A DNA stretch of 64,000 nucleotides from positions 4 through 64,003 of the forward strand of contig JANPMV010000001.1 of assembly GCA_031427135.1 (NCBI GenBank). The letters are read 5' to 3'. The translations under genes and the position numbers were made by a program. The DNA is from Cyanobacteria bacterium VAR_87_metabat_62. Its GTDB lineage: Bacteria > Cyanobacteriota > Cyanobacteriia > Cyanobacteriales > Microcoleaceae. The notes under the pieces are model-generated. The model ran no database searches and was not told where the DNA came from. It saw only the letters and a program-made list of their open reading frames with translations. Shown here piece by piece: positions 1 through 64,000 of this stretch; positions within the stretch are counted from its first letter, which is position 1, and the number at the start of each line of letters is the position of its first letter.

Positions 1-5
1 GTCGG

Positions 6-404
6 TTGTTTCGTATCATCGGTTATAGCTGTTATGTTGGCGATTCTGGCTTTCTCCAAACAGTTGGGAGATTCCTCAGCGGCGCAAACCTCAGCGGCGC
101 AAACCTCAGCGACGCAAACCTCAGCGACGCAAACCTCAGCGACGCAAACCTCAGCGACGCAAACCTCAGCGACGCATACCTCAGCGACGCAAACCTCAGC
201 GACGCAAACCTCAGCGACGCAAACCTCAGCGACGCAAACCTCAGCGGCGCATACCTCAGCGGCGCAAACCTCAGCGGCGCAAACCTCAGCGGCGCTTTTA
301 GCGATGTCAAATGGAACGGAAATACAAAGTGGGAGAATGTTCGAGGTTTGGATGCAGCCGTTAATGTGCCAGCAGTGTTAAGGCAACAGCTAGGAATGCA
401 GTAG
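6..404 (+). CDS. pentapeptide-repeat protein (5' end may lie outside the window)
   Basis: Translation is a run of A(N/Y)LS(D/G) pentapeptides built from near-perfect 15/30-nt DNA repeats at about 61-295. Confidence 0.8.
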
Positions 405-1057
405 AAACATTGATGAACGAAGCAACTTCAAAGCCTTGCGATTGCTTCGTTCCTCGCAATGACAATACTTTAGACAGTTTTATGATTTTTATGAACAGGT
501 AAGATGCCTGTTCCAGAAAGAGTGGATTTTTTTGTGGGGTGGGCCGGAGAGCCCGATCGCGAATGACCGATCGACATACGAAGATCGATCGCCCTTAATT
601 CTATCCAAAAGTGCGATCGATCCAAAAGTGCGATCGAACTTTATTCATGCAGCCACAGAACATTTGCTCGATCGCAACAATTCCAAAGCTTGGTGTCTTA
701 CCCTACCTTCCATCACCTCTTTTTGCAAAGTAATAAAAGCCTCAAAATCTTCTAAACCGTACTTGGTCATCTGCAACTGCTGTCGCAGCAGTTCTTCCGC
801 CTCAACCGTCAAACAACCGGTTGCCAAAGCTTTTCCCACAATTGTACCGATCGAAGTCATAGTAAATTTACCCTGAAAATGCAAATGTTAAAACAGTGGA
901 GTTGTATCATCAGACTAACTCCGCTTTTAGTTTGTTTCACAATTACCTTAAAATAGGTTAAATCTACCTTAAGGCATATTTAAATATAGTAATTTTTGAT
1001 ACATAAAAATGTAAATTGTATCGATTATAACTACACTGTGCGATCGAACTGGTAGAT

Positions 1058-1558
1058 TTAGTTTGTGTCTAACAACAGCCGCCATTCTCTGACAGAAAAA
1101 GGAGGAAGCACTATTTCAGTTTGTTGTTGATTTTTCACGGGCAAATTCAACCGCAAAGGTCGATTACTGTCCAATTGGGTAATTATCGATCTGAAATCGT
1201 ATTCTCCGACATTAATCGGCAAATCTGACTCGCTCCAAATATCGTTTGCTTTGCCAATTTCCTGATTTCCCGCCGCAACTGTCAGCGGGAAAGGGTGCTG
1301 CAATTCTGTGCCGGGAAATCCGACCAATCTCAGGTTTAAAGAGTTTACTACTCCCGACTTTACTCGCTTGTACAAAACAACTTGCCACGCTTTGTCGTCA
1401 GTATCTCGCAGGCTTTGTACGGATCGGAACATTACTCTGTCGGCGGCTTCTGGATATTTATGAATCGAGGCAAAGGCGGGCGGGATGTTTGCGATTGTCA
1501 GACAGAGACAAAAGGTAATAATACTTACAATTTTGCGCCAAAAATTATATTTTTTCAT
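1058..1558 (-). CDS. secreted hypothetical protein (DUF3122-like)
   Basis: 166-aa ORF with a signal-peptide-like N-terminus (IITFCLCLTIANIPPAFA). Family name is from memory only. Confidence 0.5.
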   Translation of the reverse strand: MKKYNFWRKIVSIITFCLCLTIANIPPAFASIHKYPEAADRVMFRSVQSLRDTDDKAWQVVLYKRVKSGVVNSLNLRLVGFPGTELQHPFPLTVAAGNQEIGKANDIWSESDLPINVGEYDFRSIITQLDSNRPLRLNLPVKNQQQTEIVLPPFSVREWRLLLDTN

Positions 1559-1603
1559 CTGTTAATACTTCCAATGAAGGTTTGTAGTGAGGAAGGCAAG
1601 TCT

Positions 1604-1981
1604 TTATTTCCAATCAGTTTCAGCTTGCGATAAGACGTAAGCTGAAACATCGATAATTTGTTGTTCAGACAAACGAGCTTTGTAAGCGGGCATAATACCT
1701 TTGCCGTTGGTAACTAAGTTGGAAATGTTGGCAATGGAATCCATACCATATTTTTTTAAGGCTTTTTGTTTCAAGTTTTTGCCGCGCCTGATAATGTTGC
1801 CGCCGTTGATGTGACAGCCTGCACAGTTGGCGGTGAAGACTTCGGCTGCGGTTGCGGTTGCGGGAGTTATGGCTGTATCTGCGATCGCAATTTGGGAATT
1901 AGTGGCGATTTCTACAAATGCCAGTGCTAGTATCAATAGAGCGACGGTGAGAATTTTTTTTAAGTTAGTTAGCGAAATCAT
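1604..1981 (-). CDS. cytochrome c6 family protein (PetJ-like)
   Basis: Signal peptide, CxxCH haem motif (CAGCH), and NGKGIMPAYK...YVL..AE..W tail colinear with cytochrome c6/c553. Confidence 0.8.
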   Translation of the reverse strand: MISLTNLKKILTVALLILALAFVEIATNSQIAIADTAITPATATAAEVFTANCAGCHINGGNIIRRGKNLKQKALKKYGMDSIANISNLVTNGKGIMPAYKARLSEQQIIDVSAYVLSQAETDWK

Positions 1982-2055
1982 TTATTTGCAGCTTGAAAAA
2001 TAGTGCTGATTTGATGATACCATTAATTACAGATTTTTGGGTTGACAAGCGTGAT

Positions 2056-3540
2056 TCATTCTTCCCAGTCGAATGTACGGGAAACTGCTTTTTTCCACAA
2101 ATTATATTTTTGTTCGCGAAGTGCGATCGGCATTTGCGGTTCCCAAGTACAATCCACCGCCCAATTCTCCCGCAATTCTGCTATCTGACTCCAAAAACCC
2201 ACCGCCAAACCAGCCGCATAAGCCGCGCCGAGTGCCGTAGTTTCTGCCACGACAGGCCGCACCACAGGTACTCCCAAAACATCGCTCTGAAACTGCATCA
2301 ACGTGTGATTTACCACCATTCCTCCGTCTACTTTCAGAGACAAAAGTTCGACACCAGAATCTTGATTCATCGCATCTAATACTTCCCGTGTTTGCCAAGC
2401 TGTCGCTTCCAATACAGCGCGGGCAATGTGTGCCTTAGTCACATAGCGAGTTAAACCTGCAATTACTCCCCGGGCGCTGTCTTTCCAATAGGGTGCATAG
2501 AGTCCAGAAAAGGCAGGGACAAAGTAAACTCCGGCACTATCTTCAACTGTTTTTGCTAATGTTTCTACTTCCGCAGATGTGGCAATCATCCCTAAATTGT
2601 CCCGCAACCATTGGACTAATGCTCCGGCGATCGCAATACTGCCTTCCAAAGCATAGACAGCGGGCGATTCTCCGAGCTTGTAGGCGACTGTTGTCAGCAA
2701 CCCTTGCTTTGAAGGGACGATCGCCTCACCCGTATTCATCAGCATAAAACAGCCCGTACCGTAAGTATTTTTCGCCTCCCCGCAACTGAAGCAAGTTTGC
2801 CCAACAAGAGCTGCTTGTTGATCGCCCAAAGCCGCAGCAATCGGAACATTTTCGAGCAATCCTTTTGCAAGTCCAAAAACTTGACTAGAAGGGCGAATTT
2901 CCGGCAGCATTTGCCGGGGAATTTCCATTATTTCCAAAATTTCGGTATCCCAATCAAGGGTTTGCAAATCCATCAGCATCGTGCGACTGGCGTTGGTAAC
3001 ATCGGTGATGTGCGTACCGCCCGTTAAGTTCCAAATTAGAAAAGTATCGACAGTCCCAAAAATCGCATCACCTCGCATTGCAGCTTCCCGCAATCCGGGA
3101 ATATTATCGAGCATCCACTTGATTTTCGGCCCGCTGAAATAAGTAGCCAGCGGTAAACCGCACTTTTCTCTAAATCTATCTTTGCCGCCAATTTCAGCTA
3201 ACTTATCGCACATTTCACGGGTGCGCGTATCTTGCCAAACAATCGCGTTGCCGTAAGTCTTTCCCGTGGTTTTATTCCAAACAATTACGGTTTCGCGCTG
3301 GTTTGTAATCCCGATAGCTGCAATCTCTTTCGGGTCGATATTGCTGTTTTCGAGTGTAGTTGCGATCGCGCTTTGGGTGCGTTGCCAAATTTCCTCGGGA
3401 TTGTGTTCTACCCATCCAGGCTGCGGATAGATTTGCTGGTGTTCTTGTTGGTTGCTGGCAACTATCTTCCCTGCGCGATCGAATATCATAAATCGGGTGC
3501 TGGTGGTTCCTTGATCGATGGCTGCTACGTATTTTTTCAA
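2056..3540 (-). CDS. glpK: glycerol kinase
   Basis: 494 aa. N-terminal [17 protein letters not shown] and full-length FGGY kinase colinearity ([26 protein letters not shown]). Confidence 0.95.
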
Positions 3541-3642
3541 GTTTCCTAAACCTTTTAGTTATTAGTCGTTTACTGTTTTTTTTGTAACTAGGCAGAGCCT
3601 CTAGATATAGCACTTTTCATGTATGTGAGATACATCGTTCTT

Positions 3643-3671
3643 GTAGGGACACGGCAGTGCCGTGTCCCTAC
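3643..3671. repeat. perfect palindrome GTAGGGACACGGCAGTGCCGTGTCCCTAC (dispersed family)
   Basis: Related copies at about 14335-14395 and 56239-56340. Confidence 0.7.
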
Positions 3672-3787
3672 GGGATATTGAATGTACGACCTAAACCTGA
3701 AATCTGCCGTATAGGTTCCTAGGCTCTGGCTGAGAGCCTGTTATTCTAGCTACTTATACCAATTTAATGGGTCGTTGCACATATCTC

Positions 3788-3868
3788 GATCCCCCTAAAT
3801 CCCCCTTAAGAAGGGGGACTTTGATCGGAATCTTGTCCCCCCCTTCTTAAGGGGGGCTAGGGGGGATC
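3788..3868. repeat. MITE-like inverted-repeat element (GATCCCCCTAAATCCCCCTTAAGAAGGGGG...)
   Basis: Terminal inverted repeats. Related copies at 19838-19937 and 63814-63876. Confidence 0.7.
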
Positions 3869-3901
3869 GAATTTTATGGCCTCATAAAAAATTGGTATTA
3901 T

Positions 3902-5104
3902 TTACACAATCTCGCCGTCAATTTCACCGAATTCGATTTTCGTTCCTAATGCCAAAGTTAAGATATTTTCCGGCTCAATCATTTTCATGTCGCCTTGACT
4001 GTCTGTGGCCCACCAAGCGCGATCGGACCAATTCTTAATCCCCAATAAAAGTTCATTTTTTTCATGAGAATTAACAGTGGCTACAACACCATTAGATCCG
4101 GCTGCTTTCAAGCTCGGTATCTCTGATGTTGATAACTGAGTTCCCGTAGTTAAAGGAATCATTCGATTTCCTAATTTTAGGGAAAACTGGCTACTGGTAA
4201 AAGAATTTACTTCGGGCTTAGCTGGAACAAAGGTAGGCAGAACTTTCGCCTCAGTTTGGATAGGCAAATCAGAGTTTCCGACTGTGATTGTACAATTTCC
4301 GATTCTCTTTTGGTCGCCCGATCGCAAATAAGTCACCGCCCCACTATCAAAATTTTCGCACACAATTTGACCAGCCTCCAATTGAAAGCGCATAGCCAGC
4401 GGTGCAACATTCGGAATGCAGATAATAGACAAGTTGTCATCGCTGCCAAAAGTCACCGGTTCGGCACCGACAGTCAGAGTGCGATTGACTCCGGTATCGT
4501 AACTAATTACCAGCCAAGCTTTGTTAAACAAAGTTTCAGCTACAACTAGCATAATTCCAATCCAAAAGCCGATCGCAGCACAGCCAGCCAAACGGCCCGC
4601 TGTACCGGATAAAGTATAAGCAAACAGAATAAACAAACAGCCGCCTAAAACTCCTCCAACACCGCCGCCTCCTGCGCCGCGAAGCATCCCTAAATTAGGA
4701 ATCCGTTTGGCAAGTCCAAGTCCTAACAAACTGCCAGCTATTCCCCAGCAAATTACCCGCAGTAACTCGTTTTCGCCGTCGCCAATCCCGCTAAAAATCA
4801 CTTCAGCGATCGCCCCAGAAACAGCTCCCGCGATTAAACCAAATAATCCGCCATTTTTCAAAGCCTGTTTAACTTGAGGCTTGCCTTTGATATAGTAATA
4901 ATAGCCGAACATAATAGCCGCAGCAATGCCGCCGCCTACCAATCCAAACCAGCGAGCTGTAGACAACACACTATCAACAACAGATTCTGAATTATTGAGT
5001 TGGTGCATGAAAGGTTCGGTGAGGAGATTGCCGGCGAAACCGCCGACAGCACCGCTAATCCCAAACTGCAAAGCTTTTTTAAGGGCTGATAGATTTCTTT
5101 TCAC
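3902..5104 (-). CDS. membrane protein with glycine-rich TM segments and a C-terminal soluble, possibly FHA-like, region
   Basis: 400-aa ORF with several Gly-zipper hydrophobic helices in the N-terminal half. No antisense competitor of similar length. Confidence 0.5.
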   Translation of the reverse strand: MKRNLSALKKALQFGISGAVGGFAGNLLTEPFMHQLNNSESVVDSVLSTARWFGLVGGGIAAAIMFGYYYYIKGKPQVKQALKNGGLFGLIAGAVSGAIAEVIFSGIGDGENELLRVICWGIAGSLLGLGLAKRIPNLGMLRGAGGGGVGGVLGGCLFILFAYTLSGTAGRLAGCAAIGFWIGIMLVVAETLFNKAWLVISYDTGVNRTLTVGAEPVTFGSDDNLSIICIPNVAPLAMRFQLEAGQIVCENFDSGAVTYLRSGDQKRIGNCTITVGNSDLPIQTEAKVLPTFVPAKPEVNSFTSSQFSLKLGNRMIPLTTGTQLSTSEIPSLKAAGSNGVVATVNSHEKNELLLGIKNWSDRAWWATDSQGDMKMIEPENILTLALGTKIEFGEIDGEIV

Positions 5105-5782
5105 GGCGCACCTGGTTAAAAGTGAGAGTCAAAGAGAGCTACAAGAAAGAAAGCCACCATTTCCGATCGTACATCTCGCCCTGTCTCCCCCCTGTCTGGC
5201 TTCCCTCCACCTGGCGGGAAAAGTTTTCTCTTCGCTAATAGCGCCGCCGCCCGCCGCAAATGCCTCAGCGTTCGATCGCCTGCAACCATTGCTGTTAGAT
5301 AATTTTAGCGATTTTTTTCACTGTAAAACTTTAACTGGGAAGAGCCAAGCGGGGCCCAAAAATGAAAAGGATTGTTACAAACTATTACAGTAACACTCAG
5401 AATGTGAACATAATGCCTCAAAATACTTGCGAGAGGTAGTTGTGTTAGAGAAGCAATATCCTTACCAACTTTCCAACAGTCTCTCGATCGCCACTTACTG
5501 AATTGCTGCAATCTCGATCGTAGATTAAAGATCGCATCAGTCATTTGTGGTATTCTAGGCGACAGGCTTAGTGCGAGCACTCACAACCGCACCGGCGTGA
5601 AAAACCAGCGTCGTCAAACGCCCAAAGTAGTCAGCCAACAACTTCACAGTTGTTGGGTTAAGCTCCCCAAAGTGTTAAAGCTCCTGCCGCCAGTCAGAGA
5701 TACGGAACCGGGTGCGCCCGCCGTTGATCTGCTGAATGCAAAGTAGTTCGTAATTGCAAAATATCCAGCGGGTACACACAAG

Positions 5783-6268
5783 ATGAGTATCGTCACAAAG
5801 TCCATCGTCAATGCAGACGCTGAAGCTCGTTACCTGAGCCCAGGCGAACTTGACCGAATCAAAAGCTTCGTCACCTCTGGTGAACGTCGCGTCCGCATCG
5901 CCCAAATTTTGAGCGAATCCCGCGAACGTATCGTCAAGCAAGCCGGCGACCAACTTTTCCAAAAACGCCCTGACGTAGTTTCTCCCGGCGGCAACGCTTA
6001 CGGCGAAGAAATGACCGCAACTTGCTTGCGCGACATGGATTACTACCTGCGTTTGATCACCTACGGAATCGTAGCTGGCGACATTACCCCGATCGAAGAA
6101 ATCGGTATTGTCGGCGTCCGCGAAATGTACAAATCCTTGGGAACCCCGATTGAAGCAGTAGCCGAAGGAATTCGCGCTATGAAGAATGCAGCTTCTTCGT
6201 TGCTTTCTGGAGAAGATGCTTCCGAAGCTTCCTCTTACTTCGACTACGTTATCGGTGCGATGCAGTAA
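5783..6268 (+). CDS. apcA: allophycocyanin alpha subunit
   Basis: 161 aa, [30 protein letters not shown]... typical ApcA, followed by apcB and apcC. Confidence 0.97.
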
Positions 6269-6431
6269 AGATTTTAGATTTTAGATTTTAGATTGCAGAA
6301 TCGGGAGTTGCCGGCACTAAGCCCAAAGCTTTTGCAGATAACAAACCACAGATAAGTCTGAAATCCCAAATCCCAAATCCGAGCTACAAAATTGGACTGA
6401 ACTCAGCCACTTTCTAGGAAACAAGACTACC

Positions 6432-6917
6432 ATGCAAGACGCAATTACAGCCGTTATCAATTCCTCTGACGTTCAAGGTAAGTACCTGGACATCAGCGCT
6501 CTAGATAAGCTCAAGAACTACTTCGCATCTGGCGAACTGCGCGTCCGCGCCGCTACAGCCATCAGCGCCAACGCAGCCACAATCGTCAAAGAAGCAGTTG
6601 CTAAGTCTCTGTTGTACTCTGACGTAACTCGTCCCGGCGGCAATATGTACACAACTCGCCGTTATGCAGCTTGCATTCGCGACTTGGACTACTACCTCCG
6701 CTACGCCACCTACGCAATGCTAGCTGGCGACCCTTCCATCCTGGATGAGCGCGTGCTCAACGGTTTGAAAGAAACCTACAATTCCTTGGGCGTGCCCATC
6801 GGTTCTACCGTACAAGCCATCCAAGCAATGAAAGAAGTCACCGCCGGTTTGGTCGGTTCTGACGCTGGTAAAGAAATGGGCGTCTATTTCGACTACATCT
6901 GCTCTGGCTTGAGCTAA
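6432..6917 (+). CDS. apcB: allophycocyanin beta subunit
   Basis: 161 aa, [20 protein letters not shown]...[11 protein letters not shown] typical ApcB. Confidence 0.97.
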
Positions 6918-7010
6918 GACGAAGAAAGAAGGAAGAAGGAAAAAAGAAGAAGAAAGAACATTCATTTCTTACCTTTTTTAACTTTGGACTTGTTATCTTT
7001 GCCTTTGAAA

Positions 7011-7112
7011 GAAGTCAGGGAAGTTGAGAGTGATTGCTAGACCGTCAAAGGCTTGTCGAGAATACTGGACGAGTTTTAACGAGCTAGTTTTGACTCGTAA
7101 CTCCCTGACTTC
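7011..7112 (+). promoter_or_regulatory. long imperfect hairpin in the apcB-apcC spacer
   Basis: GAAGTCAGGGA(A)GTT... at 7011 pairs with ...AACTCCCTGACTTC ending at 7112. Confidence 0.5.
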
Positions 7113-7166
7113 AATCTTTTAAAAATCATCTAAAAATCTGTAAGCCTACTCAGGAGTTTGTGTCCC

Positions 7167-7370
7167 ATGAGAATGTTTAAAGTGACTGCTTGCGTCCCAA
7201 GTCAAACACGCATCCGCACTCAACGCGAATTGCAAAATACCTATTTTACTAAGTTGGTTCCCTACGACAACTGGTTCCGGGAACAACAAAGAATTATGAA
7301 AATGGGCGGCAGAATTATTAAAGTGCAACTGGCGACAGGTAAGCCTGGAGCTAATACTGGCCTACTGTAA
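7167..7370 (+). CDS. apcC: phycobilisome core linker Lc7.8
   Basis: 67 aa from the internal ATG: MRMFKVTACVPSQTRIRTQRELQNTYFTKLVPYDNWFREQQRI... typical ApcC. Confidence 0.95.
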   Translation: MRMFKVTACVPSQTRIRTQRELQNTYFTKLVPYDNWFREQQRIMKMGGRIIKVQLATGKPGANTGLL

Positions 7371-7397
7371 GATCCAAGACTGGATTGATGTAGGGTT

Positions 7398-7424
7398 AAG
7401 AGGTCGTTGTGACCTCTTTTTTGT
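7398..7424 (+). terminator. intrinsic terminator after apcC
   Basis: AAGAGGTC-GTTGT-GACCTCTT stem-loop followed by a T-run. Confidence 0.7.
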
Positions 7425-7569
7425 TAGCAGAAGGAAGAAGAACACCCCTATCCCCCAAGAGGGGAAGGAAGAAGGAAGGAAAGACCAGACGGTACAATCA
7501 AGAGAACGCTGCTTAACACAATATAAACTAGCTATAATTGTTGTACTTGTCATACAGGTACTGTAAACA

Positions 7570-7824
7570 ATGCTGAATGTCAGATTAGATATTGAAACAG
7601 AACAACAGTTAGCTGATATTCTGGCCCATGAAAAGGCTGTCAACCACAGCGACTTGGTAAAACGCCTAATTCGGGAGCGATGGTTAACCCTTAAGTTGGA
7701 TAGTACGTTTGTAGAAAAACGGGGGGGACATCCTCAGCATCTGTTACAAGGTGCACCTCCGGATCTATCGGAACGGGCGATACGAAAACAAGCGATCGCA
7801 GACTATCTCAAGCATCGACACTAA
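7570..7824 (+). CDS. ribbon-helix-helix type antitoxin
   Basis: 84 aa. N-terminal MLNVRLDIETEQQLADIL is RHH-like. Stop overlaps the start of the PIN gene. Confidence 0.6.
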   Translation: MLNVRLDIETEQQLADILAHEKAVNHSDLVKRLIRERWLTLKLDSTFVEKRGGHPQHLLQGAPPDLSERAIRKQAIADYLKHRH

Positions 7825-8249
7825 TGACTTATCCACCTCTTACGCTGATTGATAGTGGGATTTTAACGGCTTATTACAGTGCGGCAGATCGCTATCATCT
7901 GCAAGTTTGTCGCTTTTTAGAAGGTTGTACCAGTCGGCTTATTACCACTCATAGCTGCGCTACAGAAGTAATGTGGTTACTAAGTTCTAATTGGCGGACT
8001 CAAAATGAATTTTTGTCGGATCTTGCGAAGGAGCTTTACGAGTGTGTTCCCCTATTGCCGCAAGATTTTATTCGTATTGCAGAATTGAATGCCCAATATG
8101 CAGATTTACCAGGGGATTTTGCGGATTTGAGTTTAATTGCGATTTCGGAACGGTTAGATATTGGTGCGATCGCCACTCTAGATAGTGATTTTGATATCTA
8201 CCGACGTTATCGGAAACAACCGTTTGATCGCATATTTCTTCCGCAATAA
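7824..8249 (+). CDS. PIN-domain toxin (VapC-like)
   Basis: 141 aa. N-terminal LIDSG acidic motif, C-terminal ATLDSDF. Translationally coupled to the upstream antitoxin. Confidence 0.75.
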   Translation: MTYPPLTLIDSGILTAYYSAADRYHLQVCRFLEGCTSRLITTHSCATEVMWLLSSNWRTQNEFLSDLAKELYECVPLLPQDFIRIAELNAQYADLPGDFADLSLIAISERLDIGAIATLDSDFDIYRRYRKQPFDRIFLPQ

Positions 8250-8294
8250 GAGCCTGTTTGATTCTATTGCTTCTTCCTTTTTCTATAAAATCCT

Positions 8295-9515
8295 ATGGCT
8301 GCTGATATTCGACGCTTTATTCCATTTTTTGACCCCAGCGTGTCTGAATGGGCTCCCGAGGCCCGCTGGCTCCGCTGGCTGACTTTCCTGTGGCTGTTTG
8401 TAGGGCTGACAGCATTGTTCTCGGCTTCCTATCCGATCGCCAATTCAGAGTTAGGAGACGGGCTTTATTATTTTAAACGACAGCTCATCGCAGTGGCGAT
8501 CGGGCTGGCCGGCTTTAACTTGATGGTACACTCCCCCCTGCGCTACCTGATCAAATCAGCTCAGTTGGGCATTTTATTGCTGCTGGGAGTGCTGTGGCTG
8601 ACTTTAGTTCCCGGAGTCGGAACCACCATCAACGGGGCGACTCGCTGGATTTCCCTCGGCCCCGTTCCGATTATTCAACCTTCGGAGTTGATCAAACCGT
8701 TTTTCGTGCTCCAAAGCGCCCGCATTTTCGGCAACTGGCCCCGCTTGACGAATAAAGTGCGGCTGGCTTGGCTGGGCATTTTTGGGGCGATGCTGTTGGG
8801 AATTTTGTTGCAGCCGAATTTGAGCACCACGGCTTTGTGCGGGATGACTTTGTGGTTGGTAGCTTTGGCTGCTGGCTTGCCTTACTTGCAGTTGGGCGCA
8901 ACGGCGATCGGCGGAATGCTGTTGGCAGTTTTAAGTATTAGTTTTCGGGAATATCAGCGCCGCCGGATTATGTCTTTTCTGAATCCTTGGGCCGATCCGA
9001 TGCAGGATGGCTATCAGTTGATTCAAAGTCTGCTGGCTGTGGGTTCGGGCGGTATCTGGGGCGTTGGTTTGGGGATGTCGCAGCAAAAGTTATTTTATTT
9101 GCCGATTCAGTACAGCGATTTTATTTTTGCTGTGTTTGCTGAGGAGTTTGGTTTGGTGGGCGGTTTCTCGCTGCTGCTGATGCTGGCTGCTTACTCTACT
9201 GTGGCTTTGAGGGTGGCGGTCAAGGCCCGGAATATTGAGAGTCAGTTGGTGGCGATCGGGGCGACGGTGGTGATGGTGGGACAGTCGCTGCTGAATATTG
9301 GGGTGGCGACGGGGGTTTTGCCGACTACGGGTTTGCCGCTACCGTTTTTTAGTTACGGTGGTTCTTCGATGGTGGCGAGTTTTTTGTTATCGGGGCTGTT
9401 GATTCGGGTGGCTAGGGAGAGCTCGGAGGCTGAGGTGGTTTCTCTGGATGGACGTAGGGCGGTACCTGGAAGTCCTAAGTTGCGATCGAACAATCAAACT
9501 CCACAAACTGAGTAA
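8295..9515 (+). CDS. ftsW: SEDS-family cell division/elongation protein (FtsW/RodA)
   Basis: 406 aa, about 10 TM segments, conserved LQPSELIKP, SDFIFAVFAEEFG and LPLPFFSYGGSS motifs. Confidence 0.85.
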   Translation: MAADIRRFIPFFDPSVSEWAPEARWLRWLTFLWLFVGLTALFSASYPIANSELGDGLYYFKRQLIAVAIGLAGFNLMVHSPLRYLIKSAQLGILLLLGVLWLTLVPGVGTTINGATRWISLGPVPIIQPSELIKPFFVLQSARIFGNWPRLTNKVRLAWLGIFGAMLLGILLQPNLSTTALCGMTLWLVALAAGLPYLQLGATAIGGMLLAVLSISFREYQRRRIMSFLNPWADPMQDGYQLIQSLLAVGSGGIWGVGLGMSQQKLFYLPIQYSDFIFAVFAEEFGLVGGFSLLLMLAAYSTVALRVAVKARNIESQLVAIGATVVMVGQSLLNIGVATGVLPTTGLPLPFFSYGGSSMVASFLLSGLLIRVARESSEAEVVSLDGRRAVPGSPKLRSNNQTPQTE

Positions 9516-9521
9516 TTTGCC

Positions 9522-9623
9522 ATATCAATTCTGGCTGCGCCGGAATGATACAGAGGACATGGTAATGCCGCTTCCCTACGCCAAATTTATCGCGCAAGAA
9601 ACGGCATTACCATGTCCTGATTT
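9522..9623 (+). repeat. about 100-bp MITE-like element (ATATCAATTC.GGCTGCGCCGGAATGAT ... GTCCTGATTT)
   Basis: Same ends as the copy at 14298-14399. Inverted copy at 56239-56374. Confidence 0.65.
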
Positions 9624-9957
9624 TTGCTAGTTATTGATTCCAACTAACAACTAACTATTTCTGTCTTCCGTCACCTTTATTAGGCGGCTCTTCTTGTTTT
9701 TCCGGCTTCGGTTTAGCCGTGATTTCGGTTAATTCTTTTTTATCTGGTGGTGATGATTCTTGATTGGGATTAATCATGGAATTATTTCCTGAATAATAGA
9801 TGCACCGCTTAATTATATCATTTCCCGCTGTCAAGGCATTGCTGTACAGAGCGGGAGGAAGATCGACACAAACCATTCTCATGCAATGGGATTTGATACC
9901 TAAATATTGGAAAAATTTAATGTAGATGCGAAATGTAGATGCAAAATAGCGCTATTT

Positions 9958-10611
9958 CTAAACTGCTTGAGGGTTGCAGCCAAACAAATCAGACGAGTTA
10001 GCAAAAGAGTCTTTGTTGAGAATCAAATGCCGATCGCCATCTCGACTGACTAACCCTTGCTGCTGCAATTTTCCCAGCATTCGCGTTACCGTTACCCGAG
10101 TCGTGCAAATAGCATTAGCAATATCTTGATGCGTTAAACGGATACTCAAGCGAGTCCCTTCAACTACAGGCTGACCGAAATCTTGTTTCAACAACAACAA
10201 TAGTTGATACAAACGGTCTTCTACGCGCCGCTGTCCGGCGATCGCCAAAATCGATTCCATTTGTCGCAGTCGCCGTGCCATTTGAGGCAGCAACTCATGA
10301 GCCAATTGAGGAGAAGCTTCGATTTCCACCATAGAATACCACATCAAATAGACATCTGATGTTGCGGTAGCTCGGTAAGTCTGCAAGCTTGTTAACCACA
10401 AACCGAAACACATCGAAGGCCCTACCCAACCCAAAAGTCCTTCATCTCCGGTTGGATAAAGCGTACCCAGTTGTGCCAAACCTTGACAGACTTGCCAAAG
10501 ACCTTGTGACATCAAAGGAATGTTTTCGCCCTTGGCATAAAAATGCAAGTTTCGAGTGGCTCCCGTGTTATGCTGGACTTCCGCTAAAAGTGCTTTGGAT
10601 GTTGGTGGCAT
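9958..10611 (-). CDS. Crp/Fnr-family transcriptional regulator
   Basis: 217 aa. C-terminal HTH QDIANAICTTRVTVTRMLGKLQQQGLV. N-terminal half is not NtcA-like. Confidence 0.8.
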   Translation of the reverse strand: MPPTSKALLAEVQHNTGATRNLHFYAKGENIPLMSQGLWQVCQGLAQLGTLYPTGDEGLLGWVGPSMCFGLWLTSLQTYRATATSDVYLMWYSMVEIEASPQLAHELLPQMARRLRQMESILAIAGQRRVEDRLYQLLLLLKQDFGQPVVEGTRLSIRLTHQDIANAICTTRVTVTRMLGKLQQQGLVSRDGDRHLILNKDSFANSSDLFGCNPQAV

Positions 10612-11031
10612 ATCCGTTATTTCCAGCTAAAAAACAATAGTTTGAGACCTACTGCTGACTCTAGCTTACTTAGGTAAAGGTTTGGTAATCGTCAGGTTAG
10701 GAGCAAGATAAGCTTTAGCCATCAGTTATTGATTATTGGTTATTGGTTATTGGTTCGCAATACGTACCGTACGAGGAATTATGCACAGTTTTAAGGTGCG
10801 CGCCTGAGTGTTATAAAGAGTGTTAGAAAAAGTAATTTTGCTAATTTTTAGTGTTATTAATGAGCAAATTTGTGTTAATAAATCGTCTGCCGATCGCCAT
10901 TTAAGACAAAAAACAGCGAAATTGTCAAGTTCGATCGCCCGGGCTGCGGGCCTCCTTCATCCGCTGCGACAACCCTAAAGAACTTCTAAAATAGTTCAAG
11001 AACGTATCAAAAGATAAGAGTAAGGTTTTTC

Positions 11032-11931
11032 ATGGCCGATCAATTAATTCGCGCTACAGCGGCAGACGGCGGAATTCGGGCTGTAGGTGTCATTACCACC
11101 CGTCTGACGGAAGAAGCAAGAGGGCGGCACAAGCTCTCCTACGTGGCAACAGCCGCCCTCGGACGCACGATGTCGGCGGGGCTGTTACTCGCTTCCAGCA
11201 TGAAGCGGCCTGAATCGAGAGTCAACATTCGGATCAAAGGAGATGGCCCCCTGGGCGGACTTATGGTTGATGCGGGGCTGGATGGAACGGTTCGGGGTTA
11301 TGTGGATAATCCAGGGGTGGAACTACCACCGAATGCTAAGGGGAAACTGGATGTTGGTGGGGCGATCGGCAATGGTTATCTGTACGTGGTGCGGGACGTT
11401 GGATACGGCTTCCCTTACTCAAGTACGGTAGAATTGGTTTCCGGCGAAATTGGTGAGGATCTGACTCACTATTTGGCAACCTCGGAGCAAACGCCTTCAG
11501 CTCTGGTTTTGGGGGTGTTTGTGGGGGCTGACGGGGTGCAAGCATCCGGGGGAGTGCTGTTGCAGGTTCTGCCGAAGGCGGCAACGGATGAAAAATTGGT
11601 GCAAACTCTAGAATCTAGGGTGGCTGCACTGTCGGGTTTTACGCCGCTGTTACGATCGGGCAAAACGCTGCACGAGATTCTCGAAGAGTTACTGGGAGAT
11701 ATGGGGCTGGAAATTTTTTCCGAAACTCAGATGGTGCGTTTTGACTGTGGCTGTTCGTTCGATCGCGTTTTGGGAGCTTTGAAAATGTTCGGCGAGGCGG
11801 AACTCCAAGACATGATCGAAAAAGATGAGGGGGCTGAGGCTACGTGCCATTTTTGCAACCAGGTTTACAAAGCTGACAGCGATCACCTTGCCGAATTGAT
11901 CGGCGATTTGCGATCGAACTCGGGTTCTTGA
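11032..11931 (+). CDS. hslO: redox-regulated chaperone Hsp33
   Basis: 299 aa. C-terminal zinc centre CGCS...CHFC. N-terminal DQLIRATAADGGIRAV. Confidence 0.92.
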   Translation: MADQLIRATAADGGIRAVGVITTRLTEEARGRHKLSYVATAALGRTMSAGLLLASSMKRPESRVNIRIKGDGPLGGLMVDAGLDGTVRGYVDNPGVELPPNAKGKLDVGGAIGNGYLYVVRDVGYGFPYSSTVELVSGEIGEDLTHYLATSEQTPSALVLGVFVGADGVQASGGVLLQVLPKAATDEKLVQTLESRVAALSGFTPLLRSGKTLHEILEELLGDMGLEIFSETQMVRFDCGCSFDRVLGALKMFGEAELQDMIEKDEGAEATCHFCNQVYKADSDHLAELIGDLRSNSGS

Positions 11932-12208
11932 GACGATAATGTGTAATTGGTAATAGGAGTGCGAGTTAGCTATCGAGGCCTTGACCAATTGCCAATTACG
12001 CATTATCAATTACCTAATCGCCAAATTTTGATTTTTGGGGTGCCGGCGATGGCGTCCCGCCCTCGCCCGTGCTACGGCTCTTGCAGTCTCCGGCCTTCGG
12101 GAATATGTCAAAGTGATGGATAGATTATTCTTTCTTAGCAGTGGATGGCAGCGATCGCAGTTTGGAAATACTTAAGACGGGCCGGTTGCTGTTTTTGGTA
12201 AGCACGAT

Positions 12209-14272
12209 ATGAGTCAAGATCGCAAAACACCAGGCCGTTGGTCTGCATCAGAATCCTTGGAGTCAAAAAAGGATACTTCATCGCTCGTGCCGCTTCCAGC
12301 CCGGAAAAACCGCGCTGAGCGACTCAGAGAGATCCGAGATTTGGTTATTTCAGGAAAATTGCCGCCAGGGCGTCTGAGACTACCGCCGAAAGAGTCTGAA
12401 GAAAACTCGCAGCCGCCGGGAGAATACAATCCGTTGTGGCGGATCTTCTTGAAGAAATGGCAGTTTTGGCTGGCGGTGAGTTTGATTATGTCGGTGGGTA
12501 TGGGGTTTGTGGCAATTTCGTCTTTGCTCAACTTGACCTCGCAATCGAATTGCTCGAAGATTTTTTGGCCGACGGCTTCGGCTAACGATCGCTTTTTTTG
12601 CGCTCAAGAAGCCGCTAGCAAGCGGACAGCAGATGATTTGCTGCGCGCGATCGAATTAGTGAATGCTTTGCCGCCCGACCACCCGCTGCGACCGAGAATT
12701 AACGGTCAAATCGATCGCTGGTCGCAGGATATTCTCAGGCTGGGAAATGCTAGTTTCCAAGAAGGAAAGCTGGAGGAGGCGATCGCGATCGCCCGCAAGA
12801 TTCCTCAAAACGTGCCAGCTTACCCGACGGTGCAAAAGCAGATTGAAAAGTGGCAGTCGATATGGAGCGATGCAGAGAAAACTTACCGCACGGCGGAAGA
12901 CCATTTGCGTCAGGAAGAGTGGGCGCAGGCTTTTCGCCAAGCTACTCTGCTTTTGGATTCTGGAAATACTTTCTGGGAATCGGCTAAGTACGAGGAACTG
13001 ACTAAGGTAATTGAGGCGACAAAGGCTGAGGGCAATAAGTTGGTAAAAGCCCGGAATACAGCTTCGGAGGGAGGACTCGACAATCTGGTGACGGCGATTA
13101 AGCTGGCTCAGGGAATCGGTCAAAATAGTTATTTGTATCAATCTGCCAATAAGACGATCGCCGAATTTAGCAAGAAAATTATGGCGATCGCCCAAAAACG
13201 GTTGCAAGCTGGCGATTGGCAGCAGGCGGCGGCGATCGCGAATCAGATTCCCGATTCGGCAAATTTAAATGAGCAAGTTCAGGATTTTAACCAGTTGGCA
13301 AATGCTACTTCTCAGGCTTTGACCGGTTCTGTGGATGGTTTGTCCAAGGCGATCGAGATTGCTCAAAAGTTGAACGCGGGTCGCCCTTTATACAAACAAG
13401 CTCAAGATTCAGTTGGCCGCTGGCAGCAAGAAATGGCTGATGTGAAAGTTTTGGAGCTCGCAAGCAGGCTGGCTGCGCCTGGAGGGGTAAAAGATTTGAG
13501 GGCTGCGATCGCCCAATTGCAAACAGTCCCCGAATCAAATCCCCGAAGAGCAGAAGTTCGCAGTCAAATTAGCCGCTTGAGCCGTCAAATCGAGCTGCTC
13601 GAAGATAGTCCGTTTATGCAAAGAGCTAACGATTTGGCAAATACGGGCGATCCGAATTCTCTGGAGGCCGCCGTGGCTCAAGCTTCTAGGATCGCTCAAG
13701 GTAGGGCGCTTTACGGGGAAGCTCAGGGCAAAATTCAAGCTTGGATCGAGAGGAGACAGCGGCTTGTCGATCAGCCGTTTTTGGAGAGAGCTCAGCAACT
13801 AGCGGCGAGGGGCAATTTGGCGGAGGCAATTGAGATGGCGCGCCGGATCAGATCGGGACGGGTGCTTTATGAGGAAGCTCGATCGAACATCCGCAATTGG
13901 GAAGCTCAATTTCAGGGCGAGCAAGGTTTGCAGAGCGCTCGTCAGGCGGCCCGAGCCGGGACTGCTGACGCTTTGCAATCGGCAATTTCCCTTGCCCTTC
14001 AGGTGCCCGATTCGAGTTCGCTCCGGTGGCAGGCGACTGAGGCGATTGATGAGTGGAGCCAGCGGATTTTGGCGATTGGTGTGGAACAGTCGTCGTCGGA
14101 TGTGGCTGGGGCGATCGCGACTTTGAAGAAGATTCCCTCGGGCTCTCGCGCTTTTGAGCAAGCTCGATCGCAAATCCAAGTTTGGCAGGAGTCGCTGAAT
14201 CCTCCGGCTGCTGAGTCTCCTGCTCCCGTTCCCCCGGAAACCGAGCCTGAGAGCAGGTCTGGAACCCGCTAG
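12209..14272 (+). CDS. membrane-anchored repeat protein, function unknown
   Basis: 687 aa, one TM near residue 90, then about 10 degenerate repeats ending in ...Y..A...I..W(Q). Confidence 0.6.
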   Translation: MSQDRKTPGRWSASESLESKKDTSSLVPLPARKNRAERLREIRDLVISGKLPPGRLRLPPKESEENSQPPGEYNPLWRIFLKKWQFWLAVSLIMSVGMGFVAISSLLNLTSQSNCSKIFWPTASANDRFFCAQEAASKRTADDLLRAIELVNALPPDHPLRPRINGQIDRWSQDILRLGNASFQEGKLEEAIAIARKIPQNVPAYPTVQKQIEKWQSIWSDAEKTYRTAEDHLRQEEWAQAFRQATLLLDSGNTFWESAKYEELTKVIEATKAEGNKLVKARNTASEGGLDNLVTAIKLAQGIGQNSYLYQSANKTIAEFSKKIMAIAQKRLQAGDWQQAAAIANQIPDSANLNEQVQDFNQLANATSQALTGSVDGLSKAIEIAQKLNAGRPLYKQAQDSVGRWQQEMADVKVLELASRLAAPGGVKDLRAAIAQLQTVPESNPRRAEVRSQISRLSRQIELLEDSPFMQRANDLANTGDPNSLEAAVAQASRIAQGRALYGEAQGKIQAWIERRQRLVDQPFLERAQQLAARGNLAEAIEMARRIRSGRVLYEEARSNIRNWEAQFQGEQGLQSARQAARAGTADALQSAISLALQVPDSSSLRWQATEAIDEWSQRILAIGVEQSSSDVAGAIATLKKIPSGSRAFEQARSQIQVWQESLNPPAAESPAPVPPETEPESRSGTR

Positions 14273-14297
14273 GCAAGTCTCCGCTTGCCCGACGTTA

Positions 14298-14399
14298 ATA
14301 TCAATTCCGGCTGCGCCGGAATGATCAGCTTTCGATACGGCAGTGCCGTCTCCCTACCACGATCGATTGTAGGGAAACGGCACTGCCGTGTCCTGATTT
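14298..14399 (+). repeat. about 100-bp MITE-like element (same family as 9522-9623)
   Basis: Shared termini plus an internal TACGGCAGTGCCGT...ACGGCACTGCCGT palindrome. Confidence 0.65.
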
Positions 14400-14511
14400 C
14401 GGGTAAAATTAATTCTGATACAACTGGAATTGATATTAGTCCTCTGATTTTGAAGGACTAAAGTTCTGACTACAAACCAATTTTATTGCGGTCGATCGAT
14501 CGGAGATGATA

Positions 14512-14985
14512 CTAAACATCCGCTGGATTCAGGTGCATCATTGCCCAAGTTGTGTAAGTGCCGATCGGACTCCAGAGTATGTAAGGTAGTAATAACAGGG
14601 TTGCTGGCTCTGAAACTTGCAACACGCTTAAAGCTAGGAACACGCTTAAAATAGCGCCTGTTCCGCCGATTATTGTGCCGACTTTCAGGCTCCTAACTTT
14701 GCACATAACCGATGTGTAGGACATGGTTACTATTTCTAAAAGTAGGTACAAACCCATTCGCAGCCAAGTTTCTTGGGTTCCCGGTGCTTGTTCCCAAACA
14801 ATCACGGCTGACCAAGCTCCACAAATAAAAATTACAGTCCAAATTAATGGAATTGCCCTTTCAAATACTAACCATCTCGGACGTTGCAAGCGGTTGAACC
14901 ACTGAATGTCGCTAGGCGCGATTAAATTAGCAGCTAATCCTACTACAAAGACGACGATTCCAATTACCATCCATGATTTAATCAT
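14512..14985 (-). CDS. TspO/MBR family tryptophan-rich sensory protein
   Basis: 157 aa, 5 TM segments, WFNRLQRPRW...IWTVIF pattern. Confidence 0.7.
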   Translation of the reverse strand: MIKSWMVIGIVVFVVGLAANLIAPSDIQWFNRLQRPRWLVFERAIPLIWTVIFICGAWSAVIVWEQAPGTQETWLRMGLYLLLEIVTMSYTSVMCKVRSLKVGTIIGGTGAILSVFLALSVLQVSEPATLLLLPYILWSPIGTYTTWAMMHLNPADV

Positions 14986-15221
14986 TTGTCTTCCCCCTTG
15001 AGCGAGGTTTACGGGTTCGATTAAGCAAATATTTTAGGTAATTCGGGCGCAAAATACATCTCCCTCCAGTCTTAAATTTATAATGAGCGAGGTGACTTAG
15101 ACTTATTAAAACACCAAATTTATTGCCTTCACAGTCCTGGACGCAGAACTTAATTATGTAGGGTGCGCGCGGCGCACCTTACCACTATAGATAGCTCTAA
15201 GTTATTCAACAAAATCGGCGA

Positions 15222-15803
15222 CTAGCCGAGCCGATGATGTTGTTCTAATTCTAAGCTAGAGTTATCATCTTTTCTCGGTACCAAAAGCGTATTTTCGCTG
15301 CTTGGTTGCAACACCGCTTTAATTACTTGGAGAAAACGGTTAGGCTTTTTAGTTTGACCGTTGAGTGTGCGGCGGTCTTTCACTTTTTGAGAAAGGTGTC
15401 GCATTACCGATAAATCGAGTTCATCGATGAAATGGTCTGCGATACGTTCTCCCATTAAATCAACAGCTTCAGAATACTGTTCTGTCAGCGTTTCTATGGC
15501 ATCATAAGCTTCGTCAGCAACTTGACTTGCTACTGTTTTACTTTGGTCGCCTGATGTCTGGGAATTGCTACTGCGCCGGTCTAAAAGACTTTGGTACTCA
15601 GCAATGCTCATTCCCAAATTGTAAAGGTGGTGGTGAGCGTGATCCATCAAATCTACTTCACTGGGATAGAAGAAACCGCGAGTGCTGTTGATGGCGTGCA
15701 GTTTAGCCCAACGCCTCAGAATAGTCTCATCTTGTAGTTGGTATCGCTCCAACATTTGAGCTGTGTTCAGCTCTACTTCTGGCGTAACTTTGAAATCGCT
15801 CAT
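15222..15803 (-). CDS. hypothetical protein (start placed at internal ATG MSDFKV...)
   Basis: Long ORF with no similarity recognised. The upstream 82 codons of the 275-aa ORF look non-coding. Confidence 0.4.
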   Translation of the reverse strand: MSDFKVTPEVELNTAQMLERYQLQDETILRRWAKLHAINSTRGFFYPSEVDLMDHAHHHLYNLGMSIAEYQSLLDRRSSNSQTSGDQSKTVASQVADEAYDAIETLTEQYSEAVDLMGERIADHFIDELDLSVMRHLSQKVKDRRTLNGQTKKPNRFLQVIKAVLQPSSENTLLVPRKDDNSSLELEQHHRLG

Positions 15804-16165
15804 CGGTACATCCTCGTTGGTGAGTAGATAAATAAAATTGAAATTAAGAATCTGTGCTTTGGGTGCAGTCTGATTCAGGACGATCGATCTTTTGACGGCA
15901 CTCACGGAAGTCTTACAGGCATTTGCTAGCATTCGATCGTGCGATCGAGTGAGAGGATTTGAGGGTAGCGTAGTTTTGGGCTTGATCTCGATCGCATCGA
16001 GTAGCAACTGCACAGGGCTAATAATATAGCTGATTTCGTGTTTTAACAACCGTTAAAAATAGTAAATTTTAATTTTTGGGCTTGAATTGTTAGTAATCTT
16101 GGGTTACAATACCCTCAACAACCGTGCAATTAATAATTTGAGTAGTTGCCAGCGAGATTCTTAGT

Positions 16166-16474
16166 ATGCCTGTATACGATTATTTGTGTCCCAAAAACAA
16201 CCAGCAGTTAGAAGTTTCGCACAGCATGAACCTGGAGGTTTCGACTTGGGGCCAACTGTGCGAGATAGCTAAGTGCGAACCCGGGGACACTCCCGTAGAT
16301 GCTCCGGTACGCCGTTTGCTGAGCGCTCCGAGGTTGATGAAGCCGACATCCGACACCGATTATAAAAATCAAGGCTTCAGCAAGTATGTGAAGCGGGATG
16401 AAGGGGTTTATGAAAATGTCACAGCTAAGGATGGTGAAAGCCGGATTGTCAATCGAGATGGCAAGCCGATTTAA
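16166..16474 (+). CDS. small FmdB-like protein
   Basis: N-terminal MPVYDYLCP resembles the FmdB-family start, but the Cys pattern is incomplete. Confidence 0.4.
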   Translation: MPVYDYLCPKNNQQLEVSHSMNLEVSTWGQLCEIAKCEPGDTPVDAPVRRLLSAPRLMKPTSDTDYKNQGFSKYVKRDEGVYENVTAKDGESRIVNRDGKPI

Positions 16475-16538
16475 GACTAAATTTAGGAAATTGGAAATTA
16501 GGAAATTGGGAATGATCGCAAACCAATAACTTCCAATA

Positions 16539-17453
16539 TTATTTGCCAAACCAATCTGTCAATTTCTGCTGCGCTTGTTCCTTAGTTTCAGCATTGATGT
16601 ATACTGAAACAGTAGCGAGTGCCGCCAGCAATACTCCCAGATCATCTGTAAATCCGATACCGACTAATATATCAGGAATCGCATCAACCGGAGATATAAA
16701 GTACGTCAAAGCTCCAACCACCACAGTTTTCGCCCAAGGTGGTACGTTAGGATTTTGAGCCGTATAGTAAAGTTTCAAAGCTTTTTCAACGACTTCTCTG
16801 CCTGCTGATAAAGCGTATTTTTTAAGTTTAACCCAAAAACTTTCTTCTGAGAAAGCCAACTGCTTAATACTTGTAGTTGTGCCTTTTGGATCGATTAAAT
16901 CCAAAGGAATCCCCACATTTTTTAGTTTAGAAATAGCCGATTTTACGGAACCTCCGGCTCGATTTTTATCGTTTCCGGCTGCTTGTATTGCGTGCAAATC
17001 ATGCATGAATTCTTGCATGGCTTGCACTTGCCGATCGGAAACCGCCAGCAGTTTTTTTGCTGATTGAATCGCTTCGCTTTCTTTGGGATGAATGGTATTA
17101 TTTGCCCAAGCAATGCTGATTAAAAAATACATCACTCCCAAACGTAGCGGTTCCGCTGACTGGCTAATTGTTTGCAGACAGTCGCCCAGTGATGGGGGAC
17201 TCGCGGTGTAGGATTGAATTTGAGTCTTGGCTGGTTGAGAAAACTTGTCTAAATTTATGGTTTTAAACAGCAGATTTAGTTCGTCAATATCAACGGAACC
17301 ATCGGCGGCTGCGATCGCAAACAAAGAACCATAAAAAGCTAAAAGTTCGCTTTCTGAGGATGTGGCAAAAATATCTCCCTCAAACACGATGCTACTAAGC
17401 TCGATAACGACGCTTTGTATTTTACCATAAAACTTAGCTCGAAATGATTGCAA
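16539..17453 (-). CDS. DUF1232 (YkvA-like) membrane protein with a TerB-like N-terminal region
   Basis: C-terminal YFISPVDAIPDILVGIGFTDDLGVL is the DUF1232 signature. Confidence 0.55.
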   Translation of the reverse strand: MQSFRAKFYGKIQSVVIELSSIVFEGDIFATSSESELLAFYGSLFAIAAADGSVDIDELNLLFKTINLDKFSQPAKTQIQSYTASPPSLGDCLQTISQSAEPLRLGVMYFLISIAWANNTIHPKESEAIQSAKKLLAVSDRQVQAMQEFMHDLHAIQAAGNDKNRAGGSVKSAISKLKNVGIPLDLIDPKGTTTSIKQLAFSEESFWVKLKKYALSAGREVVEKALKLYYTAQNPNVPPWAKTVVVGALTYFISPVDAIPDILVGIGFTDDLGVLLAALATVSVYINAETKEQAQQKLTDWFGK

Positions 17454-17499
17454 AAATCGGCAATAATTTTAGAGAGGATGAAACAGTGGAGAATTTTTT

Positions 17500-18324
17500 A
17501 TGAAAGTTGCGATCGTCGGCTGTGGCTATGTCGGTACAAGAGTAGCTAAAAAATTGCGCGACAAATCGAATTATACCGTGACGGCGACTACCACAACACG
17601 GGAACGAGTCGCCCAATTGGAGGGTGTCGCCCAGCGGGTGGCGGTGATCAAGGGAAATGACAAAGATGCGATCGCCTCTGTACTACAAGAACAAGATGCT
17701 GTTATGCTGTGCGTCGGTGCTCCAAACCCTTATGCTTATCGGGAAAGTTACTTAGATACTGCGACTACTTTAGTATCTGTGTTAAAGCAGATACCGACAG
17801 TAAAGCAGGTTATTTATACGGGTACTTATTCTGTGTATGGCGATCGGCAAGGTGAATTAGTAACTGAAGAATCACCAGTCGCACCTGCTAATCCCAACGG
17901 TGAAATTCTCGCAGAAACAGAACGAGTTTTATTAGCAGCATCGAGTCCAAATCTCAAAGTTTCTATTCTCAGATTGGGTGGAATTTATGGGCCTGGGCGA
18001 GAATTAGTTAAAATATTTGGACGTTGGGCGGGCACTACTCGTCCAGGTGCGGGTGAAGATGTTACTAATTGGGTGCATACGGATGATGTTGTTGGGGGGT
18101 TAACATTTGCTTTGGAAAATCAATTGCAGGGAATTTACAATTTAGTTGGTGATGTGGCGCTATCTAGTGGTGAATTGCTCGATCGCATTTTTGAAACTCA
18201 CAATTTGCCTCAAGCTTCTTGGGATGGAAGTCCTAGCGTGCGGCCTTATAATGCGAGGGTGTCGAATCTCAAGATTAAGGCGGCTGGCTATCAATTTGTT
18301 CATCCTGAGATTACGGAGTTTTAG
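17500..18324 (+). CDS. NAD(P)-dependent epimerase/dehydratase-family (SDR) protein
   Basis: N-terminal Rossmann MKVAIVGCGYVGTRVA, 274 aa. Confidence 0.8.
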   Translation: MKVAIVGCGYVGTRVAKKLRDKSNYTVTATTTTRERVAQLEGVAQRVAVIKGNDKDAIASVLQEQDAVMLCVGAPNPYAYRESYLDTATTLVSVLKQIPTVKQVIYTGTYSVYGDRQGELVTEESPVAPANPNGEILAETERVLLAASSPNLKVSILRLGGIYGPGRELVKIFGRWAGTTRPGAGEDVTNWVHTDDVVGGLTFALENQLQGIYNLVGDVALSSGELLDRIFETHNLPQASWDGSPSVRPYNARVSNLKIKAAGYQFVHPEITEF

Positions 18325-18515
18325 TTGGGCTAATCTTTTTTTGAACCGCAGATGTAGGCGGATAGACGCTAATGAACGCAGATGAGGAAAGGGCTACTGA
18401 ACTTCACAAAGCTTTACTTTTCCATATTGCCTCTTTCTATTCTTAATCCGCGTTCATCTGCCAACATCTGCCAACATCTGCGGTTCAAAAAAAGCAATTT
18501 TAATCATAAACCAAC

Positions 18516-19778
18516 TTACCCCATAATCTCACCAAAAAAGTCGATCGTCTCTTTCAACGCTTTCACAAACACATCAATCTCCTCATAAGTATTATAAAAA
18601 TACAAACTCGCTCTGGCAGTAGATGAAATATTCAAATAGCGGTGCAAAGCTTGCGTGCAGTGATGCCCGGAACGAATTGCGACTCCCTCCGCATCCAACA
18701 TGGTAGACAAGTCTTGAGGGTGAATTTCTCCCGCTGTAAATGCCGCTAACGCCGCCCTACCTTCGCCGTTGCTATCTGGCTGCGGCCCGTAGATTTTAAT
18801 CTCTGGAATTTGGCGCAATTGTTGGAACAGATAAGCTGTCAATTCGGCTTCGCAAGCGTGAATCCGCTCCATGCCGATGTTATTAAGATAATCGATTGCT
18901 GCACCAAGGGCGATCGCCTCTCCGATTGCAGGCGTACCGGCCTCAAATTTGTGTGGCAAATCGGCATAGGTGGAATATTCGAGAAACACGTCAGCAATCA
19001 TCTCGCCACCACCAAAAAACGGAGGCATTTCTCTCAACAAGTCCAACTTTCCATACAAGAAACCAATGCCAGTTGGAGCGCACATTTTATGCCCGGAAGC
19101 AACCAGCCAATCGCAATCCATTGCCTGCACATCTATTACCATATGCGGCACACTTTGGCAAGCATCAATTAAAACTTTTGCACCATAACTGTGGGCGATT
19201 TCGCAGATTTCGTTGACTGGGTTGATGCAGCCCAAAGTGTTTGAAACGTGAACGATTGAGACTAACTTAGTTTTATCGGAAATCAGCGTTTTGAACTGCT
19301 CTAAATCAAACTCCTGAGTCTCCGTTAACTCGATAAACTTCAGTACCGCACCCGTTTTTTGAGCAATCATTTGCCAAGGAACCAGATTGCTGTGATGTTC
19401 CATTACTGACAGGATAATTTCATCTCCGGCTTGCAGATTGTTTAAACCCCAAGAATAAGCAACTAAATTAATCGCTTCGGTAGCATTGCGAGTGTAAACA
19501 ATTTCTTGGCGGGAAGCCGCATTGATAAAAGCAGCAATTTTATCTCTAGCGCCTTCATAAGCATCTGTGGCTTTTCCACTGAGAGTGTGGGCACCGCGAT
19601 GCACGTTGGAGTTATATTGTTCGTAGTAATCGCGCCAAGCATTCAGGACAACTAGAGGTTTTTGAGATGTCGCTGCATTGTCGAGATAAACTAGGGGTTT
19701 ACCGTTGACTTTTTCCTTGAGAATTGGGAAGTCACCGCGAACTTTTGAGGCTAAGGTTTTTTCTTGAATAAGTGTCAT
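18516..19778 (-). CDS. sufS: cysteine desulfurase SufS
   Basis: 420 aa. PLP-Lys motif [12 protein letters not shown], catalytic RSGHHCTQ. Last gene of sufBCDS. Confidence 0.95.
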
Positions 19779-19837
19779 AATTTTTGCAGTTAGTATTGTT
19801 GTGAAACTCGCTTCTATGGCGTATTATTGAACCCGGA

Positions 19838-19937
19838 GATCCCCCTAAATCCCCCTTAAGAAGGGGGACTTTGAAAAGACTCTTGTTCCCCCCGATTGTA
19901 GGGGCGGTGCCCCCGTGCCCGCCCTCTAGGGGGGATC
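19838..19937. repeat. MITE-like element (GATCCCCC family) with a nested GTAGGGGCGG... insert
   Basis: Ends match 3788-3868. Confidence 0.65.
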
Positions 19938-19990
19938 TCTGGGTTTGATTGCAAAGTCTGAAAACACCCCCTAGCCTGTTGCTAATTCCT

Positions 19991-21309
19991 CTATCCTTGG
20001 ATAGCCATGCAGGTAGAAAGCATTTTTGCTACCCCAACAATTGGCAACTTATCCAGAATTTCTGCTGCAAAAGCATCAATCAGCAAATAGCGACTTCTCT
20101 CTAAATCTAAGCCGCGACTTTGCAAGTAGAAGAGTTCATCGTCTTCTAATTGGCTGACTGTTGCACCGTGGGAACATTTAACGTTGTCAGCGACTATTTC
20201 CAACTGCGGTTTGGTATCTACGCGAGCTCTTGATGAGAGCAACAAATTCCGGCTTAACTGTCCCGCGTCTGTTAATTGTGCGGCTTTGGGAACAAAAACT
20301 TTGCCGTTAAATACAGCGCGGGCTTTGTTACCGATAATGCACTTGTGCAGTTGGCGACTTGTACCGTGAGGGTGATTAAAACTAATCAAGCTGTGAGTGT
20401 CGGATAACTGTTCACCAAAAGCTACGGTTAAGCCGTTGAGAGTTGTTTCAGTCGCTTCGCCGTGCTGAAATACTTCTAAATTGTGGCGCGATATTTTCCC
20501 GCCCAAGCTGATAGCATGAGAAGTATAACGGCTGTTGCGGGATTGTGCGATCGCACTTTTGCCAATATGCACAACGTTTAAACCTTCCCGCTGGAGTCGA
20601 ACATGATTCACAGTAGCATTCTCGCCGACAACAACATCGGTGACAGCATTCGTAAATGCAGCGACATTGCCGATCGTTGCGTAATCCTCAACCAGGGTGA
20701 CATTGCTTCCAGGCTCTGCTATAACCACACAGTGCGGCTGACACATGGTCGGAGATACCCCTGGTGCGGTCAGGAATAGTAAATGAATCGGAGTATCAAG
20801 GGACATATTGGCCGGTACGAACACCACCGCAGAATCGACCAAACCCGCGATATTCAAAGCAGTAAATACTTCAGTTTGTTGTCTGTGCTTGCTCAAAACA
20901 TCGGCGATGCGCGCTTGATATTTTTCCGGTGCATTGGATAGATTACCTACATAAAAGTCCGGCAAATTCACCGCTGACAAATGCGGCGCGTAAACACCGT
21001 TGACGAATACCAATCTTAAAGGTAAATCGTCCTTGTCTTTCACGGGCATAATAATATCAGACAGCTTAATTGCTGACTGATTGCTCTGGGGCACATTAAA
21101 CTGAACTTGCGACAGTGGCGACAAATCAGTAAACCGCCATTCTTCATCCCTCACAGTCGGGAAATTTGTAGACAAAACGTATTCAGCAGCCGTCTCACGC
21201 AAATCATTTAACCCAAAAGCCGAGTTTTTTGAATTAGCTTCATCCAACTTTTCGCACTGATTTACCAAACCAGCCAAAAACATTTCTCTAGTAGCAACCT
21301 GAGTATTAA

Positions 21310-21313
<4 letters not shown>
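19991..21313 (-). CDS. sufD: Fe-S cluster assembly protein SufD
   Basis: 440 aa, position between sufC and sufS, beta-helix-type C-terminal half. Confidence 0.93.
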
Positions 21314-22101
<788 letters not shown>

Positions 22102-22180
22102 CTCTTTTTTTCCTTGGCCTCAATGCAGTTTACAGTTGTTTACTCTTGTTTCTAGGCTCTGCCTAGGAATGCGTATCGCG

Positions 22181-22418
22181 AGGCTGAGCCTCGCCGGAAA
22201 CGCTAGAGAGAAATGCGAGGCAGAGCCTCTAGATATGCGTTACCAGGCAGAGCCTGGGAACGAGAGTTTCTCGCCTAAAAACATTATTTTCTTGTTCCTA
22301 GGCTCTGCCTAGGAATGCTTGTTCCTAGGCTCTGCCTCGTCGGAAACGCGAGAGAGAAACGCGAGGCAGAGCCTCTAGATATGCGTTACCAGGCAGAGCC
22401 TGGGAACGAGGGTTTCTC
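22181..22418. repeat. two about 92-nt direct repeats (22181-22272 and 22327-22418) in the sufB-sufC spacer
   Basis: Units share ...CGGAAACGC.AGAGAGAAA.GCGAGGCAGAGCCTCTAGATATGCGTTACCAGGCAGAGCCTGGGAACGAG.GTTTCTC. Confidence 0.85.
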
Positions 22419-22425
22419 ACAAAAG

Positions 22426-23868
22426 TTATCCGACACTTCCTTCGAGTTTCAGACTCAATAGTTTATCAGCTTCCGCAGCAAATTCCATCGGTAACTGATT
22501 GAACACATCTTTACAGAAACCGCTAATCATCATTGAAATCGCATTTTCTGCGGAAATTCCCCGTTGTGCAAAAAAGAACAATTGCTCTTCCCCAATTTTG
22601 GAAGTCGATGCTTCGTGTTCCACTTTAGCAGTATGGTTCTGCACTTGAATATATGGGAAAGTATTCGCTTGAGCGTTATCTCCAATCAGCATCGAATCGC
22701 ACTGGGAATAATTCCGAGCACCTTTTGCACTAGGCCCCATTTTCACTAAGCCGCGATAGCTATTAGAAGAATTTCCCGCCGAAATTCCCTTGGAAATAAT
22801 CGTGCTGCGAGTGTTTTTGCCGACGTGGATCATTTTAGTTCCGGTGTCAGCTTGCTGTTTGTTGTTTGTCAGCGCTACTGAGTAGAATTCGCCTACGGAG
22901 TTGTCGCCGACTAACACGCAACTGGGATATTTCCAAGTAATCGCGGAACCTGTTTCTACTTGCGTCCAAGAAATCTTGGAATTGACTCCTTGACACAAGC
23001 CACGCTTTGTCACAAAGTTGTAAATTCCGCCTTTACCATTAGCATCGCCGGCGTACCAGTTTTGCACTGTTGAGTATTTGATGTCGGCATTATCCATTGT
23101 TACCAATTCCACGACTGCGGCGTGCAGTTGGTTGGTATCAAACATCGGTGCGGTGCAGCCTTCCAAGTAAGACACAGAGCTGTTTTCTTCTGCGATAATT
23201 AGGGTGCGCTCGAACTGGCCGGAATCTTCGTTGTTGATGCGGAAATAGGTTGACAATTCCATTGGGCATTTTACGCCTTTGGGAATGAAAACGAAGGAAC
23301 CGTCGGTGAATACGGCGGAGTTGAGGGCTGCGAAAAAGTTGTCGCCGACTGGTACGACAGTGCCGAGATATTTTTCGATTAGTTCGGGATAGTCTTTGAC
23401 TGCTTCTGTGATGGAACAGAAGATAACGCCGTCTTTGGCTAGTTTTTCTCTAAAGGTTGTGGCAATTGAAACGCTGTCGAAAACAACATCAACGGCGACA
23501 TTTCCCAGCCGCCTTTGTTCGGATAGGGGAATTCCCAATTTCTCGAAGGTTTCTAATAGTGTCGGATCAACTTCGTCCAAACTGTTGAGCTTTTTGGGCT
23601 TTTGTTTGGGCGCGGAATAGTAGATAATGTTTTGGTAGTCGATCGCGGGATAGTTGACATGAGGCCAGGTCGGCTCGGTCATGGTCAGCCACTTGCGGTA
23701 TGCTTTGAGACGGAATTGCAGCAGGAATTCTGGTTCGTTTTTCTTGGAGGAAATCAGCCGCACTACATCTTCGCTCAAGCCGCGGGGGATGGTGTCTGAC
23801 TCGATGTCGGTGACGAAACCGTATTTGTAGGGCTGGTTGACTAGGGTTTGGGCTGTGGTAGAACTCAT
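22426..23868 (-). CDS. sufB: Fe-S cluster assembly scaffold SufB
   Basis: 480 aa, highly conserved SufB sequence throughout ([10 protein letters not shown]..., [14 protein letters not shown]). Confidence 0.97.
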
Positions 23869-24051
23869 TATTTTGCGTGTTCAGTGTTCTAGATAATGCT
23901 CTCAAAGATGGCAGACGGGACAATTGCTGTCTGGGCTTGAGCGAGTTCTGCTGGACTGCTCTGTTGAGTTAAACAACAAGTTTATTGCTTTACTATATTT
24001 TAAGCTACATTAACAATAGCGATCTTGTCAAAGTCAAATTAATATTTTTTT

Positions 24052-24768
24052 GTGATGATGCAGACTCAGCAGACTTCCACTAAACAAGATATCTTGCAGT
24101 TTTTGCTCAAGGGGGATAAAGCCACGGCTCTTGAGTTGGCTGAGTCTTTAGATATCAGTCCGCAAGCGATTCGCCGTCATTTGAAGGATTTGGAGGGCGA
24201 CGGGCTGATTCAGTATCAGTCGGTTCAGGCTGGGATGGGGCGGCCGCAACACATATATGAGCTTACCAGTCTGGGGCGCGATCGCTTCCCGAATCGTTAT
24301 GGCGATTTTGCAGTCTCTTTTCTGGATACTTTGGCTGAGACTGTTGGCCGCGAGCAGGTGATTTCTATCTTGCGAAAACAGTGGCAACGTAAGGCGATGG
24401 AGTATCGTAGGATGATGGGTACGGGTTTGCTGGAAGAGCGGGTGGCTAGGTTGATGGAGCTTCGTAGGGATGAGGGTTACATGGCTGAGTGGTATCCTGT
24501 AGAAGCGGTGGATGATGGGACGTGCGGCACGGATAAGGGCGATCGATTTGTGTTTATGGAACACAATTGTGCTATCTCTAATGTGGCTGAAACTTTTCCG
24601 AGTGTCTGTGGTAATGAGTTAGAGATGTTTGCGGCTGTGTTGCCGGATTGTTCTATAGAGCGGACTCACTGGATTATTGATGGGGAACATCGCTGCGGTT
24701 ATTTGATTATTGCGAGGAAAAAGGCAACCCCCCCCTACCCCCCCCAAGGGGGGAAATCAGAAGAATGA
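24052..24768 (+). CDS. sufR: Fe-S cluster biosynthesis repressor SufR
   Basis: Winged-helix N-terminus (ILQFLLKGDKATALELAESLDISPQAIRRHLKDLEGDGLI), Cys-rich C-terminus, divergent from sufBCDS. GTG/ATG start is ambiguous within 24052-24058. Confidence 0.85.
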   Translation: MMMQTQQTSTKQDILQFLLKGDKATALELAESLDISPQAIRRHLKDLEGDGLIQYQSVQAGMGRPQHIYELTSLGRDRFPNRYGDFAVSFLDTLAETVGREQVISILRKQWQRKAMEYRRMMGTGLLEERVARLMELRRDEGYMAEWYPVEAVDDGTCGTDKGDRFVFMEHNCAISNVAETFPSVCGNELEMFAAVLPDCSIERTHWIIDGEHRCGYLIIARKKATPPYPPQGGKSEE

Positions 24769-24886
24769 GGGAAGGCACTACATGGATTTTGACACGGATA
24801 CACGGATAGTAACTGTGTTTATTAATTACCAATTATCGATTACCGATTACCAATAACCAATAACCAATAACGAGTAACCAATAACT

Positions 24887-25288
24887 ATGGAATCTGATTT
24901 TTTAAAGCCGGAAGAGTGTGCGGAAGTTGATATGGCGCTGTTGTCGTCGAAGGAAAAGTTTTCGGCGCGGTTGGCTATTTATGCTTTGAGAGTGCTCAAG
25001 CAAATTGCTGGGGAGACTGGTTTGGCGGTTGCTGATGTAAGCAATCAGCAGGTGATGGATTGGGTGAGGAATGATGAGAGTATTCAGCAGTCAATTCAAG
25101 TTGATGCTAGTTTTGAAAACTTTTTTACGAATTTGGTAATTGCGTCTTTGCGGCCGTTGAGGCAAATTGCGGCAGAATCGGGAGGTGCGATCGAGCAATT
25201 AACAGTTAAGCAGGTTGTGGCGTGGTTTGTAAAGGATGGGAAGATTCGCAGAGAGCAGGGTGTCGATGCGGCGTTTTTGAATTTGTGA
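24887..25288 (+). CDS. hypothetical protein with an internal two-fold repeat
   Basis: LRVLKQIAGETG...QVMDWV and LRPLRQIAAESG...QVVAWF halves. Confidence 0.45.
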   Translation: MESDFLKPEECAEVDMALLSSKEKFSARLAIYALRVLKQIAGETGLAVADVSNQQVMDWVRNDESIQQSIQVDASFENFFTNLVIASLRPLRQIAAESGGAIEQLTVKQVVAWFVKDGKIRREQGVDAAFLNL

Positions 25289-25734
25289 TTGGGCTGAGGC
25301 GCTCTTGTGGGGCGAGCTGGATGCCCACCCCACAAGAGAATTTACTCTTTTTAGTCTGGCATTCGCCCAAAGAATATATTGCCACTAAGTTATTTAAATC
25401 AATTGAATAATTAGAGTATTTATTGCATCGCCTCTTAAATGAAGCACAATTAATAATTAAAGGGGCGCGAAAAATCAAAAACAAGCGTAATGCTTGTATC
25501 ACAGTTTAAATGTGTAACAGCTTAGCGAGGACTGTCTTGTTTGAGGCAGGGGTTGTACGTTAATTAGACACGACGAAAGGCTCTTGGAGTGTCCCTGCTA
25601 TACTTGATCAACCTGGAATACGCTGTAGATATTAATTGAAATTTTGCCAACAAAAAGAGCAATAGGTTTTCTATTGCTCTTTTTGTTCAATAATGCTATC
25701 TAGTTTTTGTTTTCAGACAGAGAAACTTAATAGC

Positions 25735-26163
25735 TTATTTGCAAACTGCACGGTTATTGGCGTTTCTGACAATCGTACCTACTTTGCCGTTAATCTGAAT
25801 CGGGTTTTTGGTGCTAGCACGAATCAAGCGCGGTTGTTTTGCCAGACATTCTCTGATTGATTCTGACCAGGCGGTGAGAGCTCCGGTGTATTCTGTACGA
25901 GTCGCTGGGGCGCGAAACTGCTCGGTAATTAGGTAATCTGTGGTGATGCTAGTGTCAGTAGCAACATTGGTAATAATTGGAAAGTCAAAGGCTCTGGGCA
26001 AGGTTCTGTCCTGTATTTTGCCCGGTAGGATTTGGTATTTCATCGAGCCGCCTTTGTAGTCAAAACCTACTTGAGGGGCTGTTTGAGCGAAGGCGGGAAT
26101 AGGCAAGCTTGCTACCAAAACGGTGCAAAAACTCCAAAATAATTTCGATTTCATCTGATTCAT
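25735..26163 (-). CDS. secreted hypothetical protein
   Basis: 142 aa, signal peptide ending PAFAQ. Confidence 0.5.
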   Translation of the reverse strand: MNQMKSKLFWSFCTVLVASLPIPAFAQTAPQVGFDYKGGSMKYQILPGKIQDRTLPRAFDFPIITNVATDTSITTDYLITEQFRAPATRTEYTGALTAWSESIRECLAKQPRLIRASTKNPIQINGKVGTIVRNANNRAVCK

Positions 26164-26618
26164 CTCCTCAACTTTATGACGATTAGCGCTAATTAGGTAG
26201 GCTCCACAAACATTAGGTTCAATTTTGAAACTACCTGATGATATTGAGCTTTTGGGTTTGAGTTTGACCCACCTAATTTATTGTCAGACATCCTCAAAAA
26301 TGTTACAACTGGTTGGTCTGACAAACTGTAAAATAGTTTCAGTTGAGTAAGATATTTACACATCTGAATTTGTTACAGGATTGGGGACTCGGTTTTACCA
26401 GAACGATCCATTTTCGAGCGATGTCATTGGAACTTTATCAAATTTTGTCTCAGATATCAAGTTTTGCGAAGCAGGTATCAGGTTTTAAGATTGATTTGCC
26501 GCTCGATCGAGCTTTAAGTGTTACGAGCTATACCGGGTCAAGAAAAATGCTAGAGTGCATCTTTCTGGCGTTTGAGTATTTTCAGGCGACAATAGACACA
26601 GAAGGGGCTTGAAAATAG

Positions 26619-27575
26619 GTGAGTTTAGTGGAAGATAGTAAGTTTATCGACGTATCGGAAATCATGGGTGTTCCCGCAGCTCCTGCGGGCTACAAGTCGG
26701 GGTTTGTGGGTATTATCGGGCGCCCGAATGTCGGCAAATCGACGCTGATGAATCAGTTGGTGGGGCAGAAAATTGCGATTACTTCGCCGGTGTCTCAGAC
26801 GACGCGCAACAGGCTGCGGGGCATTCTGACGACGCCGGAAGCACAAATTATTTTTGTCGATACTCCCGGAATTCACAAGCCGCATCACCAATTGGGCAAG
26901 GTTTTGGTGCAGAATGCGCGCACGGCGATTCAGTCTGTGGATGTGGTGCTGTTTGTGGTGGATGGTTCGGTGGAATCGGGTGGGGGCGATCGATATATTA
27001 TCGAAATTCTCAGCAATTGCAAAATTCCGGTGATTTTGGGGATGAATAAGTTGGACGAGCAACGGTCGGATTCTGTGTTGATCGATCGAACTTACGAGCA
27101 AGTTGTCAATCCCGAGTGGCCTGTAGTGAAATTTTCGGCTCTGACTGGCGAGGGTGTCGAGCCGCTGCAACAATTGTTAATCGAACATTTGGAAGTTGGG
27201 CCTTACTATTACCCCCCCGATTTGGTGACTGACCAGCCGGAACGGTTTATTATGGGGGAATTGATTCGCGAGCAGATTTTGCTGCTGACGCGGGAAGAAG
27301 TGCCGCATTCAGTCGCAATCGCGATCGACATTGTTCAAGAAGAAGCGAAAATCACCCGCATTTTGGCGACGATTCACGTGGAACGGGATTCCCAAAAAGG
27401 TATTTTAATCGGTAAAAGCGGCAGTATGCTCAAGTCGATCGGCAGTGCGGCCCGCGAACAGATTCAAAAGTTAATTGAAGGCAAAGTATATTTGGAGCTA
27501 TTTGTCAAGGTGCAGCCGAAGTGGCGGCAGTCTCGGACTCGTTTAGCGGAATTGGGCTATCGCGTGGAAGAGTGA
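26619..27575 (+). CDS. era: GTPase Era
   Basis: G1 GRPNVGKST, G3 DTPG, G4 NKLD, C-terminal KH domain. The true start may be the internal ATG at 26664. Confidence 0.93.
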   Translation: MSLVEDSKFIDVSEIMGVPAAPAGYKSGFVGIIGRPNVGKSTLMNQLVGQKIAITSPVSQTTRNRLRGILTTPEAQIIFVDTPGIHKPHHQLGKVLVQNARTAIQSVDVVLFVVDGSVESGGGDRYIIEILSNCKIPVILGMNKLDEQRSDSVLIDRTYEQVVNPEWPVVKFSALTGEGVEPLQQLLIEHLEVGPYYYPPDLVTDQPERFIMGELIREQILLLTREEVPHSVAIAIDIVQEEAKITRILATIHVERDSQKGILIGKSGSMLKSIGSAAREQIQKLIEGKVYLELFVKVQPKWRQSRTRLAELGYRVEE

Positions 27576-27642
27576 AACTTTGGCAGTTGGCCGATCGTTA
27601 CTCAAGTAAACTAAGAGCAGCCCCATTCGCCCCAATTGACCT

Positions 27643-29193
27643 ATGCCACGCTGGTTCAATACCGCAGGCCCTTGCCAGGAAGACATTCATTATGCACTGC
27701 CGCCCACGGTGCGCTTACCGGGCTTAGAACGTTTAATTGCTCAACGCAGCTATTTCGTCATCCACGCACCCCGACAAGTGGGAAAAACCACGGCCATGCT
27801 GGCCTTAGCCAAACAACTTACCCTGGGCGGACAATACACAGCCGTCATGCTGTCCGTGGAAGTGGGCGCACCCTTCAGTCAAGACATAGCTGGTGCTGAA
27901 GATGCCATTCTGGGTGCTTGGCGAGACAATATTTCCGTCCGTCTCCCACCCGAATTACAACCGCCCGACTGGACAAGCATACAGTCGGGACAGAAAATTC
28001 GGGCTGCTTTACAAGCTTGGGCACAAGTTTCATCTCGTCCTTTGGCTATTTTCATCGACGAAATTGACGCATTACAAGACCAAGCATTGATTTCTATCCT
28101 GCGCCAATTACGAGATGGTTATCCCAATCGCCCGAAAGCGTTTCCTCAATCGGTAGGTTTAATCGGTTTGCGGGATGTTCGCGATTACAAAGTGGCTGCC
28201 GGTGGTAGCGATCGCCTCAATACATCCAGTCCGTTTAATATTAAAGTGCGATCGATTACTCTCAGAGATTTCAATGCTTCAGAAGTCGCAGAACTCTACG
28301 CGCAACATACCCAGGATACCGGACAAGTTTTTACACCGGAAGCCGTAGCATTAGCTTTTGAATTAACACAAGGACAACCTTGGTTGGTGAATGCTTTAGC
28401 TAAAGAAATCGTCGAAGAATTAGTTATTGATGAATCTATAGAAATTACACCACAACATATTTTATCAGCTAAAGAAACTCTGATCAAACGACAAGATACA
28501 CATTTAGATAGTTTGGCAGAACGACTTAGAGAAAAACGAGTCAAAGCAATTATCGAGCCGATACTAGCCGGACAAGAATTGCCAGAATCTTCTAATGACG
28601 ATCGCCAATACCTCGTAGATTTGGGTTTGCTAAAACGAGATCCGGCCGGGGGCTTAGTTATTGCTAATCCGATTTATCGAGAAGTGTTGCCGCGAGTTTT
28701 GGCCCAAGGCCCGCAAGATAGTTTACCGATGATCAGTCCGAGTTGGTTGAATCCTCGCGGTGAACTGATCACCGAAGCACTCCTGCAAGCGTTTCTCGCC
28801 TTCTGGCTGCAACATGGCGAACCGTTACTCAAAAGCGCGTCTTATCCCGAAATTGCCCCGCATTTGGTATTGATGGCATTTCTGCATCGGGTGATTAATG
28901 GTGGGGGAACGTTGGAGAGGGAATATGCGATCGGGCGCGACAGAATGGATTTATGTTTGCGTTATGGTGAGGTAACATTGGGCATTGAACTGAAGGTTTG
29001 GCGGACTCGGAAAGTCGATCCTTTGAGTAAAGGGTTGGAACAGTTAGATGGGTATTTGGCTCGATTGGGACAAGATTCCGGTTGGTTGGTGATATTCGAT
29101 CGCAGAGATAATGCACTCGAATTGGAAGAGCGATTGAAAACCGAACTTCAGGTTAGTCCAATGGGAAGAACGATTACAGTCATTCGTGCGTGA
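27643..29193 (+). CDS. AAA-ATPase-like protein with a C-terminal PD-(D/E)xK-like domain
   Basis: 516 aa. MPRWFNTAGPC start, Walker A APRQVGKTT, Walker B IFIDEIDAL. Confidence 0.7.
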   Translation: MPRWFNTAGPCQEDIHYALPPTVRLPGLERLIAQRSYFVIHAPRQVGKTTAMLALAKQLTLGGQYTAVMLSVEVGAPFSQDIAGAEDAILGAWRDNISVRLPPELQPPDWTSIQSGQKIRAALQAWAQVSSRPLAIFIDEIDALQDQALISILRQLRDGYPNRPKAFPQSVGLIGLRDVRDYKVAAGGSDRLNTSSPFNIKVRSITLRDFNASEVAELYAQHTQDTGQVFTPEAVALAFELTQGQPWLVNALAKEIVEELVIDESIEITPQHILSAKETLIKRQDTHLDSLAERLREKRVKAIIEPILAGQELPESSNDDRQYLVDLGLLKRDPAGGLVIANPIYREVLPRVLAQGPQDSLPMISPSWLNPRGELITEALLQAFLAFWLQHGEPLLKSASYPEIAPHLVLMAFLHRVINGGGTLEREYAIGRDRMDLCLRYGEVTLGIELKVWRTRKVDPLSKGLEQLDGYLARLGQDSGWLVIFDRRDNALELEERLKTELQVSPMGRTITVIRA

Positions 29194-29499
29194 GGAAGTT
29201 ATAATGAGTGTGTCGATTTTGGCGATCGCCGAGGGTGTGCGATCGACTCTAATCTCAAATATAATAAAGATAGCTTGTTTCAGTGCGACGGCTGAAGTGT
29301 TTGAGTCGAATCGTGTAGCGAACTCGATCGAGGAAAGAAGATTCCGATGGGGAGTAAGAAGGGGTTGACATACATCATCGAGCTGCGATATTATTCGACT
29401 ATATCCAGTATAGTACCGCAACTGCGATACAATTATAAGTTCTACGGCTTGAATGCGGCAAAGTAAAAAAAGTCATTATGCAACAAAAAAAGTGTGATG

Positions 29500-29607
29500 A
29501 TATAGCAATCCTAAATAAATGAGTCGTAAAATTTTTACCCCACCCCAACCCTCCCCTTACCAAGGGGAGGGAGTAAGAAATTCACAAATGATTTAGGATT
29601 GCTATAT
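29500..29607. repeat. 108-bp hairpin element with a 17-bp perfect terminal inverted repeat
   Basis: ATATAGCAATCCTAAAT (29500-29516) versus ATTTAGGATTGCTATAT (29591-29607), enclosing CCCCTTACCAAGGGG. Confidence 0.8.
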
Positions 29608-29671
29608 ATGTGCAATACTTGCGTTATATGTGTAAAACAGGCAAATTCCAGCCCATGACTTGAGGTGAGAA

Positions 29672-31033
29672 ATGGTTGAATCTAAGGAGCGTATTCTAAA
29701 TCTATATAATTCTTTGGAAAATGATTTTATCAAACTAATTCCACAAGAACGGTTCAACAAAGATGTGAATATGAAGCTAGAGCGAATCACTCATCTACTG
29801 GAAGTCTTGGGAAATCCGCATAACTCTTTTCTATCTATTCATGTTGGAGGTACATCAGGCAAGGGATCTACTTCTACGTTAATTGCGTCAATCTTAACCA
29901 CACAGGGCTATAAAACAGGGCTTTATTTATCCCCTCACTTGCAGATATTTAACGAGGTGTATCAGATTAACTGTAAAACAGTTGCGACCACAAAGCTTGT
30001 CGAGATATTTGAACGAGTGAAATCGGCTATAGTGAAAGTTGCTCAGGAAAACCCCTTTGGTCAGCCTAGCTATTTTGAAGCACAAGTAGCTTTGGCATTC
30101 TGCTTATTTGAAGAGCAAAAAGTTGATGTCGCAATTATCGAAGTTGGTTTAGGGGGAAGACTTGATGCCACAAACGTCTTGTCCTCAAAATTATCGGTAC
30201 TTACAAGTGTTGGATTAGATCACACCGAAATATTGGGAGGTACTGTAGAAGAAATCGCTGAAGAGAAGGCAGGCATTATCAAAGATCTTCAGAATGTGGT
30301 GTGTGGATTCTCTCAAAGAACGACAAGAGAGATTGTTGCACAACGTTGCGAAAAGAGCGGTTCTCAATTATGGCAATTAGAGGAAGACTTCTCATTTACT
30401 GTTAATTCGGGGTCTTTAAGTGTAAATCTTCCAGAGAGAGTTTACGATAATTTATCGCTAACCAAACTTCTCGGAGAGTTTCAGTTCTCTAACGCAGCTT
30501 GCGCTGTCGCAGCAGCTTATTTATTTTCACAAGGTAGCTTATCTGATTTTGCTGTCAGGGAAGGGTTAGCTAATGTCATAATCCCAGGTCGAATGGAAAT
30601 ATTACAAACCCAGCCAGTTGTAATACTTGATGGTGCGCATAATCCCGACAAGATGAGATCTGCTTCACATTCAGTTAACAAATTATTTGGAGGTAAAGAA
30701 AGAGTTATAATCATTTCTTTCAAAGAGGGAAAGCTTCTTGAAGATATATTGCCTTATCTCGTAGATAATGTGAAATGCTTCATATTGACAGCGTTTAAGA
30801 TTAAAGGATTGTGGGAGCCATGTCCACCTGAAGAATTGAAGAAGGTTATTGACAGCGTTGCCCCATCTGTGCCATGCTTCATAGTGCGCGATCCAATTAG
30901 TGCGGTTCGAGAGGGTTTATCTAGAGCGGCAGAGAATGATCTAGTATGGATTACTGGTTCTCTTTATCTCGCTGGTGATGTGCGTGAGTATTGGCATCCA
31001 TCAGAATCTTTGCTCATGAGAGCAGAGGAATAA
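29672..31033 (+). CDS. FolC-type Mur-ligase family protein (folylpolyglutamate synthase-like)
   Basis: 453 aa. LERITHLLEVLGNP...IHVGGTSGKGST P-loop context and VILDGAHNP motif. AT-rich and HIP1-free. Confidence 0.85.
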   Translation: MVESKERILNLYNSLENDFIKLIPQERFNKDVNMKLERITHLLEVLGNPHNSFLSIHVGGTSGKGSTSTLIASILTTQGYKTGLYLSPHLQIFNEVYQINCKTVATTKLVEIFERVKSAIVKVAQENPFGQPSYFEAQVALAFCLFEEQKVDVAIIEVGLGGRLDATNVLSSKLSVLTSVGLDHTEILGGTVEEIAEEKAGIIKDLQNVVCGFSQRTTREIVAQRCEKSGSQLWQLEEDFSFTVNSGSLSVNLPERVYDNLSLTKLLGEFQFSNAACAVAAAYLFSQGSLSDFAVREGLANVIIPGRMEILQTQPVVILDGAHNPDKMRSASHSVNKLFGGKERVIIISFKEGKLLEDILPYLVDNVKCFILTAFKIKGLWEPCPPEELKKVIDSVAPSVPCFIVRDPISAVREGLSRAAENDLVWITGSLYLAGDVREYWHPSESLLMRAEE

Positions 31034-31080
31034 CAGATTAGAACATATATCCAAGATTTATTAGAACTATCGAATCAATC

Positions 31081-32019
31081 ATGCAAAATTCACAAAGATC
31101 AATTGTTAAAATAATTAAAGAAGTCTGTCTAGAAAATAACATATCTTATGAATCTTTTTCATACGACTGGATATTTCGTTTATCGAGAGATAGCACAGCA
31201 GTACACATTTTTGGCTATCAGTTCGAGAAAAATTCATCTACATCGCATCTAATTTGCTCTGACAAGTGTAGTGCGAGTGATTTATTACAATTGAGTCAAG
31301 TGCCTGTCGTAGAACATACCTTTTTTATGTCACCAGTAAACATAAAGTATGTTGGTGTTTCTGGTAATTGGTCAAAATTATGCGAGTTGCTTAATCGGCA
31401 TGGAAAACTCGTATGTAAATCGAATGAGGGAACAGGTGGTAATGATGTCTACCTTGTTACAAATCAATTTGAGCTTGAGAATGCCGAATACAAAATATAC
31501 AATCGCTCCAGAGCGATGGCAGTGTGTCCGTTTTACGAAATAGAGAATGAGTTTCGGGTTGTGGTGCTAGATGGGAAAGTTAAATTAGTCTATCGGAAAA
31601 ACATTCCTTATTTATTAGGCGATGGAGTATCTACTTTACGCCAGCTCTTTGTTGCTTACCTCAAAGAAAACATAGATTGTCCAGTTAGTTGTAATATTCC
31701 TGATGAAGATTATTCTAAAATCCTTGATTCTGGCAAGAAGTATGACTTGCATTGGAAACATAATCTTGGACAAGGAGCAAACCCGGAAATTGTTCAAGAT
31801 AAAGAACTTGTTGGACGATTAAGTGATTTAGCATTGCGCGCAGCTAAAGTTGTAAATATTCACTTCGCGTCAATAGATATAATAGAAACTAACAATCAAT
31901 ATTTGGTTCTAGAAATAAATAGTGGTGTGATGATGGAGCATTTTTCTCAGTTGAATGACAGTAACTATAAGAGAGCTAAAGATATTTATAAAGAAGCTAT
32001 TGAAAGTATGCTTAGTTAA
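31081..32019 (+). CDS. ATP-grasp ligase
   Basis: 312 aa. KSNEGTGGNDVY, EFRVVVLDGKVKLVYRK, LLGDGVSTLRQL and LEINSGV match the ATP-grasp layout. Confidence 0.7.
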   Translation: MQNSQRSIVKIIKEVCLENNISYESFSYDWIFRLSRDSTAVHIFGYQFEKNSSTSHLICSDKCSASDLLQLSQVPVVEHTFFMSPVNIKYVGVSGNWSKLCELLNRHGKLVCKSNEGTGGNDVYLVTNQFELENAEYKIYNRSRAMAVCPFYEIENEFRVVVLDGKVKLVYRKNIPYLLGDGVSTLRQLFVAYLKENIDCPVSCNIPDEDYSKILDSGKKYDLHWKHNLGQGANPEIVQDKELVGRLSDLALRAAKVVNIHFASIDIIETNNQYLVLEINSGVMMEHFSQLNDSNYKRAKDIYKEAIESMLS

Positions 32020-32028
32020 GGTGAAAAT

Positions 32029-33030
32029 ATGCGGAAGCAACTACTAATGCCTGTTCTATTAACCGTTGCTCAAAAAATAGGAATGAAAATTCTGATTGAA
32101 CCAACAAGAGCAATGTACGGAGTTATCCTATTCGATAGTGGGAAGAAGTATTACATCAAGGATGTTAATTTTAATCTCAACTTGAGTGCCTCAACTTCAC
32201 TTGCAAAAAACAAAGCTGCGACATCTTTTTTTCTTGAGAAATTCGGATATCAAGTACCCGAATTTACTATGGTATATAGTGACGAGAAATGTGCTCGAAC
32301 TCAATCTAATGATACTCTTCAAGAAGGATTAGACTACTCAAGACGAATTGGCTTTCCCGTGATTCTTAAGCCAAATAATATGTCACAGGGCAGCTTTGTT
32401 TTTAAAGTTAACGACGAATCGGAATATTTTAGCTTTTTGTCAGAAATTTTCACGTACTGTGACACGGCTCAGATTCAGAAGTTTTATTCTGGTAATGACT
32501 ACAGAATAGTAGTTTTAGATAGGAGAGTGCTATCTGCTTATCAAAGAGTTCCTTTCCATGTTATAGGTGATGGAGATTCTTCTATATCTGAATTAATTTG
32601 TAAGAAACAACGATTATTCGTACAGTCTGGTAGAGACACTAAATTGATAGATACTGATACACGCCTTGCTCATAAAATCCTTCAGCAAGGTCTTTCGCTA
32701 GAGAGCATACCTGGTCTTAATGAAACAGTTATCTTGCAAGATATTTCAAACTTGTCGGCTGGAGGGGAAACTATTGAACTCACAGATGAAATACATCCTT
32801 CTTTTGTAAAACTAGCGTTGCTGATTGCAAGAGATATGAATTTAACTTTATGCGGCATTGATATAATCACAAATGATATCACGCAGCAAAATGATGGTCA
32901 GTATACTGTTATTGAGGTTAATAGCGCACCTGGATTAGATAACTATGCGTATCAAGGTGCGGTGCAAGAAGCATATGTAGAAAGTTTGTACCGAGAAGTC
33001 TTGCTTTATATTAGAAATTCATACTCCTAA
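32029..33030 (+). CDS. ATP-grasp ligase resembling the cyanophycin-synthetase ATP-grasp domain
   Basis: 333 aa. VILKPNNMSQG, DYRIVVLDRRVLSAYQR, VIGDGDSSISELI, NLSAGGE and IEVNSAPG are colinear with CphA/RimK-type ATP-grasp enzymes. Confidence 0.8.
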   Translation: MRKQLLMPVLLTVAQKIGMKILIEPTRAMYGVILFDSGKKYYIKDVNFNLNLSASTSLAKNKAATSFFLEKFGYQVPEFTMVYSDEKCARTQSNDTLQEGLDYSRRIGFPVILKPNNMSQGSFVFKVNDESEYFSFLSEIFTYCDTAQIQKFYSGNDYRIVVLDRRVLSAYQRVPFHVIGDGDSSISELICKKQRLFVQSGRDTKLIDTDTRLAHKILQQGLSLESIPGLNETVILQDISNLSAGGETIELTDEIHPSFVKLALLIARDMNLTLCGIDIITNDITQQNDGQYTVIEVNSAPGLDNYAYQGAVQEAYVESLYREVLLYIRNSYS

Positions 33031-33288
33031 TTAGTTTGGGGTAGTTAAACGTAACTAAGTCAGGTTTTGCAAAACCCTAATAAACCTTATTAGATAAGAA
33101 TTATAGGCTAATTTGAATTTTGAAATATAACTCAGTATTCAACCCAAACCTACTTAGAATAGTCTATTAGGTGGCTACCAGCCGTAGAACAAACCTAGTG
33201 CAGCGGACGGTATCGAGATCTTGGTTGTGATGCCAAGGTCATCTGCCGCCGCTGACTAGGAACGTTATCTCGCAAACGCTGTCTGATT

Positions 33289-33320
33289 TTGGAGATAATT
33301 CGGAAGCTCGATCGAGAGTT
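33289..33320 (+). repeat. direct repeat R1, copy a
   Basis: TTGGAGATAATTCGGAAGCTCGATCGAGAGTT, matched at 35245-35276. Confidence 0.75.
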
Positions 33321-33357
33321 TGACCTACGGAAAATTGGTAGAATAAATAGAGACGCT

Positions 33358-33425
33358 CGATCGCACAAGGTCGAAGAACGATCGCCTGATTCGGAGATTT
33401 TGTCAGGAGTTGGGGATTGAGGTGC
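33358..33425 (+). repeat. direct repeat R2, copy a
   Basis: GATCGCACAAGG..GAACGATCGCCTGATTCGGAGATTTTGTCAGGAGTTGGGGATTGAGGTGC, about 90% identical to 34189-34256. Confidence 0.8.
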
Positions 33426-33485
33426 TTTTATAATCTAGGCAATAAAAATACTATTTTGCTAAATTGTTAACAACACTCAAAAAAA

Positions 33486-33782
33486 GTGAACACCATGCTT
33501 AACCTCTCCCATAGCCGTCCCCTGAACCAATTTCAACAGGAAGCTCCTGAGTTGCTTCATCAGTTTGAAACAGATAAAACACCAATCGTAATCACCATTA
33601 ATGGTAAAGCGGTTGCTGTGCTTCAGGATGCGGAAAGTTATGAAAAACTACTTAATCGGTTAGAACTTCTTGAAACTCTTGCAGGTATTCGTCAAAGCTT
33701 AGGGGAATTCGATCGAGGCAAAGGGGTTTCTATTCATCAAGCTTTTGAAGAGCTTCAAAAAAAATATGACCTACCGAGTTGA
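33486..33782 (+). CDS. Phd/YefM-family antitoxin
   Basis: 98 aa. PIVITINGKAVAVLQDAESYEKLL pattern. Overlaps the downstream toxin ORF. Confidence 0.8.
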   Translation: MNTMLNLSHSRPLNQFQQEAPELLHQFETDKTPIVITINGKAVAVLQDAESYEKLLNRLELLETLAGIRQSLGEFDRGKGVSIHQAFEELQKKYDLPS

Positions 33783-34103
33783 GATATCTCCTACTGCTAT
33801 TCATGACATAGAAAATATATTTTTGTGGCTCAAGCTCAATGCTCCTGAAAAATCCTATCGTTGGGGTAGGGGCTGTTATGAAATAATGCTCAAACTGGAA
33901 AGCTTTCCTAGTCGTTGTCCCTTGGCATTAGAAAGTGAGTATTTGGAGCTGGAAATACGTCAACTTTTATATGAGAAGAAATATCGTATTTTAGTATCGT
34001 AGAAGATGAAAATACTAGAATGGTTAAAATTCACCGCGTTCGCCACAGTTCTCAACAAAGTTTTGATTCTTTAAAACAGCTTTTGGATAATGATGAAGAG
34101 TAA
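33766..34103 (+). pseudogene. ParE/RelE-family toxin gene interrupted by a frameshift near 33996-34002
   Basis: MTYRVEISPTAIHDIENIF...YRILVS* continues in another frame as VEDENTRMVKIHRVRHSSQ... Confidence 0.65.
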
Positions 34104-34188
34104 AAATGTTCTTGTGTTGTGATTTCTGAGTTTAAGGGCGATCGGACATCGAAGACTTTGGCCGATCGCCTTAGAGTTACAATCTATG

Positions 34189-34256
34189 GATCGCACAATG
34201 CAGGAGAACGATCGCCTGATTCGGCGATTTTGTCAGGAGTTGGAGATTGAGGTGCC
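34189..34256 (+). repeat. direct repeat R2, copy b
   Basis: See 33358-33425. Confidence 0.8.
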
Positions 34257-34286
34257 GTTTTAGGGAATGGAGGAGTATTTTCAAAG

Positions 34287-35228
34287 ATGGAGACTCAACT
34301 ATACGATAAATTCATTCAAAAGGTAATTATTTTAGGTAAACAAAAGGAATTTTCATTAACCTCTTCGATCGACAACTATTTAATGATGAATTATCGGCTT
34401 AAATTAGAACGAATCGATAAACTAAAAGCTTGGCTAGATGGGTTTAGACCGTTCGATTCCACCCTCATCGCGGAACTCAAAAAGCTCTATGATGTTCGCT
34501 TTACTTATAACTCAAATGCCATTGAGGGTAATACTTTAACCCAAAGTGAAACGGAATTAGTTTTAACGAAGGGCATTACTGTGGGGGGCAAAACCCTTGA
34601 CGAACATTTAGAAGTTATTGGACATAAGGAGGCGATCGATTATATTGAAAATTTAGCCCAAAGGGATACGGAGATTAATGAATGGGAAATTAAGCAAATT
34701 CACAATCTGATTCTCCGCAAAATTAACCCTGACGAAGCGGGTGGTTATCGCACTCTGGATGTGATGGCGGCAGGAACGAACTATCGTTATCCTCCCCATT
34801 ATTTACTGTCTCAATTAATGGGGGATTTTGCGATCTGGCTCAACTCGGAATCTGCTTTAAGGCTCCATCCAGTCGAATATGCAACGATCGCTCATTATCG
34901 TTTTGTTTCTATCCATCCTTTTCGCGATGGTAATGGTCGAAGCGCTAGATTATTAATGAATTTACTCTTGATCCGTGCCGGCTATCCGATCGTGGTGATT
35001 GACAACCAAATTCGCAATGATTATATTAATGCTTTAGCCTACGGGCAACAAAATCAAGACGATTTAAGCCAGTTGTTTGGATTGATTTTTGATGCTACGA
35101 TTAGTTCGCTTGTGGAAGTTTTAAGATTATTGGTGACTGCAAGTAGCAGCAGGGGAAAGGAACAGGCTTTTTATCAGGAGATTACTGATTTTCTCGATCG
35201 CAGCGGTGGTTTAGGTAATGGGGAATAG
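34287..35228 (+). CDS. Fic-family protein (AMPylase/phosphotransferase fold)
   Basis: Canonical Fic motif HPFRDGNGRSARLLMN. Confidence 0.9.
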   Translation: METQLYDKFIQKVIILGKQKEFSLTSSIDNYLMMNYRLKLERIDKLKAWLDGFRPFDSTLIAELKKLYDVRFTYNSNAIEGNTLTQSETELVLTKGITVGGKTLDEHLEVIGHKEAIDYIENLAQRDTEINEWEIKQIHNLILRKINPDEAGGYRTLDVMAAGTNYRYPPHYLLSQLMGDFAIWLNSESALRLHPVEYATIAHYRFVSIHPFRDGNGRSARLLMNLLLIRAGYPIVVIDNQIRNDYINALAYGQQNQDDLSQLFGLIFDATISSLVEVLRLLVTASSSRGKEQAFYQEITDFLDRSGGLGNGE

Positions 35229-35244
35229 GTAATTTTGCCTCACC

Positions 35245-35276
35245 TTGGAGATGGTTCGGAAGCTCGATCGAGAATT
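35245..35276 (+). repeat. direct repeat R1, copy b
   Basis: TTGGAGATGGTTCGGAAGCTCGATCGAGAATT. Confidence 0.75.
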
Positions 35277-35392
35277 AAGGATTCCGTAGGAGATTCCGAT
35301 CGAGCTTTATCCTGCCCAAAAACAAAGAAAAAGCCGCCCTAAAAGGACGGGACTTTAGCTCTCCGCTACGCTCCGCTCATTACCAACAACTA

Positions 35393-36310
35393 TCAAGGCA
35401 ACTCAACCGAACTCGGTTTAGCAATATGAGGTAATCCCCAACCCAATTTTTCCCGCAAAATGTGGAAAAATTCAAAAGGCTGCACCCTCACGAAGCGGGC
35501 GCGGTAGGGAGCTCGCTCAATTTGCACCCAATCCTCCGGCAGAACATAACATCCGCCGTTCCCGTCTACCACCATTACCAGGCGGTTCGGACTCGCAGGC
35601 AAAATCTTCACCGGCTCGGTGTTGCTAAACACCAAGGCGCGCGAAGCCATAGAATGAGGGCAAAGAGGGACTAACTGCAACACTGGCACTCCCGGAATAA
35701 TTACAGGGCCGCCGGCTGACAGCGCGTAGGCTGTCGATCCCGTCGGAGTCGAGATAATTACCCCATCTGCGGCAATGTCAACAGAGGCGTGTTGCCCGAT
35801 CGCCACTTCAAAATGACACATACAAGTCAACGGTTCCCGATGCAGCACCATTTCATTGAGACAAAGCGCTTCCCAGAGACAGTCGTTTTCTCGAAACAGC
35901 CGCACGGCCAGCATCGATCTTTCTTCTATTTCGTATTCTCCGGCGATCGCCTTTTCCAAAGCTTGCGGCAGCAAGTTCAGGTAAGTTTCTGTTAAAAAGC
36001 CCATGTGACCGGTATTGACAGTCAGCAGTGGCACTCCGATGGGAGCAACTTGGCGAAATGCCGACAGCACGGTACCGTCGCCGCCCAAAACCACTGCAAA
36101 CTCCATGTCGCTGTCAAAACCGGGGGGGACGAGTTGGTCGATCGGAGTATGGCACATTGGGCGATCGGGGCTAGAATAGCCCAGAATTCCTCCAGAACCA
36201 GAAACCGAGCAGACATCCCAGCCGCGGGCAATCAGCTTGTCTTGTAACTCTGTGGCGATGCGACAAGCCACAGGTTTAACATCGTTGTATATAATTCCAG
36301 CTTTCGGCAC
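35393..36310 (-). CDS. nadK: NAD kinase
   Basis: 305 aa. [10 protein letters not shown] motif and the NadK C-terminal beta-sandwich pattern. Confidence 0.92.
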
Positions 36311-36311
36311 T

Positions 36312-37289
36312 TTAAAAAGTAAAGGGCATCTTTTGTTTACTCCGTTTTTTAGTCTTAAGCTGCTCGTACTCTATTTCCTTGAGCTTCTTCATAATCAGAT
36401 TAAAGTATTCTTCGAGATAAGACTCCAAAGTAGTAGTTTCTTTGGGGTCTAATCCGAAAACGCTGTAAACTTCATCCATCGGAGCTTTCAAGGGTTTTCC
36501 GGCTGCCAAAACTTCTGAAAAAGCCAATCTGTCAGCTACGTTCCAACTCCACTGAAAGAACTTAGCAAATTGACGAGTAGCCTGCAACAAGGCATCTGGG
36601 GTGCGGGTAATTTTGGCTGTCTTCCCTGACAGCCGTTCGCACAACCGCACGATTTCTTCAGCATCCCAAGCGCGATTTCCCACCACCGGAAAGGTTTTTT
36701 TGACGGTTTCGGGAACGGAAAGGGCCCGGACTGCAAATTTAGCAACGTCCTGAGTGTTCATGTAGGCAAGGGCTGACGGCTTGTTGGGCAACCAGACTCC
36801 TTGACTGTCCAAAATCGGCATTGCATACAGGCTCAGTAGTCCTTGCAAAAAGCCGCAAGGTCTCAAAATTGTGTAATCTAGACCGGATTCTGCTAAGAAC
36901 AGCTCGGTACAGCGCTTGATTTCCAACAAGGGGACTTGGGGATATTTCTCGGCGTCGAGAAAGGAAATGAATACGTAACGCTTGATGCCGGCTGCTACTG
37001 CTGCTTGGATCAGCGATACTTTTCCATCCCAATCTGCTCTTTTAATGCTCACAGAATCGGCTGCACTGGCTGTTGCTGCATCAATGATAGCAGTGACGCC
37101 TTCGAGTGCCGGAATCAAGCTGTCTGGCTGACAAAGGTTCCCGGGTACAAGTTCAGCGCCCCATTCTTTCAAAAATGCCGCTTTTCTGTAATTTCTGACT
37201 AAACAGCGCACCTGGTAGCCCTCGTCTAGGGCGCGGCGGGCTATTTGGCGGCCGAGAGTGCCGGTGGCACCTACAATCAGTAAAGTCAT
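36312..37289 (-). CDS. ycf39: Ycf39-like NmrA/SDR-family protein
   Basis: [21 protein letters not shown]...[14 protein letters not shown] is colinear with cyanobacterial Ycf39. Confidence 0.8.
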
Positions 37290-37487
37290 CTAGGGATTAA
37301 TTTATGAATCTTAAACTTTCTATAAGATGGTATCAGGTTTTTGTTAAGTTTTTTATGAAAACTTAACAAAAACCTGATTTTTTCTCATTTTGGGCTTGAG
37401 AGCTTCGGTAGAAGGCTGGCGATCGGCTTTCGGCAGAAGCTAGAAGGCAGAAGCTTTCTTGACTTCTGAATGATTGGTAGAAAAAAC

Positions 37488-37598
37488 TTATTCTTCGCCG
37501 CCGCCGCCTTGCAGTTTGAGCAGGAGGAAGCCTCCGCCTATACCCACGAAAATTAGGGAAAAGGACAAAAAGGCTGCATTGAAAATTTCAGGATTCAT
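37488..37598 (-). CDS. petM: cytochrome b6f subunit PetM (36 aa, below the ORF-track cutoff)
   Basis: MNPEIFNAAFLSFSLIFVGIGGGFLLLKLQGGGGEE: single TM plus the KLQG..EE tail typical of PetM. Confidence 0.75.
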   Translation of the reverse strand: MNPEIFNAAFLSFSLIFVGIGGGFLLLKLQGGGGEE

Positions 37599-37719
37599 AA
37601 TTTTGATATGTCCAATTGGGCGATCGCATTAAATAAAGATAATATAATTTGGGGCAACTAGCTAGCTAAATGCTAAAATTGAGCGTGCTAAAATTGCTGT
37701 ATTTTGTTGGAGAACTGCT

Positions 37720-38757
37720 TTGAGTCTCGATCGGGAATCAAAACTAGCTGTCACTCTCGGAGATCCGGCGGGAATTGGCCCGGAAGTGATTCTCAAGGCA
37801 TTGGCAGATCCCGCTGCTGCTTTGATGGTGACGGTTTTCGGCTGTAAGAGAATTTTGCAGCAAACTTACGATCAGTTGCGATCGAGCCATCCAGCAGCAG
37901 ATCCCGAAACATTAAACATTATTGATATCGAACCAGACACCAAATGGGGTTCCATTGTCCCCGGTGTCGGGAGTGCCGCTAGCGGGGCGGCTAGCTTTGC
38001 GTATATGGAAAGTGCGATCGCCCGTACCCTCGCCGGCGAATTCTCGGCGATTGTCACCGGCCCAATTTCCAAGACTTGTTGGCAGGCGGCCGGTTACAAT
38101 TATCCCGGACAAACAGAACTTCTGGCAGAAAGAGCGAAATCTGAGCGTTTCGGAATGCTGTTTGTCGCCACATCTCCCCACAGCGGCTGGACGCTGGTAA
38201 CTTTACTCGCTACCACACATATTTCCCTGCGTCAAGTACCAGATGCTTTGAGTCCAGAATTGCTGAGCGAAAAACTAGAATTGCTGGTAGAGTGTTTGCG
38301 GGAAGATTTTGGGCTGGAAAGACCGAAAATTGCGATTTCTGGCTTAAATCCTCACAGTGGCGAAAATGGCCAACTGGGAAATGAAGAGCAAGATTGGATG
38401 ATACCTTGGTTGGAAACGCAGCGCGATCGCTTCCCTCAAGTGCAGTTAGATGGCCCAGTGCCCCCGGATAGCCTCTGGGTAAAACCGGCTAAAGTTTGGT
38501 ACGGTTTAGCCAAAGAAGCTCACGACGGTTACTTGGCAATGTACCACGACCAAGGGTTAATTCCAGTAAAAATGATGGCTTTCGACAGAGCCGTCAACAC
38601 TACAATTGGTTTACCCTTTGTCCGTACATCTCCCGATCACGGCACTGCTTTTGATATTGTAGGTCAAGGGATTGCGGATGCTTCCAGCATGAAAGCAGCA
38701 TTGGAGTTGGCGGCCCAGTTGGCTAGTCGCAGAGCAGCAGTTAGAATAAGGCCATAG
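37720..38757 (+). CDS. pdxA: 4-hydroxythreonine-4-phosphate dehydrogenase
   Basis: 345 aa. [15 protein letters not shown] start, NPHSGENG, and [11 protein letters not shown] near the C-terminus. Confidence 0.93.
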
Positions 38758-38875
38758 CTTTAGTACGCCTGATGCGAATAATTCTGTCATTTCTATTGAT
38801 TTTCTTTCTTGGTGAGGCGGCAAGCAAGCTGGTAATTTTTTTCGATCGGTCAAAATCAGATTTGGGTAGCACAGT

Positions 38876-41800
38876 ATGGCAGCATCTAATGATAATTCAG
38901 GCAAAATACATCAGTCAGAAACACAAGTTTCTGATGCAACTCTCTTGAGTCCTAAAGCTGGAGATCAACTTCAGGAATTGCTAACCATATTGACTGAATT
39001 GCAGCTATTGAAGAAATCCAAAAAAGGACCAACCGCACCAAAGTTACCATCCTTTGAAAAGCCGATCGAGCGACTTGAGGACGCGGAAAATCAGCGCAAC
39101 AAATTGTCTTTTCCGATCGAATCGCCAGCTATTGTACCCGAAATATTGACAAACAACGAAGAGATACCATCTCAGAGACAAAAAAATAATAATCAGGAAC
39201 CCGATTTATCTAGAACCGCGAAGGTAGCAAAAAAATACCGACCGTCGGAGGAAGAATTAGAACAAGCTGTGGAGCAGTTTAAGCAGTTGCAACAACTACT
39301 CTTTGAACGGGATTTACCAGAATTTTACAGTAATATTTCGAGTGTGGAACAAAGGTTAGAAACTTTTGAAAATTTAATGGCAGAACCGAAAGAATTGATG
39401 AGTTTACTGAAGCCATTAATTCCTGAGTTAGTGAGAGAAGAATTAGAAGCGTTGAAGTCTGAATTAAAAAAGGCGATCGAGCTGGCTAGCAAAGATCAAA
39501 TTAATCGCCTCGAATTGTCGGTAAAATTAGCGGATTTAGAAAAGCAAATTGCTAAATTTAACCAGCAGCAACTACCGAATCCAGAACAGTTAATGCAGCG
39601 CCTGATGCCGGTAGTGGGCGAACTGCTAAACCGCAAGGTTGACGAGTCTAAGTTAGAGATAGCTTCGGCGATCGCACCCACAGTCAATCAAGTAGTTCAG
39701 AATCAAAACGGACTGGAAGAACAAGTAGTAAAAATTCAAGATAGACTTACGAATATTCAGCAGCGTTACCAGCAGGAACCTGAAGATTTAATCAAGCAGC
39801 TAGTGCCGATAGTTAGCGAGTTGCTGAACCGCAAAATTAGTGAATTAAAGTTAGAGGTGATAGCAACTGTCACGCAGTCAGTACAGGTAAGAATAGCTTG
39901 GGTAGAAATAGAAGAAAAAGTATTGAGCATCATCGAGCGCCGGCTGGCTACCCAACAGTCGCAAATTCATCATCCAGAAGAGATAATGGCGATGCTAATG
40001 CCAGCAATAACTGATTTGCTGAACCGAAAAATCGATCAATCAAAATTGGAGGTAGCAGCGGCGATCGAACCTTTGATCCAATCAGCAATTCTGCAAAGAG
40101 AAGTTCAAGGAAAATTGAGCGACGTAGAAAGTAGATTAAATAATCTTCAGCGACAGCAAAAATCTCAGCCGGAAGAAATAATGGCAAGGTTGATGCCATT
40201 AATGATTGAGTCGCTGAACCGGAAAATCGACGAGACAAAATTTGAGGTGACAGAGGCGATCGCGCCGGCTGTCAACACCGCGATTCAAAACAGCGGTATT
40301 GCAGCACAAATATTAAATAATCAAAATAAGATTGTCGAAGTTGAGCAGCAAGTTTTAGCCGAGATCCAAGGGTTGATGTCAAGAATTATGCCCGCGATTG
40401 TAGAGATGATGTCGCGGAGACTCCAAGAAGCAAAGCTAGAAATAGAATCGGCGATCGCCCCCGCTGTCGATGCAATTATTCAAAATAAAAGGATTGAAGA
40501 AAGACTCGGGAGTATCGAACAAAAGATTGTGGCGATCGAACACCGGATTTATGAATCGACAGACTTGTTTACAGATTTACTGAAACCTTTAATTGACGAG
40601 CTGATGGTTAGCCATCACGCCCAACTAGAAAAATCGGTCATTGAATCTATTTTACCATTGTTAGATGAAGTTGTAGGTTATAATTACAAACTCAACGGTA
40701 AAGTTGAGCAACTAGAACGCAAAATTACTGATGCAGAATGGGGAGGCGATCGGGAAGAATTAGAGGCCAGAATTAAAAGCATCTTTCCCGAAATGATGCT
40801 GCGAACAATTAACGAATCAAAAGTGGCATTTACCGAAACGATAGCTCCGATAATTGATGAAGTAATTAATACCAAAACTCGGGAAAACAGGCAATCGATG
40901 GGAGTAGCCATATCGCCGGCTATTCCTGTGGGAATCAGCCACAGAATCAGTGAATCTCCCGATGAAATTGCAACCGCACTAGCACCGGAAATGGCCTCTG
41001 CTATCAAACAGCAAATTCATCTGAAACCAGAAGCAATGTCCGATGCACTTTATCCGATCATCGGCAGCACGATTTTAAAATACATGGGAGAGATGATCCG
41101 AGAGATTAATGATAAACTCGAATCATCTTTAAGCCCAGAGGGAATTAGTCGCAAATTTAAAGCTAAATTCCAGGGAATGTCCGAAGCAGAATTGCTGATG
41201 CAAGAAACAACACCGCTGACTGTTAAAGCTGTCTTTTTAATTCAAGCAGAATCTGGCTTAGTAATTTCGGCAGTACAGCACTCTGAACGCGAACAGCTAG
41301 AATCAGATATGGTAGCGGGGATGCTGACTGCGATTCGCGCTTTTGTCAATGATTGCATATCTCAGTCGGGAACTATTGCAGAGATTGATGCTATAGAATA
41401 CGGCACATCTACGATCGTATTGGAAGTAGCGGGTTCGTGTTATCTAGCAGTAGTGATGCAAGGAGAAACCCGCCAATGGTTTAAGTACAAAATGCGAGCG
41501 ATATTCAAAAATATTCTTCAAGAATACGGAAATCAAATCCAATCATTTAAGGGCGATCCGACCACTGTGCCTGCAGAAGTCAACTCGAATTTGCAAAAAT
41601 TAATTGATACAGATATAAAAGTTAAATCTCCTAAACTGCCAATTTTGCCAATTATCGGTTTAGCAGCGTTAGGTTTAATTGGCATACCTTGGGGAATTCA
41701 TCAATACCGCAGCTCAATTGCAACAAGCTTAGAAGCAGATACAAATTTAGCTTTGCAATCGACTCCCGAGTTATCGGTTTATCGCCTCGCGGCAGATGTT

Positions 41801-42484
41801 AAAGATAAAGTATTGGAAATTTCGGGACGAGTGCCGAATCAAAAGCTGCGATTGAGAGCGGAAAAAATCGCTCAGCAAGCGGCTCCCAAATTCAGAATTG
41901 ATAATAAGATTATAGCCGTTGAAGTACCAGCAGATCCGGTTTTAGCCGAAGCTGATGTCAAGCGGACAGCGGCTCTGCTGAATAAAGTAGAAAGCATTGA
42001 TATCTCGGCTCGGTATACCGAGGGAAAAGTCGCCGTTGCAGGTAGTGTGAGCAAGGCTACAGATGCTGAGAAAATAACTCAAGCTTTTGAAAAAATTCCG
42101 GGGGTGAAGTCTGTAACAAATACAGTGACAATTGGAACTAAACCGCCGTCAAAAGCAATGGCAGTTCGTCTTTATTTCAGTACAGGTTCGGCAATTTTGC
42201 CGCCGAAAGACGTAGCGCAAAAGCTTGGCAAAGTCAAGGAATATATGGATGAAAATAGCACGAAGAATTTCAGGATAATTGGCTATAGCGATTTTAAGAG
42301 CAGTGCTGCGGAAAATCAAAAGTTGGCACTGGAAAGGGCGATAAATGTGAAAGCTGCTCTGGTGAAACAAGGCATAAATGGCAACAGAATACAAGTTGCT
42401 GCTACTAAGGGTCGTCCTGAAGGTGTGGAGGCAAATCAACCACTGTGGTTGAGCAGATTGGTAATGTTTGAGGTGGTAAATTAA
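38876..42484 (+). CDS. 1202-aa OmpA-family protein with long coiled-coil/repeat region, TM segment, BON-like domains and C-terminal OmpA_C domain
   Basis: At least 8 copies of the L(M/V)P.....LLNRK(I/V)DE.KLE...AIAP module. C-terminal RIIGYSD...ENQKLALERA. Confidence 0.8.
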   Translation: MAASNDNSGKIHQSETQVSDATLLSPKAGDQLQELLTILTELQLLKKSKKGPTAPKLPSFEKPIERLEDAENQRNKLSFPIESPAIVPEILTNNEEIPSQRQKNNNQEPDLSRTAKVAKKYRPSEEELEQAVEQFKQLQQLLFERDLPEFYSNISSVEQRLETFENLMAEPKELMSLLKPLIPELVREELEALKSELKKAIELASKDQINRLELSVKLADLEKQIAKFNQQQLPNPEQLMQRLMPVVGELLNRKVDESKLEIASAIAPTVNQVVQNQNGLEEQVVKIQDRLTNIQQRYQQEPEDLIKQLVPIVSELLNRKISELKLEVIATVTQSVQVRIAWVEIEEKVLSIIERRLATQQSQIHHPEEIMAMLMPAITDLLNRKIDQSKLEVAAAIEPLIQSAILQREVQGKLSDVESRLNNLQRQQKSQPEEIMARLMPLMIESLNRKIDETKFEVTEAIAPAVNTAIQNSGIAAQILNNQNKIVEVEQQVLAEIQGLMSRIMPAIVEMMSRRLQEAKLEIESAIAPAVDAIIQNKRIEERLGSIEQKIVAIEHRIYESTDLFTDLLKPLIDELMVSHHAQLEKSVIESILPLLDEVVGYNYKLNGKVEQLERKITDAEWGGDREELEARIKSIFPEMMLRTINESKVAFTETIAPIIDEVINTKTRENRQSMGVAISPAIPVGISHRISESPDEIATALAPEMASAIKQQIHLKPEAMSDALYPIIGSTILKYMGEMIREINDKLESSLSPEGISRKFKAKFQGMSEAELLMQETTPLTVKAVFLIQAESGLVISAVQHSEREQLESDMVAGMLTAIRAFVNDCISQSGTIAEIDAIEYGTSTIVLEVAGSCYLAVVMQGETRQWFKYKMRAIFKNILQEYGNQIQSFKGDPTTVPAEVNSNLQKLIDTDIKVKSPKLPILPIIGLAALGLIGIPWGIHQYRSSIATSLEADTNLALQSTPELSVYRLAADVKDKVLEISGRVPNQKLRLRAEKIAQQAAPKFRIDNKIIAVEVPADPVLAEADVKRTAALLNKVESIDISARYTEGKVAVAGSVSKATDAEKITQAFEKIPGVKSVTNTVTIGTKPPSKAMAVRLYFSTGSAILPPKDVAQKLGKVKEYMDENSTKNFRIIGYSDFKSSAAENQKLALERAINVKAALVKQGINGNRIQVAATKGRPEGVEANQPLWLSRLVMFEVVN

Positions 42485-42488
42485 AGTT

Positions 42489-42586
42489 GGGAATTGGGAA
42501 TTGGGAATTGGGCATAGGGCATAGGGCATTGCTAACCAATAACAAATAACCAATAACTAATAACTAATAACCAATAACCAATAACT
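42489..42586. repeat. heptanucleotide tandem repeats (GGGAATT x3, GGGCATA x3, CCAATAA-type x about 8)
   Basis: Read directly. Similar tracts at 6269-6296, 10726-10757, 24826-24885, 51206-51275 and 61753-61786. Confidence 0.9.
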
Positions 42587-42587
42587 C

Positions 42588-43391
42588 TTAAATTAATCGA
42601 ACTCGCCCGGAGGTAAAAGCTTGTATTCGATCGCCCTCCAAGCATATTAACAAGCGGCCGCATCCGTCAATCCCGGCGGCTTGTCCGTAGATGGTTTCGG
42701 AGGAAAGTTCGATCGCCACATTACAACCAATCAGCGCATCGCGCCGACGCAATTCCGGCAAAAGCAGCGCTAAACCGGACTTTTCGGCTGGCTTGTCGGT
42801 GGCGGAAAACATATCGGCTAGTTCGAGTAAATAGTGTCGCAGCCGATCGAGCAAACAGAGTTCATCGGGCACATGACTAACAATAGAATGCAAGCTTACC
42901 GCATTGCCGATCGCGGTTGTATCGAGTCCAGCAGCCGCGAAATCTACGCAGCGGTTGAGTCCAATTCCCACAACCGCCCGAGTGCCGAAAGTCTTGCCAG
43001 AAGAGGCTTCACAGAGAATTCCGGCTAATTTTTGGCGATCGATCCAGACATCATTTGGCCATTTCAGGCGTAGCATATCGCGACACTCGGGAACCAAATC
43101 TTCGATCGCGAAAATCACGGCCAAACCGGCTGCTAAACTGAGTCCGGGCAACAAATTGGGATTGAGGTTGTCGAGTACAAAACTCACAGTCAAGACACCA
43201 GTTGGAGCGTGCCAAGTACGCCCGTGTTGACCGCGCCCGCTGGTTTGCCGCTTGGTAAATACTGCATCTCCGTGGTGGAGTTTTGCCGCGTGGGCGAGCG
43301 CCCAACTGTTGGTACTCGCACAAGTATCTAAGGAGTGCATCCAGTGAGGAAGAGGAAGGTTTGGGCGATCGGGTTCTGCGGATGCGGGCAC
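42588..43391 (-). CDS. birA: biotin--[acetyl-CoA-carboxylase] ligase
   Basis: 267 aa. GRGQHGRTW (GRGRxGRxW) motif and KWPNDV. Confidence 0.85.
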   Translation of the reverse strand: MPASAEPDRPNLPLPHWMHSLDTCASTNSWALAHAAKLHHGDAVFTKRQTSGRGQHGRTWHAPTGVLTVSFVLDNLNPNLLPGLSLAAGLAVIFAIEDLVPECRDMLRLKWPNDVWIDRQKLAGILCEASSGKTFGTRAVVGIGLNRCVDFAAAGLDTTAIGNAVSLHSIVSHVPDELCLLDRLRHYLLELADMFSATDKPAEKSGLALLLPELRRRDALIGCNVAIELSSETIYGQAAGIDGCGRLLICLEGDRIQAFTSGRVRLI

Positions 43392-43451
43392 GGGAATTAA
43401 TTAAAAAGGAAGAAGAAAGAATTGAGATATTTTACCATTTTCATACATTCT

Positions 43452-43645
43452 GTAGGGGCGGGTTCACCAACCATAATTGCCTGAAACAAACAATCTCGAA
43501 AACCCGCCCCACCCAACAAACAATCTAAATCTACATTTTGATATTCAATATAAATGTCAGGTTGATGTGGGTTATTGGTGGGGCGGGGGCGGGTTTATAT
43601 ATATTGTCACTCATCGTTATATATTGTTGGTGAACCCGCCCCTAC
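43452..43645. repeat. about 194-bp MITE-like element with 20-bp terminal inverted repeats
   Basis: GTAGGGGCGGGTTCACCAAC (43452-43471) versus GTTGGTGAACCCGCCCCTAC (43626-43645). Confidence 0.8.
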
Positions 43646-43685
43646 GGGCATTGTTGACATTGAGATTAATCGTTTAAACCAGTAG

Positions 43686-44636
43686 CTACGCTTGCTGTTG
43701 CATTTCCAGCAACTCAGGAATTGTCACAAACCGATATCCCTCTTTTTTCAAACCAGCAATCATCTCCGGTAAAGCTTTAATAGTCCGAGATCGATCGCCC
43801 CCGCCGTCGTGCATCAACACAATCGCACCCGGCTTCGCACCCTTCAACACATTCTCCACAAAGGCTTCCGGTTGAGCGCGCGGATCCGTATCGGCAGATG
43901 TTACAGACCACATCACAACTGAATAATTCTGCTCTTTAGCATACTTAGCTAAGCCATTATTCAATACTCCCCCCGGCGGGCGGAAAAAAGTTGTCTTAAC
44001 TCCCGTGGTTTCGTAAATAAGTCTTGCTGTGCGATCGATTTCATTAGCCGCCGTCGCCGCATCCATCACATCGTACGGGTGATGCCACGTATGATTGCCG
44101 ATCGCGTGACCTTCTGCCACAACTCGACGACCAATTTCAGGAGAACTTTCGAGAGATTTGCCTATCCAAAAAAATGTTGCTTTAACATCATTTTGCTTAA
44201 AAATATCCAGCATTTGTTCTGTAGTTTCCGGCCACGGCCCGTCATCAACTGTTAAAGCAATAACTTTCTGAGAATATTTGATTGTTCCTTCAAAAACAGT
44301 TGTTCCCTGAAACTGTTGCGGTGGCACAAAAGTCAAGCGTTTTTCCTTGGATTCCAACACGGTGAGCAGTTGTTCAACTGTGCGATCGAGATTAAACGCT
44401 GTTTTATTGTCTCCAACTTCCTTGACTGACGGATTTACCGCTAAAGATTGATTGAGGTTCTGCACCTGCACCGCTGCGGTTGCGGGGTTGTCGCTTCCCT
44501 GCTGGTTTCCTGGTAGCAGTATACCGATGATAAAACTAATCGCGGCTGCTGCAAGGGCGATCGCCGCAAAACGCCATTTTTTTCGCAGTCTTTGAAACAG
44601 ATGATTTCCGGTCACTTGAGATTCCTTTGACTCCAC
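43686..44636 (-). CDS. polysaccharide deacetylase (NodB homology domain), membrane-anchored
   Basis: TVDDGPWP and GNHTWHHP NodB motifs, N-terminal TM. Confidence 0.88.
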   Translation of the reverse strand: MESKESQVTGNHLFQRLRKKWRFAAIALAAAAISFIIGILLPGNQQGSDNPATAAVQVQNLNQSLAVNPSVKEVGDNKTAFNLDRTVEQLLTVLESKEKRLTFVPPQQFQGTTVFEGTIKYSQKVIALTVDDGPWPETTEQMLDIFKQNDVKATFFWIGKSLESSPEIGRRVVAEGHAIGNHTWHHPYDVMDAATAANEIDRTARLIYETTGVKTTFFRPPGGVLNNGLAKYAKEQNYSVVMWSVTSADTDPRAQPEAFVENVLKGAKPGAIVLMHDGGGDRSRTIKALPEMIAGLKKEGYRFVTIPELLEMQQQA

Positions 44637-44944
44637 ACTGCCGATAATGATATGGGAATTTCAGGCAAAAGAAACCTAATTTTTGATAAATATGTCTGGG
44701 CGGGGATTGACAGCGGGCTAAAAGCGGGCTACTGAATCTGGGCGGTGGATTGGTGGCGCGGCGGTGAGAATTCAGAGCGATCGGAGTGTAGTACAGTATT
44801 GCGATCGGATTTAGGTGCGGCGACACTACCAATTTTGCAGCTCAAAGTCTTTATTTGCAAGGATTTCTTGAGCTATAAGTCTTAGTTTTGGCGATCGACA
44901 CCCTATCTAAAAAACCCAATTTAAAAAAAAGTTGTATTACCCCC

Positions 44945-44974
44945 TTGACAGTCTTGTAATACGTAATGTAGTAT
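44945..44974 (+). promoter_or_regulatory. strong sigma70-like promoter candidate upstream of the tRNA array
   Basis: TTGACA (44945-44950), 18 nt, TAGTAT (44969-44974), A-tract upstream. Paralogous copy at 55535-55563. Confidence 0.55.
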
Positions 44975-45186
44975 AAATGCATGGCGAAAGAGAAAAGCTT
45001 CAAAGCGTTACTCCAAAAGCAATATGAACTTTGAAAACAGAATAGATAATTAATCGTGTCACATACTTTTGGACATTGGCGGTGTAGACTCCGGCAACAA
45101 TAGCCCGATCGGGTTGTAGTACGCGGAATCAACCGCCAGTAGTCCTAACTTGAGTCATTCAAGGACAGAATATTTTTGATTTTCGC

Positions 45187-45260
45187 GGGGGTATAGCTCA
45201 ACCGGTCAGAGCAGTCGCCTGTCGAGCGAAAGGTTGCGAGTTCAACTCTCGTTACTCCCG
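45187..45260 (+). tRNA. tRNA-Asp(GTC)
   Basis: Acceptor GGGGGTA/TACTCCC, loop CTGTCGA, T-arm GCGAG-TTCAACT-CTCGT, G73. Confidence 0.85.
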
Positions 45261-45264
45261 TCAA

Positions 45265-45340
45265 AGTCCCGTAGGCAAATTGGTTTAAGCCGTCACCCTC
45301 TCTGGCGTGAAAATTACGAGTTCAAACCTCGTCGGGACTC
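45265..45340 (+). tRNA. tRNA-like, irregular anticodon arm (CTC, Glu-like)
   Basis: Acceptor AGTCCCG/CGGGACT and a good T-arm. The anticodon arm has one extra nt (TCACC-CTCTCTG-G[C]GTGA). Confidence 0.5.
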
Positions 45341-45343
45341 CCA

Positions 45344-45417
45344 GGTTAGATGGCCGAGTGGTTTAAGGCGTCGCTCTGCAAAAGCGATTTTCGTGAGTTC
45401 AAATCTCACTCTAACCT
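45344..45417 (+). tRNA. tRNA-Cys(GCA)
   Basis: Acceptor GGTTAGA/TCTAACC, loop CTGCAAA, U73. Confidence 0.8.
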
Positions 45418-45475
45418 TTGTTCCTATTAATTAATAGGAGCAATCTCAAATCTGAAACTTCAAATCAGATTATAT

Positions 45476-45571
45476 AGCAGCGTAGCTTAATGGTAAAGCC
45501 CCAAGTTCATGCCTTGGCAATTGCGAGTACCGCTTCGCGGAAGCAAGCTACAAGTCCCGCCACTGCTACCA
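45476..45571 (+). tRNA. tRNA(CAT) Met-type with an about 21-nt insert in the T-loop; CCA encoded
   Basis: Anticodon arm CCAAG-TTCATGC-CTTGG. T-stem GCGAG/CCCGC encloses 28 nt. The 3' end reads ...CACTGCT-A-CCA. Confidence 0.5.
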
Positions 45572-45574
45572 AAT

Positions 45575-45649
45575 ACAGGGATGATGTAACTGGCAACATC
45601 TCAGTCTCCAAAACTGATTTTCTGAGTTCAAATCTCAGTCCCTGTGCCA
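45575..45649 (+). tRNA. tRNA-Trp(CCA); CCA encoded
   Basis: Acceptor ACAGGGA/TCCCTGT (A1-U72), loop CTCCAAA, G73. Confidence 0.8.
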
Positions 45650-45655
45650 ATTTAT

Positions 45656-45732
45656 AGTGCTGTAGGCAAATGGTTTAAGCCGCTTGGTTTTCACCCAAGT
45701 GATTGCGGGTTCAACTCCCGTCAGCACTTCCA
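45656..45732 (+). tRNA. tRNA-Glu(TTC); CCA encoded
   Basis: Acceptor AGTGCTG/CAGCACT, arm CTTGG-TTTTCAC-CCAAG. Confidence 0.8.
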
Positions 45733-45740
45733 AAACTTCT

Positions 45741-45822
45741 GGGTTGGCCCTCCTACTGGCGTGGGTAGCTGTCTGTAAAACAGTAGCTTAAAGCGTTGCT
45801 GGTTCAATTCCAGCCCGACCCA
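45741..45822 (+). tRNA. tRNA-Tyr(GTA), long variable arm, irregular D-arm
   Basis: Acceptor GGGTTGG/CCGACCC, loop CTGTAAA, A73. Confidence 0.6.
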
Positions 45823-45962
45823 TTTGTAACTGTATTATGACTTACACAAAAAACCCGGTTTCTGAGAAAAATCTTGTATCTCTACGAGAGATATTTAGAT
45901 AGAAACCGGGTTTTTGACCCCCGTGGGTAAATCCTGTGTATTTCATATGCAGTTGCAATTTT

Positions 45963-46037
45963 GAGAATGAGTTGTAACTGGACAACAATTCAGTTTGCGT
46001 GACTGAACATTCGGGGGTTCAAATCCCTCCGTTCTCG
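45963..46037 (+). tRNA. tRNA-like (GCG, Arg-like), atypical loop TTGCGTG
   Basis: Acceptor GAGAATG/CGTTCTC, 6-bp anticodon stem TTCAGT/ACTGAA. Confidence 0.55.
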
Positions 46038-46041
46038 CTAT

Positions 46042-46128
46042 GGAGAAGTGGCCGAGTGGCTTAAGGCGCTTTCCTGCTAAGAAAGAGCGGTTTAACAACC
46101 GTCGTGGGTTCAAATCCCACCTTCTCCG
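46042..46128 (+). tRNA. tRNA-Ser(GCT)
   Basis: Class II. Acceptor GGAGAAG/CTTCTCC, loop CTGCTAA, G73. Confidence 0.85.
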
Positions 46129-46132
46129 TTTT

Positions 46133-46205
46133 CCCCCGATAGCTCAGTTGGTAGAGCGCTTGTTTGAAGAACAAGAAGTCGTCAGTTCGATACTGACTTG
46201 GGGGA
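46133..46205 (+). tRNA. tRNA-Phe(GAA) with C1-G72
   Basis: Acceptor CCCCCGA/TTGGGGG, arm CTTGT-TTGAAGA-ACAAG, A73. Confidence 0.75.
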
Positions 46206-46211
46206 TTGCGT

Positions 46212-46287
46212 TGCCTCATAGCTCAATTGGTAGAGCTGCACGCTGTTAACGTGATGGTTGTAGGTTCGAGTCCTACTGAGGCAGCCA
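46212..46287 (+). tRNA. tRNA-Asn(GTT); CCA encoded
   Basis: Acceptor TGCCTCA/TGAGGCA (U1-A72), loop CTGTTAA, G73. Confidence 0.85.
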
Positions 46288-46298
46288 TTTTACAAATT

Positions 46299-46371
46299 GC
46301 CGGGTGGACAAATTGGTAAAGTCGGATGCCTCTGAAACAGGAGTTTATCAGGGTAAGAGCCTACCCCGGCA
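46299..46371 (+). tRNA. tRNA-like/pseudo-tRNA (GAA-type loop, no TTC T-loop)
   Basis: Acceptor GCCGGGT/ACCC(C)GGC, weak anticodon stem, T-arm reduced to AGG-GTAAGAG-CCT. Confidence 0.4.
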
Positions 46372-46380
46372 TTCAATTAT

Positions 46381-46454
46381 TGGGAAGTCGCCTAATTGGT
46401 ATGGCACCGCTCTTTGAAAGCGGACAAATGCAGGTTCAAGCCCTGCCTTCCCAG
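46381..46454 (+). tRNA. tRNA-Gln(TTG)
   Basis: Acceptor TGGGAAG/CTTCCCA (U1-A72), arm CCGCT-CTTTGAA-AGCGG, G73. Confidence 0.85.
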
Positions 46455-46483
46455 TTTTGCTATCACCAAAGCAGATTAATTAT

Positions 46484-46560
46484 ACTCCTGTAGCCCAATT
46501 GGTAGAGGCCGCAATTTCAAAAATTGTGTTGTGTGAGTTCAAATCTCACCAGGAGTACCA
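46484..46560 (+). tRNA. class-I-shaped tRNA with Leu anticodon CAA; CCA encoded
   Basis: Acceptor ACTCCTG/CAGGAGT, loop TTCAAAA, 5-nt variable region, A73. Confidence 0.65.
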
Positions 46561-46583
46561 AATTTTCAATTAAGTTTCTACTT

Positions 46584-46658
46584 GCTCTTGTGGCGGAATT
46601 GGCATACGCGGCAGATTTAAAATTTGTTTTATTGTGAGTTCGAGTCTCACCAAGAGTA
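46584..46658 (+). tRNA. class-I-shaped tRNA with Leu anticodon TAA
   Basis: Leu-type D-arm GTGGCGGAATTGGCATACGCG, loop TTTAAAA, short variable region, A73. Confidence 0.65.
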
Positions 46659-46662
46659 TGAA

Positions 46663-46736
46663 CGGGATGTGGCGCAACTTGGTAGCGCGGCGGCTTTGGG
46701 AGCCGAAGGTTGCAGGTTCAAATCCTGCCATCCCGA
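46663..46736 (+). tRNA. tRNA-Pro(TGG)
   Basis: Acceptor CGGGATG/CATCCCG (C1-G72), loop TTTGGGA, A73. Confidence 0.88.
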
Positions 46737-46740
46737 CTTT

Positions 46741-46814
46741 ACCTCTATGATGCAATTAGTAGACATCTCTTGTTGAGTGCGAGAGTTTTGTTGGTGCAAG
46801 TCCAACTAGGGGTA
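46741..46814 (+). tRNA. tRNA-like with Leu anticodon GAG, loop TTGAGTG, T-loop TGCAAGT
   Basis: Acceptor ACCTCTA/TAGGGGT, 6-bp anticodon stem, A73. Confidence 0.5.
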
Positions 46815-46848
46815 TTGGGTATCAAAGCCCAAAAGTGCGATCGATTTT

Positions 46849-46922
46849 ACCCTTGTAGCCCAATTGGTAGAGGCGCTAGACTTAGGATCTAGTTAGTGCT
46901 GGTTCAAGTCCAGTCAGGGGTA
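46849..46922 (+). tRNA. class-I-shaped tRNA with Leu anticodon TAG
   Basis: Acceptor ACCCTTG/CAGGGGT, arm CTAGA-CTTAGGA-TCTAG, A73. Confidence 0.65.
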
Positions 46923-46933
46923 TTTGGTGATAG

Positions 46934-47012
46934 CGCGGGTGACGTAGCCACGGTAGGATTGGAGGTCTCATAAGCCTCTTCATAGCAGGTTCAACTCCTG
47001 TCCCCGCCACCA
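46934..47012 (+). tRNA. tRNA(CAT) Met-type with imperfect acceptor/D-arm; CCA encoded
   Basis: Loop CTCATAA, T-arm GCAGG-TTCAACT-CCTGT, 3' end CCCCGCC-A-CCA, 5' CGCGGGT giving a C1:C72 mismatch. Confidence 0.5.
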
Positions 47013-47017
47013 AAAAT

Positions 47018-47089
47018 GCAGGTGTAATGTAACTGGCAACATGAGGCTCTTGTAAAGCTTTCTTGCGAGTTCAAATCTCGCCATCTGCT
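47018..47089 (+). tRNA. tRNA-Thr(TGT)
   Basis: Acceptor GCAGGTG/CATCTGC, loop CTTGTAA. D-arm is identical to the Trp gene at 45575. Confidence 0.8.
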
Positions 47090-47150
47090 TATAACTAAGC
47101 TAGAGGTGTTATTTTTGTTAATGTTTTGCTAACGAATCAGAGAAAAAATC

Positions 47151-47990
47151 ATGAGACGGATTGCGATCGCTCAAGATACACTAAAGATCATTGAAGCAGG
47201 CTACTACTGCTCTCCAGAAGGTAAACGCATTGAACTTGTTCAAAAAATAGCATCCTGTCTTGAACAGACCAAATCCTATGAACCCGATGCTCTTTCTAAG
47301 CTCAAACAAGTTGTTCTTTCTGCTACTTCATCATTCTCAAATATTGAATTTGAAGTTAGGAATGAGACGACTTTGATGGGAGCAGAACGTATGGCAACAG
47401 GACAACAGTTTCAAAAGATTGGAGTCCTTAATTTTGCTTCCGCTAAAAATCCTGGTGGTGGATTTCTCAAAGGCGCACAAGCTCAAGAAGAGAGTTTAGC
47501 ACGCAGTTCTGCTCTTTACAAAAGTATTTTAAAATGTCGTGGTCATTATGAATTTCATCGCTCTTATAATTCGCTCCTGTATTCCGATCGGATGATCTAT
47601 TCACCTGATTGTCCTGTTTTCCGAAAAGATGATGGAACGCTATTAGAAACACCTTATCTTGTTGATTTCATCACAAGTCCGGCTCCTAATGCTGGCGAAG
47701 TTTGGAGAAAACAATCCCAGGATGCTGAAAAAATACGCGAAGTTCTATATGAACGCGGTGCAAAATTGTTGAGCCTAGCTATTTCTAATGGCTGTGATGC
47801 TCTAGTTTTAGGAGCTTGGGGATGTGGTGTATTTAGAAATAAACCATCAATGGTTGCTCAAGTGTTTGCAGATTTATTATTCCCTAATAGTCAATTTTCG
47901 GGAAGAATAAAAAACATCTTATTTTCTGTACTTGACTCTTCTGAACAAGCAAAAGTATTTGCGGAATTTTATACTAGATTTATTTTGTAG
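47151..47990 (+). CDS. bacterial-type poly(ADP-ribose) glycohydrolase-like macrodomain protein (DUF2263/TIGR02452-like)
   Basis: 279 aa. NFASAKNPGGGFLKGAQAQEESL contains the PARG signature GGG-X7-QEE. Embedded in the tRNA array. Confidence 0.8.
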   Translation: MRRIAIAQDTLKIIEAGYYCSPEGKRIELVQKIASCLEQTKSYEPDALSKLKQVVLSATSSFSNIEFEVRNETTLMGAERMATGQQFQKIGVLNFASAKNPGGGFLKGAQAQEESLARSSALYKSILKCRGHYEFHRSYNSLLYSDRMIYSPDCPVFRKDDGTLLETPYLVDFITSPAPNAGEVWRKQSQDAEKIREVLYERGAKLLSLAISNGCDALVLGAWGCGVFRNKPSMVAQVFADLLFPNSQFSGRIKNILFSVLDSSEQAKVFAEFYTRFIL

Positions 47991-48040
47991 CGACTTCATG
48001 TTGAGATTGAAAACATGAAATTGCTAACACCAGTTGAAAT

Positions 48041-48111
48041 GCGGATATGGTGCAACGGTAGCATCTGAGTCTTCCAAACTCGCGATACGGGTTCGAGTCC
48101 CGTTATCCGCT
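48041..48111 (+). tRNA. tRNA-Gly(TCC)
   Basis: Acceptor GCGGATA/TATCCGC, loop CTTCCAA, U73. Confidence 0.85.
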
Positions 48112-48122
48112 TGGCTAAAGAT

Positions 48123-48195
48123 GGGAGTGTAGCTCAATGGATAGAGCGCCGCGCTTCGGACGCGGATGTTGTGGGTTCGACTCCTACCACTCTCG
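48123..48195 (+). tRNA. tRNA-Arg(TCG)
   Basis: Acceptor GGGAGTG/CACTCTC, arm CCGCG-CTTCGGA-CGCGG. Confidence 0.85.
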
Positions 48196-48296
48196 TTGTT
48201 TTTGCTTGAATTTAAGGAGGTTGATTCCATTGAATGATTGATTTTTTATAGTAACCCCGATCGCCCTTTTGCGTGTCCCAATCTTTGGATCCTACA

Positions 48297-48320
48297 TACT
48301 TTAGTACGAGAGGAAAGGTA
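48297..48320 (+). ncRNA. hairpin carrying an exact copy of the 23S rRNA sarcin-ricin loop dodecamer
   Basis: ACTTT-AGTACGAGAGGA-AAGGT. The loop at 48303-48314 equals the universally conserved AGUACGAGAGGA. Confidence 0.6.
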
Positions 48321-48508
48321 ACGCTGTCAAAAAAACGGCGCGCGTTTGTAAACGAGGAGTGCATTGAACCCGATAGGTAGGCTTAAAAGTAGCCATCCTT
48401 TAAAGAGTGTGTAGCAACTCATCGGCGGAGTCCCTCTAGTAACTCAGAAAACGCAATGCTCTGATAACTTATACGCAAAGTGCGATCGTGCAAAGCAACC
48501 AACAATAC

Positions 48509-48582
48509 GGGAGTGTAACTCAACTGGACAGAGTGTCGAGCTTCTACCTCGAAAGTTGTGGGTTCGGGTCCTACCACTCCTG
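48509..48582 (+). tRNA. tRNA-Arg(TCT)
   Basis: Acceptor GGGAGTG/CACTCCT, arm TCGAG-CTTCTAC-CTCGA. Confidence 0.8.
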
Positions 48583-48588
48583 TTAAAT

Positions 48589-48665
48589 GGGTTCGTAGCT
48601 TAATTGGAAAAGCATCTAACAGGCTGTTAGAAAGATATCGGTTCAAATCCGATCGCAATCCACCA
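48589..48665 (+). tRNA. tRNA-Ala-like (GGC), loop CAGGCTG; CCA encoded
   Basis: G1-C72, G2-C71, G3:U70, A73, with an extra C in the 3' acceptor strand. Confidence 0.55.
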
Positions 48666-48670
48666 AATTT

Positions 48671-48747
48671 GGGTCTGTAGCTTAATTGGAAAAGCACCTA
48701 GTTCGCTGCTAGGAAAATGTCGGTTCGAGTCCGATCGCGATCCACCA
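48671..48747 (+). tRNA. tRNA-Ala-like (CGC), loop TTCGCTG; CCA encoded
   Basis: Paralogue of 48589, with G3:U70, A73 and the same bulged C. Confidence 0.55.
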
Positions 48748-48752
48748 AAAAC

Positions 48753-48825
48753 GGGGTCATAGCTCAATTGGTAGAGCGCTTGCCTTGCACGCAAGAGGTT
48801 AGGAGTTCAATTCTCCTTGATTCCA
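48753..48825 (+). tRNA. tRNA-Ala(TGC)
   Basis: Acceptor GGGGTCA/TGATTCC with G3:U70, loop CTTGCAC, A73. Confidence 0.88.
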
Positions 48826-48926
48826 TGCGGTGTCTGAAGTCGAAGCAGTAGTAGCACTCGTTATTTCAACTAGCGACGTACTCATTATCGTACTATATTG
48901 TTTAGTAAAGACTGAAAACACTACTA

Positions 48927-64000: not shown

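Follow-up and report, generated by a model that had tools for sequence, protein, structure and literature searches.

Three adjacent same-strand genes for ATP-dependent amide ligases raise the question of what their enzymes make together. The genes lie in a 64-kb window (the whole 64,000-nucleotide stretch of DNA that was analysed) and are named here FolC (ORF1), AG1 (ORF2) and AG2 (ORF3), the last two being ATP-grasp ligases. The initial annotation proposed two kinds of product, a poly- or oligo-amino acid or a glutamyl-tail modification of a folate- or cofactor-like acceptor. From sequence and gene context we tentatively favour a version of the second, a reading that falls a little short of probable: the trio may be a mobile cassette whose enzymes assemble or change the amino-acid tail on folate, or on a pteroyl/glutamyl cofactor closely related to it.

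Layout and origin of the island

The three genes had been described as tightly spaced, and both their coordinates (table) and the intergenic gaps of 47 and 9 nt match that description exactly. These gaps suggest co-transcription. The content of the operon also stands as annotated, a Mur/FolC-fold ligase and two ATP-grasps, all three being intact ATP-dependent amide ligases. Promoter-like sites around the operon are no more numerous than expected from shuffled sequence. The bordering hairpin of 108 bp was found again, with perfectly complementary arms of 17 nt and 74 nt between them.

Table. Features of the operon and of its surroundings in the window
Feature	Position	Strand	Basis and remarks
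AAA ATPase (AAA_16/AAA_35)	27643..29193	+	Pfam; left edge of variable region; context, outside module
Best sigma-70-like promoter match, TTGACA-18-TATTAT, 11/12	29365..29394	+	Consensus match only; upstream of operon
108-nt inverted-repeat element (hairpin or MITE-like)	29500..29607		Between promoter-like site and folC
FolC-family folylpolyglutamate/dihydrofolate synthase, 453 aa (ORF1)	29672..31033	+	TIGR01499, Mur_ligase_M + Mur_ligase_C; GAGG Shine-Dalgarno upstream
AG1, ATP-grasp ligase, uncharacterised family, 312 aa (ORF2)	31081..32019	+	RimK-like C-terminal match; AF2 model
AG2, ATP-grasp ligase like CphA G domain and GshF, 333 aa (ORF3)	32029..33030	+	Profile, PDB-sequence and Foldseek matches
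Phd/YefM antitoxin and overlapping 85-aa ORF, putative toxin-antitoxin pair	33486..34002	+	Context
Fic-domain protein	34287..35228	+	Pfam Fic, E 1.4e-20; right edge of low-GC island; context

The AT-richness first noted is borne out by a GC content of 37.2% in the trio against 45.4% in the rest of the window, and by GC3 values of 0.28–0.33, well under those of the flanking genes era (0.58) and nadK (0.55). The trio segment is indeed free of HIP1 (GCGATCGC), with no site between 29229 and 35943; this gap of 6721 bp is the longest in the window, which holds 45 sites against 1.1 expected from shuffles. When 45 sites are scattered at random, 27% of the placements contain a maximal gap of such length, so the absence of HIP1 alone is weak evidence and the argument first drawn from it is weaker than stated. 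The island is 95–97% identical to a sister Microcoleus genome (L002), whereas the flanks are 88–89% identical. The block of high identity starts at 28800, inside the 3′ end of the AAA ATPase gene, and a segment further downstream (33342–34187) is missing from the sister genome. Composition and identity pattern together fit the horizontal acquisition of the three-gene island in Microcoleus that had been supposed at the outset.

Among the bordering genes, the AAA ATPase, the Fic gene and the Phd/YefM antitoxin are present as annotated. The plural toxin-antitoxin modules are not: the ORF at 33745–34002, downstream of the antitoxin, has no Pfam match, leaving one module whose putative toxin half is assigned by position. 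The Fic gene matches the PADLOC models SoFic and PDC-S04.

Family assignment of the three ligases

By family score and motifs, ORF1 is a canonical FolC-subfamily ligase. It scores 344.9 bits against TIGR01499 folC (cutoff 162.65) over profile positions 1–400 of 400, carries the Pfam domains Mur_ligase_M (PF08245) and Mur_ligase_C (PF02875), and is around 45% identical to T. maritima FolC (1o5z) in a full-length alignment. In this alignment the P-loop, the SPHL omega-loop, EVGLGGRLDATN, EKAGIIK and DGAHNP are kept, as are the Mg/carbamyl-lysine motifs typical of Mur ligases; the P-loop reads GTSGKGS instead of GTNGKGS. The score on the E. coli-type equivalog model PRK10846 (195.6 bits) is below its cutoff of 360.

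AG1 and AG2 both have the features of the ATP-grasp superfamily, namely the fold, a conserved Lys, the Asp/Glu/Asn Mg-binding triad and the NLxxGG loop. AG1 has a weak match to RimK ATP-grasp in Pfam. Its AF2 model (pLDDT 87, pTM 0.84) is closest in Foldseek to the G domain of CphA1/CphA2 and to GshF, and its Mg/ATP residues (K113, D266, E278, N280 and NLGQG) are invariant across 26 homologues. Relatives of AG1 occur in at least 415 species genomes, many gut Lachnospiraceae among them. The reported colinearity of AG2 with the ATP-grasp domain of cyanophycin synthetase was reproduced (residues 207–448, E 1.7e-47); AG2 also matches GshAB (E 9e-38), and its catalytic residues K114, D278, E296 and N298 are invariant. 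The structure prediction that the initial annotation had called for gives AG2, like AG1, an ATP-grasp fold nearest to the CphA G domain and GshF (pLDDT 83.7, pTM 0.84). Foldseek matches of the two models to CphA, GshF, Ddl, RimK and ArgX range from E 1e-11 to 1e-22.

Neither protein reaches the cutoff of a named family among the models that we compared. AG1 and AG2 score 50.2 and 65.1 bits on the RimK family (TIGR00768, cutoff 143.4), 24.6 and 28.5 bits on CofF (TIGR04443, cutoff 300) and 44.3 and 43.4 bits on MptN (NF040720, cutoff 350). On cyanophycin synthetase (TIGR02068/NF010623, cutoff 850) AG2 reaches 162 bits, AG1 40.7 and FolC 39.8, the matches of AG1 and AG2 being confined to the G domain. 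The 130.1 bits of AG2 on GshF (NF002688, cutoff 425) come from the C-terminal ATP-grasp part; no GshA domain was found. Our search for a published description or curated family covering the module returned none.

Cyanophycin synthetase is a single polypeptide of ~870–900 aa with N, G (ATP-grasp) and M (Mur-like) domains, and CphA1 resembles the trio in combining ATP-grasp with Mur-ligase chemistry. The G domain of CphA1/CphA2 is the best sequence and structural match of AG2 and the best structural match of AG1. Unlike these enzymes, the trio consists of separate proteins, has no N domain and carries FolC in place of the M domain, and no polymer is indicated. A cyanophycin-like polyamide is not supported as the product, the Mur partner being a canonical FolC and not a relative of the CphA M domain. 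GshF, whose ATP-grasp domain ranks high among both the structural and the sequence matches of AG1 and AG2, extends a gamma-glutamyl peptide by an amino acid at its C-terminal carboxylate. The trio differs from it in the missing GshA domain and in a genomic context of folate, not thiol, metabolism.

That the nearest characterised relatives (CphA G domain, GshF and Ngg) work on peptides and not on cofactors is a point against a folate substrate. It favours a free small peptide or short polyamide unrelated to folate, with glutamate added by a FolC paralogue recruited for the purpose and the C-terminus extended by the ATP-grasps; a gamma-glutamyl tri- or tetrapeptide, a glutathione- or NAGGN-like solute or a cyanophycin-like oligomer would be examples. 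The CphA1/CphA2 G domain, GshF and N-acetylglutaminylglutamine synthetase all form peptides, other Mur-fold ligases have taken on substrates unrelated to folate (PgsB, CfbE and the CphA M domain), and in one locus (L089) a GGACT-domain (gamma-glutamyl cyclotransferase) protein follows AG1–AG2. We nevertheless regard such a product as unlikely. ORF1 scores twice the FolC-subfamily cutoff and just 26–40 bits on the PgsB, CphA and CfbE models, the N and M domains of CphA are absent, and the trio is not accompanied by a conserved exporter, peptidase or precursor gene. A free peptide would also leave unexplained the repeated adjacency of AG2 relatives to folate genes described below.

Conservation and gene neighbourhoods

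The initial annotation had made its reading depend on the trio recurring as a unit elsewhere, and it does recur, both in Microcoleus and on metagenome contigs unrelated to it. FolC-AG1-AG2 is found in at least 11 Microcoleus assemblies (a count judged from consecutive accession numbers), in the sister Microcoleus genome and in L085. L168/L169 have FolC-x-AG1-AG2 adjoining TniQ, and in L084 the order is dcd, folK-folP, folC, x, AG1, AG2, with thyX adjoining. Further gene orders in which an AG2-type gene accompanies a FolC of this clade are seen in L170, L171/L172, L082 and L167. A Symploca variant retains FolC (84% identical) and AG1 (82%), followed by a different RimK-family ATP-grasp as third gene. 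Another 27 loci have AG1 and AG2 side by side, and three loci (L069, L131 and L164) encode them as one fused protein of 654–656 aa. The AG1–AG2 pair is a conserved two-enzyme system, even if the folate link fails.

AG1 and AG2 are tied to folate metabolism because of their gene neighbourhoods in many other bacteria. A folate gamma-glutamate ligase lies at most 830 bp from the AG2-like gene in 16 of 30 informative loci, meaning those in which the AG2-like gene is solo and either flank extends for 1.5 kb or more. These ligases have two unrelated folds, FolC-type (292 bits on TIGR01499) or CofE-like (FolC2), and convergent, divergent and tandem orientations are all seen. The best match of the CofE-like neighbours is TIGR04132, "putative folate metabolism gamma-glutamate ligase", at 213 and 181 bits. 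With these scores the CPR-type proteins stay below the cutoff of 350; FolC2 itself is absent from the window. CofE/FolC2 relatives hold the position of FolC beside AG2-like genes in 21 metagenome loci. FolC2 (COG1478) is a non-orthologous folate glutamate ligase, and the CofE homologue of Chlamydia, CT611 (FolC2), complements an E. coli folC mutant (PMC1971073). Other folate genes also adjoin AG genes: thyX in L095, folKP in L103, a 5-FTHF cyclo-ligase that overlaps the end of AG2-AG1 in L020 and, in L177, a row of AG2b, FRG, ATP-grasp, thyA and folA. Of the two products first proposed, these neighbourhoods favour glutamyl-tail modification. Nearby genes for gamma-glutamyl chemistry also speak for it, namely that of the GGACT-domain protein in L089 and NlpC/P60, which occurs near AG genes in five loci.

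The AG2-like proteins adjacent to FolC or CofE form one moderately related clade (median identity 64.5%), so part of the adjacency signal reflects shared ancestry and not independent events. Of the 24 AG1+AG2 pairs that lack FolC, none adjoins a folate glutamate ligase, and L020 with its cyclo-ligase is the sole pair beside any folate gene. In 67 of the 80 genome loci with an AG1 homologue this gene stands alone; many AG2 homologues are likewise solo, and these neighbourhoods show no folate signal. In Lachnospiraceae and Anaerolineae AG1 is mostly a gene on its own, among housekeeping-type neighbours.

This last pattern would suit an ordinary folC copy with AG1 and AG2 as chance co-travellers, for example RimK-like modifiers of a protein C-terminus, as would the canonical nature of FolC, the lack of a second folC within the 64-kb window and the RimK-family similarity of the ATP-grasps. 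We consider this quite improbable. The short gaps suggest co-transcription, the FolC–AG linkage recurs in several gene orders on contigs of differing composition (37.7–49.6% GC), and AG2 relatives pair with folate glutamate ligases that are not homologous to one another. Moreover, the composition of the trio and the higher identity between Microcoleus genomes argue that its folC is not the vertically inherited copy, and mainstream cyanobacterial FolCs are absent from its best 120 matches.

The module is frequent in defence and mobile islands, which counts against the folate reading in that it also fits a conflict-related role. In such a role the two ATP-grasps, alone or together with FolC, might change the supply of folate or thymidylate, or tie it up, when a phage infects the cell; they might instead tag a target molecule. 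Besides the Fic gene and toxin-antitoxin pair of the window, the neighbours include a TIR protein (L088), LRR-TIR-like proteins (L114/L117/L127), a weak Abi_alpha-like insert, ORC-CDC6-like/HD-CE/methylase modules (L084, L086 and L095), Mrr, FRG and an integrase (L177) and TniQ (L168/L169). These neighbours vary by locus, however, which fits cargo of variable islands and not a fixed system. FolC, AG1 and AG2 match no model in PADLOC-DB v2, no relatives were found in viral contigs, and many AG1 and AG2 genes lie in core-genome contexts. A function in defence is thus very improbable.

A possible route to modified folate tails

If the trio does act on folate, FolC would carry out the usual reaction of its family, the ATP-dependent attachment of L-glutamate either to dihydropteroate or, at the gamma-carboxyl, to the glutamyl tail of folate. 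AG1 and AG2 would then each couple one more amino acid to a terminal carboxylate of this tail by way of an acyl phosphate, with alpha-linked glutamate as the default guess; acting one after the other they could give a capped or mixed-linkage tail. We infer the acceptor (folate), the added residue and its linkage, as well as the sequence of the steps and what the cell gains from them.

This action is modelled on CofE/CofF (F420), MptN (tetrahydromethanopterin) and MyfA/MyfB (methylofuran). In the first two systems the cofactor tail is assembled by a gamma-glutamyl ligase before an ATP-grasp caps it with alpha-linked L-glutamate. The likeness consists in weak but significant matches of AG1 and AG2 to the MptN, CofF and RimK-family models and in the CofE-like ligases that adjoin AG2 relatives. 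AG1 and AG2 are, however, far under the CofF and MptN cutoffs, and the folds nearest to theirs belong to the CphA G domain and GshF rather than to RimK. The trio further differs in its presumed folate cofactor, in using Mur-fold FolC as the gamma-ligase and in having two ATP-grasps. Two different ATP-grasps, MyfA and MyfB, act sequentially on the tail of methylofuran, a C1-carrier cofactor, according to an extract of PMC8141765. That extract reports no FolC-type partner for MYFR (PMC8141765). Cofactor and organisms differ here too, and MyfA/MyfB were compared with AG1/AG2 at superfamily level.

Folate tails govern the cellular retention of the cofactor and the tightness of its binding to enzymes. 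To our knowledge, the accepted view is that FolC or FolC2 makes them as polyglutamates with gamma linkages throughout. The folylpoly-alpha-glutamate synthetase of E. coli has been known since 1986, as far as we know solely as an enzyme activity to which no gene is assigned. Its reaction, alpha-glutamate onto the distal folate tail, is the one proposed for AG1 and AG2, and alpha linkages have been reported in the distal tail of E. coli folates (both from Ferone 1986, as cited in PMC1971073). It is possible, if doubtful, that AG1 and AG2 are the missing gene families for non-gamma extension of the folate tail, by alpha-linked glutamate or another amino-acid cap.

Were it correct, capped folates would be expected in Microcoleus, Anaerolineae, Lachnospiraceae and low-GC metagenome lineages (probably Patescibacteria), and islands would be spreading FolC with AG1/AG2, sometimes together with ThyX, ThyA-DHFR or FolKP. 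Such a cassette could supply a private folate pool for thymidylate synthesis that hydrolases or inhibitors would find hard to attack. Should AG1 and AG2 add a different cap, the breadth of AG1 relatives would imply a widespread unannotated layer of folate chemistry. An orphan enzyme activity would then gain its candidate genes, and biocatalysis two new amide ligases. With the cassette on mobile islands, sometimes by thymidylate synthase, DHFR or FolKP, antifolate susceptibility or competition for folate might be affected. The FolKP near the cassette in some loci is Sul4-like.

The three ligases

The three genes (see table) encode FolC and two ATP-grasp ligases, AG1 and AG2, and are separated by gaps of 47 and 9 nt. 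ORF1 scores 344.9 bits on the folC model TIGR01499 (cutoff 162.65), covering the entire profile, and can be aligned over its whole length with T. maritima FolC (1o5z, E 1.7e-69), with conservation of the P-loop, the SPHL loop and the EVGLGGRLDATN, EKAGIIK and DGAHNP motifs. We assign the gene on its sequence to the FolC subfamily. No second folC was located within the 64-kb window, and no mainstream cyanobacterial FolCs were found among the best 120 matches of the protein. The sequence matches of AG1 are all C-terminal and of RimK type. AG2 covers positions 207-448 of cyanophycin synthetase (E 1.7e-47) and also matches GshF (E 9e-38) and N-acetylglutaminylglutamine synthetase.

The AlphaFold models of AG1 and AG2 are confident (pLDDT 87 and 83.7, pTM 0.84 each). 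The closest structural neighbours of both are the G domain of CphA1/CphA2 and the ATP-grasp domain of GshF, followed by ArgX/LysX, Ddl and RimK. The residues that bind ATP and Mg do not vary across homologues. The proposal of the initial annotation that three ATP-dependent amide ligases are encoded is borne out, and all three are intact. Neither AG1 nor AG2 reaches the curated cutoffs for cyanophycin synthetase, RimK, CofF, MptN or GshF, and neither has a dedicated Pfam or NCBIfam family; in public annotation they appear as ‘hypothetical protein’ or, wrongly, as ‘cyanophycin synthetase’.

Positions of the ligase genes and associated features (L numbers denote loci of relatives in genomes and metagenomes)
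Feature	Sequence	Positions	Strand	Description
FolC (ORF1)	window	29672-31033	+	453 aa; Mur_ligase_M and Mur_ligase_C domains
AG1 (ORF2)	window	31081-32019	+	312 aa; C-terminal RimK-type match
AG2 (ORF3)	window	32029-33030	+	333 aa; cyanophycin synthetase match
Hairpin element	window	29500-29607		108 nt; 17-nt perfect terminal inverted repeats
HIP1-free stretch	window	29229-35943
Toxin-antitoxin segment	window	33342-34187		846 bp; Phd/YefM antitoxin and overlapping 85-aa ORF
Overlapping pair of HIP1 octamers	window	12779-12792		GCGATCGCGATCGC
FolC pair and AG2-type ligase	L082	8001-12681
ORC-CDC6-like module	L084	6613-11682
ORC-CDC6-like module	L095	2220-7183
ORC-CDC6-like module	L086	11284-16605
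LRR/TIR-like protein	L114	11013-12404
LRR/TIR-like protein	L117	2032-3423
LRR/TIR-like protein	L127	8689-10080
TIR_2 protein	L088	3355-4383
AG1 with threonine synthase and dGTPase-like HD protein (Lachnospiraceae)	L029, L035, L036, L040, L041, L050, L067, L070, L075, L079

Recurrence of the module and its folate-gene neighbourhoods

A trio conserved nowhere else would, by the initial annotation, have spoken against its reading; the trio recurs as a unit. By exact-sequence look-up, Microcoleus MAGs and isolates (the PH2017 series and CAWBG58) encode all three proteins, and FolC-AG1-AG2 is present in at least 11 Microcoleus assemblies, a count that rests on consecutive accession numbers. The same unit is seen at L085, on a contig of 49.6% GC without HIP1, and at L168/L169, where one unrelated ORF is inserted and TniQ and MerR flank the genes. 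At L084 the order is dcd, folK-folP, folC, x, AG1, AG2. The ORFs inserted between FolC and AG1 (283 aa in L084, 403 aa in L168) were discounted as core members, being mutually unrelated and without a firm family. The FolK-FolP fusion of L084 scores equally on DHPS and Sul4 models; from the origin of sul4, we take it to point to a native folate operon of Chloroflexi type.

In Symploca sp. SIO1B1, which has FolC (84% identical) and AG1 (82%), the place of AG2 is taken by a different ATP-grasp, from the RimK family. At L170, L171/L172, L082 and L167 an AG2 subtype (36-45% identical to AG2) is the direct partner of a FolC from the same clade. The HIP1-bearing contig of L082, presumably cyanobacterial, has two adjacent FolC-subfamily genes and then a stand-alone AG2-type ligase; one FolC (461 aa) is 75% identical to that of the window and the other is divergent (418 aa, 27% identical, 216 bits on TIGR01499). 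This ligase adjoins rpsL-rpsG-fusA-tuf. AG1 and AG2 are neighbours in 12 of the 80 genome loci and in 15 of the 80 metagenome loci. At L069, L131 and L164 they form one fused protein (654-656 aa), a Rosetta-stone argument for joint action.

A survey of metagenome neighbourhoods, anchored on AG2, showed that AG2-like genes standing alone (37-45% identical to AG2) have a 237-aa F420_ligase/CofE-like gene as neighbour in 21 loci and a FolC-subfamily gene in four. Thirty solo loci have flanks of 1.5 kb or more on either side; in 16 of them a CofE-like or FolC-type ligase lies within 830 bp, in convergent, divergent or tandem orientation. The CofE-like neighbours score higher on TIGR04132, ‘putative folate metabolism gamma-glutamate ligase’ (213 and 181 bits), than on F420 CofE (143 and 135 bits). 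Chlamydia CT611 (‘FolC2’), such a CofE homologue, substitutes for FolC in E. coli (De Crécy-Lagard et al., PMC1971073). The AG2-like proteins beside these ligases form a single clade (median identity 64.5%); given the TIGR04132 match and the FolC2 precedent, one AG2 clade therefore adjoins folate glutamate ligases of two unrelated folds.

Other folate genes are also found close by. A 5-formyl-THF cyclo-ligase (PF01812, E 1e-36) lies directly 3′ of AG2-AG1 at L020, thyX is beside AG genes at L084 and L095, and folKP at L084 and L103. At L177 thyA-folA follows AG2b, FRG and an ATP-grasp; some 13 kb away, on the same integrase-bearing island, is a FolC from the clade of the window's FolC. Gamma-glutamyl chemistry is a further theme near AG genes, with NlpC/P60 peptidases in five loci and a protein with a gamma-glutamyl cyclotransferase domain in L089.

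Proposed tail ligation and alternatives

All functional inference for the trio rests on gene context. FolC would add L-Glu, the function of its family, and the tail would then be extended by one or two residues through AG1 and AG2; acceptor, residue, linkage and benefit are all inferred. AG1 and AG2 fall in the ATP-grasp branch whose characterised members, such as CphA-G, GshF, Ngg and RimK, take a peptide-like acceptor, phosphorylate its C-terminal carboxylate and attach an amino acid there. The scheme parallels CofE/CofF on F420, MptN on H4MPT and MyfA/MyfB on methylofuran (PMC8141765). By analogy, the trio would work like these cofactor-tail ligase systems and is a member of none. Our literature search found no published description of a FolC plus ATP-grasp module. 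It also found no gene for the alpha-linkage activity of E. coli, which to our knowledge has been assigned to none. The distal tail of folates in E. coli is reported to contain alpha linkages (Ferone 1986, cited in PMC1971073). The trio would represent a specific step that is new to folate chemistry.

The initial annotation had also suggested a poly- or oligo-amino-acid product. We abandoned a cyanophycin-like polymerase because the FolC is canonical and the N and M domains of CphA are absent. The trio may alternatively make a free peptide. No folate ligase was found adjacent to AG1+AG2 pairs without FolC, and AG1 stands alone in 67 of 80 loci, amid housekeeping genes (valS, methyltransferase, spoIIA/sigF, threonine synthase, dGTPase). 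These neighbours were set aside as a functional clue, since they reflect lineage-specific synteny without functional signal. Plasmid relatives (PLSDB) are at most 34% identical, either Ngg-like or mis-annotated as ‘cyanophycin synthetase’, and their context is uninformative.

We note that, in one group of Lachnospiraceae, stand-alone AG1 follows threonine synthase and precedes a dGTPase-like HD protein by a median of 12 nt. Another group has AG1 about 1.4 kb 3′ of valS, which is where Bacillus subtilis has folC.

The island and its cargo

The trio has a GC content of 37.2%, against 45.4% for the remainder of the window. GC3 is 0.33, 0.28 and 0.29 for FolC, AG1 and AG2, compared with 0.58 and 0.55 for the flanking era and nadK; the AAA ATPase, toxin-antitoxin pair and Fic are intermediate in composition. 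HIP1 occurs 45 times in the window against 1.1 expected (about 40-fold over-represented), including one overlapping pair. A maximal HIP1 gap as long as that observed arises in 27% of random placements (P = 0.27), so the absence of HIP1 is only consistent with foreign origin and was dropped as statistical evidence. Stronger evidence for an island comes from the sister Microcoleus genome L002 (RDYN01000012, Oscillatoriales/Microcoleus), to which window positions 28800-35233 are 95-97% identical, with lower identity in the flanks (89.4% on the era side, 88.1% on the nadK side). The island thus shares a more recent common ancestor with L002 than its surroundings do, which suggests recent exchange between Microcoleus lineages. 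The horizontal acquisition put forward by the initial annotation is supported by composition and by identity to L002; the HIP1 gap it had invoked carries little weight. The hairpin it described is real, and resembles the small MITEs or hairpin repeats of cyanobacteria; inside it lies a C-rich/G-rich palindrome (CCCCACCCCAACCCTCCCC...GGGGAGGGAG). The toxin-antitoxin segment is precisely missing from the otherwise collinear L002 (junction at position 12263), and this pair was recently gained or lost inside the island. Between era and the AAA gene L002 has about 1.6 kb extra.

Defence or mobile genes are often found around the module (Fic with a toxin-antitoxin pair, TIR, ORC-CDC6-like/HD-CE, Mrr, FRG, TniQ). 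Of the genes here only the neighbouring Fic matches a PADLOC model; FolC, AG1 and AG2 match none. In PHROGs, FolC matches a phage family of unknown function and the ATP-grasps give weak RimK-like matches. Profile scans of IMG/VR viral contigs with AG1 and AG2 returned no relatives, and a phage origin was therefore dropped. As the neighbours also differ by locus, we read these genes as island cargo.

A recurrent module lies by FolC/AG2 genes on three unrelated contigs and consists of an uncharacterised protein of about 300-330 aa and an ORC-CDC6-like ATPase (PF24389). L084 and L086 add an HD-CE protein (PF24391) and a DNA methylase. In L084 and L095 thyX stands in front of the module, which may be a mobile or defence unit that brings its own thymidylate synthase. 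L177 (828-10874) and L086 are about 13 kb apart on the same 6.27-Mb contig. The L177 integrase island encodes a RecD2-like helicase, DUF4365, an Mrr nuclease, an AG2-type ligase, an FRG-domain protein, a second ATP-grasp, thyA and a DHFR whose best models, all below cutoff, are trimethoprim-resistance Dfr families. At three loci AG1-AG2 are directly followed by a protein that combines leucine-rich repeats with a TIR-like C-terminus, and at L088 a TIR_2 protein directly precedes them.

Follow-up and report, generated by a model that had tools for sequence, protein, structure and literature searches.

The window, i.e., the whole stretch of 64,000 nucleotides that was analyzed, contains a long tRNA array (L-array), the features of which are collected in Table 1. 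A PARG-like ORF splits the array core, which is followed by a sparser continuation to position 56487. The gene order is syntenic with that of cyanobacterial L-arrays carried by plasmids in Nostocales and by chromosomes in Microcoleus. Anticodon loops were read by ARAGORN and directly from the sequence. These readings agree with an earlier note on this DNA that five array genes combine T37 with G38; no other Y37-G38 gene was found among the genes of the window. All five have a U34 sibling within the same array.

Table 1. Features of the L-array and its promoter in the window.
Feature	Position	Strand	Details
Array promoter	44933..44974	+	TGTATTA box, -35 TTGACA (44945-44950), 18-nt spacer, -10 TAGTAT
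L-array	45186-56487	+	Long tRNA array, chromosomal, Microcoleus; strand refers to the core
L-array core	45186..48825	+	21 ARAGORN tRNAs and at least 4 further tRNA-like genes (Rfam)
Glu(CUC)-like tRNA	45265..45343	+	Loop CTCTCTG 45298-45304; T37-G38 45303-45304; Rfam tRNA 45.0 bits
Glu(UUC)	45656..45732	+	U34 sibling; purine 37; loop TTTTCAC
Arg(GCG) tRNA	45963..46038	+	Loop TTGCGTG 45995-46001; T37-G38 46000-46001; stem TCAGT/ACTGA
Leu(GAG) tRNA, class-I length	46740..46815	+	Loop TTGAGTG 46773-46779; T37-G38 46778-46779; stem TCTTG/CGAGA
Leu(UAG)	46848..46923	+	U34 sibling; canonical loop CTTAGGA
Arg(UCG)	48122..48196	+	U34 sibling; canonical loop CTTCGGA
Ala(GGC) tRNA	48589..48665	+	Loop CAGGCTG 48620-48626; C32-G38, T37; stem TCTAA/TTAGA; Rfam 42.7 bits
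Ala(CGC)-like tRNA	48671..48747	+	Loop TTCGCTG 48702-48708; U32.G38, T37; stem CCTAG/CTAGG; Rfam 39.4 bits
Ala(UGC)	48753..48825	+	U34 sibling; canonical loop CTTGCAC

A promoter scan of the region upstream of the array gave 10/12 matches. The -10 element lies within a TGTAGTAT box at 44967-44974, and the TTGTAGTAYGCCCTTGACA-N-TGTAGTAT layout is that found upstream of the trn operon of Anabaena 7120 and of 13 Nostocales arrays; the site of the TrcR repressor has been reported as TGTAGTAT (PMC10272220). Judged from this sequence layout, the window promoter is an ortholog of the trn promoter that TrcR controls in Anabaena 7120, and expression of the window array is predicted from this homology. 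In Anabaena 7120, 23 of the 26 array tRNAs are induced, charged and polysome-associated, 3/26 array genes are pseudogenes, and array tRNAs, but not housekeeping tRNAs, are cleaved (PMC8421152).

A cloverleaf fold was obtained for all five genes, and the pyrimidine at position 37 stands upon re-folding, with clean 7-nt loops in four genes and, in the Glu-like gene, a bulged C that is backed by homology. For the latter, the ARAGORN drawing shows a loop of 8 nt, CTCTCTGG, with a C.C mismatch at its base. When the gene is aligned with orthologs carrying TCACC CCCTCAA GGTGA, the additional C falls within the anticodon stem, on its 3′ strand, so that the 7-nt loop with a bulged C is the homologous register; a true 8-nt-loop tRNA was rejected on the same alignment. 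The Glu-like anticodon arm is shared by 8 loci with 4 distinct sequences, and in the orthologs of loci L023 and L025 the T stem or the anticodon stem is broken. The Arg(GCG) copy has A8 in place of U8 (Rfam 39.9 bits, small search). The Leu(GAG) copy has the T-loop TGCAAGT rather than TTC..., lacks GG in its D-loop, and went undetected by the Rfam tRNA model even with a cutoff as loose as E ≤ 10. Both Ala copies have G3.U70 and an encoded CCA; the GGC copy has one additional nucleotide in the 3′ acceptor strand and A33 instead of U33, a state private to the strain (2/37 loci), and the CGC copy was missed by ARAGORN. The Ala, Arg and Glu copies retain TTC T-loops. Overall, the five genes have the lowest Rfam scores in the array (45, 39.9, none, 42.7 and 39.4 bits vs 54-72 for the others), and the window copies carry lesions at near-universal positions (A33, A8, G55 without G18, and the C inserted in Glu). 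Because of the extra lesions A33, A8 and the TGC T-loop, the current function of several copies is uncertain, and some may already be impaired.

Nearest-neighbor folding predicted the 32-38 pair with P ≥ 0.97 in all five genes, as expected from the earlier proposal that the stem extends to 6 bp. However, the same pairing was predicted for canonical U32-A38 loops, e.g., that of Pro(UGG), so the capacity of a loop to collapse does not discriminate. The description of the carriers as non-adjacent and otherwise different tRNAs was too strong: the two Ala genes at 48589 and 48671 are adjacent tandem paralogs (82% identical) and thus not independent.

The search for the motif in other arrays covered 86 cyanobacterial array loci with 1121 unique tRNAs. 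Y37-G38 occurs in 36 of these, all with G or C at both 34 and 36 (36/234 such tRNAs vs 0/872 others) and never with U34, a sharper restriction than the G/C-rich anticodons that had been claimed. The anticodons are GGC (19/21), GCG (6/9), GAG (5/21) and GTC (5/32), plus CGC. At the level of anticodon families, the motif is present in 5/15 families with G/C at 34 and 36 vs 0/34 others (p = 0.0016; this test, unlike the other p-values, does not ignore shared ancestry). Among the unique cyanobacterial array tRNAs, G38 accompanies Y37 in 36/43 cases and R37 in 37/1063. Every U34 tRNA of the cyanobacterial arrays has a canonical loop, and no Y37-G38 was found among ~218 tRNAs of non-cyanobacterial arrays. 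The motif is conserved in related Microcoleus arrays, and that of Ala(GGC) is also kept in Nostocales, Coleofasciculaceae and further lineages. A search of the literature returned no paper on this anticodon-loop motif.

The loop flanks are less constant in the Leu and Arg families. Leu(GAG) loops across arrays include TTGAGTG, TTGAGCG, TTGAGGG, TCGAGAA, CCGAGAT and others, and in these relatives the acceptor pair 4-69 covaries as T.G, T-A and C-G. Arg(GCG) relatives carry TTGCGCG, TAGCGCG, CTGCGCA, TTGCGCA, TTGCACA or TAATAAA loops on a near-constant body: 5 of 7 loop sites vary vs 10 of 69 body sites, the anticodon shifts to GCA or ATA (the orthologs in L261 and L022 have mutated anticodons), and the acceptor and D stems show compensatory changes. 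In comparisons of close strains, divergence is about equal in the genes and in the spacers.

Copies of the Ala family were collected with the 25 nt at the 5′ end as query, so that the loop played no part in the selection. GGC members have CTGGCTG (33 loci), CTGGCCG, CTGGCAG or CAGGCTG, the loop being identical in 33/37 loci; UGC members have CTTGCAA (19 loci) or TTTGCAA (1 locus); and CGC members split into an AA allele (TTCGCAA, 10 loci) and a TG allele (TTCGCTG, 11 loci). The TG allele shares other states with its GGC neighbor, so gene conversion between the two genes is possible. Four different anticodon stems occur among the GGC members, each fully paired. The Ala alignment (A2) has 96.8% paired cells and compensatory changes at 10/15 pairs, values reached by 0/500 shuffles. 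T-loops (TTC) and D-loops (GG) are normal in these members. AlaRS recognizes G3.U70 and ignores the anticodon, and positions 35-36 are nonetheless GC in 78/78 copies, which points to selection on codon reading.

Rare Watson-Crick 32-38 combinations were found only in GCC (19/24), GGC (20/21) and GGG (2/3) tRNAs, and a single Gly(GCC) body occurs with A32-U38, C32-G38 or G32-C38, i.e., with true covariation. As far as these sequence comparisons reach, 32-38 pairing is selected in the strong anticodons of these arrays, in line with the pairing claim of the earlier note. Since its recurrence in related arrays is limited to strong G/C anticodons, and given its conservation there and the covarying stems, the motif looks like a selected feature rather than decay, as the note had held.

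The best reading of these results, and one in which we place moderate confidence, is that the loop is coupled to the anticodon and weakened ("tuned down") in tRNAs for strong codons. The five genes would belong to an L-array of a Microcoleus chromosome that has spread horizontally and responds to stress, and T37-G38 is a lineage-conserved loop design coupled to the anticodon. G38 would pair with C32 (Watson-Crick) or U32 (wobble) and close the loop, and the stacking purine at 37 is swapped for a small pyrimidine. The carriers are supernumerary tRNAs only, with anticodons that start and end with G or C and form strong helices with the codons GCC, GCG, CGC, CUC and GAG, while the U34 siblings of the same array retain canonical A37-A38 or R37 loops. 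Provided that the pair forms in vivo and that the tRNAs are made, charged and put to use in translation, a loop that is part-time in a closed, non-binding shape and stacks less on the codon helix should weaken ribosome binding. The logic would be that of A32-U38 in ordinary bacterial tRNA-Ala(GGC) with other nucleotides, and the known 32-38 tuning rule would thereby gain a new variant.

An alternative that we consider unlikely is that these tRNAs do not decode: the closed loop would bar ribosome entry, and the molecules would act as non-ribosomal amino-acid donors, toxin decoys or sponges, or punctuation for processing of the operon transcript. The predicted 6-bp stems with 5-nt loops (for the window Ala(GGC), a 7-bp stem with a GGC triloop) are compatible with such roles, as is the Arg clade, where the body is kept while the loop drifts; neither AlaRS nor LeuRS needs the anticodon for recognition. 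The TGC T-loop and GG-less D-loop of Leu(GAG) resemble staphylococcal non-proteogenic tRNA-Gly (PMC7826273), so that this reading stays in play for that copy, and Santamaria-Gomez et al. suggested array tRNAs as toxin-RNase sponges, the cleavage having hit array tRNAs and spared housekeeping ones (PMC8421152). However, an anticodon-blind role does not predict the NGC anticodon invariant in 78 Ala copies, the GAG kept across very different Leu(GAG) loops, or a motif that follows anticodon strength, and the T- and D-loops of the Ala members are normal. A non-systematic look at the listed ORFs and precomputed Pfam labels, for the window as well as for related arrays, turned up no tRNA-dependent transferase such as Fem, MprF or cyclodipeptide synthase. 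The mimic role put forward earlier is therefore not supported as stated, and neither is its companion proposal of a general escape from anticodon-loop nucleases or modification enzymes, which we regard as quite unlikely. Here, positions 32, 33, 37 and 38 would be altered with decoding kept, in order to evade host or competitor toxins (VapC/PIN, colicin D-like enzymes and others). This would suit the Leu(GAG) and Arg(GCG) genes, whose anticodon is mostly kept while those four positions vary widely between arrays, and a PIN-domain gene lies inside the related array L025. VapC genes are co-induced with the Anabaena array (PMC8421152), and phage array tRNAs are proposed to dodge VapC-type nucleases through loop mutations (PMC10264068; PMC11555353). 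But the arrays as a whole do not show escape, because every U34 tRNA keeps its canonical loop; the Ala(GGC) loop is conserved rather than diversified; the cleavage in Anabaena fell on array tRNAs, not on housekeeping ones; and no cognate nuclease was identified. The same YG solution appears with five different anticodons, whereas, to our knowledge, anticodon nucleases are tRNA-specific.

Relaxed constraint, in which G34/C34 isoacceptors redundant with U34 siblings and housekeeping tRNAs drift in their loops and the five genes are at or close to the pseudogene state, also appears improbable. It would account for the U34 sibling of each gene, the low Rfam scores, the lesions at near-universal positions, the broken stems of Glu orthologs, the mutated anticodons of Arg orthologs, the similar divergence of genes and spacers, and the precedent of pseudogenes in the Anabaena array (PMC8421152). 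Drift should, however, leave 37-38 random, yet G38 follows most Y37; nor does it predict the G/C restriction at 34 and 36, the compensatory changes seen in Ala members, in the acceptor stem of Leu(GAG) and in both the acceptor and the D stem of Arg, or an Ala(GGC) loop conserved across cyanobacterial orders. The 32-38 tuning of strong-codon tRNAs (PMC5041475, PMC4238358) fits better than the mimic and escape roles.

Some observations run against tuning. Gly(GCC) and Pro(GGG) tRNAs have 32-38 pairs yet a purine at 37, the hypervariable Arg(GCG) loop resembles relaxed or diversifying selection rather than an optimum, and the five genes combine bottom Rfam scores with lesions at near-universal positions.

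Among known systems, the plasmid delta array of Anabaena PCC 7120 (Santamaria-Gomez et al. 2021, PMC8421152; TrcR repressor, PMC10272220) is likewise dense, with >25 tRNA genes. Both arrays have the order Asp-Glu-Cys-...-Arg-Ala, a kept promoter with TGTAGTA(T) boxes, and supernumerary tRNAs with odd tRNAs and pseudogenes among them. In contrast, the window array lies on the chromosome of an oscillatorian (Microcoleus), is broken by PARG-like and HNH ORFs and an rRNA-like element, and contains Y37-G38 tRNAs, which are absent from the experimentally studied 7120 array. The 8-nt drawing of the Glu-like gene recalls the +1 frameshift suppressors SufJ and SufA6 (PMC4238358), but by homology its additional C belongs to the 3′ side of the stem, and there is no known programmed frameshift site. 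Phage tRNAs with anticodon-loop changes proposed as nuclease evasion (PMC10264068; PMC11555353) are also mobile-array tRNAs with non-canonical bases flanking the anticodon. There, many tRNA types are changed at known cleavage sites of identified nucleases, whereas the changes described here are confined to G34/C34 tRNAs that also have G/C at 36, with no known nuclease.

In staphylococci, the non-proteogenic tRNA-Gly carries a TGC or TGT T-loop together with one more pair in the anticodon stem, and it fails to bind the ribosome (PMC7826273). The window tRNAs resemble it as supernumerary paralogs with a potential extra anticodon-stem pair and a 5-nt loop; TGC for TTC in the T-loop is limited to the window Leu(GAG), the Ala, Arg and Glu copies differing from tRNA-Gly in this respect. 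The staphylococcal tRNAs have an experimentally established client enzyme (FemABX) and weak EF-Tu binding; no client is evident for the window tRNAs. The closest parallel to the tuned-down loop is A32-U38 of bacterial tRNA-Ala(GGC) and tRNA-Pro(GGG) (Olejniczak & Uhlenbeck; Ledoux et al. 2009; reviewed in PMC5041475, PMC4238358). In strong four-codon-box tRNAs, 32-38 Watson-Crick pairs tune down binding, A32 being present in Ala(GGC) and absent from Ala(UGC) (PMC5041475), and in tRNA-Ala the A32-U38 pair safeguards fidelity (PMC4238358). An actinobacterial plasmid array follows this canonical scheme, with ATGGCAT (A32-U38) in Ala(GGC) and TTTGCAA in Ala(UGC). As in that system, the array motif gives the G34 isoacceptor a pairing-capable 32-38 that its U34 counterpart for the same amino acid lacks, and it is limited to G/C-rich anticodons. 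It differs in that the pair is C32-G38 or U32.G38, in that position 37 holds a pyrimidine, unlike in the canonical cases, and in that it reaches Leu(GAG), Asp(GUC) and Glu(CUC), with a putative effect on binding.

In four of the five genes, Arg(GCG), Leu(GAG), Ala(GGC) and Ala(CGC), a 5-bp anticodon stem closes a 7-nt loop ending in T37-G38 by the standard tRNA geometry. For the fifth, the Glu(CUC)-like gene at 45265, ARAGORN draws an 8-nt loop; alignment with its orthologues (TCACC CCCTCAA GGTGA) places the extra C in the 3′ strand of the stem, which leaves a 7-nt loop and a bulge, as the earlier note had read it. The claim that all five genes carry T37-G38 was thus confirmed, four by exact geometry and one by homology. 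An error of register is thereby ruled out, and a role of the Glu-like gene as a +1 frameshift suppressor with an 8-nt loop is judged unlikely. A cloverleaf fold was obtained for all five. None has the loop of a canonical elongator (7 nt, U33, purine 37), as T37 occurs in all and Ala(GGC) also carries A33, a change private to the window's copy. U8, GG and TTC are kept in both Ala genes and the Glu gene; Arg(GCG) has A8, and Leu(GAG) lacks GG and has TGC in its T-loop. The five had been described as otherwise different tRNAs, which does not apply to the two Ala genes, adjacent paralogues that are 82% identical. The predicted collapse of the loop was dropped as evidence: the 32-38 pair is predicted with P ≥ 0.97, yet equally so for ordinary U32-A38 loops. 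Substitution rates among close strains did not discriminate the five genes from the spacers, which are also 80-96% identical. Inspection of the sequence gave no support for a group I intron, a DNA-level motif or complementarity to a neighboring element behind TG.

The five genes belong to an array of 27 tRNAs detected by ARAGORN and further tRNA-like genes detected with Rfam, all on the + strand between 45186 and 56487. Its dense part (45186-48825) contains 21 ARAGORN tRNAs and at least four more tRNA-like genes. By this density on a single strand the array belongs to the long tRNA arrays (L-arrays; Santamaria-Gomez 2021), for which about 20 tRNA genes is the minimum. The order Asp-Glu(CTC)-Cys-Met-Trp-Glu-Tyr-Arg-Ser-Phe-Asn-Gln-Leu-Pro-Leu-...-Thr-Gly-Arg-Ala is common to 14 plasmid arrays and the Microcoleus loci, and this shared order points to a common origin with other cyanobacterial arrays. 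The flanks look chromosomal, with genes for an OmpA-like protein, a biotin ligase and a polysaccharide deacetylase, and a contig from an independent assembly (L015) is identical to the window over the compared region. Upstream of the 7120 operon and of 13 other arrays lie promoter regions that align with the array promoter. The TrcR operator has been reported as TGTAGTAT (PMC10272220), and by homology of this orthologous promoter with its TGTAGTAT boxes, expression of the window's array under translational stress is plausible.

Positions of features in the window and, where a locus is named, in related arrays
Feature	Position	Strand	Remarks
Array promoter	44933-44974	+	TGTATTA-N5-TTGACA-N18-TAGTAT, -10 within TGTAGTAT box; ~210 nt upstream of first tRNA
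Glu(CUC)-like	45265-45343	+	loop CTCTCTG
Met(CAT)-like	45476-45568	+	~17-nt insertion, Rfam 39 bits; missed by ARAGORN
Tyr(GTA)	45741-45825	+	missed by ARAGORN
Arg(GCG)	45963-46038	+	loop TTGCGTG
Weak tRNA remnant	46298-46372	+	15.5 bits; missed by ARAGORN
'Leu' tRNA	46484-46560	+
'Leu' tRNA	46583-46659	+
Leu(GAG)	46740-46815	+	loop TTGAGTG
'Leu' tRNA	46848-46923	+
Second Met(CAT)	46925-47015	+	missed by ARAGORN
PARG-like macrodomain ORF	47151-47990	+	PF10021, TIGR02452 family; between tRNA-Thr(UGU) and tRNA-Gly(UCC)
23S rRNA GTPase-associated centre, stand-alone copy	48370-48425	+	inside spacer 48197-48507, between tRNA-Arg(UCG) and tRNA-Arg(UCU)
Ala(GGC)	48589-48665	+	loop CAGGCTG
Ala(CGC)	48671-48747	+	loop TTCGCTG
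HNH-motif ORF	48927-49760	+	inside array
Ro60/TROVE-like ORF	57162-58646	+	just downstream of array
EF-Tu paralogue, array L022	14363-15592
EF-Tu paralogue, array L025	9191-10420
PIN-domain and RNase T-like genes, array L025	5958-6936
Asp(GUC), array L030 (Nostoc MAG)	7668-7743		loop TTGTCTG

We assessed the distribution of Y37-G38 (TG or CG) in 86 cyanobacterial array loci with 1121 unique ARAGORN tRNAs, comprising 14 plasmid arrays, Microcoleus contigs obtained via the PARG-like protein, seven loci from a genome scan and 64 metagenome loci retrieved with the 5′ 25 nt of the Ala genes. The genome scan, by alignment of the PARG-like protein, yielded arrays in 7 of 80 loci among the matches listed, where most others were unrelated actinobacterial loci and close Microcoleus genomes were absent. 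A pyrimidine occupies position 37 in 43 tRNAs, 36 of which have G38 (TG in 29, CG in 7); only 37 of the 1063 purine-37 tRNAs do. All 36 have G or C at both 34 and 36, corresponding to 36/234 of such tRNAs vs. 0/872 of the others, or to 5/15 vs. 0/34 by anticodon family (p = 0.0016). The motif was found with anticodons GGC (19/21), GCG (6/9), GAG (5/21), GTC (5/32) and CGC, as well as in the 8-nt Glu(CUC) form, and in no U34 tRNA of the cyanobacterial sample. It was absent from seven phage array loci (114 tRNAs), from three non-cyanobacterial plasmid arrays (104 tRNAs) and from the experimentally studied 7120 array. Among viral contigs, the Ala pattern matched unrelated phage tRNA-Lys genes only, and a scan with a 15-nt Arg D-loop pattern was unspecific (>120 matches). 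No paper describing the loop motif was found. These results confirm the earlier suggestion of a recurrent feature: the motif is real, non-random, lineage-conserved and linked to anticodon class. A conservative count gives the motif at least five origins, those in Ala(GGC), Arg, Leu, Asp and Glu.

The clearest case is the Ala family. Found by its 5′ end without regard to the loop, it comprises 78 copies, 37 of them distinct, that share a single tRNA body. G3.U70 and A73 are present, a CCA is usually encoded, and the 3′ acceptor strand is one nucleotide longer than the 5′ strand (8 nt vs. 7), with a conserved bulge near 67-69, in canonical-loop members as well. AlaRS reads G3.U70 and not the anticodon, and both window genes, which have G3.T70 and A73 and encode the CCA that follows, qualify by sequence as AlaRS substrates. 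GGC members carry the loop CTGGCTG in 33 loci, the variant CTGGCCG, as on plasmid4 of Calothrix brevissima NIES-22, the variant CTGGCAG, or the form seen in the window; UGC members carry CTTGCAA (19 loci) or TTTGCAA (1), and CGC members are divided between TTCGCTG (11 loci) and TTCGCAA (10). In the family alignment (A2), 96.8% of cells are paired across the D, anticodon and T stems, both sides have changed in 10 of 15 pairs, and none of 500 shuffles matched the observed values. Four distinct anticodon stems, all fully paired, occur among the GGC members. Body variants cross anticodon types, the T stem GTCAG/CTGAC being present in both GGC and UGC members, so that the loops remain distinct despite exchange or co-evolution of the bodies. 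Every copy has GC at 35-36 although AlaRS ignores the anticodon, which argues that codon reading is under selection. The TG allele of Ala(CGC) has several other states in common with the adjoining GGC gene, making partial gene conversion between the two possible.

Pairing between 32 and 38 was compared across all anticodons. The rare pairable sets A-U, C-G and G-C occur only in GCC (19/24), GGC (20/21) and GGG (2/3), with C32-G38 in 20/21 Ala(GGC) vs. 0/48 Ala(TGC). In Gly(GCC), a single body occurs with ATGCCAT, CTGCCAG or GCGCCAC, that is A32-U38, C32-G38 or G32-C38, which is genuine covariation. U32.G38 is found in GCG (6/9), GAG (11/21), GTC (6/32) and CTC (5/21). tRNAs for strong codons are known to bear 32-38 pairs that tune down binding, and in E. 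coli the Ala(GGC) and Pro(GGG) tRNAs have an A32 that their U34 and C34 isoacceptors lack (PMC5041475; PMC4238358). Tuned tRNAs are expected to bind the A site more weakly, or to decode with greater fidelity, than variants with other 32-38 pairs. An actinobacterial plasmid array has this canonical form, with ATGGCAT in Ala(GGC) and TTTGCAA in Ala(UGC). As the 32-38 pattern matches the known rule, the cyanobacterial arrays appear to use C32-G38 or U32.G38 likewise for tuning down. Several families of these arrays also have a pyrimidine at 37, which would lessen stacking on the codon helix.

The remaining families vary in different ways. Arg loops are CTACGAA (anticodon ACG) in Nostocales and some other arrays, with GTGCGAA in one, and most commonly TTGCGCG in Microcoleus arrays, where TTGCGCA, CTGCGCA and TAGCGCG also occur; the TG form is confined to the window. 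In Arg, 5 of 7 loop sites are variable vs. 10 of 69 in the body (p = 0.003, ignoring shared ancestry), the anticodon is altered in two relatives (GCA, ATA), and A8 is present across the window's subgroup. Leu(GAG) retains its anticodon, with flanks that are highly variable between arrays and include C33. Its TG lineage (four distinct sequences with a TGC T-loop and no GG in the D-loop) was not reported by the Rfam tRNA model, and its acceptor pair 4-69 covaries. TGC in place of TTC together with loss of the D-loop GG was observed in the window's Leu(GAG) and in Glu(CTC) of six related arrays (L002, L005, L022, L025, L028, L030), while copies with a TTC T-loop keep the GG. The combination resembles the elbow of staphylococcal non-proteogenic tRNA-Gly and looks like a co-varying alternative to the usual one. 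At 76-77 nt, all four 'Leu' tRNAs of the window lack a long variable arm and have a variable region of 5 nt; related arrays have the same short form. The Glu(CUC) TG form with the inserted C is common to eight loci, and its stems are broken in two orthologues. The T37-G38 loop of Asp(GUC) is conserved in five distinct sequences (L030, L241, L274, L293, L294); Asp of the phage arrays L139 and L224 has TTGTCTC, i.e. T37-C38.

The spacer between two Arg genes contains a complete stand-alone copy of the 23S rRNA GTPase-associated centre (helices 43-44, the L11/thiostrepton-binding 58-mer), which matches Rfam LSU model positions 1179-1234 at 44-49 bits with its structure intact. BLAST detected 36 other loci, all in cyanobacterial arrays but one, a genuine Bacillus 23S rRNA; among 24 distinct array sequences the closing helix covaries. 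We found no paper on such a copy in tRNA arrays; in an operon presumably induced by translation inhibitors, it could act as a decoy that draws off L11, thiopeptides or factors targeting this rRNA site. The PARG-like ORF is 85-99% identical to its closest homologues, several named Microcoleus, and lies in the same position in arrays of Microcoleus, Coleofasciculaceae, a Nostoc MAG, Floridaenema and Phormidium. This conserved position suggests that ADP-ribose removal is linked to the array. Related Microcoleus arrays encode a full-length EF-Tu paralogue (409 aa), and one of them also has a PIN-domain gene and an RNase T-like gene; all three genes are absent from the window. From its translation, the ORF downstream of the array resembles Ro60/TROVE proteins and seems to have a vWA domain.

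The reading with the most support, to which we give about even odds, is that Y37-G38 weakens the loop of supernumerary decoders in step with their anticodon, as a new form of 32-38 tuning. It would explain the limit to strong G34/C34 anticodons, the same-body contrast with the U34 siblings, why the anticodon is conserved and why 32 and 38 covary, and the proposed mechanism is plausible. It leaves unexplained the purine 37 of Gly(GCC) and Pro(GGG) and the hypervariable Arg and Leu loops. Relaxed constraint could underlie the low Rfam scores of the five genes and the private lesions in the window copies; it is improbable in view of the YG specificity and the covariation. Escape from nucleases or modification enzymes, which the earlier note had raised, agrees with the variable flanks of the anticodon, while the canonical U34 loops and the conserved Ala(GGC) loop speak against it, and we regard it as equally improbable. 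Evasion of the phage type would entail a loop that departs from the host tRNA where an identified anticodon nuclease cuts or recognises it. The host's housekeeping tRNAs and nucleases lie outside the window, and a PIN gene is present in the related array L025.

That the five are non-decoding tRNAs seems unlikely, if somewhat less so. The Leu(GAG) copy resembles staphylococcal non-proteogenic tRNA-Gly (PMC7826273), and a sponge function has been proposed for array tRNAs (PMC8421152). The staphylococcal type is marked by TGC or TGT for TTC in the T-loop, few modifications and an extra pair in the anticodon stem, as well as by weak EF-Tu binding, no ribosome binding and a dedicated aminoacyl-tRNA transferase. 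Its T-loop is matched only by Leu(GAG) at 46740 (TGCAAGT), the other four having TTC, and the listed ORFs and precomputed Pfam labels around the array showed no such transferase. It is also conceivable, with the same low probability as escape, that the Y37-G38 tRNAs form a distinct 'closed-loop' class, charged yet kept off the ribosome, within a mobile translation-defence island, acting under translational stress as decoys or sinks for tRNA-directed toxins or antibiotics. Their partners there would be the stand-alone GTPase-associated centre and the PARG-like enzyme and, in relatives, the EF-Tu paralogue and the PIN nuclease.

A purine at 37 is among the most constant features of tRNA. In a survey of 61 cyanobacteria, A at this position was conserved in tRNA-Ala, tRNA-Asp and others (PMC5733544). 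In the arrays a pyrimidine 37 coupled to G38 recurs in conserved, structurally constrained genes, only with strong anticodons. If these tRNAs decode, nature would have tested in them how much weakening the anticodon loop tolerates, and the 32-38 tuning rule would extend to position 37 and to new kinds of pair; if not, they would be a new kind of non-translating tRNA in a stress-induced operon of debated role. Either way, YG and AA variants on one body are testable for decoding fidelity and L-array function.

The gene order of the window's array is like that of the Nostocales plasmid L-arrays, including the trn operon of Anabaena/Nostoc PCC 7120. In the Nostocales plasmids an HNH endonuclease gene always precedes the array; the HNH-motif ORF of the window lies inside its array. 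As in the tRNAs tuned by A32-U38, the pairable 32-38 set here goes specifically with the G34 isoacceptor when the anticodon is G/C-rich.

Follow-up and report, generated by a model that had tools for sequence, protein, structure and literature searches.

Four leucine-anticodon tRNA genes without the long variable arm in a cyanobacterial tRNA gene array

The window, that is the whole stretch of 64,000 nucleotides of cyanobacterial DNA analyzed here, carries four genes with leucine anticodons that lack the long variable arm of class II tRNA-Leu. The explanation that we favor, at a probability of about 0.72, is that they are the Leu isoacceptors of a long tRNA gene array (L-array) that has spread horizontally and is induced by stress, that they belong to a conserved type I lineage and that they are charged with leucine and used in translation. 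In a review, the long variable arm is described as a feature of tRNA-Leu everywhere but in animal mitochondria (PMC9976931), and bacterial type I tRNA-Leu was called rare in its one biochemical study (PMC6614811).

Fold and sequence of the four genes

The features of the array and its surroundings that are needed for the description are the following:

44945-44974, plus strand: predicted array promoter, TTGACA-N18-TAGTAT, by homology to the TrcR-repressed Anabaena trn promoter
45186-56487, plus strand: long tRNA gene array (L-array, trn-operon type) with 27 ARAGORN genes, embedded open reading frames (ORFs) and degenerate tRNA-like copies
46041-46129, plus strand: tRNA-Ser(GCU), 89 nt, with a long variable arm (ARAGORN); class II comparator within the array
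46484-46557, plus strand: type I tRNA-Leu(CAA), 74 nt (ARAGORN, Rfam and cloverleaf parse), with CCA at 46558-46560
46584-46658, plus strand: type I tRNA-Leu(UAA), 75 nt (ARAGORN, Rfam and parse), without intron and without encoded CCA
46663-46736, plus strand: tRNA-Pro(UGG), between the Leu genes (ARAGORN and Rfam)
46741-46814, plus strand: aberrant Leu(GAG)-anticodon tRNA-like gene, 74 nt (ARAGORN only)
46849-46922, plus strand: type I tRNA-Leu(UAG), 74 nt (ARAGORN, Rfam and parse), with G37 and A73

ARAGORN calls tRNA-Leu at 46484-46560 (CAA), 46583-46659 (TAA), 46740-46815 (GAG) and 46848-46923 (TAG), with lengths of 76-77 nt in which flanking bases are counted. In the cloverleaf parse the mature bodies (positions 1-73) are 74 nt long for CAA, GAG and UAG and 75 nt for UAA, and the variable regions read GUUGU (CAA, 5 nt), UUUAUU (UAA, 6 nt), GUUUU (GAG, 5 nt) and UUAGU (UAG, 5 nt). 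The Rfam tRNA model matches the CAA, TAA and TAG genes over its full length (1-71 of 71) with 54.6, 54.3 and 60.8 bits, and none of these three alignments contains a long-arm insertion. A preliminary description of this DNA had given the genes, at 46484, 46584, 46741 and 46849, as cloverleaves of 74-75 nt with variable regions of 5-6 nt, and the three methods agree with it; the long arm that it might have overlooked, a class II stem-loop of at least 10 nt, was found in none of the four genes by ARAGORN, the parse or Rfam. Its other two observations, A73 in all four genes and the absence of a group I intron from the TAA gene, hold as well. The parse gives A73 in each gene, together with U33 and a 7-nt anticodon loop bearing a Leu anticodon (NAG or YAA), and only the CAA gene encodes CCA. 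No group I intron is called between 44 and 58 kb, since only tRNA reached Rfam gathering scores there, and the anticodon loop of the UAA gene (UUUAAAA) is unbroken. In this the gene differs from the chromosomal tRNA-Leu(UAA) of cyanobacteria, which carries a group I intron (refs 82-83 as cited in PMC8450103).

The D region is 20 nt long in all four genes and of the class II tRNA-Leu type, with a stem of 3 bp, positions 13 and 22 unpaired and the loop AAUUGGNAGA. A Leu-type D arm had been described for the TAA gene, where it is indeed present, but it is a property of all four genes and not of this one alone. The D regions of the CAA, UAA and UAG genes are UAGCCCAAUUGGUAGAGGCC, UGGCGGAAUUGGCAUACGCG and UAGCCCAAUUGGUAGAGGCG, and that of the UAA gene is identical in 18 of 20 positions to that of E. 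coli leuT (TGGCGGAATTGGTAGACGCG). The E. coli genes leuT and leuW, which served as class II comparators, have the same D-region length, motif and 3-bp stem as the window genes, as well as A73 and the U48 that ends the variable region, but their variable stem-loop has 13-15 nt in place of 5-6 nt. The E. coli-type leucine identity set was taken from the literature (PMC9976931; PMC6614811), and its nucleotides A73, A15:U48, G18G19, A20a and U8:A14 are all present in the CAA, UAA and UAG genes, as are U54:A58, G18:U55 and G19:C56. The UAA gene has a weak anticodon stem, with two G.U pairs in it, and a U directly after A20a; the weak stem and this U count against the favored explanation.

The GAG gene is different. 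It has A18 in place of G18, the T loop UGCAAGU with G55 instead of U55, and an atypical U37, and it finds no match with the Rfam tRNA model, neither at the gathering score nor at E<=1. Its copy in Microcoleus sp. herbarium12 is 97% identical and has the same oddities. We conclude that the GAG gene is probably impaired, defective or non-canonical.

Conservation and isotype of the arm-less Leu family

Related arrays were found with the Pro(UGG) gene as an anchor, which these arrays conserve more strongly than any other gene. The set comprises 11 arrays: ten are cyanobacterial (the window and nine plasmid arrays, including that of Anabaena pCC7120delta) and one is on a Mycobacterium plasmid. The type I trait is no chance oddity of the window, as all 31 Leu-anticodon genes that were parsed in these arrays are short, with a variable loop of 5-6 nt that ends in U, A73 and A14A15. 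The Leu-type D arm (3-bp stem and AAYUGGNAGA loop) and A15/U48 are likewise found in 31 of 31 parsed genes, and a Pseudarthrobacter plasmid array contains a short CAA gene with the same features. Similarity of Pro(UGG) alone is no marker of such an array: plasmid matches in Variovorax, Tsukamurella, Persicobacter, Bacillus and Sphingopyxis were rejected, the first with class II Leu genes only and the other four with no array or no Leu gene. The CAA gene has orthologs in eight arrays at 0.77-0.84 identity. In Microcoleus, the variable region of the UAA ortholog has 12 nt (TCTATTTTGATT) compared with TTTATT in the window. It was considered as the remnant of a long arm caught in the middle of its loss, a reading that was rejected with the 6-nt Nostoc outgroup copy; the 12-mer resembles a tandem duplication of the 6-mer, and an insertion is the more likely origin.

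Outside these arrays, Actinomycetota carry short Leu genes of this family singly on the chromosome, other members lie in tRNA clusters or arrays that were assigned to seven or more additional phyla, and more than 120 viral contigs have them as well; the collection scans yielded at least 120 matches each and give no frequency of type I against type II tRNA-Leu. Among 316 short Leu genes, A73 is found in 314, U48 in 311 and A14A15 in 310. In the short Leu genes of the arrays, 18 of the 20 base pairs have changed on both sides, with 98.4% of the cells paired, while none of 500 shuffles came as high and slid controls reached 36-44%. The cloverleaf of the short Leu genes is under selection. The Ser and Tyr tRNAs that lie beside short Leu genes keep their long arms (the remaining Ser genes of the window array, at 49861, 51030 and 51353, have 83-85 nt) and the lengths of Leu variable regions are bimodal, with 4-7 and 10-19 nt. 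This pattern fits the published difference between SerRS, which depends on the variable arm (PMC7609411), and E. coli LeuRS, which does not (PMC9976931).

The isotype was analyzed with a covariance model (R1) whose training set consisted of 40 type I Leu genes that stand alone on the chromosome and contained nothing from cyanobacteria. In the window array the UAG gene scores highest (78.7 bits), followed by CAA (77.2 bits, rank 2) and UAA (62.9 bits, rank 3), with the best non-Leu gene at 55.9 bits and the GAG gene at rank 8 (48.1 bits). The general tRNA model of Rfam places Asn, Phe and Ala above the CAA, UAA and UAG genes. When R1 was applied to 11 other arrays, its 22 best matches were all short Leu genes. 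The window Leu genes have their nearest neighbors without exception among the other short Leu genes. Their whole-body identity with class II Leu genes is 0.56-0.71, a level that several other isotypes equal or exceed, the array Val(UAC) with as much as 0.79; when the anticodon and variable region are masked, the group means are 0.60 for Val, 0.58 for Thr and 0.56 for class II Leu, a measure that does not discriminate and so cannot decide the origin of the lineage. The architecture of the D arm and the covariance model are more informative than whole-body identity. By sequence, the Leu genes of the cyanobacterial arrays are members of the bacterial type I tRNA-Leu family and not recent anticodon-switched copies. 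Of the two preliminary alternatives, that of genuine arm-less Leu isoacceptors is supported by the D arm, A73, A15/U48, covariation and nearest neighbors, and for three of the genes by their R1 scores; with its 48.1 bits the aberrant GAG gene is a weaker candidate.

That bacterial tRNA-Leu is class II stands as a rule, with a published exception in Streptomyces coelicolor (PMC6614811) and many more in our scans. Among described systems the nearest is the S. coelicolor type I tRNA-Leu(CAA), which is leucylated by its own LeuRS and whose gene resisted knockout (Fan, Huang, Ji and Wang 2019, NAR 47:6369, PMC6614811). [quoted passage not shown] The actinobacterial solitary genes belong to the same kind, and R1, which was built on them, ranks the window genes highest. 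The differences lie in the setting and at position 72. S. coelicolor has a single chromosomal gene that reads UUG, whereas in the window all Leu isoacceptors of an accessory, repressed array are type I; and cyanobacterial array copies nearly all have U72 (A1-U72 or G1.U72), unlike the majority of actinobacterial genes with their G1-C72. The type I tRNA-Leu(CAA) of S. coelicolor is not a substrate of E. coli LeuRS, and the LSD region of ScoLeuRS is required (PMC6614811), so charging by a cyanobacterial LeuRS is not guaranteed. An analogy with organelles had also been proposed, and it holds for structure only: tRNA-Leu of animal mitochondria, in which A73 and A14 serve as identity elements (PMC9976931), shares the short variable loop but has a reduced or unstable core and a dedicated LeuRS, while the window genes have canonical D and T loops. 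No link to organellar tRNA-Leu turned up, and among the matches the nearest relatives are type I tRNA-Leu of bacteria and phages.

The array and its promoter

The dense core of the array (45186-48825) holds 21 ARAGORN genes in 3.6 kb, in keeping with the L-array definition of Tran et al. (2016, PMC4758250), which asks for 20 or more tRNA genes with no fewer than 2 per kb. An Rfam match at 45476-45568 was rejected as a class II Tyr gene and is a disrupted Met(CAU)-like gene. The array is adjoined by chromosomal-type genes (polysaccharide deacetylase and biotin ligase) and interrupted by ORFs with PARG-like, HNH-like, RibD_C-like and GNAT products. No HNH homing endonuclease gene lies directly upstream; inside the array, the ORF at 48927-49760 gives a weak HNH match (E = 5.6e-4) whose 20.4 bits fall short of the Pfam cutoff, 21.4. 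Across the array the window shares about 90% identity with a contig of Microcoleus sp. herbarium12, and from this synteny its source was taken to be a Microcoleus-like cyanobacterium. The CAA, UAA and UAG genes show compensated stem changes relative to the orthologs on that contig, for example throughout the T stem of CAA.

The trn operon, or L-array, on plasmid delta of Anabaena sp. PCC 7120 was reportedly described by Puerto-Galan and Vioque in 2012. It is homologous to the window array: both are ordered alike around Gln-Leu(CAA)-Pro-Leu, their promoters are homologous and contain the TGTAGTAT TrcR site, and both have short Leu genes, four in the case of Anabaena (CAA, UAG, GAG and UAA). The longer order Gln-Leu(CAA)-...-Pro-Leu-...-Thr-Gly-Arg-Ala is common to the window, Anabaena pCC7120delta and other cyanobacterial arrays. 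Compared with Anabaena the window array is rearranged, with UAA before Pro and a core without Lys, Met, Val and His, and it is ORF-interrupted and lies beside chromosomal-type genes instead of on plasmid delta. In the predicted promoter, TGTAGTAT overlaps the -10 box and is flanked on either side by TGTAnTAY repeats. The promoter is a unique match, with 0 expected by chance, and aligns with L001 (3125-3170). Of the five TGTAGTAY sites that the window contains, three (44787, 44967 and 45115) are located within ~400 nt upstream of the array, whose first tRNA starts at 45186. The TrcR site and -10 box of the Anabaena operon are published (PMC10272220); relative to them, the predicted promoter of the window array and its putative TrcR operator are conserved.

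Santamaria-Gomez et al. (2021, PMC8421152) describe the Anabaena operon as induced by translational stress, with 23 of its 26 tRNAs detected, aminoacylated in vivo (the amino acid was not identified) and present in polysomes. Since four genes of the operon are short Leu genes, at least one short Leu tRNA of Anabaena is charged. The missing arm appears to have gone without comment, as neither tRNA-Leu nor variable arms are mentioned in the main texts of PMC8421152 and PMC10272220.

Possible function and its alternatives

The type I lineage retains what bacterial LeuRS is known to recognize, namely A73, the A15:U48 Levitt pair, U8:A14, a Leu-type D loop with G18G19 and A20a, and a canonical T loop. 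The long arm that it lacks is dispensable for a LeuRS of the E. coli type. In the proposed mechanism, when translation is impaired, the array would be transcribed from its TrcR-repressed promoter and the precursors would then be processed. The host LeuRS would charge the CAA, UAA and UAG tRNAs with leucine, and these may supplement, or even replace, the housekeeping pool of class II tRNA-Leu. Expression, leucylation and translational use of the window Leu tRNAs are thus predictions. An extension of this idea, which we consider very doubtful, is that the loss of the arm in phage, plasmid and L-array tRNA-Leu is adaptive. For the toxin MenT3 the long variable loop serves as an anchor (PMC11541572), and a tRNA without it might escape factors of the host or of competitors that grip the arm and, because LeuRS does not need the arm, would still be charged, giving toxin-resistant Leu decoding under stress or infection. 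In that case the common TAGCCCAAYUGG D arm would point to an actinobacterial or actinophage origin of the array Leu genes.

One alternative is that the array tRNAs act mainly outside decoding, where they would draw off toxins as decoys or sponges, or give rise to tRNA fragments, so that amino acid identity is secondary and loss of the arm is tolerated or useful. The targets would be stress-induced toxins that cleave or modify tRNA, and charging efficiency would be free of selection. In favor of this, Santamaria-Gomez et al. (PMC8421152) report that the operonic anticodons do not match the codon usage of stress genes and that operonic tRNAs are cleaved, and propose a sponge role; the several degenerate tRNA-like copies and the aberrant GAG gene of the window array also suit it. 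Yet A73, A15/U48 and the Leu-type D loop are near-invariant in 316 genes and all four stems covary, and such constraint exceeds what a decoy needs. In addition, the same study describes the Anabaena operonic tRNAs as aminoacylated and in polysomes, and in actinobacteria the same family is a solitary chromosomal gene. We regard a role mainly outside decoding as unlikely. Decay is still less probable, with the four genes being pseudogenes of a cryptic, horizontally acquired array that yield no stable tRNAs in the host. L-arrays were long held to be cryptic, no signal was obtained for three of the 26 Anabaena genes in PMC8421152, the GAG gene fails in Rfam, and ORFs and degenerate tRNA copies interrupt the window array. 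However, the CAA, UAA and UAG genes are complete cloverleaves with all universal tertiary positions, their changes relative to the Microcoleus orthologs are compensated and the predicted promoter and operator are intact.

A switch of anticodon in another class I tRNA was also raised in the preliminary description, with mischarged or uncharged products that would cause mistranslation of Leu codons or have no effect. The best candidate is the array Val(UAC), which is one base away from UAG and UAA, has the same type of acceptor stem (ANCCCUG...CAGGGNU-A73) and is the closest non-Leu body, while A73 is used by both Val and Leu. Its D region, however, has 19 nt and a 4-bp stem instead of the 20-nt Leu type, and R1 gives Val 55-57 bits compared with 65-79 for Leu genes (62.9 for the window UAA). 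ValRS needs C36 (PMC9976931), which the window Leu genes do not have. Non-Leu tRNAs are at most about 0.70-0.72 identical to the window genes and short Leu relatives 0.77-0.97, which speaks against the claim as it had been made. Moreover, the trait is common to all five Leu anticodon types seen, across phyla, so that a switch, if there was one, would date far back, and the lineage has persisted with Leu anticodons ever since. We consider this origin highly improbable for the four genes.

Read as Leu isoacceptors of a stress-inducible array, the window genes are not a new kind of tRNA. Arm-less bacterial tRNA-Leu is known but under-noticed, and the scans add many exceptions to the class II rule beyond S. 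coelicolor that seem to be unpublished. For annotation, a missing arm alone is no ground for a pseudogene or isotype-conflict flag. The Anabaena trn operon, which is tractable, inducible and has four short Leu genes, offers a direct test of type I charging by a LeuRS from outside Streptomyces, and also of the preference of mobile elements for the arm-less form. The lineage itself is found in three settings: it is the usual solitary gene in many Actinomycetota, the sole kind of Leu gene in the cyanobacterial L-arrays examined, and a gene carried by many viral contigs, more than 120 in number.

Structure of the Leu-anticodon genes

ARAGORN predicted 27 tRNA genes on the + strand of the window, from 45186 to 56487, four of which carry leucine anticodons and are 76-77 nt long as reported:

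46484, + strand, tRNA-Leu(CAA)
46583, + strand, tRNA-Leu(TAA)
46740, + strand, tRNA-Leu(GAG)
46848, + strand, tRNA-Leu(TAG)

Each cloverleaf was parsed outward from the anticodon, with positions 1-73 taken as the body. The CAA, UAA, GAG and UAG bodies measure 74, 75, 74 and 74 nt and have variable regions GUUGU, UUUAUU, GUUUU and UUAGU; all four carry A73, and only the CAA gene encodes CCA. The Rfam tRNA model aligned to CAA (54.6 bits), TAA (54.3 bits) and TAG (60.8 bits) end to end without a long insertion, and 13:22 was flagged as non-paired in all three. The preliminary description had stated that the four genes lack the long arm and share A73. ARAGORN, the parse and the Rfam alignments agree on the former and the parse confirms the latter, and software folding revealed no overlooked long arm in the CAA, TAA and TAG alignments. 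No group I intron was found in 44-58 kb, as had also been noted, because only tRNA reaches the Rfam gathering score there.

The D arm is of the tRNA-Leu type: positions 8 to 26 span 20 nt, the stem has 3 bp, 13:22 does not pair and the loop reads AAUUGGNAGA. Such an arm had been ascribed to the TAA gene, which is indeed identical to the D region of E. coli leuT (TGGCGGAATTGGTAGACGCG) at 18 of 20 positions; its limitation to that gene did not hold, as all four share the architecture. The E. coli-type leucine identity set (A73; A15:U48; G18G19; A20a; U8:A14; U54:A58, G18:U55, G19:C56) is complete in CAA, UAA and UAG.

The Leu(GAG) gene is aberrant, with A18, U37 and the T loop UGCAAGU (G55), and gives no Rfam tRNA match even at E<=1. 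The universal G18:U55 tertiary pair is thus altered on both sides (46741-46814). A copy in Microcoleus sp. herbarium12 (contig L231, about 7095-7168) is 97% identical and has the same A18, G55 and U37, differing solely by an anticodon-stem G.U to A-U change and one T-loop base. The elbow may have co-varied in a tolerated way, or the two copies may share decay.

The array, its predicted promoter and its neighbours

The four genes lie within a long tRNA array of the type known from cyanobacteria as trn operon or L-array (PMC8421152, PMC4758250). Related plasmid arrays are found in Nostoc/Anabaena PCC 7120 (pCC7120delta), Nostoc C052, HK-01, TCL26-01, CENA543 and PCC 7524, and further related arrays in two Calothrix strains and Kovacikia; the gene order around Gln-Leu(CAA)-Pro-Leu is common to these and the window. 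The Microcoleus sp. herbarium12 contig shows ~90% identity and synteny with the window across a polysaccharide-deacetylase gene and the array, so that the window comes from a Microcoleus-like cyanobacterium. This deacetylase gene adjoins the array in the window, and the same neighbourhood is seen in Microcoleus, a Nostoc MAG and the Cylindrospermum NIES-4074 chromosome (L231, L162, L249), which points to a chromosomal insertion context that has been conserved and differs from that of the plasmid arrays, with their upstream HNH gene. The features around and within the array are:

43686-44636, - strand, polysaccharide deacetylase
44945-44974, predicted promoter TTGACA-N18-TAGTAT, ~210 nt upstream of the first tRNA
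47151-47990, embedded ORF with a microbial PARG-type catalytic domain (E = 9e-50)
48927-49760, embedded HNH-like ORF, weak match
50410-50982, embedded RibD_C/DHFR-like protein
51902-53170, embedded ORF without a Pfam match
54429-55391, embedded GNAT acetyltransferase

The PARG-like protein occurs with identical sequence on six metagenome contigs. The promoter motif has a single match in the window, where 0 are expected by chance, and this stretch can be aligned to the Anabaena trn promoter. Its -10 box lies within TGTAGTAT, with TGTAnTAY repeats on either side; in Anabaena, footprinting placed the repressor TrcR on TGTAGTAT (PMC10272220). From this alignment and site, the regulation of the Anabaena operon, normally silent and induced by translational stress, is probably kept in the window.

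Several other tRNA-like genes of the array are unusual. ARAGORN assigns a four-base anticodon (CUCU) and an enlarged anticodon loop to 45265-45343, the place taken by tRNA-Glu(CUC) in other arrays; either a degenerate Glu gene or a frameshift-suppressor-like tRNA would fit. At 45963-46038 a tRNA-Arg below the Rfam tRNA gathering score has anticodon GCG where related arrays have Arg(ACG). A recurrent gene with the acceptor stem UACAUAC...GUAUGAA and C or U at position 73 lies near the end of several arrays (window 56417-56487; compared loci L003, 3210-3282, and L010, 7358-7430), with anticodon CUU in the window and Nostoc HK-01 and CAU in Kovacikia. ARAGORN missed degenerate copies at 45476-45568 (Met(CAU)-like, its T arm disrupted by an insertion), 45741-45822, 46298-46372, 46938-47009 and 49949-50020, the last four of which reach only 17-29 bits on the tRNA-Leu model. 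A sub-threshold YrlA (Y RNA-like) Rfam match at 46628-46690, from the end of Leu(UAA) to the start of Pro(UGG) (26 bits; gathering score 69), is most likely mere tRNA-like similarity.

Conservation, distribution and isotype of the short Leu genes

Absence of the arm is conserved across the family. In 11 parsed arrays (ten cyanobacterial, including the window, and one Mycobacterium plasmid), each of the 31 Leu-anticodon genes has a variable region of 5-6 nt, A73, U48 as the last variable position, A14A15 and a Leu-type D region of 20 nt or nearly so. A Pseudarthrobacter plasmid array has one short Leu (CAA) gene beside two class II Leu genes, and a Variovorax plasmid array contains class II Leu genes and no short ones, so that not all L-arrays share the trait. 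Among 29 distinct sequences, 98.4% of the cells of the class I cloverleaf are paired and both partners have changed in 18 of 20 pairs. No measure of pairing or covariation was reached by any of 500 shuffles, a control that overstates significance because the sequences are related; kinship does not affect the double-change count or the slid structures, which pair in only 36-44% of cells. Compared with the 90%-identical Microcoleus relative, the window CAA gene has a wholly different T stem in which all changes are compensated.

The Microcoleus UAA ortholog (L231, about 6930-6945) has a 12-nt variable region, UCUAUUUUGAUU, against 6 nt in the window (46625-46630). It looks like a tandem 6-nt duplication, and the loop evidently changes length with ease in this lineage. 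U72 is present in nearly all Leu genes of cyanobacterial arrays, the 1:72 pair being G.U in 14, A-U in 13 and G-C in only 2 of 29 aligned genes; G1-C72 is found in most of the solitary type I Leu genes from actinobacteria, and an A1-U72 start also occurs in several other array isotypes (Val, Glu).

Wider collections were scanned with a pattern that combines a Leu-type D arm, an NAR anticodon and a T loop close by; it picks up 22 of the 31 short Leu genes but not one of 294 other tRNAs. It matched at least 120 viral contigs in IMG/VR, where the loci among the matches listed hold at least 166 short and 27 long Leu genes by ARAGORN, and at least 120 times in a species-representative genome collection (at least 125 short and 34 long among the matches listed); these counts are lower bounds and yield no frequencies. 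Among the matches listed, 80 of 118 loci with an ARAGORN tRNA have a single tRNA in 8 kb, and all but one of these solitary genes are assigned by title to Actinomycetota (Nocardia, Mycobacterium, Gordonia, Corynebacterium, Rhodococcus, Amycolatopsis, Pseudarthrobacter, Rothia, Bifidobacterium, a Streptomyces and others). Most solitary actinobacterial genes have the anticodon UAA, CAA or UAG, and their D region, UAGCCCAAYUGGCAGAGGCA, nearly matches that of the window CAA and UAG genes. Since the pattern requires a Leu-type D loop, part of the D-loop conservation among genes so selected follows from the selection itself; this bias touches neither the array genes nor the unselected neighbours at these loci. 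Outside Actinomycetota, the short Leu genes among the matches listed lie in loci that hold at least two tRNA genes: arrays of 10-34 genes in Acidobacteriota, Polyangia, Lachnospiraceae and Cyanobacteria, and clusters of 2-9 in Planctomycetota, Bacteroidota and a Melainabacteria-type MAG. Across the loci of both scans the Leu variable region is bimodal in length (4-7 versus 10-19 nt).

The preliminary description had offered, as an alternative, that these genes are anticodon-switched derivatives of other tRNAs. Body identity, leaving out the anticodon and variable region, separates isotypes poorly and is less informative than the scanning pattern above, and the closest non-Leu bodies are array Val(UAC) genes (up to 0.79; class II Leu up to 0.71), because these share the acceptor-stem type. 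R1, a covariance model of 40 distinct solitary type I Leu genes that holds no cyanobacterial or array sequence, was scored at every position of 44-58 kb; its bit-score ranking is solid, its E-values rough.

Scores of array genes in 44-58 kb (gene; R1 bits; Rfam general tRNA model bits)
Leu(UAG); 78.7; 60.8
Leu(CAA); 77.2; 54.6
Leu(UAA); 62.9; 54.3
Asn; 55.9; 67.1
Phe; 55.7; 65.8
Ala(UGC); 52.3; 72
Leu(GAG); 48.1; no hit

The window UAG, CAA and UAA genes take the top three R1 scores, and the general model reverses this order, placing Ala(UGC), Asn and Phe above them and leaving GAG out. In 11 other arrays all 22 best R1 hits are short Leu genes, with Val(UAC) at 55-57 bits and the GAG lineage at only 54-56. 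Each window Leu gene was also compared with a pool of ~1,700 class I tRNAs, and its closest neighbours there are invariably short Leu (identity 0.77-0.97; best non-Leu 0.65-0.72). The way this pool was gathered enriched it for short Leu, yet well over a thousand of its members are non-Leu tRNAs of the same loci. Taken together, these sequence comparisons exclude that CAA, UAA and UAG were recently switched from another isotype. At its root, long ago, the lineage may have arisen either by loss of the arm from a class II Leu or by recruitment of a class I tRNA.

Charging and the place of type I tRNA-Leu

It was reported that the anticodon and long arm are dispensable for E. coli-type LeuRS, which still charges arm-less minimal substrates (PMC9976931; PMC6614811), and that SerRS requires the long arm (PMC7609411). 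Ser and Tyr genes in the loci of both scans are long, with rare exceptions. Bacterial TyrRS also contacts the long variable arm. Only Leu loses the arm in these loci because SerRS depends on it and TyrRS contacts it. In S. coelicolor, the gene of the type I tRNA-Leu(CAA) resisted knock-out, and the tRNA is charged by its own LeuRS and by human mitochondrial LeuRS; E. coli LeuRS fails to charge it, a particular LSD segment of the Streptomyces enzyme (ScoLeuRS) being needed (PMC6614811). This failure is the chief caveat to leucylation of the window tRNAs by a cyanobacterial LeuRS. In Anabaena, 23 of 26 operonic tRNAs were detected only after induction, aminoacylated in vivo and present in polysomes (PMC8421152). 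By our parse this operon has four short Leu genes, a GAG one with a broken T stem among them, so at least one and probably three of the short Leu tRNAs are charged there.

We suggest, with a probability of about 0.72, that three of the four window genes would give type I tRNAs accepting leucine, expressed from an array that would be stress-inducible. The rest is shared by other explanations: a role mainly outside decoding (decoy), silent pseudogenes and mischarging.

Bacterial type I tRNA-Leu is a known kind, characterized biochemically (Fan et al. 2019, PMC6614811), to which the window genes add members, and the cyanobacterial array was studied genetically (PMC8421152, PMC10272220). In the literature searched, the term 'type I tRNA-Leu' appeared in Fan et al. 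only, and the main texts of the array papers (PMC8421152, PMC10272220) make no mention of arm-less Leu. A cyanobacterial tRNA survey lists variable loops of 5-18 nt for Leu but does not comment on them (PMC6933170), a study of Mycobacterium tuberculosis implies long loops in only three of its five tRNA-Leu (PMC11541572), and a 2023 review describes the long arm in tRNA-Leu everywhere but animal mitochondria (PMC9976931). Within the literature and databases searched, the wider pattern looks under-described, with arm-less Leu prevailing both as the solitary gene of Actinomycetota and on phages and arrays assigned to many phyla.

Follow-up and report, generated by a model that had tools for sequence, protein, structure and literature searches.

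A PARG gene between two tRNA genes

The window, i.e., the whole stretch of 64,000 nucleotides of cyanobacterial DNA analyzed here (Microcoleaceae; contig JANPMV010000001.1), contains 27 tRNA genes according to ARAGORN, all on the + strand between positions 45186 and 56487, of which 21 are packed in 45186-48825. The Rfam gathering score for tRNA is reached by 23 genes, including two with no ARAGORN call. Within this array lies an open reading frame (ORF) that starts with ATG, with 16 tRNA genes upstream and 11 downstream (Table 1). It had been described from the bare sequence as sitting between tRNA-Thr and tRNA-Gly, on the same strand and with spacers of some 50-60 nt. ARAGORN and Rfam bear this out, with a spacer of 61 nt behind tRNA-Thr(UGU) and one of 50 nt ahead of tRNA-Gly(UCC). 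The GC content of the region with the ORF (0.39) is below that of its flanks.

Table 1. Features of the tRNA array and of the PARG gene in the window
Feature	Coordinates	Strand	Basis or remarks
tRNA operon promoter, TTGACA (44945)-18 nt-TAGTAT (44969-44974), with TrcR-type boxes	44932..44974	+	Promoter scan, published box
Upstream block of the L-array, 16 tRNA genes (Asp-GUC ... Thr-UGU)	45186..47089	+	ARAGORN, Rfam
tRNA-Thr(UGU), 5′ neighbor of PARG	47018..47089	+	ARAGORN; Rfam 56 bits
Spacer, 61 nt, presumed 5′ UTR of PARG	47090..47150	+	Unstructured; weak purine-rich stretch ahead of ATG
PARG gene, bacterial-type poly(ADP-ribose) glycohydrolase	47151..47990	+	PF10021 / TIGR02452, 279 aa
Stem-loop beginning at the PARG stop codon	47988..48026	+	14 bp, one bulge, no U tract
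tRNA-Gly(UCC), 3′ neighbor of PARG	48041..48111	+	ARAGORN; Rfam 63 bits
Array continuation: Arg-UCG, Arg-UCU, Ala-GGC, tRNA-like element (Rfam only), Ala-UGC	48122..48825	+	ARAGORN, Rfam
HNH homing-endonuclease-like gene within the array	48927..49760	+	Pfam HNH E 5.6e-4; PADLOC HEase 8.5e-14
Remnant of array-borne EF-Tu paralog, C-terminal 54 aa, right after tRNA-Ser(GGA)	51439..51600	+	tblastn
GNAT acetyltransferase gene, distal end of the array region, conserved companion	54429..55391	+	Pfam E 4.6e-12

The ORF had been assigned to the poly(ADP-ribose) glycohydrolases (PARG) on the strength of a GGG-X6-8-QEE signature. The signature, NPGGGFLKGAQAQEE, is indeed present as GGG-X7-QEE, with GGG at residues 102-104, seven residues (FLKGAQA), and Q112-E113-E114, the last of which aligns with the catalytic glutamate mutated in the T. 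curvata structure 3SIJ (E115A). The diphosphate loop GAWGCGVF (G221-F228) is exactly that of the T. curvata PARG and is invariant in our alignment (A1), and the catalytic-loop residues (GGG, QEE) are unchanged across 27 cyanobacterial homologs. The ORF covers the profile PF10021 (former DUF2263) completely (positions 1-146 of 146, E 8.8e-50, 169.3 bits for a cut-off of 23.5) and TIGR02452 almost completely (positions 1-264 of 266, E 4e-103, 344.6 bits for a cut-off of 50). These scores are so far above the curated cut-offs that the match is beyond chance. Residues 3-277 align with T. curvata PARG (3SIG) at 45% identity (E 1e-66). The AlphaFold model (mean pLDDT 81.7, pTM 0.85; low confidence, pLDDT <50, for residues 97-113 of the catalytic loop) displays a macrodomain fold with the N-terminal extension specific to PARG, and its best Foldseek match is 3SIH (TM 0.90), followed by 5ZDC (TM 0.79), whereas generic macrodomains reach only 0.36-0.46. 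Profile, sequence, and fold searches all put the ORF inside the bacterial-type PARGs, as the original prediction supposed. The predicted protein is thus confirmed as a full-length bacterial-type PARG of the macrodomain clan, with both loops intact in the alignments.

The enzyme class is already known, and the present protein is a member of this family, resembling in fold and length the PARGs of T. curvata (3SIG), D. radiodurans (DRB0099, 5ZDA), and S. coelicolor (SCO0909). It shares the GGG-X7-QEE and GAWGCGVF loops with the T. curvata protein and with that of D. radiodurans, to which it is ~40% identical. The difference lies in the genomic setting, the PARG of the window standing between two tRNA genes in a long tRNA operon and not among protein-coding genes in an operon. 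The ratio dN/dS against its orthologs is 0.13-0.35, which indicates purifying selection on the array-borne gene.

Promoter and expression of the array

No promoter had been noticed around the gene, and in our promoter scan the + strand is free of sigma-70-like promoters from 46486 to 50345. However, the only strong promoter-like site in the promoter and terminator scan (TTGACA-18-TAGTAT, 44945-44974) lies upstream of the first tRNA, 2.2 kb from PARG; it is of TrcR type and would serve the whole array, which explains why PARG has no promoter of its own. From the start of the array to the PARG ORF, the scan reveals no terminator-like site except the stems within the tRNAs. The TrcR-type box TGTAGTAT at 44967-44974 overlaps the -10 hexamer TAGTAT, and two related boxes are found at 44932 (TTGTATTAC) and 44953 (TTGTAATAC). 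Among the 17 loci in which the start of the array is present, 16 have TGTAGTAT ahead of the first tRNA-Asp, at a distance of 100-650 nt. In the trn promoter of Anabaena, the same box over the same -10 hexamer TAGTAT was reported and footprinted (PMC10272220). The two arrangements are identical. In Anabaena, the only organism for which this is known, the trn operon is repressed in standard conditions and induced by translational stress (PMC8421152, PMC10272220). For the small ORF preceding HNH-Alr0857, a Pfam search gave no identification as TrcR.

This anatomy suggests how the gene may be expressed. One long tRNA precursor, started at the TrcR-repressed promoter, would include the PARG sequence, so that the enzyme would appear only once translational stress lifts the repression of the operon. 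The 3′ processing of tRNA-Thr would create the 5′ end of its mRNA and the RNase P cut at the 5′ end of tRNA-Gly its 3′ end, leaving an mRNA of ~950 nt with a 3′ hairpin as cap. Co-transcription is deduced here from the operon anatomy and by analogy with Anabaena, whose own array has no PARG. The spacer that would become the 5′ UTR is kept in length and sequence in the Microcoleus loci (mean column identity 83%), and the ribosome-binding site is weak. The stem-loop at the stop codon is more stable than expected from its composition (dG -14.7 kcal/mol, z = -4.9, none of 200 shuffles folding as well). It is kept in locus L005 with one compensatory change (C-G to U-A) and absent in L001. It is probably a stabilizer of the 3′ end of the processed mRNA and not a terminator.

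A protein gene in the transcript of a tRNA operon has a precedent in thrU-tyrU-glyT-thrT-tufB of E. coli, a housekeeping operon of four tRNAs in which the protein gene comes last and is freed by tRNA processing. The resemblance extends to EF-Tu, which is also carried by sister arrays of the one studied here. Unlike in E. coli, the protein gene is here that of a hydrolase, it is placed in mid-array, and the array has more than 20 tRNAs and is presumably repressed and stress-induced.

Conservation of the slot and companion genes

PARG is found within tRNA arrays in 21 of 28 related cyanobacterial loci and in none of the 77 more distant homologs (≤54% identity), a highly significant association (Fisher p = 8e-13; p = 1e-7 once the loci are collapsed to lineages). 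The enrichment near tRNA arrays that had been proposed as a test thus holds for the cyanobacterial clade and fails for the family as a whole, for which an association with tRNA genes is ruled out. Of the two outcomes named in advance as refuting the original prediction, a place outside the PARG/macro clan and a lack of association with tRNA arrays in other genomes, neither was obtained. In the array-embedded loci, the tRNA directly upstream of PARG is Thr(UGU) in 16/21 and the first downstream is Gly(UCC), also in 16/21. This slot is kept across cyanobacterial orders, with protein identities of 57-92%. The order of the tRNAs is conserved with the arrays of loci L001-L010, L019, L022, and L183-L188, the succession Asp-Glu/Cys-...-Leu-Pro-Leu-Thr-Gly-Arg-Ala-His-Ser-Lys being common to the Microcoleus, Calothrix, Nostoc, Phormidium, and Cyanosarcina loci, and blastn matches the array with those on plasmids of Nostoc (including Nostoc PCC 7120), Calothrix, and Tolypothrix. 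With its dense same-strand tRNAs, shared gene order, and TrcR-type operator over the -10 hexamer, the array is, as far as sequence can tell, a cyanobacterial L-array (trn operon). The conserved tRNA-operon context of PARG is not discussed in the literature searched; Fig. 6B and the supplements of PMC8421152 may include the gene among those linked to arrays. Outside cyanobacteria, PARGs of jumbo phages (30-43% identity) are at times near phage tRNA clusters, e.g., 30 nt from a tRNA in phage locus L102 and 5.5 kb from tRNAs for gp114 of Bacillus phage G, which proves nothing because phage tRNA density is uncontrolled.

At least 16 plasmid-borne cyanobacterial L-arrays have no PARG, so that the tRNAs have no need of it. 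A search of the cyanobacterial plasmids in PLSDB found no PARG homolog, on which ground a plasmid location of the gene was rejected, and the array of the window appears to be chromosomal given the housekeeping neighbors common to its region and to locus L183. The array closest in description is that of Anabaena sp. PCC 7120, which is also long and same-strand, begins with tRNA-Asp(GUC), and has HNH endonuclease and GNAT companions. It differs in being plasmid-borne and devoid of PARG, its TIGR02452 gene (alr1372) being elsewhere but co-regulated, whereas here PARG is inside the operon. The stand-alone alr1372, putatively of the same clade, is up 12.9-fold in a trcR deletion mutant, and its promoter is among those tested for TrcR binding. 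The regulatory link is therefore independent of position, since a gene outside the array is still in the TrcR regulon. A loose motif, ATAnTACA, occurs at -68 to -80 of stand-alone PARGs in three of five independent loci (background 0.09 per 200 nt); as the motif was defined post hoc, TrcR boxes upstream of these genes are only suggestive.

Several genes accompany PARG in the arrays. The remnant of EF-Tu in the window has 80% identity with residues 356-409 of the array EF-Tu of L003 (tblastn), and intact EF-Tu copies are present in eight arrays (L003, L004, L008, L009, L010, L019, L022, and L188). Orthologs of the GNAT gene occur in L001, L003, L004, L009, L010, L019, and L183, and in Anabaena, GNAT genes rank with the top targets of TrcR. 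PARG is followed by an RNA ligase gene of the PF09414 family in the arrays L009, L010, L019, and L188 and preceded by one of this family in the D. radiodurans operon; no ligase was found in the array of the window. NADAR genes lie between tRNAs in L022, L027, L023, and L185, and in L187 a fusion of cREC with an ADP-ribosylglycohydrolase stands at a distance of 4 kb from the array with PARG. With a MacroD-like gene, four kinds of genes processing ADP-ribose gather at the arrays (PARG, NADAR, MacroD-like, cREC-ARH). An RNase T-like exonuclease is also among the companions, and Dps genes stand alongside some arrays. The ORF at 57162-58646, considered as a Ro/TROVE-like RNA quality-control protein, has no match in Pfam, PADLOC, or PDB sequences. 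As for the HNH gene, its C-terminal module recurs in array ORFs of L010, L019, and L023, and HNH genes tied to L-arrays are described in PMC8421152.

Alternatively, PARG might be a passenger that rides a tRNA array capable of horizontal transfer, possibly by way of homing endonucleases, and exploits its stress-inducible promoter for a role such as DNA repair or general defense against toxins, with no functional tie to tRNA or translation. L-arrays do spread horizontally and carry homing endonucleases (PMC8421152), many have no PARG, the PARG operon of D. radiodurans is induced by DNA damage, and both the low GC of the region and the nearby Dps genes would fit. However, cargo would hardly be expected to keep one intergenic slot across cyanobacterial orders at 57-92% identity under purifying selection, the Anabaena homolog has remained in the TrcR regulon outside the array, and PARG has gathered there with NADAR, MacroD-like, and cREC-ARH genes. 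We regard this explanation as decidedly improbable.

Proposed substrate and role of the enzyme

The original prediction proposed that the enzyme reverses ADP-ribosylation of RNA or of a translation factor. Its RNA branch is backed by the biochemistry of the family. Among the hydrolases tested, only SCO0909 and DRB0099 reverse the 2′-OH RNA ADP-ribosylation made by RhsP2; these two also free 5′-phosphate RNA ends of ADP-ribose and shield cells against the toxin (Lu et al. 2025, PMC11833690). In the same work, NADAR is the hydrolase for guanosine-linked ADP-ribose on RNA, 5′-phosphate ADP-ribose made by KptA is removable by bacterial PARGs, and the physiological roles of bacterial-type PARGs are stated to be unknown. 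NADAR genes in some arrays agree with an RNA target, the choice among RNA, a translation factor, and a small ADP-ribose by-product being a matter of interpretation. We give an even chance to the view that PARG repairs ADP-ribosylated RNA, is induced by stress, and is transcribed together with the spare tRNAs as an integral and selected component of the L-array. The ORF would encode an active macrodomain ADP-ribosyl hydrolase stripping from RNA the ADP-ribose linked to the 2′-O of ribose on structured RNA (tRNA), the 5′-phosphate ADP-ribose caps, or both. The operon would also yield replacement tRNAs, to which sister arrays add an EF-Tu copy, an RNA ligase, and a NADAR hydrolase, and its products together might form a kit that replaces and repairs the translation apparatus.

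The EF-Tu genes, intact in eight arrays and a remnant in the window, bring up the other branch of the prediction, a protein target. In this case a toxin, a phage, or a transferase of the cell itself would modify a ribosomal protein or a translation factor (e.g., EF-Tu), and PARG would take off the mono- or poly-ADP-ribose. Protein-bound poly(ADP-ribose) is the classical PARG substrate, activity on Glu/Asp- and Tyr-linked mono-ADP-ribose is reported in the literature, and these activities, with the DNA-damage response of D. radiodurans, make protein or DNA targets possible. Yet a spare EF-Tu gene speaks for replacement of EF-Tu rather than its repair, for the NADAR embedded in the arrays the only reported activity is hydrolysis of nucleic-acid (guanosine) ADP-ribose, and the other companions are RNA enzymes (ligase, RNase T-like exonuclease, and, according to PMC8421152, RtcB). 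Moreover, a scan of the larger ORFs within ~10 kb revealed no PARP or other ART. A protein target thus seems quite unlikely.

The RNA ligases also figure in an explanation in which PARG, with NADAR where present, processes the cell's own ADP-ribose derivatives and not toxin damage, in a clean-up of by-products or RNA ends during NAD-dependent tRNA repair. Its substrates would be ADP-ribose-1″-phosphate or ADP-ribose>p released by Tpt1/KptA after ligation, or the 5′-phosphate caps made by KptA, and its partners ligases of PF09414 or RtcB. The ligase genes adjoin PARG in arrays of Calothrix and Scytonematopsis as well as in D. radiodurans, rtcB is within the TrcR regulon, and L187 has the cREC-ARH fusion nearby. 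According to predictions from comparative genomics, Macro and NADAR domains process what KptA produces during RNA repair (PMC9503650), and the removal of KptA-made caps by PARGs points the same way. On the other hand, the window yielded no KptA/Tpt1 or 2H gene, its own array has no ligase, and our literature search returned no report of a PARG-type macrodomain hydrolyzing ADP-ribose-1″-phosphate. The candidate writer at 56461-57021 has only a faint Pfam match to Tpt1/KptA (E 0.066, under the cut-off) and no catalytic motifs, and was rejected. We consider such a clean-up role rather unlikely.

Repair of ADP-ribosylated RNA, the preferred interpretation, recalls DarT-DarG and the pairs of an ART toxin with a macrodomain or NADAR antitoxin, in which the hydrolase undoes toxic ADP-ribosylation of nucleic acids. 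The difference is that in DarT-DarG the transferase adjoins the hydrolase, whereas PARG has tRNA neighbors on both sides and no adjacent transferase, and the DarG-type macrodomain is not of the PARG type. The scan of the larger ORFs from 38.9 to 63.7 kb of the window turned up no member of the ART, PARP, DarT, or KptA families, PARP homologs are absent from this neighborhood and from the gene tables of L019, L020, and L183-L188, and PADLOC has no match for PARG. A toxin-antitoxin or PARP-linked function was rejected on this basis, there being no transferase gene beside PARG or in the larger ORFs within ~10 kb. No RNA-targeting ADP-ribosyltransferase was found near PARG, and none is known to act in cyanobacteria.

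More tentatively, and with the balance somewhat against it, the whole cyanobacterial clade may consist of dedicated tRNA/rRNA de-ADP-ribosylases in a TrcR-controlled "translation rescue island," accompanied in some lineages by NADAR, MacroD-like, and cREC-ARH proteins. The trigger would be an attack by competitors or phages with ART toxins that target RNA, or some other insult to translation, and a single transcript would deliver fresh tRNAs, spare EF-Tu, RNA ligase, and erasers of ADP-ribose for damaged RNA. If this were so, bacterial-type PARGs would for the first time have a physiological role and a natural context, and RNA ADP-ribosylation would be a common threat or signal in cyanobacteria. 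Most of the sampled cyanobacterial PARGs are fixed in a conserved slot of a tRNA operon of the stress-induced type, at times with NADAR, RNA ligase, and EF-Tu, which offers a concrete physiological setting, the repair of the translation apparatus. This joins two separate published lines, that on the trn operon and the TrcR regulon and that on the reversal of RNA ADP-ribosylation, and presents L-arrays more as multicomponent rescue modules than as simple tRNA reservoirs. A tractable model is at hand in Anabaena, with alr1372 and the trcR deletion mutant. Beyond cyanobacteria, a NADAR homolog accompanies PARG, usually at ≤2 kb, in 12 metagenome loci.

Identity of the PARG gene

The window carries a canonical and conserved PARG gene within a tRNA array that occupies a single strand and has a TrcR-type promoter. 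The gene starts with ATG and codes for 279 aa, including NPGGGFLKGAQAQEE (GGG, seven residues, and QEE). In profile searches the product matches Pfam PF10021 (the microbial-type PARG catalytic domain, formerly DUF2263; E = 8.8e-50) and, over its full length, NCBIfam TIGR02452 (E = 4e-103). Its PDB sequence matches include the PARGs of Thermomonospora curvata (3SIG, E = 1e-66, residues 3–277) and Deinococcus radiodurans (5ZDA, 3e-50). The diphosphate loop GAWGCGVF of the T. curvata protein is identical in the window's, and E114 can be assigned as the catalytic glutamate because of the E115A mutant structure 3SIJ; E114 and the diphosphate-loop residues are invariant across 27 cyanobacterial homologs. 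The AlphaFold model (pLDDT 81.7, pTM 0.85, with low confidence in the catalytic loop) compares with 3SIH at TM 0.90, generic macrodomains reaching no better than 0.36–0.46. The nearest homologs are from Microcoleus, and dN/dS relative to orthologs is 0.13–0.35. Judged by sequence and model, this is a canonical bacterial-type PARG, predicted to be functional; within its family, whose structure and biochemistry are characterized, it is an ordinary member. The original prediction thus assigned the right class, and its description (a GGG-X-QEE ORF between tRNA-Thr and tRNA-Gly, same strand, short spacers, no visible promoter) is accurate, as ORF, tRNAs, spacers, and promoter scan agree.

Features of the window and of the compared loci (L handles)
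Feature	Sequence	Position	Strand	Remarks
PARG	window	47151-47990	+	
tRNA-Thr(UGU)	window	47018-47089	+	ARAGORN, Rfam-confirmed; 61-nt spacer to PARG
tRNA-Gly(UCC)	window	48041-48111	+	ARAGORN, Rfam-confirmed; 50-nt spacer after PARG
Sole strong promoter-like site	window	44945-44974	+	TTGACA-18-TAGTAT, consensus scan
Hairpin	window	47988-48026		
HNH homing-endonuclease-like gene	window	48927-49760		array region
RibD_C/DHFR-like gene	window	50410-50982		array region
GNAT gene	window	54429-55391		array region
EF-Tu remnant	window	51439-51600		54 aa, C-terminal residues 356-409 only; directly 3' of tRNA-Ser(GGA)
Membrane ORF	window	51902-53170		GC 0.32
8-nt-loop tRNA	window	45265-45343		ARAGORN anticodon 'ctct'
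tRNA-like elements	window	45476-45568, 48671-48743		Rfam only
Conserved ORFs	window	57162-58646, 56461-57021		494 aa, 186 aa
Polysaccharide deacetylase gene	window	43686-44636		
NADAR genes	L022, L027, L023, L185	11978-12433, 3642-4079, 4385-4834, 11276-11719		PF08719
HNH + Alr0857 pair	L019, L022, L184, L188	3180-4122, 4330-5286, 5251-6166, 4763-5680		PF28246
cREC fusion gene	L187	3915-5834		
MacroD-like gene	L185	3631-4236		
Phage PARG	L102, L181	9986-10819, 5977-6807		

A fixed position in long tRNA arrays

The window's 27 tRNA genes (45186–56487) share the + strand, and 16 of them lie upstream of PARG. They form a cyanobacterial L-array, or trn operon. For comparison, loci were collected by scanning genomes and metagenomes and by eight look-ups of exact proteins, and tRNAs were sought in all of them. 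Among 28 loci with a PARG sharing ≥57% identity with the window's, 21 have the gene within a same-strand tRNA array, namely those of Microcoleus (8 loci), Coleofasciculaceae, Coleofasciculus, Calothrix and Dulcicalothrix (3 loci), Nostoc, Phormidium ambiguum, Baaleninema, Scytonematopsis, Cyanosarcina, and three metagenome contigs; in nearly all 21 it occupies the tRNA-Thr(UGU)/tRNA-Gly(UCC) interval. In the other seven (five non-redundant) it stands alone. None of the 77 distant homologs (≤54% identity) has an array nearby (Fisher p = 8e-13; by lineage p = 1e-7). The predicted association with tRNA arrays elsewhere therefore holds among close relatives and fails among more distant ones. In a neighbor-joining tree without bootstraps, cyanobacterial PARGs form one clade, in which array-embedded members are found at the base as well as in the crown. 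PARG is not universal to L-arrays, since at least 16 cyanobacterial plasmids with related tRNA blocks lack a homolog. That PARG is functionally unlinked cargo, a DNA-directed role included, is considered quite unlikely.

A Microcoleus locus (L183, contig JAUBTM010000008.1) shares the window's chromosomal surroundings (OmpA/BON, BirA-like, deacetylase, array, RibD_C, GNAT, ThiF, DUF924); its PARG nevertheless shares just 69% identity with the window's, which suggests array replacement through recombination and not simple vertical descent.

Other elements of the array vary. The 8-nt-loop tRNA scores below the Rfam gathering threshold; at the corresponding position, L003, L004, and L007 have an ordinary tRNA-Glu(CUC), and L001 and L006 have variants with an 8-nt loop. 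The window's version could be either a copy in decay or a tRNA resembling frameshift suppressors. Two tRNA-like elements (39 bits each) have no ARAGORN call, and the first (93 nt) coincides with a tRNA-Met in sister arrays. The two conserved ORFs that come after the last tRNA-Lys match no family; by eye, the longer shows a vWA-like DKSGSM motif, and the shorter has an ortholog in L003 and matches Tpt1/KptA at chance level only.

Transcription and TrcR

A consensus scan of the + strand found no promoter-like site in 46486–50345 and, stems inside tRNAs excepted, no terminator-like site before the PARG ORF. The −10 hexamer TAGTAT of the array promoter is overlapped by TGTAGTAT, with TTGTATTAC / TTGTAATAC boxes slightly 5′. 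Exactly TGTAGTAT has been reported and footprinted over the −10 TAGTAT of the Anabaena trn promoter (PMC10272220). The box lies 100–650 nt 5′ of the first tRNA-Asp in 16/17 related loci with an array start, commonly as tandem copies at a distance of 11 nt. Beside the promoter, a polysaccharide deacetylase gene in divergent orientation is conserved.

TrcR represses the trn operon of Anabaena sp. PCC 7120, and translational stress induces it (PMC8421152, PMC10272220). Unlike the window's, that array lacks PARG. The Anabaena gene alr1372 (TIGR02452, a putative member of the clade) is derepressed 12.9-fold in a trcR deletion mutant, and its promoter was one of the candidates assayed by EMSA, among which only that of all5040 failed to shift (PMC8421152, PMC10272220). 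This derepression would be a PARG–TrcR link independent of gene position; the loose TrcR-like boxes 5′ of further stand-alone PARGs are no more than suggestive. Just 5′ of four PARG-bearing arrays lies an HNH + Alr0857 gene pair; in L184 and L188 a small ORF precedes the pair and may be the TrcR repressor, an identity that Pfam did not confirm. This arrangement matches the asr0855(trcR)-alr0856-alr0857 cluster, which in Anabaena is among the genes listed as under TrcR control (PMC8421152, PMC10272220).

PARG would be transcribed as part of a long tRNA precursor, only once TrcR repression lifts. Processing of the tRNA-Thr 3′ end and RNase P cleavage before tRNA-Gly would then yield a PARG mRNA of ~950 nt, whose 3′ end may be stabilized by a hairpin overlapping the stop codon (ΔG −14.7 kcal/mol, z = −4.9, without a U tract). 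The hairpin is kept in one compared locus (L005, one compensatory change) and lost in another (L001).

Substrate and companion genes

Lu et al. (2025) tested macrodomain, ARH, and NADAR hydrolases; among these, only PARG-type enzymes, including the bacterial-type ones of S. coelicolor and D. radiodurans, reversed the 2′-OH RNA ADP-ribosylation made by RhsP2. PARG-type enzymes also remove ADPr from 5′-phosphate RNA ends and shield E. coli from the RhsP2 toxin; NADAR is described there as the hydrolase for guanosine-ADPr on RNA, and these authors call it unknown what bacterial PARGs do physiologically (PMC11833690).

The companion genes at PARG arrays agree with RNA as the substrate. In four loci, genes for NADAR (Pfam E ≈ 1e-42) lie between tRNAs of PARG-carrying L-arrays, and 12 metagenome loci of non-cyanobacterial origin (L034, L036, L039, L043, L047, L051, L055, L064, L066, L089, L090, and L099) also have a NADAR homolog with PARG, mostly at a distance of 2 kb or less. 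Together these loci suggest a widespread PARG–NADAR eraser pair. Microcoleus arrays have an RNase T-like exonuclease gene. A PF09414 RNA ligase gene lies 3′ of PARG in Calothrix and Scytonematopsis arrays (L009, L010, L019, L188); in D. radiodurans a ligase of this family is 5′ of it. A clean-up of KptA-type repair products by PARG seems unlikely. EF-Tu paralogs occur in eight arrays (L003, L004, L008, L009, L010, L019, L022, L188), the intact gene of sister arrays occupying the place of the window's remnant; a protein target such as EF-Tu is a quite unlikely substrate. The low-GC membrane ORF looks like an insertion accompanying the EF-Tu loss.

The suggested reversal of ADP-ribosylation is thus supported by RNA de-ADP-ribosylation by bacterial PARGs (PMC11833690) and by the companion genes. 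We give an even chance to a stress-derepressed PARG, co-transcribed with tRNAs, that removes ADP-ribose from RNA; it would do so while the operon supplies replacement parts.

The L-array type, its regulator, and embedded protein genes are already published (PMC8421152, PMC10272220). The text of these papers contains no PARG or ADP-ribosylation wording (Fig. 6B of PMC8421152, on array-linked genes, lay outside that check), that of PMC11833690 mentions neither cyanobacteria nor tRNA arrays, and the literature searched yielded nothing joining tRNA-array terms with PARG or ADP-ribosylation. Neither PARG at a fixed L-array slot nor its co-embedding with NADAR is discussed in the searchable literature; this genomic context is informative and, it appears, has so far gone undiscussed. 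The enzyme itself is unsurprising, and its conserved embedding offers a testable physiological role for this family in bacteria.

Further genes were observed near PARG. In Baaleninema (L187), a gene that fuses cREC (cyclic-phosphate processing) to an ADP-ribosylglycohydrolase is 4 kb away from the PARG array, and the Coleofasciculus array (L185) contains a MacroD-like gene in opposite orientation. Both enlarge the set of ADP-ribose-processing genes at these arrays and, like the other companions, agree with RNA as the substrate. Jumbo phages have full-length PARG homologs (38–43% identity). With phage tRNA density uncontrolled, PARG starts 30 nt 3′ of tRNA-Lys in a 395-kb phage contig (L102) and lies 5.5 kb 3′ of tRNAs in Bacillus phage G (gp114, L181), where an Appr-1-p macrodomain gene is close by.

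Follow-up and report, generated by a model that had tools for sequence, protein, structure and literature searches.

Every translational GTPase is recruited and activated by two rRNA elements, the sarcin-ricin loop (SRL, H95) and the L10/L11 stalk base (H42-H44), which jointly make up the site where translation factors bind the ribosome. To our knowledge, no natural reconstruction of this factor-binding centre off the ribosome has been described before. Isolated SRL and thiostrepton-domain oligonucleotides are reported to bind EF-G (Munishkin & Wool 1997, as cited in PMC3496166), and SRL oligonucleotides to retain the specificity of alpha-sarcin and ricin (Endo 1988, as cited in PMC3496166). 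The GTPase-associated centre (GAC) is likewise a toxin target, as toxin Tre23 ADP-ribosylates its H44 (PMC8661411). Another class of noncoding RNAs relevant here are the Y RNAs, for which a modular gate/tether model exists (bioRxiv 10.1101/312249) and a 5' motif, GNCGAAN0-1G, has been proposed for Rsr binding (Chen 2014, PMC4201824); few YrlA RNAs were found in cyanobacteria (PMC4201824). Finally, long tRNA arrays, or L-arrays, have been described in several papers, with an Anabaena array of this type induced by translation inhibitors (PMC8421152, 2021); these papers do not mention an rRNA-like element, PARG or Ro60.

The present analysis started from an earlier note on a cyanobacterial DNA stretch of 64 kb, hereafter the window, which had pointed to an SRL sequence between two tRNA-Arg genes. 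Direct reading confirms an exact copy of the 12-mer, AGTACGAGAGGA, at 48303-48314 of the + strand, the sole match in the window on both strands even when one mismatch is allowed. The accompanying claim that the match exceeds chance also holds: about 0.008 exact matches are expected per window (0.18 with up to one mismatch), and the combination of the 12-mer with a helix-43 motif 50-80 nt further on recurs in at least 119 genome loci, almost all of them cyanobacterial. The hairpin had been taken as standing alone. It is instead one arm of an RNA of about 210 nt built around a four-way junction, whose adjacent arm, overlooked at the time, mimics H43-H44 and probably H42. The RNA occupies one spacer of an array of 27 ARAGORN tRNAs that also contains an HNH endonuclease; between its tRNA neighbours this spacer measures 311 nt (48197-48507) and not 313 nt as had been counted. 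Its parts are as follows.

48122-48196: tRNA-Arg(tcg), bounding the spacer at the 5' side.
48269-48478, + strand: the whole conserved RNA, about 210 nt, made of P1, an internal loop, P1b and a four-way junction; the junction, drawn from RNAalifold and pair counts, carries the SRL arm, hairpin P2 and the P3/H42-H44 arm.
48269-48276, + strand: 5' strand of P1, UUGCGUGU, pairing with AUACGCAA at 48471-48478.
48277-48284, + strand: 5' side of the internal loop, CCCAAUCU, family consensus CCYNAY.
48285-48291, + strand: 5' strand of P1b, pairing with 48458-48464.
48297-48320, + strand: SRL-like arm, with a 6-bp stem, a variable 'flexible region', the bulged-G motif and a GAGA tetraloop.
48303-48314, + strand: SRL core, AGUACGAGAGGA, equivalent to 23S positions 2654-2665.
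48322-48340, + strand: hairpin P2, with no rRNA counterpart recognised.
48342-48347, + strand: 5' strand of P3, GCGUUU, pairing with AAACGC at 48449-48454.
48355-48437, + strand: mimic of the stalk base or GAC, with an H42-like stem carrying an internal loop, H43 (1067 loop) and H44 (1095 loop).
48508-48583: tRNA-Arg(tct), bounding the spacer at the 3' side.

The hairpin is a genuine SRL copy on a stem that is not that of rRNA, as had been noted. Positions 48297-48320 read t ac ttt AGTACGAGAGGA aaggt a, and the flanks are indeed complementary; to the five pairs counted before, a further U-A pair is added, giving a stem of six (U-A, A-U, C-G, U-G, U-A and U-A). The core contains the bulged-G motif and the GAGA tetraloop, with the closing C-G pair formed in all 72 sequences of the family alignment, and this invariant core is surrounded by 36 different flank variants. 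The flanks forming the 'flexible region' vary in length (0-3 and 2-3 nt) above a Watson-Crick UAC/GUA stem, whose closing pairs form in 67-71 of the 72 sequences. The proposal that the hairpin is kept by different base pairs is thus only weakly true: UAC/GUA is nearly invariant, and the covariation in the stem is confined to the innermost pair, which is U-G in 27 sequences, U-A in 25 and, through exchange, G-C in 6. The main family sample was gathered by a pattern demanding both the SRL and the H43 motifs; in an SRL-independent sample of metagenome copies, chosen by the downstream GAC part only, 23 of the 24 copies that retain the region carry the exact 12-mer and the remaining one matches at 11 of 12 nt.

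The second arm reproduces the GAC. Rfam LSU models match 48370-48425 of the window with 44-49 bits (E about 1e-11), just under the gathering score of 50, while in other family members the score lies above that limit, at 51-59 bits, and the match continues into H42. The secondary structure of the H43/H44 three-way junction scores against the LSU covariance models, and judged from the alignment the tertiary contacts of the GAC are conserved as well. A1067 is retained in 72/72 sequences and A1095 in 71/72, the U1060-A1088 pair is conserved, and no variation occurs in the triple G1071/(G1091-C1100). A second triple, 1072/(1092-1099), a documented feature of the 23S GAC (PMC2952862, PMC8614978), changes at its three positions in concert: 67 sequences have U/(U-A) and 3 have C/(C-G). 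The H42-like stem consists of covarying paired helices, and its GAGUC is also found in the 3' strand of H42. In one member the match to LSU spans positions 1077-1160; for most members the similarity in sequence is not significant.

The RNA as a whole is a conserved family with a defined structure. A profile of 72 members (nhmmer) matches 48265-48486 with E 3.6e-65. In the corresponding alignment 93.9% of cells pair, and double changes occur in 29 of 54 pairs compared with 17.0 +/- 1.7 in shuffles, none of 500 shuffles reaching the observed count; when partners are slid by 1-3 columns, just 31-54% of cells pair. Compensatory changes affect 6 of the 8 pairs of P1 and 4 of the 7 pairs of P1b (the window copy has one U-C mismatch there), so that the long stem joining the ends of the RNA comprises 15 pairs, 10 of them with compensatory changes. 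All 6 pairs of P2 show such changes, as do 4 of the 6 pairs of P3, one of which is U-A in 32 and G-C in 31 sequences. RNAalifold mispaired the SRL with an upstream UAC, and the SRL stem was therefore placed by hand. Folding of single sequences lends the structure no thermodynamic support: the window gives z = -0.38 and -0.06 and a Nostoc member z = -1.24, and the predicted minimum free energy structure misfolds the window RNA. A simple scan for promoters and terminators around a Nostoc copy found nothing beyond chance, and the Rfam scan returned tRNA and partial LSU matches and no other known family.

The conserved stem is not peculiar to the rRNA mimic. Its closing helix and internal loop recur in neighbouring small RNAs with tRNA-like or other inserts, giving 262 scaffolded RNAs in 143 loci, of which 125 carry the SRL-GAC module and 104 a tRNA-like one, with other modules making up the remainder. 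The 5' side of the internal loop is kept in every module class and is a candidate protein-binding site. In the window, two further scaffold RNAs precede a Ro60-like gene.

56393-56512, + strand: second scaffold RNA, with a tRNA-like module that ARAGORN calls 'tRNA-Lys ctt' at 56417-56487.
57033-57112, + strand: third scaffold RNA, whose module is minimal (37 nt); it is situated 50 nt ahead of the Ro60-like gene.
57213-58646, + strand: predicted Ro60/Rsr-like protein, with a TROVE-type ring of HEAT repeats and a vWA domain.

Such 'tRNAs' inside the scaffold account for 59 of 67 tRNA calls in non-array loci versus 14 of 629 in arrays. The third RNA is detected through partial nhmmer matches and is unusually stable (MFE z = -5.1, with 0/200 shuffles equally stable). 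Elsewhere in the family loci, a weak match to the Rfam YrlA model (38.5 bits, E 1.7e-5) falls within the same scaffold. Another module resembles H69-H71 over a local alignment of 22/26 nt, yet has no LSU match at E <= 0.05, and this resemblance is kept as tentative. The protein encoded at 57213-58646 is predicted to be of the Ro60/Rsr type from its AF2 model (pLDDT 78), for which Ro60/Rsr structures take the first 13 places among the PDB fold matches (E 3e-11 to 1e-8, TM 0.53-0.67), and phmmer finds the Ro60 of phage phiLo (E 1e-4). Pfam does not call TROVE in it, the protein being so divergent that the model misses it. A homolog lies upstream of the RNA on the same strand in 50 of the 64 non-array loci with enough flank (78% synteny) and is absent within 3 kb upstream in the other 14; in the window the gene is 9 kb from the RNA.

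The genomic setting is broader than that of the first example. The expected conservation in homologous tRNA arrays is found, with about 30 array-type loci. The array is, however, not the general setting, as about 113 of the 143 loci lie outside arrays, beside the Ro60-like gene cluster. Three further genes of the window recur around the family.

47151-47990, + strand: microbial-type PARG (ADP-ribose glycohydrolase; Pfam PF10021, E 9e-50).
60925-61752, + strand: P277, a protein of about 275-277 aa (window ORF 275 aa), encoded immediately downstream in most non-array loci.
61778-62470, + strand: ThiF/E1-like adenylyltransferase, next after P277 and assigned through synteny.

PARG lies inside the window array about 300 nt upstream of the RNA and is found upstream of it in 7 array-type loci. 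Together with Tpt1 and NADAR, it forms a recurrent set of direct neighbours, all ADP-ribose or RNA-repair enzymes. P277 follows the RNA in 67 of 81 loci; the family has no match in Pfam, NCBIfam, PADLOC or PDB sequences, and its AF2 model is poor (pLDDT 53). The ThiF assignment comes from Pfam on the Nostoc homolog (E 1e-25), with the window ORF matched by PADLOC E1-E2. On plasmid pAfl69, the order RNA-P277-ThiF occurs with no Ro60-like gene nearby. A phage origin of the window was considered and rejected: neither its DNA nor its proteins match anything in the phage collection, the proteins match Microcoleus, and the HIP1 sequence GCGATCGC occurs 45 times, which points to a cyanobacterium. The composite SRL and GAC pattern was not found in viral contigs, nor was the RNA in IMG/VR. 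A phage family with H43 only (112 viral loci) matches the HMM at positions of about 100-170, the H43 region, alone; with an unrelated scaffold and context and no Ro60-like gene, it was rejected as a relative.

By analogy with Y RNAs, whose effector module is tRNA-like in YrlA, we propose that the RNA combines a Ro60-binding stem with an effector module. The P1/P1b stem would bind the divergent Ro60-like protein of the same cluster, and the four-way-junction module would present the SRL and the L10/L11 stalk base off the ribosome. The putative ligands of the module include uL10/uL11, translational GTPases, thiopeptides and toxins directed at the SRL or GAC, the latter being nucleases, N-glycosidases or ADP-ribosyltransferases. 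By imitating the factor-binding site of the ribosome, the module may serve as bait, decoy or tether in RNA-damage surveillance and repair of the translation apparatus. The window copy would be transcribed along with the spare-tRNA array and released through tRNA processing. We give this reading, a Y-RNA-like partner of a divergent Ro60 with a ribosome-mimicking effector module, a probability of roughly 60%.

Several alternatives deserve consideration. The RNA could be a free decoy or sponge, Ro60-independent and perhaps loaded with uL11/uL10, that soaks up agents attacking the SRL or GAC (SRL nucleases and glycosidases, GAC ADP-ribosyltransferases, thiopeptides) and is expressed together with spare tRNAs in translational stress. 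Its presence inside long tRNA arrays in about 30 loci and the inducibility of the Anabaena array (PMC8421152) would fit such a role, as would the adjoining PARG, NADAR and Tpt1 genes, the near-complete retention of A1067 and A1095 in the thiostrepton/Tre23 region, and plasmid pAfl69. Nevertheless, a free decoy leaves unexplained why the scaffold is common to the tRNA-like and minimal RNAs flanking the Ro60-like gene, as well as the 78% synteny with that gene, and we consider this reading unlikely. Less plausible again is a regulator of translational GTPases that binds EF-G, IF2, BipA, HflX or similar factors by its SRL and GAC surfaces and sequesters them or alters their nucleotide state, whereby translation is slowed or reprogrammed. 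One RNA does unite both halves of the factor-binding centre, and isolated SRL RNA is reported to bind EF-G and IF2 in competition with GDP (PMC3496166). Against this, the binding of SRL oligonucleotides is weak and triggers no GTP hydrolysis (PMC3496166), and no GTPase gene is among the conserved neighbours.

The positions of the non-array copies raise the prospect that the RNA is a leader acting in cis on the operon that follows, P277-ThiF (or Tpt1), and sensing free uL10/uL11 or another GAC ligand: in these loci the RNA is followed on its own strand by P277, after about 95 nt, or immediately by Tpt1, and ribosomal-protein leaders likewise mimic rRNA sites. We hold this to be improbable, given that the RNAs of the window and other array loci are flanked by tRNAs, with P277 of the window 12.6 kb away, that unrelated modules occupy the same scaffold elsewhere, and that no alternative terminator or anti-terminator was seen in the scan around the Nostoc copy. 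Lastly, although rRNA pseudogenes can give short rRNA-like stretches and degenerate or truncated copies of the element exist (a second copy in loci L124, L279 and L285), a chance match or decaying 23S rRNA gene fragments can be dismissed as refuted by the low chance expectation, the recurrence in at least 119 genomes with compensatory changes, the SRL-independent sample and the placement of SRL and GAC side by side in non-rRNA order on a non-rRNA scaffold.

Returning to the Y-RNA-like reading, it can be extended to a more speculative picture, possible in our view but with the odds against it, in which cyanobacteria, and the mobile tRNA arrays and plasmids passed between them, carry a panel of Ro60-tethered 'canary' RNAs. 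These would couple copies of toxin hot spots (tRNA, SRL plus GAC, and possibly H69-H71) to repair: when an antibiotic, nuclease, glycosidase or ADP-ribosyltransferase damages or occupies a copy, this might be sensed or absorbed, with repair by Tpt1, NADAR, PARG and the P277/ThiF pair. On that view, the SRL/GAC RNA would rebuild the factor-binding centre naturally, away from the ribosome. A small natural RNA joining the SRL and the stalk base would offer a ready-made minimal model of that centre, and a direct probe of what recognises it off the ribosome. In addition, the family suggests a partner RNA for cyanobacterial Ro60-like proteins, ties spare-tRNA arrays, in a way that can be tested, to ADP-ribose-processing enzymes and to defence or repair of the translation apparatus, and explains stray 'partial LSU rRNA' and 'tRNA' annotations in cyanobacterial genomes. 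In a literature search covering mainly journals outside subscription, neither a publication describing the RNA nor one linking Y RNAs or Ro60 to the SRL or GAC was found, and no Rfam family for it was found either.

The RNA invites comparison with several known systems, the first being 23S rRNA itself. The 12-nt SRL core is identical, and the H43/H44 structure, A1067, A1095, U1060-A1088 and both inter-loop triples are retained. The stem sequences, in contrast, are not alike, the nucleotides after GGA are A-rich where E. coli-type 23S has CC, and just 55 nt separate SRL and GAC, which stand in reversed order and are joined by a four-way junction, against some 1.6 kb in 23S. Local alignment with E. 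coli-type 23S covers only 57 nt, all in the GAC arm, so that a partial 23S duplication, raised in the earlier note as the outcome that would undo its claim, is not borne out. The Rfam scan and local alignment revealed no further rRNA resemblance in the spacer, and Rfam matched no full-length rRNA within the window. The window array is of the same type as the L-arrays (PMC8421152), whereas arrays house only a minority of the copies of the RNA. The L10 and L1 leaders of r-protein operons are also off-ribosome RNAs imitating an r-protein site on 23S. Yet leaders are cis-regulatory mRNA segments that loosely imitate one site, whereas this RNA is a discrete gene between tRNAs that copies two sites almost exactly; Rfam matched no such leader here, and no r-protein genes lie near the RNA.

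A further likeness is to YrlA (Rfam RF02553; PMC4201824; bioRxiv 10.1101/312249). Both have a long end-paired stem and a module mimicking part of the translation machinery, both are encoded near a Ro60-fold protein and RNA-repair genes, and both occur as several RNAs per locus; here the modules of the sister RNAs are tRNA-like, and the YrlA model weakly recognises one of these RNAs. That model (gathering score 69 bits) has no match at E <= 1 on the SRL/GAC RNA or on the scaffold RNAs of the window. The proposed Rsr-binding motif GNCGAAN0-1G is absent from 48261-48300, the RNA has a different conserved loop, CCYNAY/ACUU, and the partner protein has diverged beyond Pfam TROVE. Y RNAs measure about 80-130 nt, compared with about 210 nt for this RNA. 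The module imitates tRNA in YrlA and rRNA here (SRL and H43-H44, probably with H42), and the mimicry embraced by the Y-RNA idea would thereby come to include rRNA as well as tRNA.

The earlier note's claim of a sarcin-ricin loop (SRL) hairpin between tRNA genes is confirmed. Direct reading of window positions 48297-48320 gives t-ac-ttt-AGTACGAGAGGA-aaggt-a, with six pairs between the flanks (U-A, A-U, C-G, U-G, U-A and U-A), in the 311-nt spacer between two tRNA-Arg genes of an array in which ARAGORN finds 27 tRNA genes, every one on the + strand. The exact 12-mer is unique in the window on both strands with up to one mismatch tolerated; chance would supply 0.18 matches per window with at most one mismatch and ~0.008 exact ones. 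The hairpin had also been called stand-alone, a description that must be dropped: when the spacer was scanned permissively against Rfam, a second rRNA-like element emerged 55 nt downstream of the SRL. All 56 nt of this element align to LSU rRNA models at helices 43/44 (44-49 bits, E ~1e-11), and it represents the L11-binding GTPase-associated centre (GAC). A1067, A1095, the U1060-A1088 pair and the triple G1071/(G1091-C1100) are preserved (E. coli numbering), and the stems differ from those of E. coli by compensated changes. Within the spacer, the two rRNA parts of the ribosome's factor-binding centre stand near each other, in an order opposite to that in 23S rRNA. A simple 23S fragment is ruled out by the non-rRNA order and by the alignment of just 57 nt. 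The finding is real, non-random and of more interest than first described.

Features of the window
47151-47990: microbial-type PARG (ADP-ribose glycohydrolase), within the tRNA array; seven array loci, this one among them, have it just upstream of the RNA
48122-48196, + strand: tRNA-Arg(tcg)
48269-48478, + strand: conserved composite RNA (SRL/GAC RNA), family profile E 3.6e-65
48303-48314, + strand: SRL 12-mer, 23S rRNA positions 2654-2665
48370-48425: GAC element, E. coli 1052-1107
48508-48583, + strand: tRNA-Arg(tct)
56393-56512: scaffold RNA with an insert called a tRNA by ARAGORN and Rfam, near the Ro60-like gene
57033-57112: minimal scaffold RNA with a 37-nt insert, shortly ahead of the Ro60-like gene; folds into an 80-nt hairpin-like structure (z = -5.1)
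57213-58646: predicted Ro60-like protein
60925-61752: P277, an uncharacterised 277-aa protein (275 aa in the window)
61778-62470: ThiF

A search pattern consisting of the SRL 12-mer, 50-80 nt and then GGCTTANAAGNAGCC matched at least 119 loci in the genome collection and none in viral contigs. Among the matches listed, nearly all are cyanobacterial (Nostoc, Microcoleus, Tolypothrix, Moorena, Calothrix, Leptolyngbya and others), the exceptions being one Acidobacteriota and one Actinomycetota MAG. Two copies reside on cyanobacterial plasmids with no annotation beneath them. Conservation spans ~35 nt upstream to ~175 nt downstream of the SRL. No Rfam 15 family covers this RNA, and a full-text literature search, in which subscription journals are incompletely covered, found no description of it. 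In an alignment of 72 members with pairwise identity below 90%, RNAalifold and explicit pair counts support a structure closed by stem P1, followed by a conserved internal loop, P1b and a four-way junction. The junction bears the SRL arm, hairpin P2 and a long arm in which P3, an internal loop and an H42-like stem lead to H43 and H44. Standard pairs occupy 93.9% of cells, compared to 31-54% when partners are slid by 1-3 columns. Both sides have changed in 29 of 54 pairs (shuffles 17.0 +/- 1.7, with 29 reached in 0/500) and in 259 cells (shuffles 89 +/- 8.4). The bulk of this covariation falls in P1, P1b, P2, P3 and the inner H42 stem; H43 is invariant, as in rRNA. Structural support is wholly comparative and thermodynamic folding is of no help: window spacer (z -0.38) and window core (z -0.06) both misfold as single sequences, and a Nostoc member reproduces the comparative structure at z = -1.24.

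The GAC arm of some members scores above the Rfam gathering threshold, and the alignment of one reaches into H42. The literature on the GAC (PMC2952862, PMC8614978) describes an inter-loop base triple, 1072/(1092-1099); in the 72-member alignment it reads U/(U-A) in 67 members and C/(C-G) in three. Such a concerted change at three positions speaks for selection on the tertiary fold of the GAC. The 12-nt SRL core is invariant in the same alignment, partly as a result of ascertainment. As a control for this bias, metagenomes were scanned with a pattern for the GAC arm alone, yielding 120 matches, of which ~94 are true 23S genes with a natural U/(U-A) triple and 26 are family copies. The SRL region is present in 24 of these 26, with the exact 12-mer in 23 and 11/12 nt in one; the remaining two are remnants with 5' truncation. 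The ~94 rRNA genes (within loci L238-L357) carry U1072/(U1092-A1099) and not C/(C-G), so the family's version of the triple is a natural rRNA variant. The earlier note further held that the SRL stem is kept by different base pairs. It is indeed unlike the rRNA stem, but the family lends this idea little weight, as the closing pairs UAC/GUA are nearly invariant. The flexible region around the core has 36 variants in the alignment, and the innermost pair is U-G (27), U-A (25) or G-C (6).

Several side observations concern the RNA itself. The segment UACAUACU immediately 5' of the SRL (48293-48300) could pair with its complement AGUGUGUA within the H44 mimic (48405-48412), an alternative that prevails when the window RNA is folded by MFE. 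As neither segment varies appreciably, covariation does not separate a switch from coincidence. In the conserved internal loop that separates P3 from the H42-like stem, GAA (alignment columns 98-100, window ~48350-48352) faces AGUA (columns 188-191, ~48438-48441), the consensus of the bulged-G (loop E/sarcin-type) motif, and may constitute a second such motif. Variant copies at six loci (L124, L279, L285, L268, L246 and L321) fall into four kinds: a single degenerate duplicate, two copies truncated at the 5' end, one with an internal deletion, and two in which ~65 nt are inserted between P3 and H42. The duplicate, a second copy near position 1778 of the oriented L124 locus with a mutated SRL (UAAUACAAGAGGA), shows the element in decay.

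The window is cyanobacterial in character, with 45 copies of the HIP1 palindrome, proteins 92-97% identical to those of Microcoleus and no match to phage records. Its array is of the L-array type, which in Anabaena is induced by translational stress (PMC8421152); published L-array accounts that were checked mention no rRNA-like element. An HNH homing-endonuclease-like ORF lies within the array (48927-49760; PADLOC HEase, E 8.5e-14), with homologs in other arrays and phage loci, in agreement with an endonuclease noted in the Anabaena trn operon. Between tRNA-Asp and tRNA-Cys, ARAGORN places a tRNA (45265-45343) whose 8-nt loop contains an anticodon of four bases (ctct) and which could be frameshift-suppressor-like or defective, and Rfam adds two tRNA-like genes missed by ARAGORN (48671-48743 and 45476-45568, 39 bits each).

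Array-type loci number ~30, the window included, and non-array loci ~113. At the former, the RNA starts ~70-105 nt past a tRNA, usually Arg, and ends ~25-40 nt ahead of the next. At the latter, it has recurrent protein-coding neighbours.

Neighbours of the SRL/GAC RNA at non-array loci
477-aa Ro60-like protein: upstream, same strand; 50 of 64 loci with enough flank
P277: ~95 nt downstream, same strand; 67 of 81 loci
ThiF/E1-like protein: after P277, same strand; 50 of 65 loci

Most exceptions to the RNA-P277 adjacency have Tpt1/KptA (RNA 2'-phosphotransferase), often together with NADAR, in between. The 3' end of the window's array holds the Ro60-like gene, P277 and ThiF in this order, at a distance of ~9-13 kb downstream from the RNA. 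An ORF between the first two (58718-59145) has, by eye, the appearance of a Phd/YefM-type antitoxin (MVNEITYTDAEANLENLCDRAV...). The Ro60 assignment comes from structure prediction. Pfam TROVE gives no match for the window protein, while a fold search with its AF2 model (pLDDT 78) places Ro60/Rsr proteins in all top 13 positions over the full length (E 3e-11 to 1e-8, TM 0.53-0.67), namely Xenopus and human Ro60, Deinococcus Rsr and Ro60 of phage phiLo. The phage Ro60 is also recovered by phmmer.

The closing stem is not confined to this RNA. The family profile also matches window 57030-57118 in two pieces, corresponding to P1/P1b alone, and a systematic search found 262 RNAs in 143 loci built on the same scaffold, with consensus 5' ..P1-CCYNAY-P1b-YUACAUAC, module, P1b'-ACUU-P1' 3'.

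Modules among the 262 scaffolded RNAs
SRL/GAC: 125
tRNA-like: 104
First 26 nt resembling 23S 1919-1945: ~15
103-nt module of unrecognised nature: a few
Minimal: a few

The window's "tRNA-Lys(ctt)" (56417-56487) is such a module, as are 59 of 67 ARAGORN tRNAs outside arrays versus 14 of 629 inside. The only Rfam YrlA match is a module within the same scaffold at locus L354 (38.5 bits, E 1.7e-5, below gathering). The module beginning AUAACGGCCCUAAGGUAGUAAAGUUC shares 22/26 nt with 23S 1919-1945 (H69 3' strand/H70-H71 region) and has no Rfam LSU match at E <= 0.05; from this resemblance, it may be a second rRNA mimic (oriented L134 ~1142-1400; L120, L127, L135, L138, L145, L188, L205, L229, L234). 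The conserved ~103-nt module (UCUCCACCAAAC..GGUGCGUAUCUGGAGGGAUACGCUGCAAGCCUGA..) occurs at L180, L184, L343 and L354:4216-4400.

A separate, widespread phage RNA element was encountered in IMG/VR viral contigs (L001-L112), where GGnnGUnGGCUUAGAAGCAGCCAnCnUUUAAAGAGU is common to 84 distinct viral loci (for instance, L005:3555-3581(-) and L002:5783-5809). It is a near-exact copy of the GAC H43/1067 loop and junction, beyond which it diverges from rRNA and lacks H44. It often lies directly 3' of a tRNA gene, is covered by no Rfam family, and has neither a Y-like scaffold nor a Ro60-like gene nearby. Exceptions in this set are L095, the sole true 23S, L082, which retains H44, and L025, with an SRL-like hairpin (AGUACGGGAGGA) 252 nt downstream.

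Recognition of the SRL/GAC module off the ribosome is plausible, because isolated oligonucleotides of the SRL and the thiostrepton domain are bound by EF-G and IF2, because ribotoxins retain their specificity on SRL oligonucleotides (both as cited in PMC3496166), and because H44 of the GAC is ADP-ribosylated by a bacterial toxin (PMC8661411). A biological theme of damage to the translation apparatus is suggested by the arrays of spare tRNAs and by PARG, NADAR and Tpt1 as repeated neighbours. We favour a role as bait, decoy or tether within a Ro60-centred surveillance or repair system, in which the scaffold stem would bind the Ro60-like protein and the module would engage its ligands away from the ribosome. 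Taken together, this is a widespread, structured and previously unannotated RNA that rebuilds the SRL and GAC on a Y-RNA-like stem, with a putative function.

Y RNAs are modular: a terminal stem binds Ro60, and the opposite end carries a module for effector binding, which in YrlA resembles tRNA. Their genes lie beside rsr and genes for RNA repair, and the proposed roles of these RNAs are as a gate on Ro60 and as a tether between it and other factors (bioRxiv 10.1101/312249). Unlike YrlA, the SRL/GAC RNA has no Rfam YrlA score, GNCGAA motif or tRNA-like module, and the scaffold sequence and modules of its family are new. In modular design and gene neighbourhood, however, the family shares the structural and contextual features of Y RNAs, and by this analogy the SRL/GAC RNA would be a Y-RNA-like RNA, presumably bound by Ro60, with an effector module that mimics the factor-binding centre of the ribosome.
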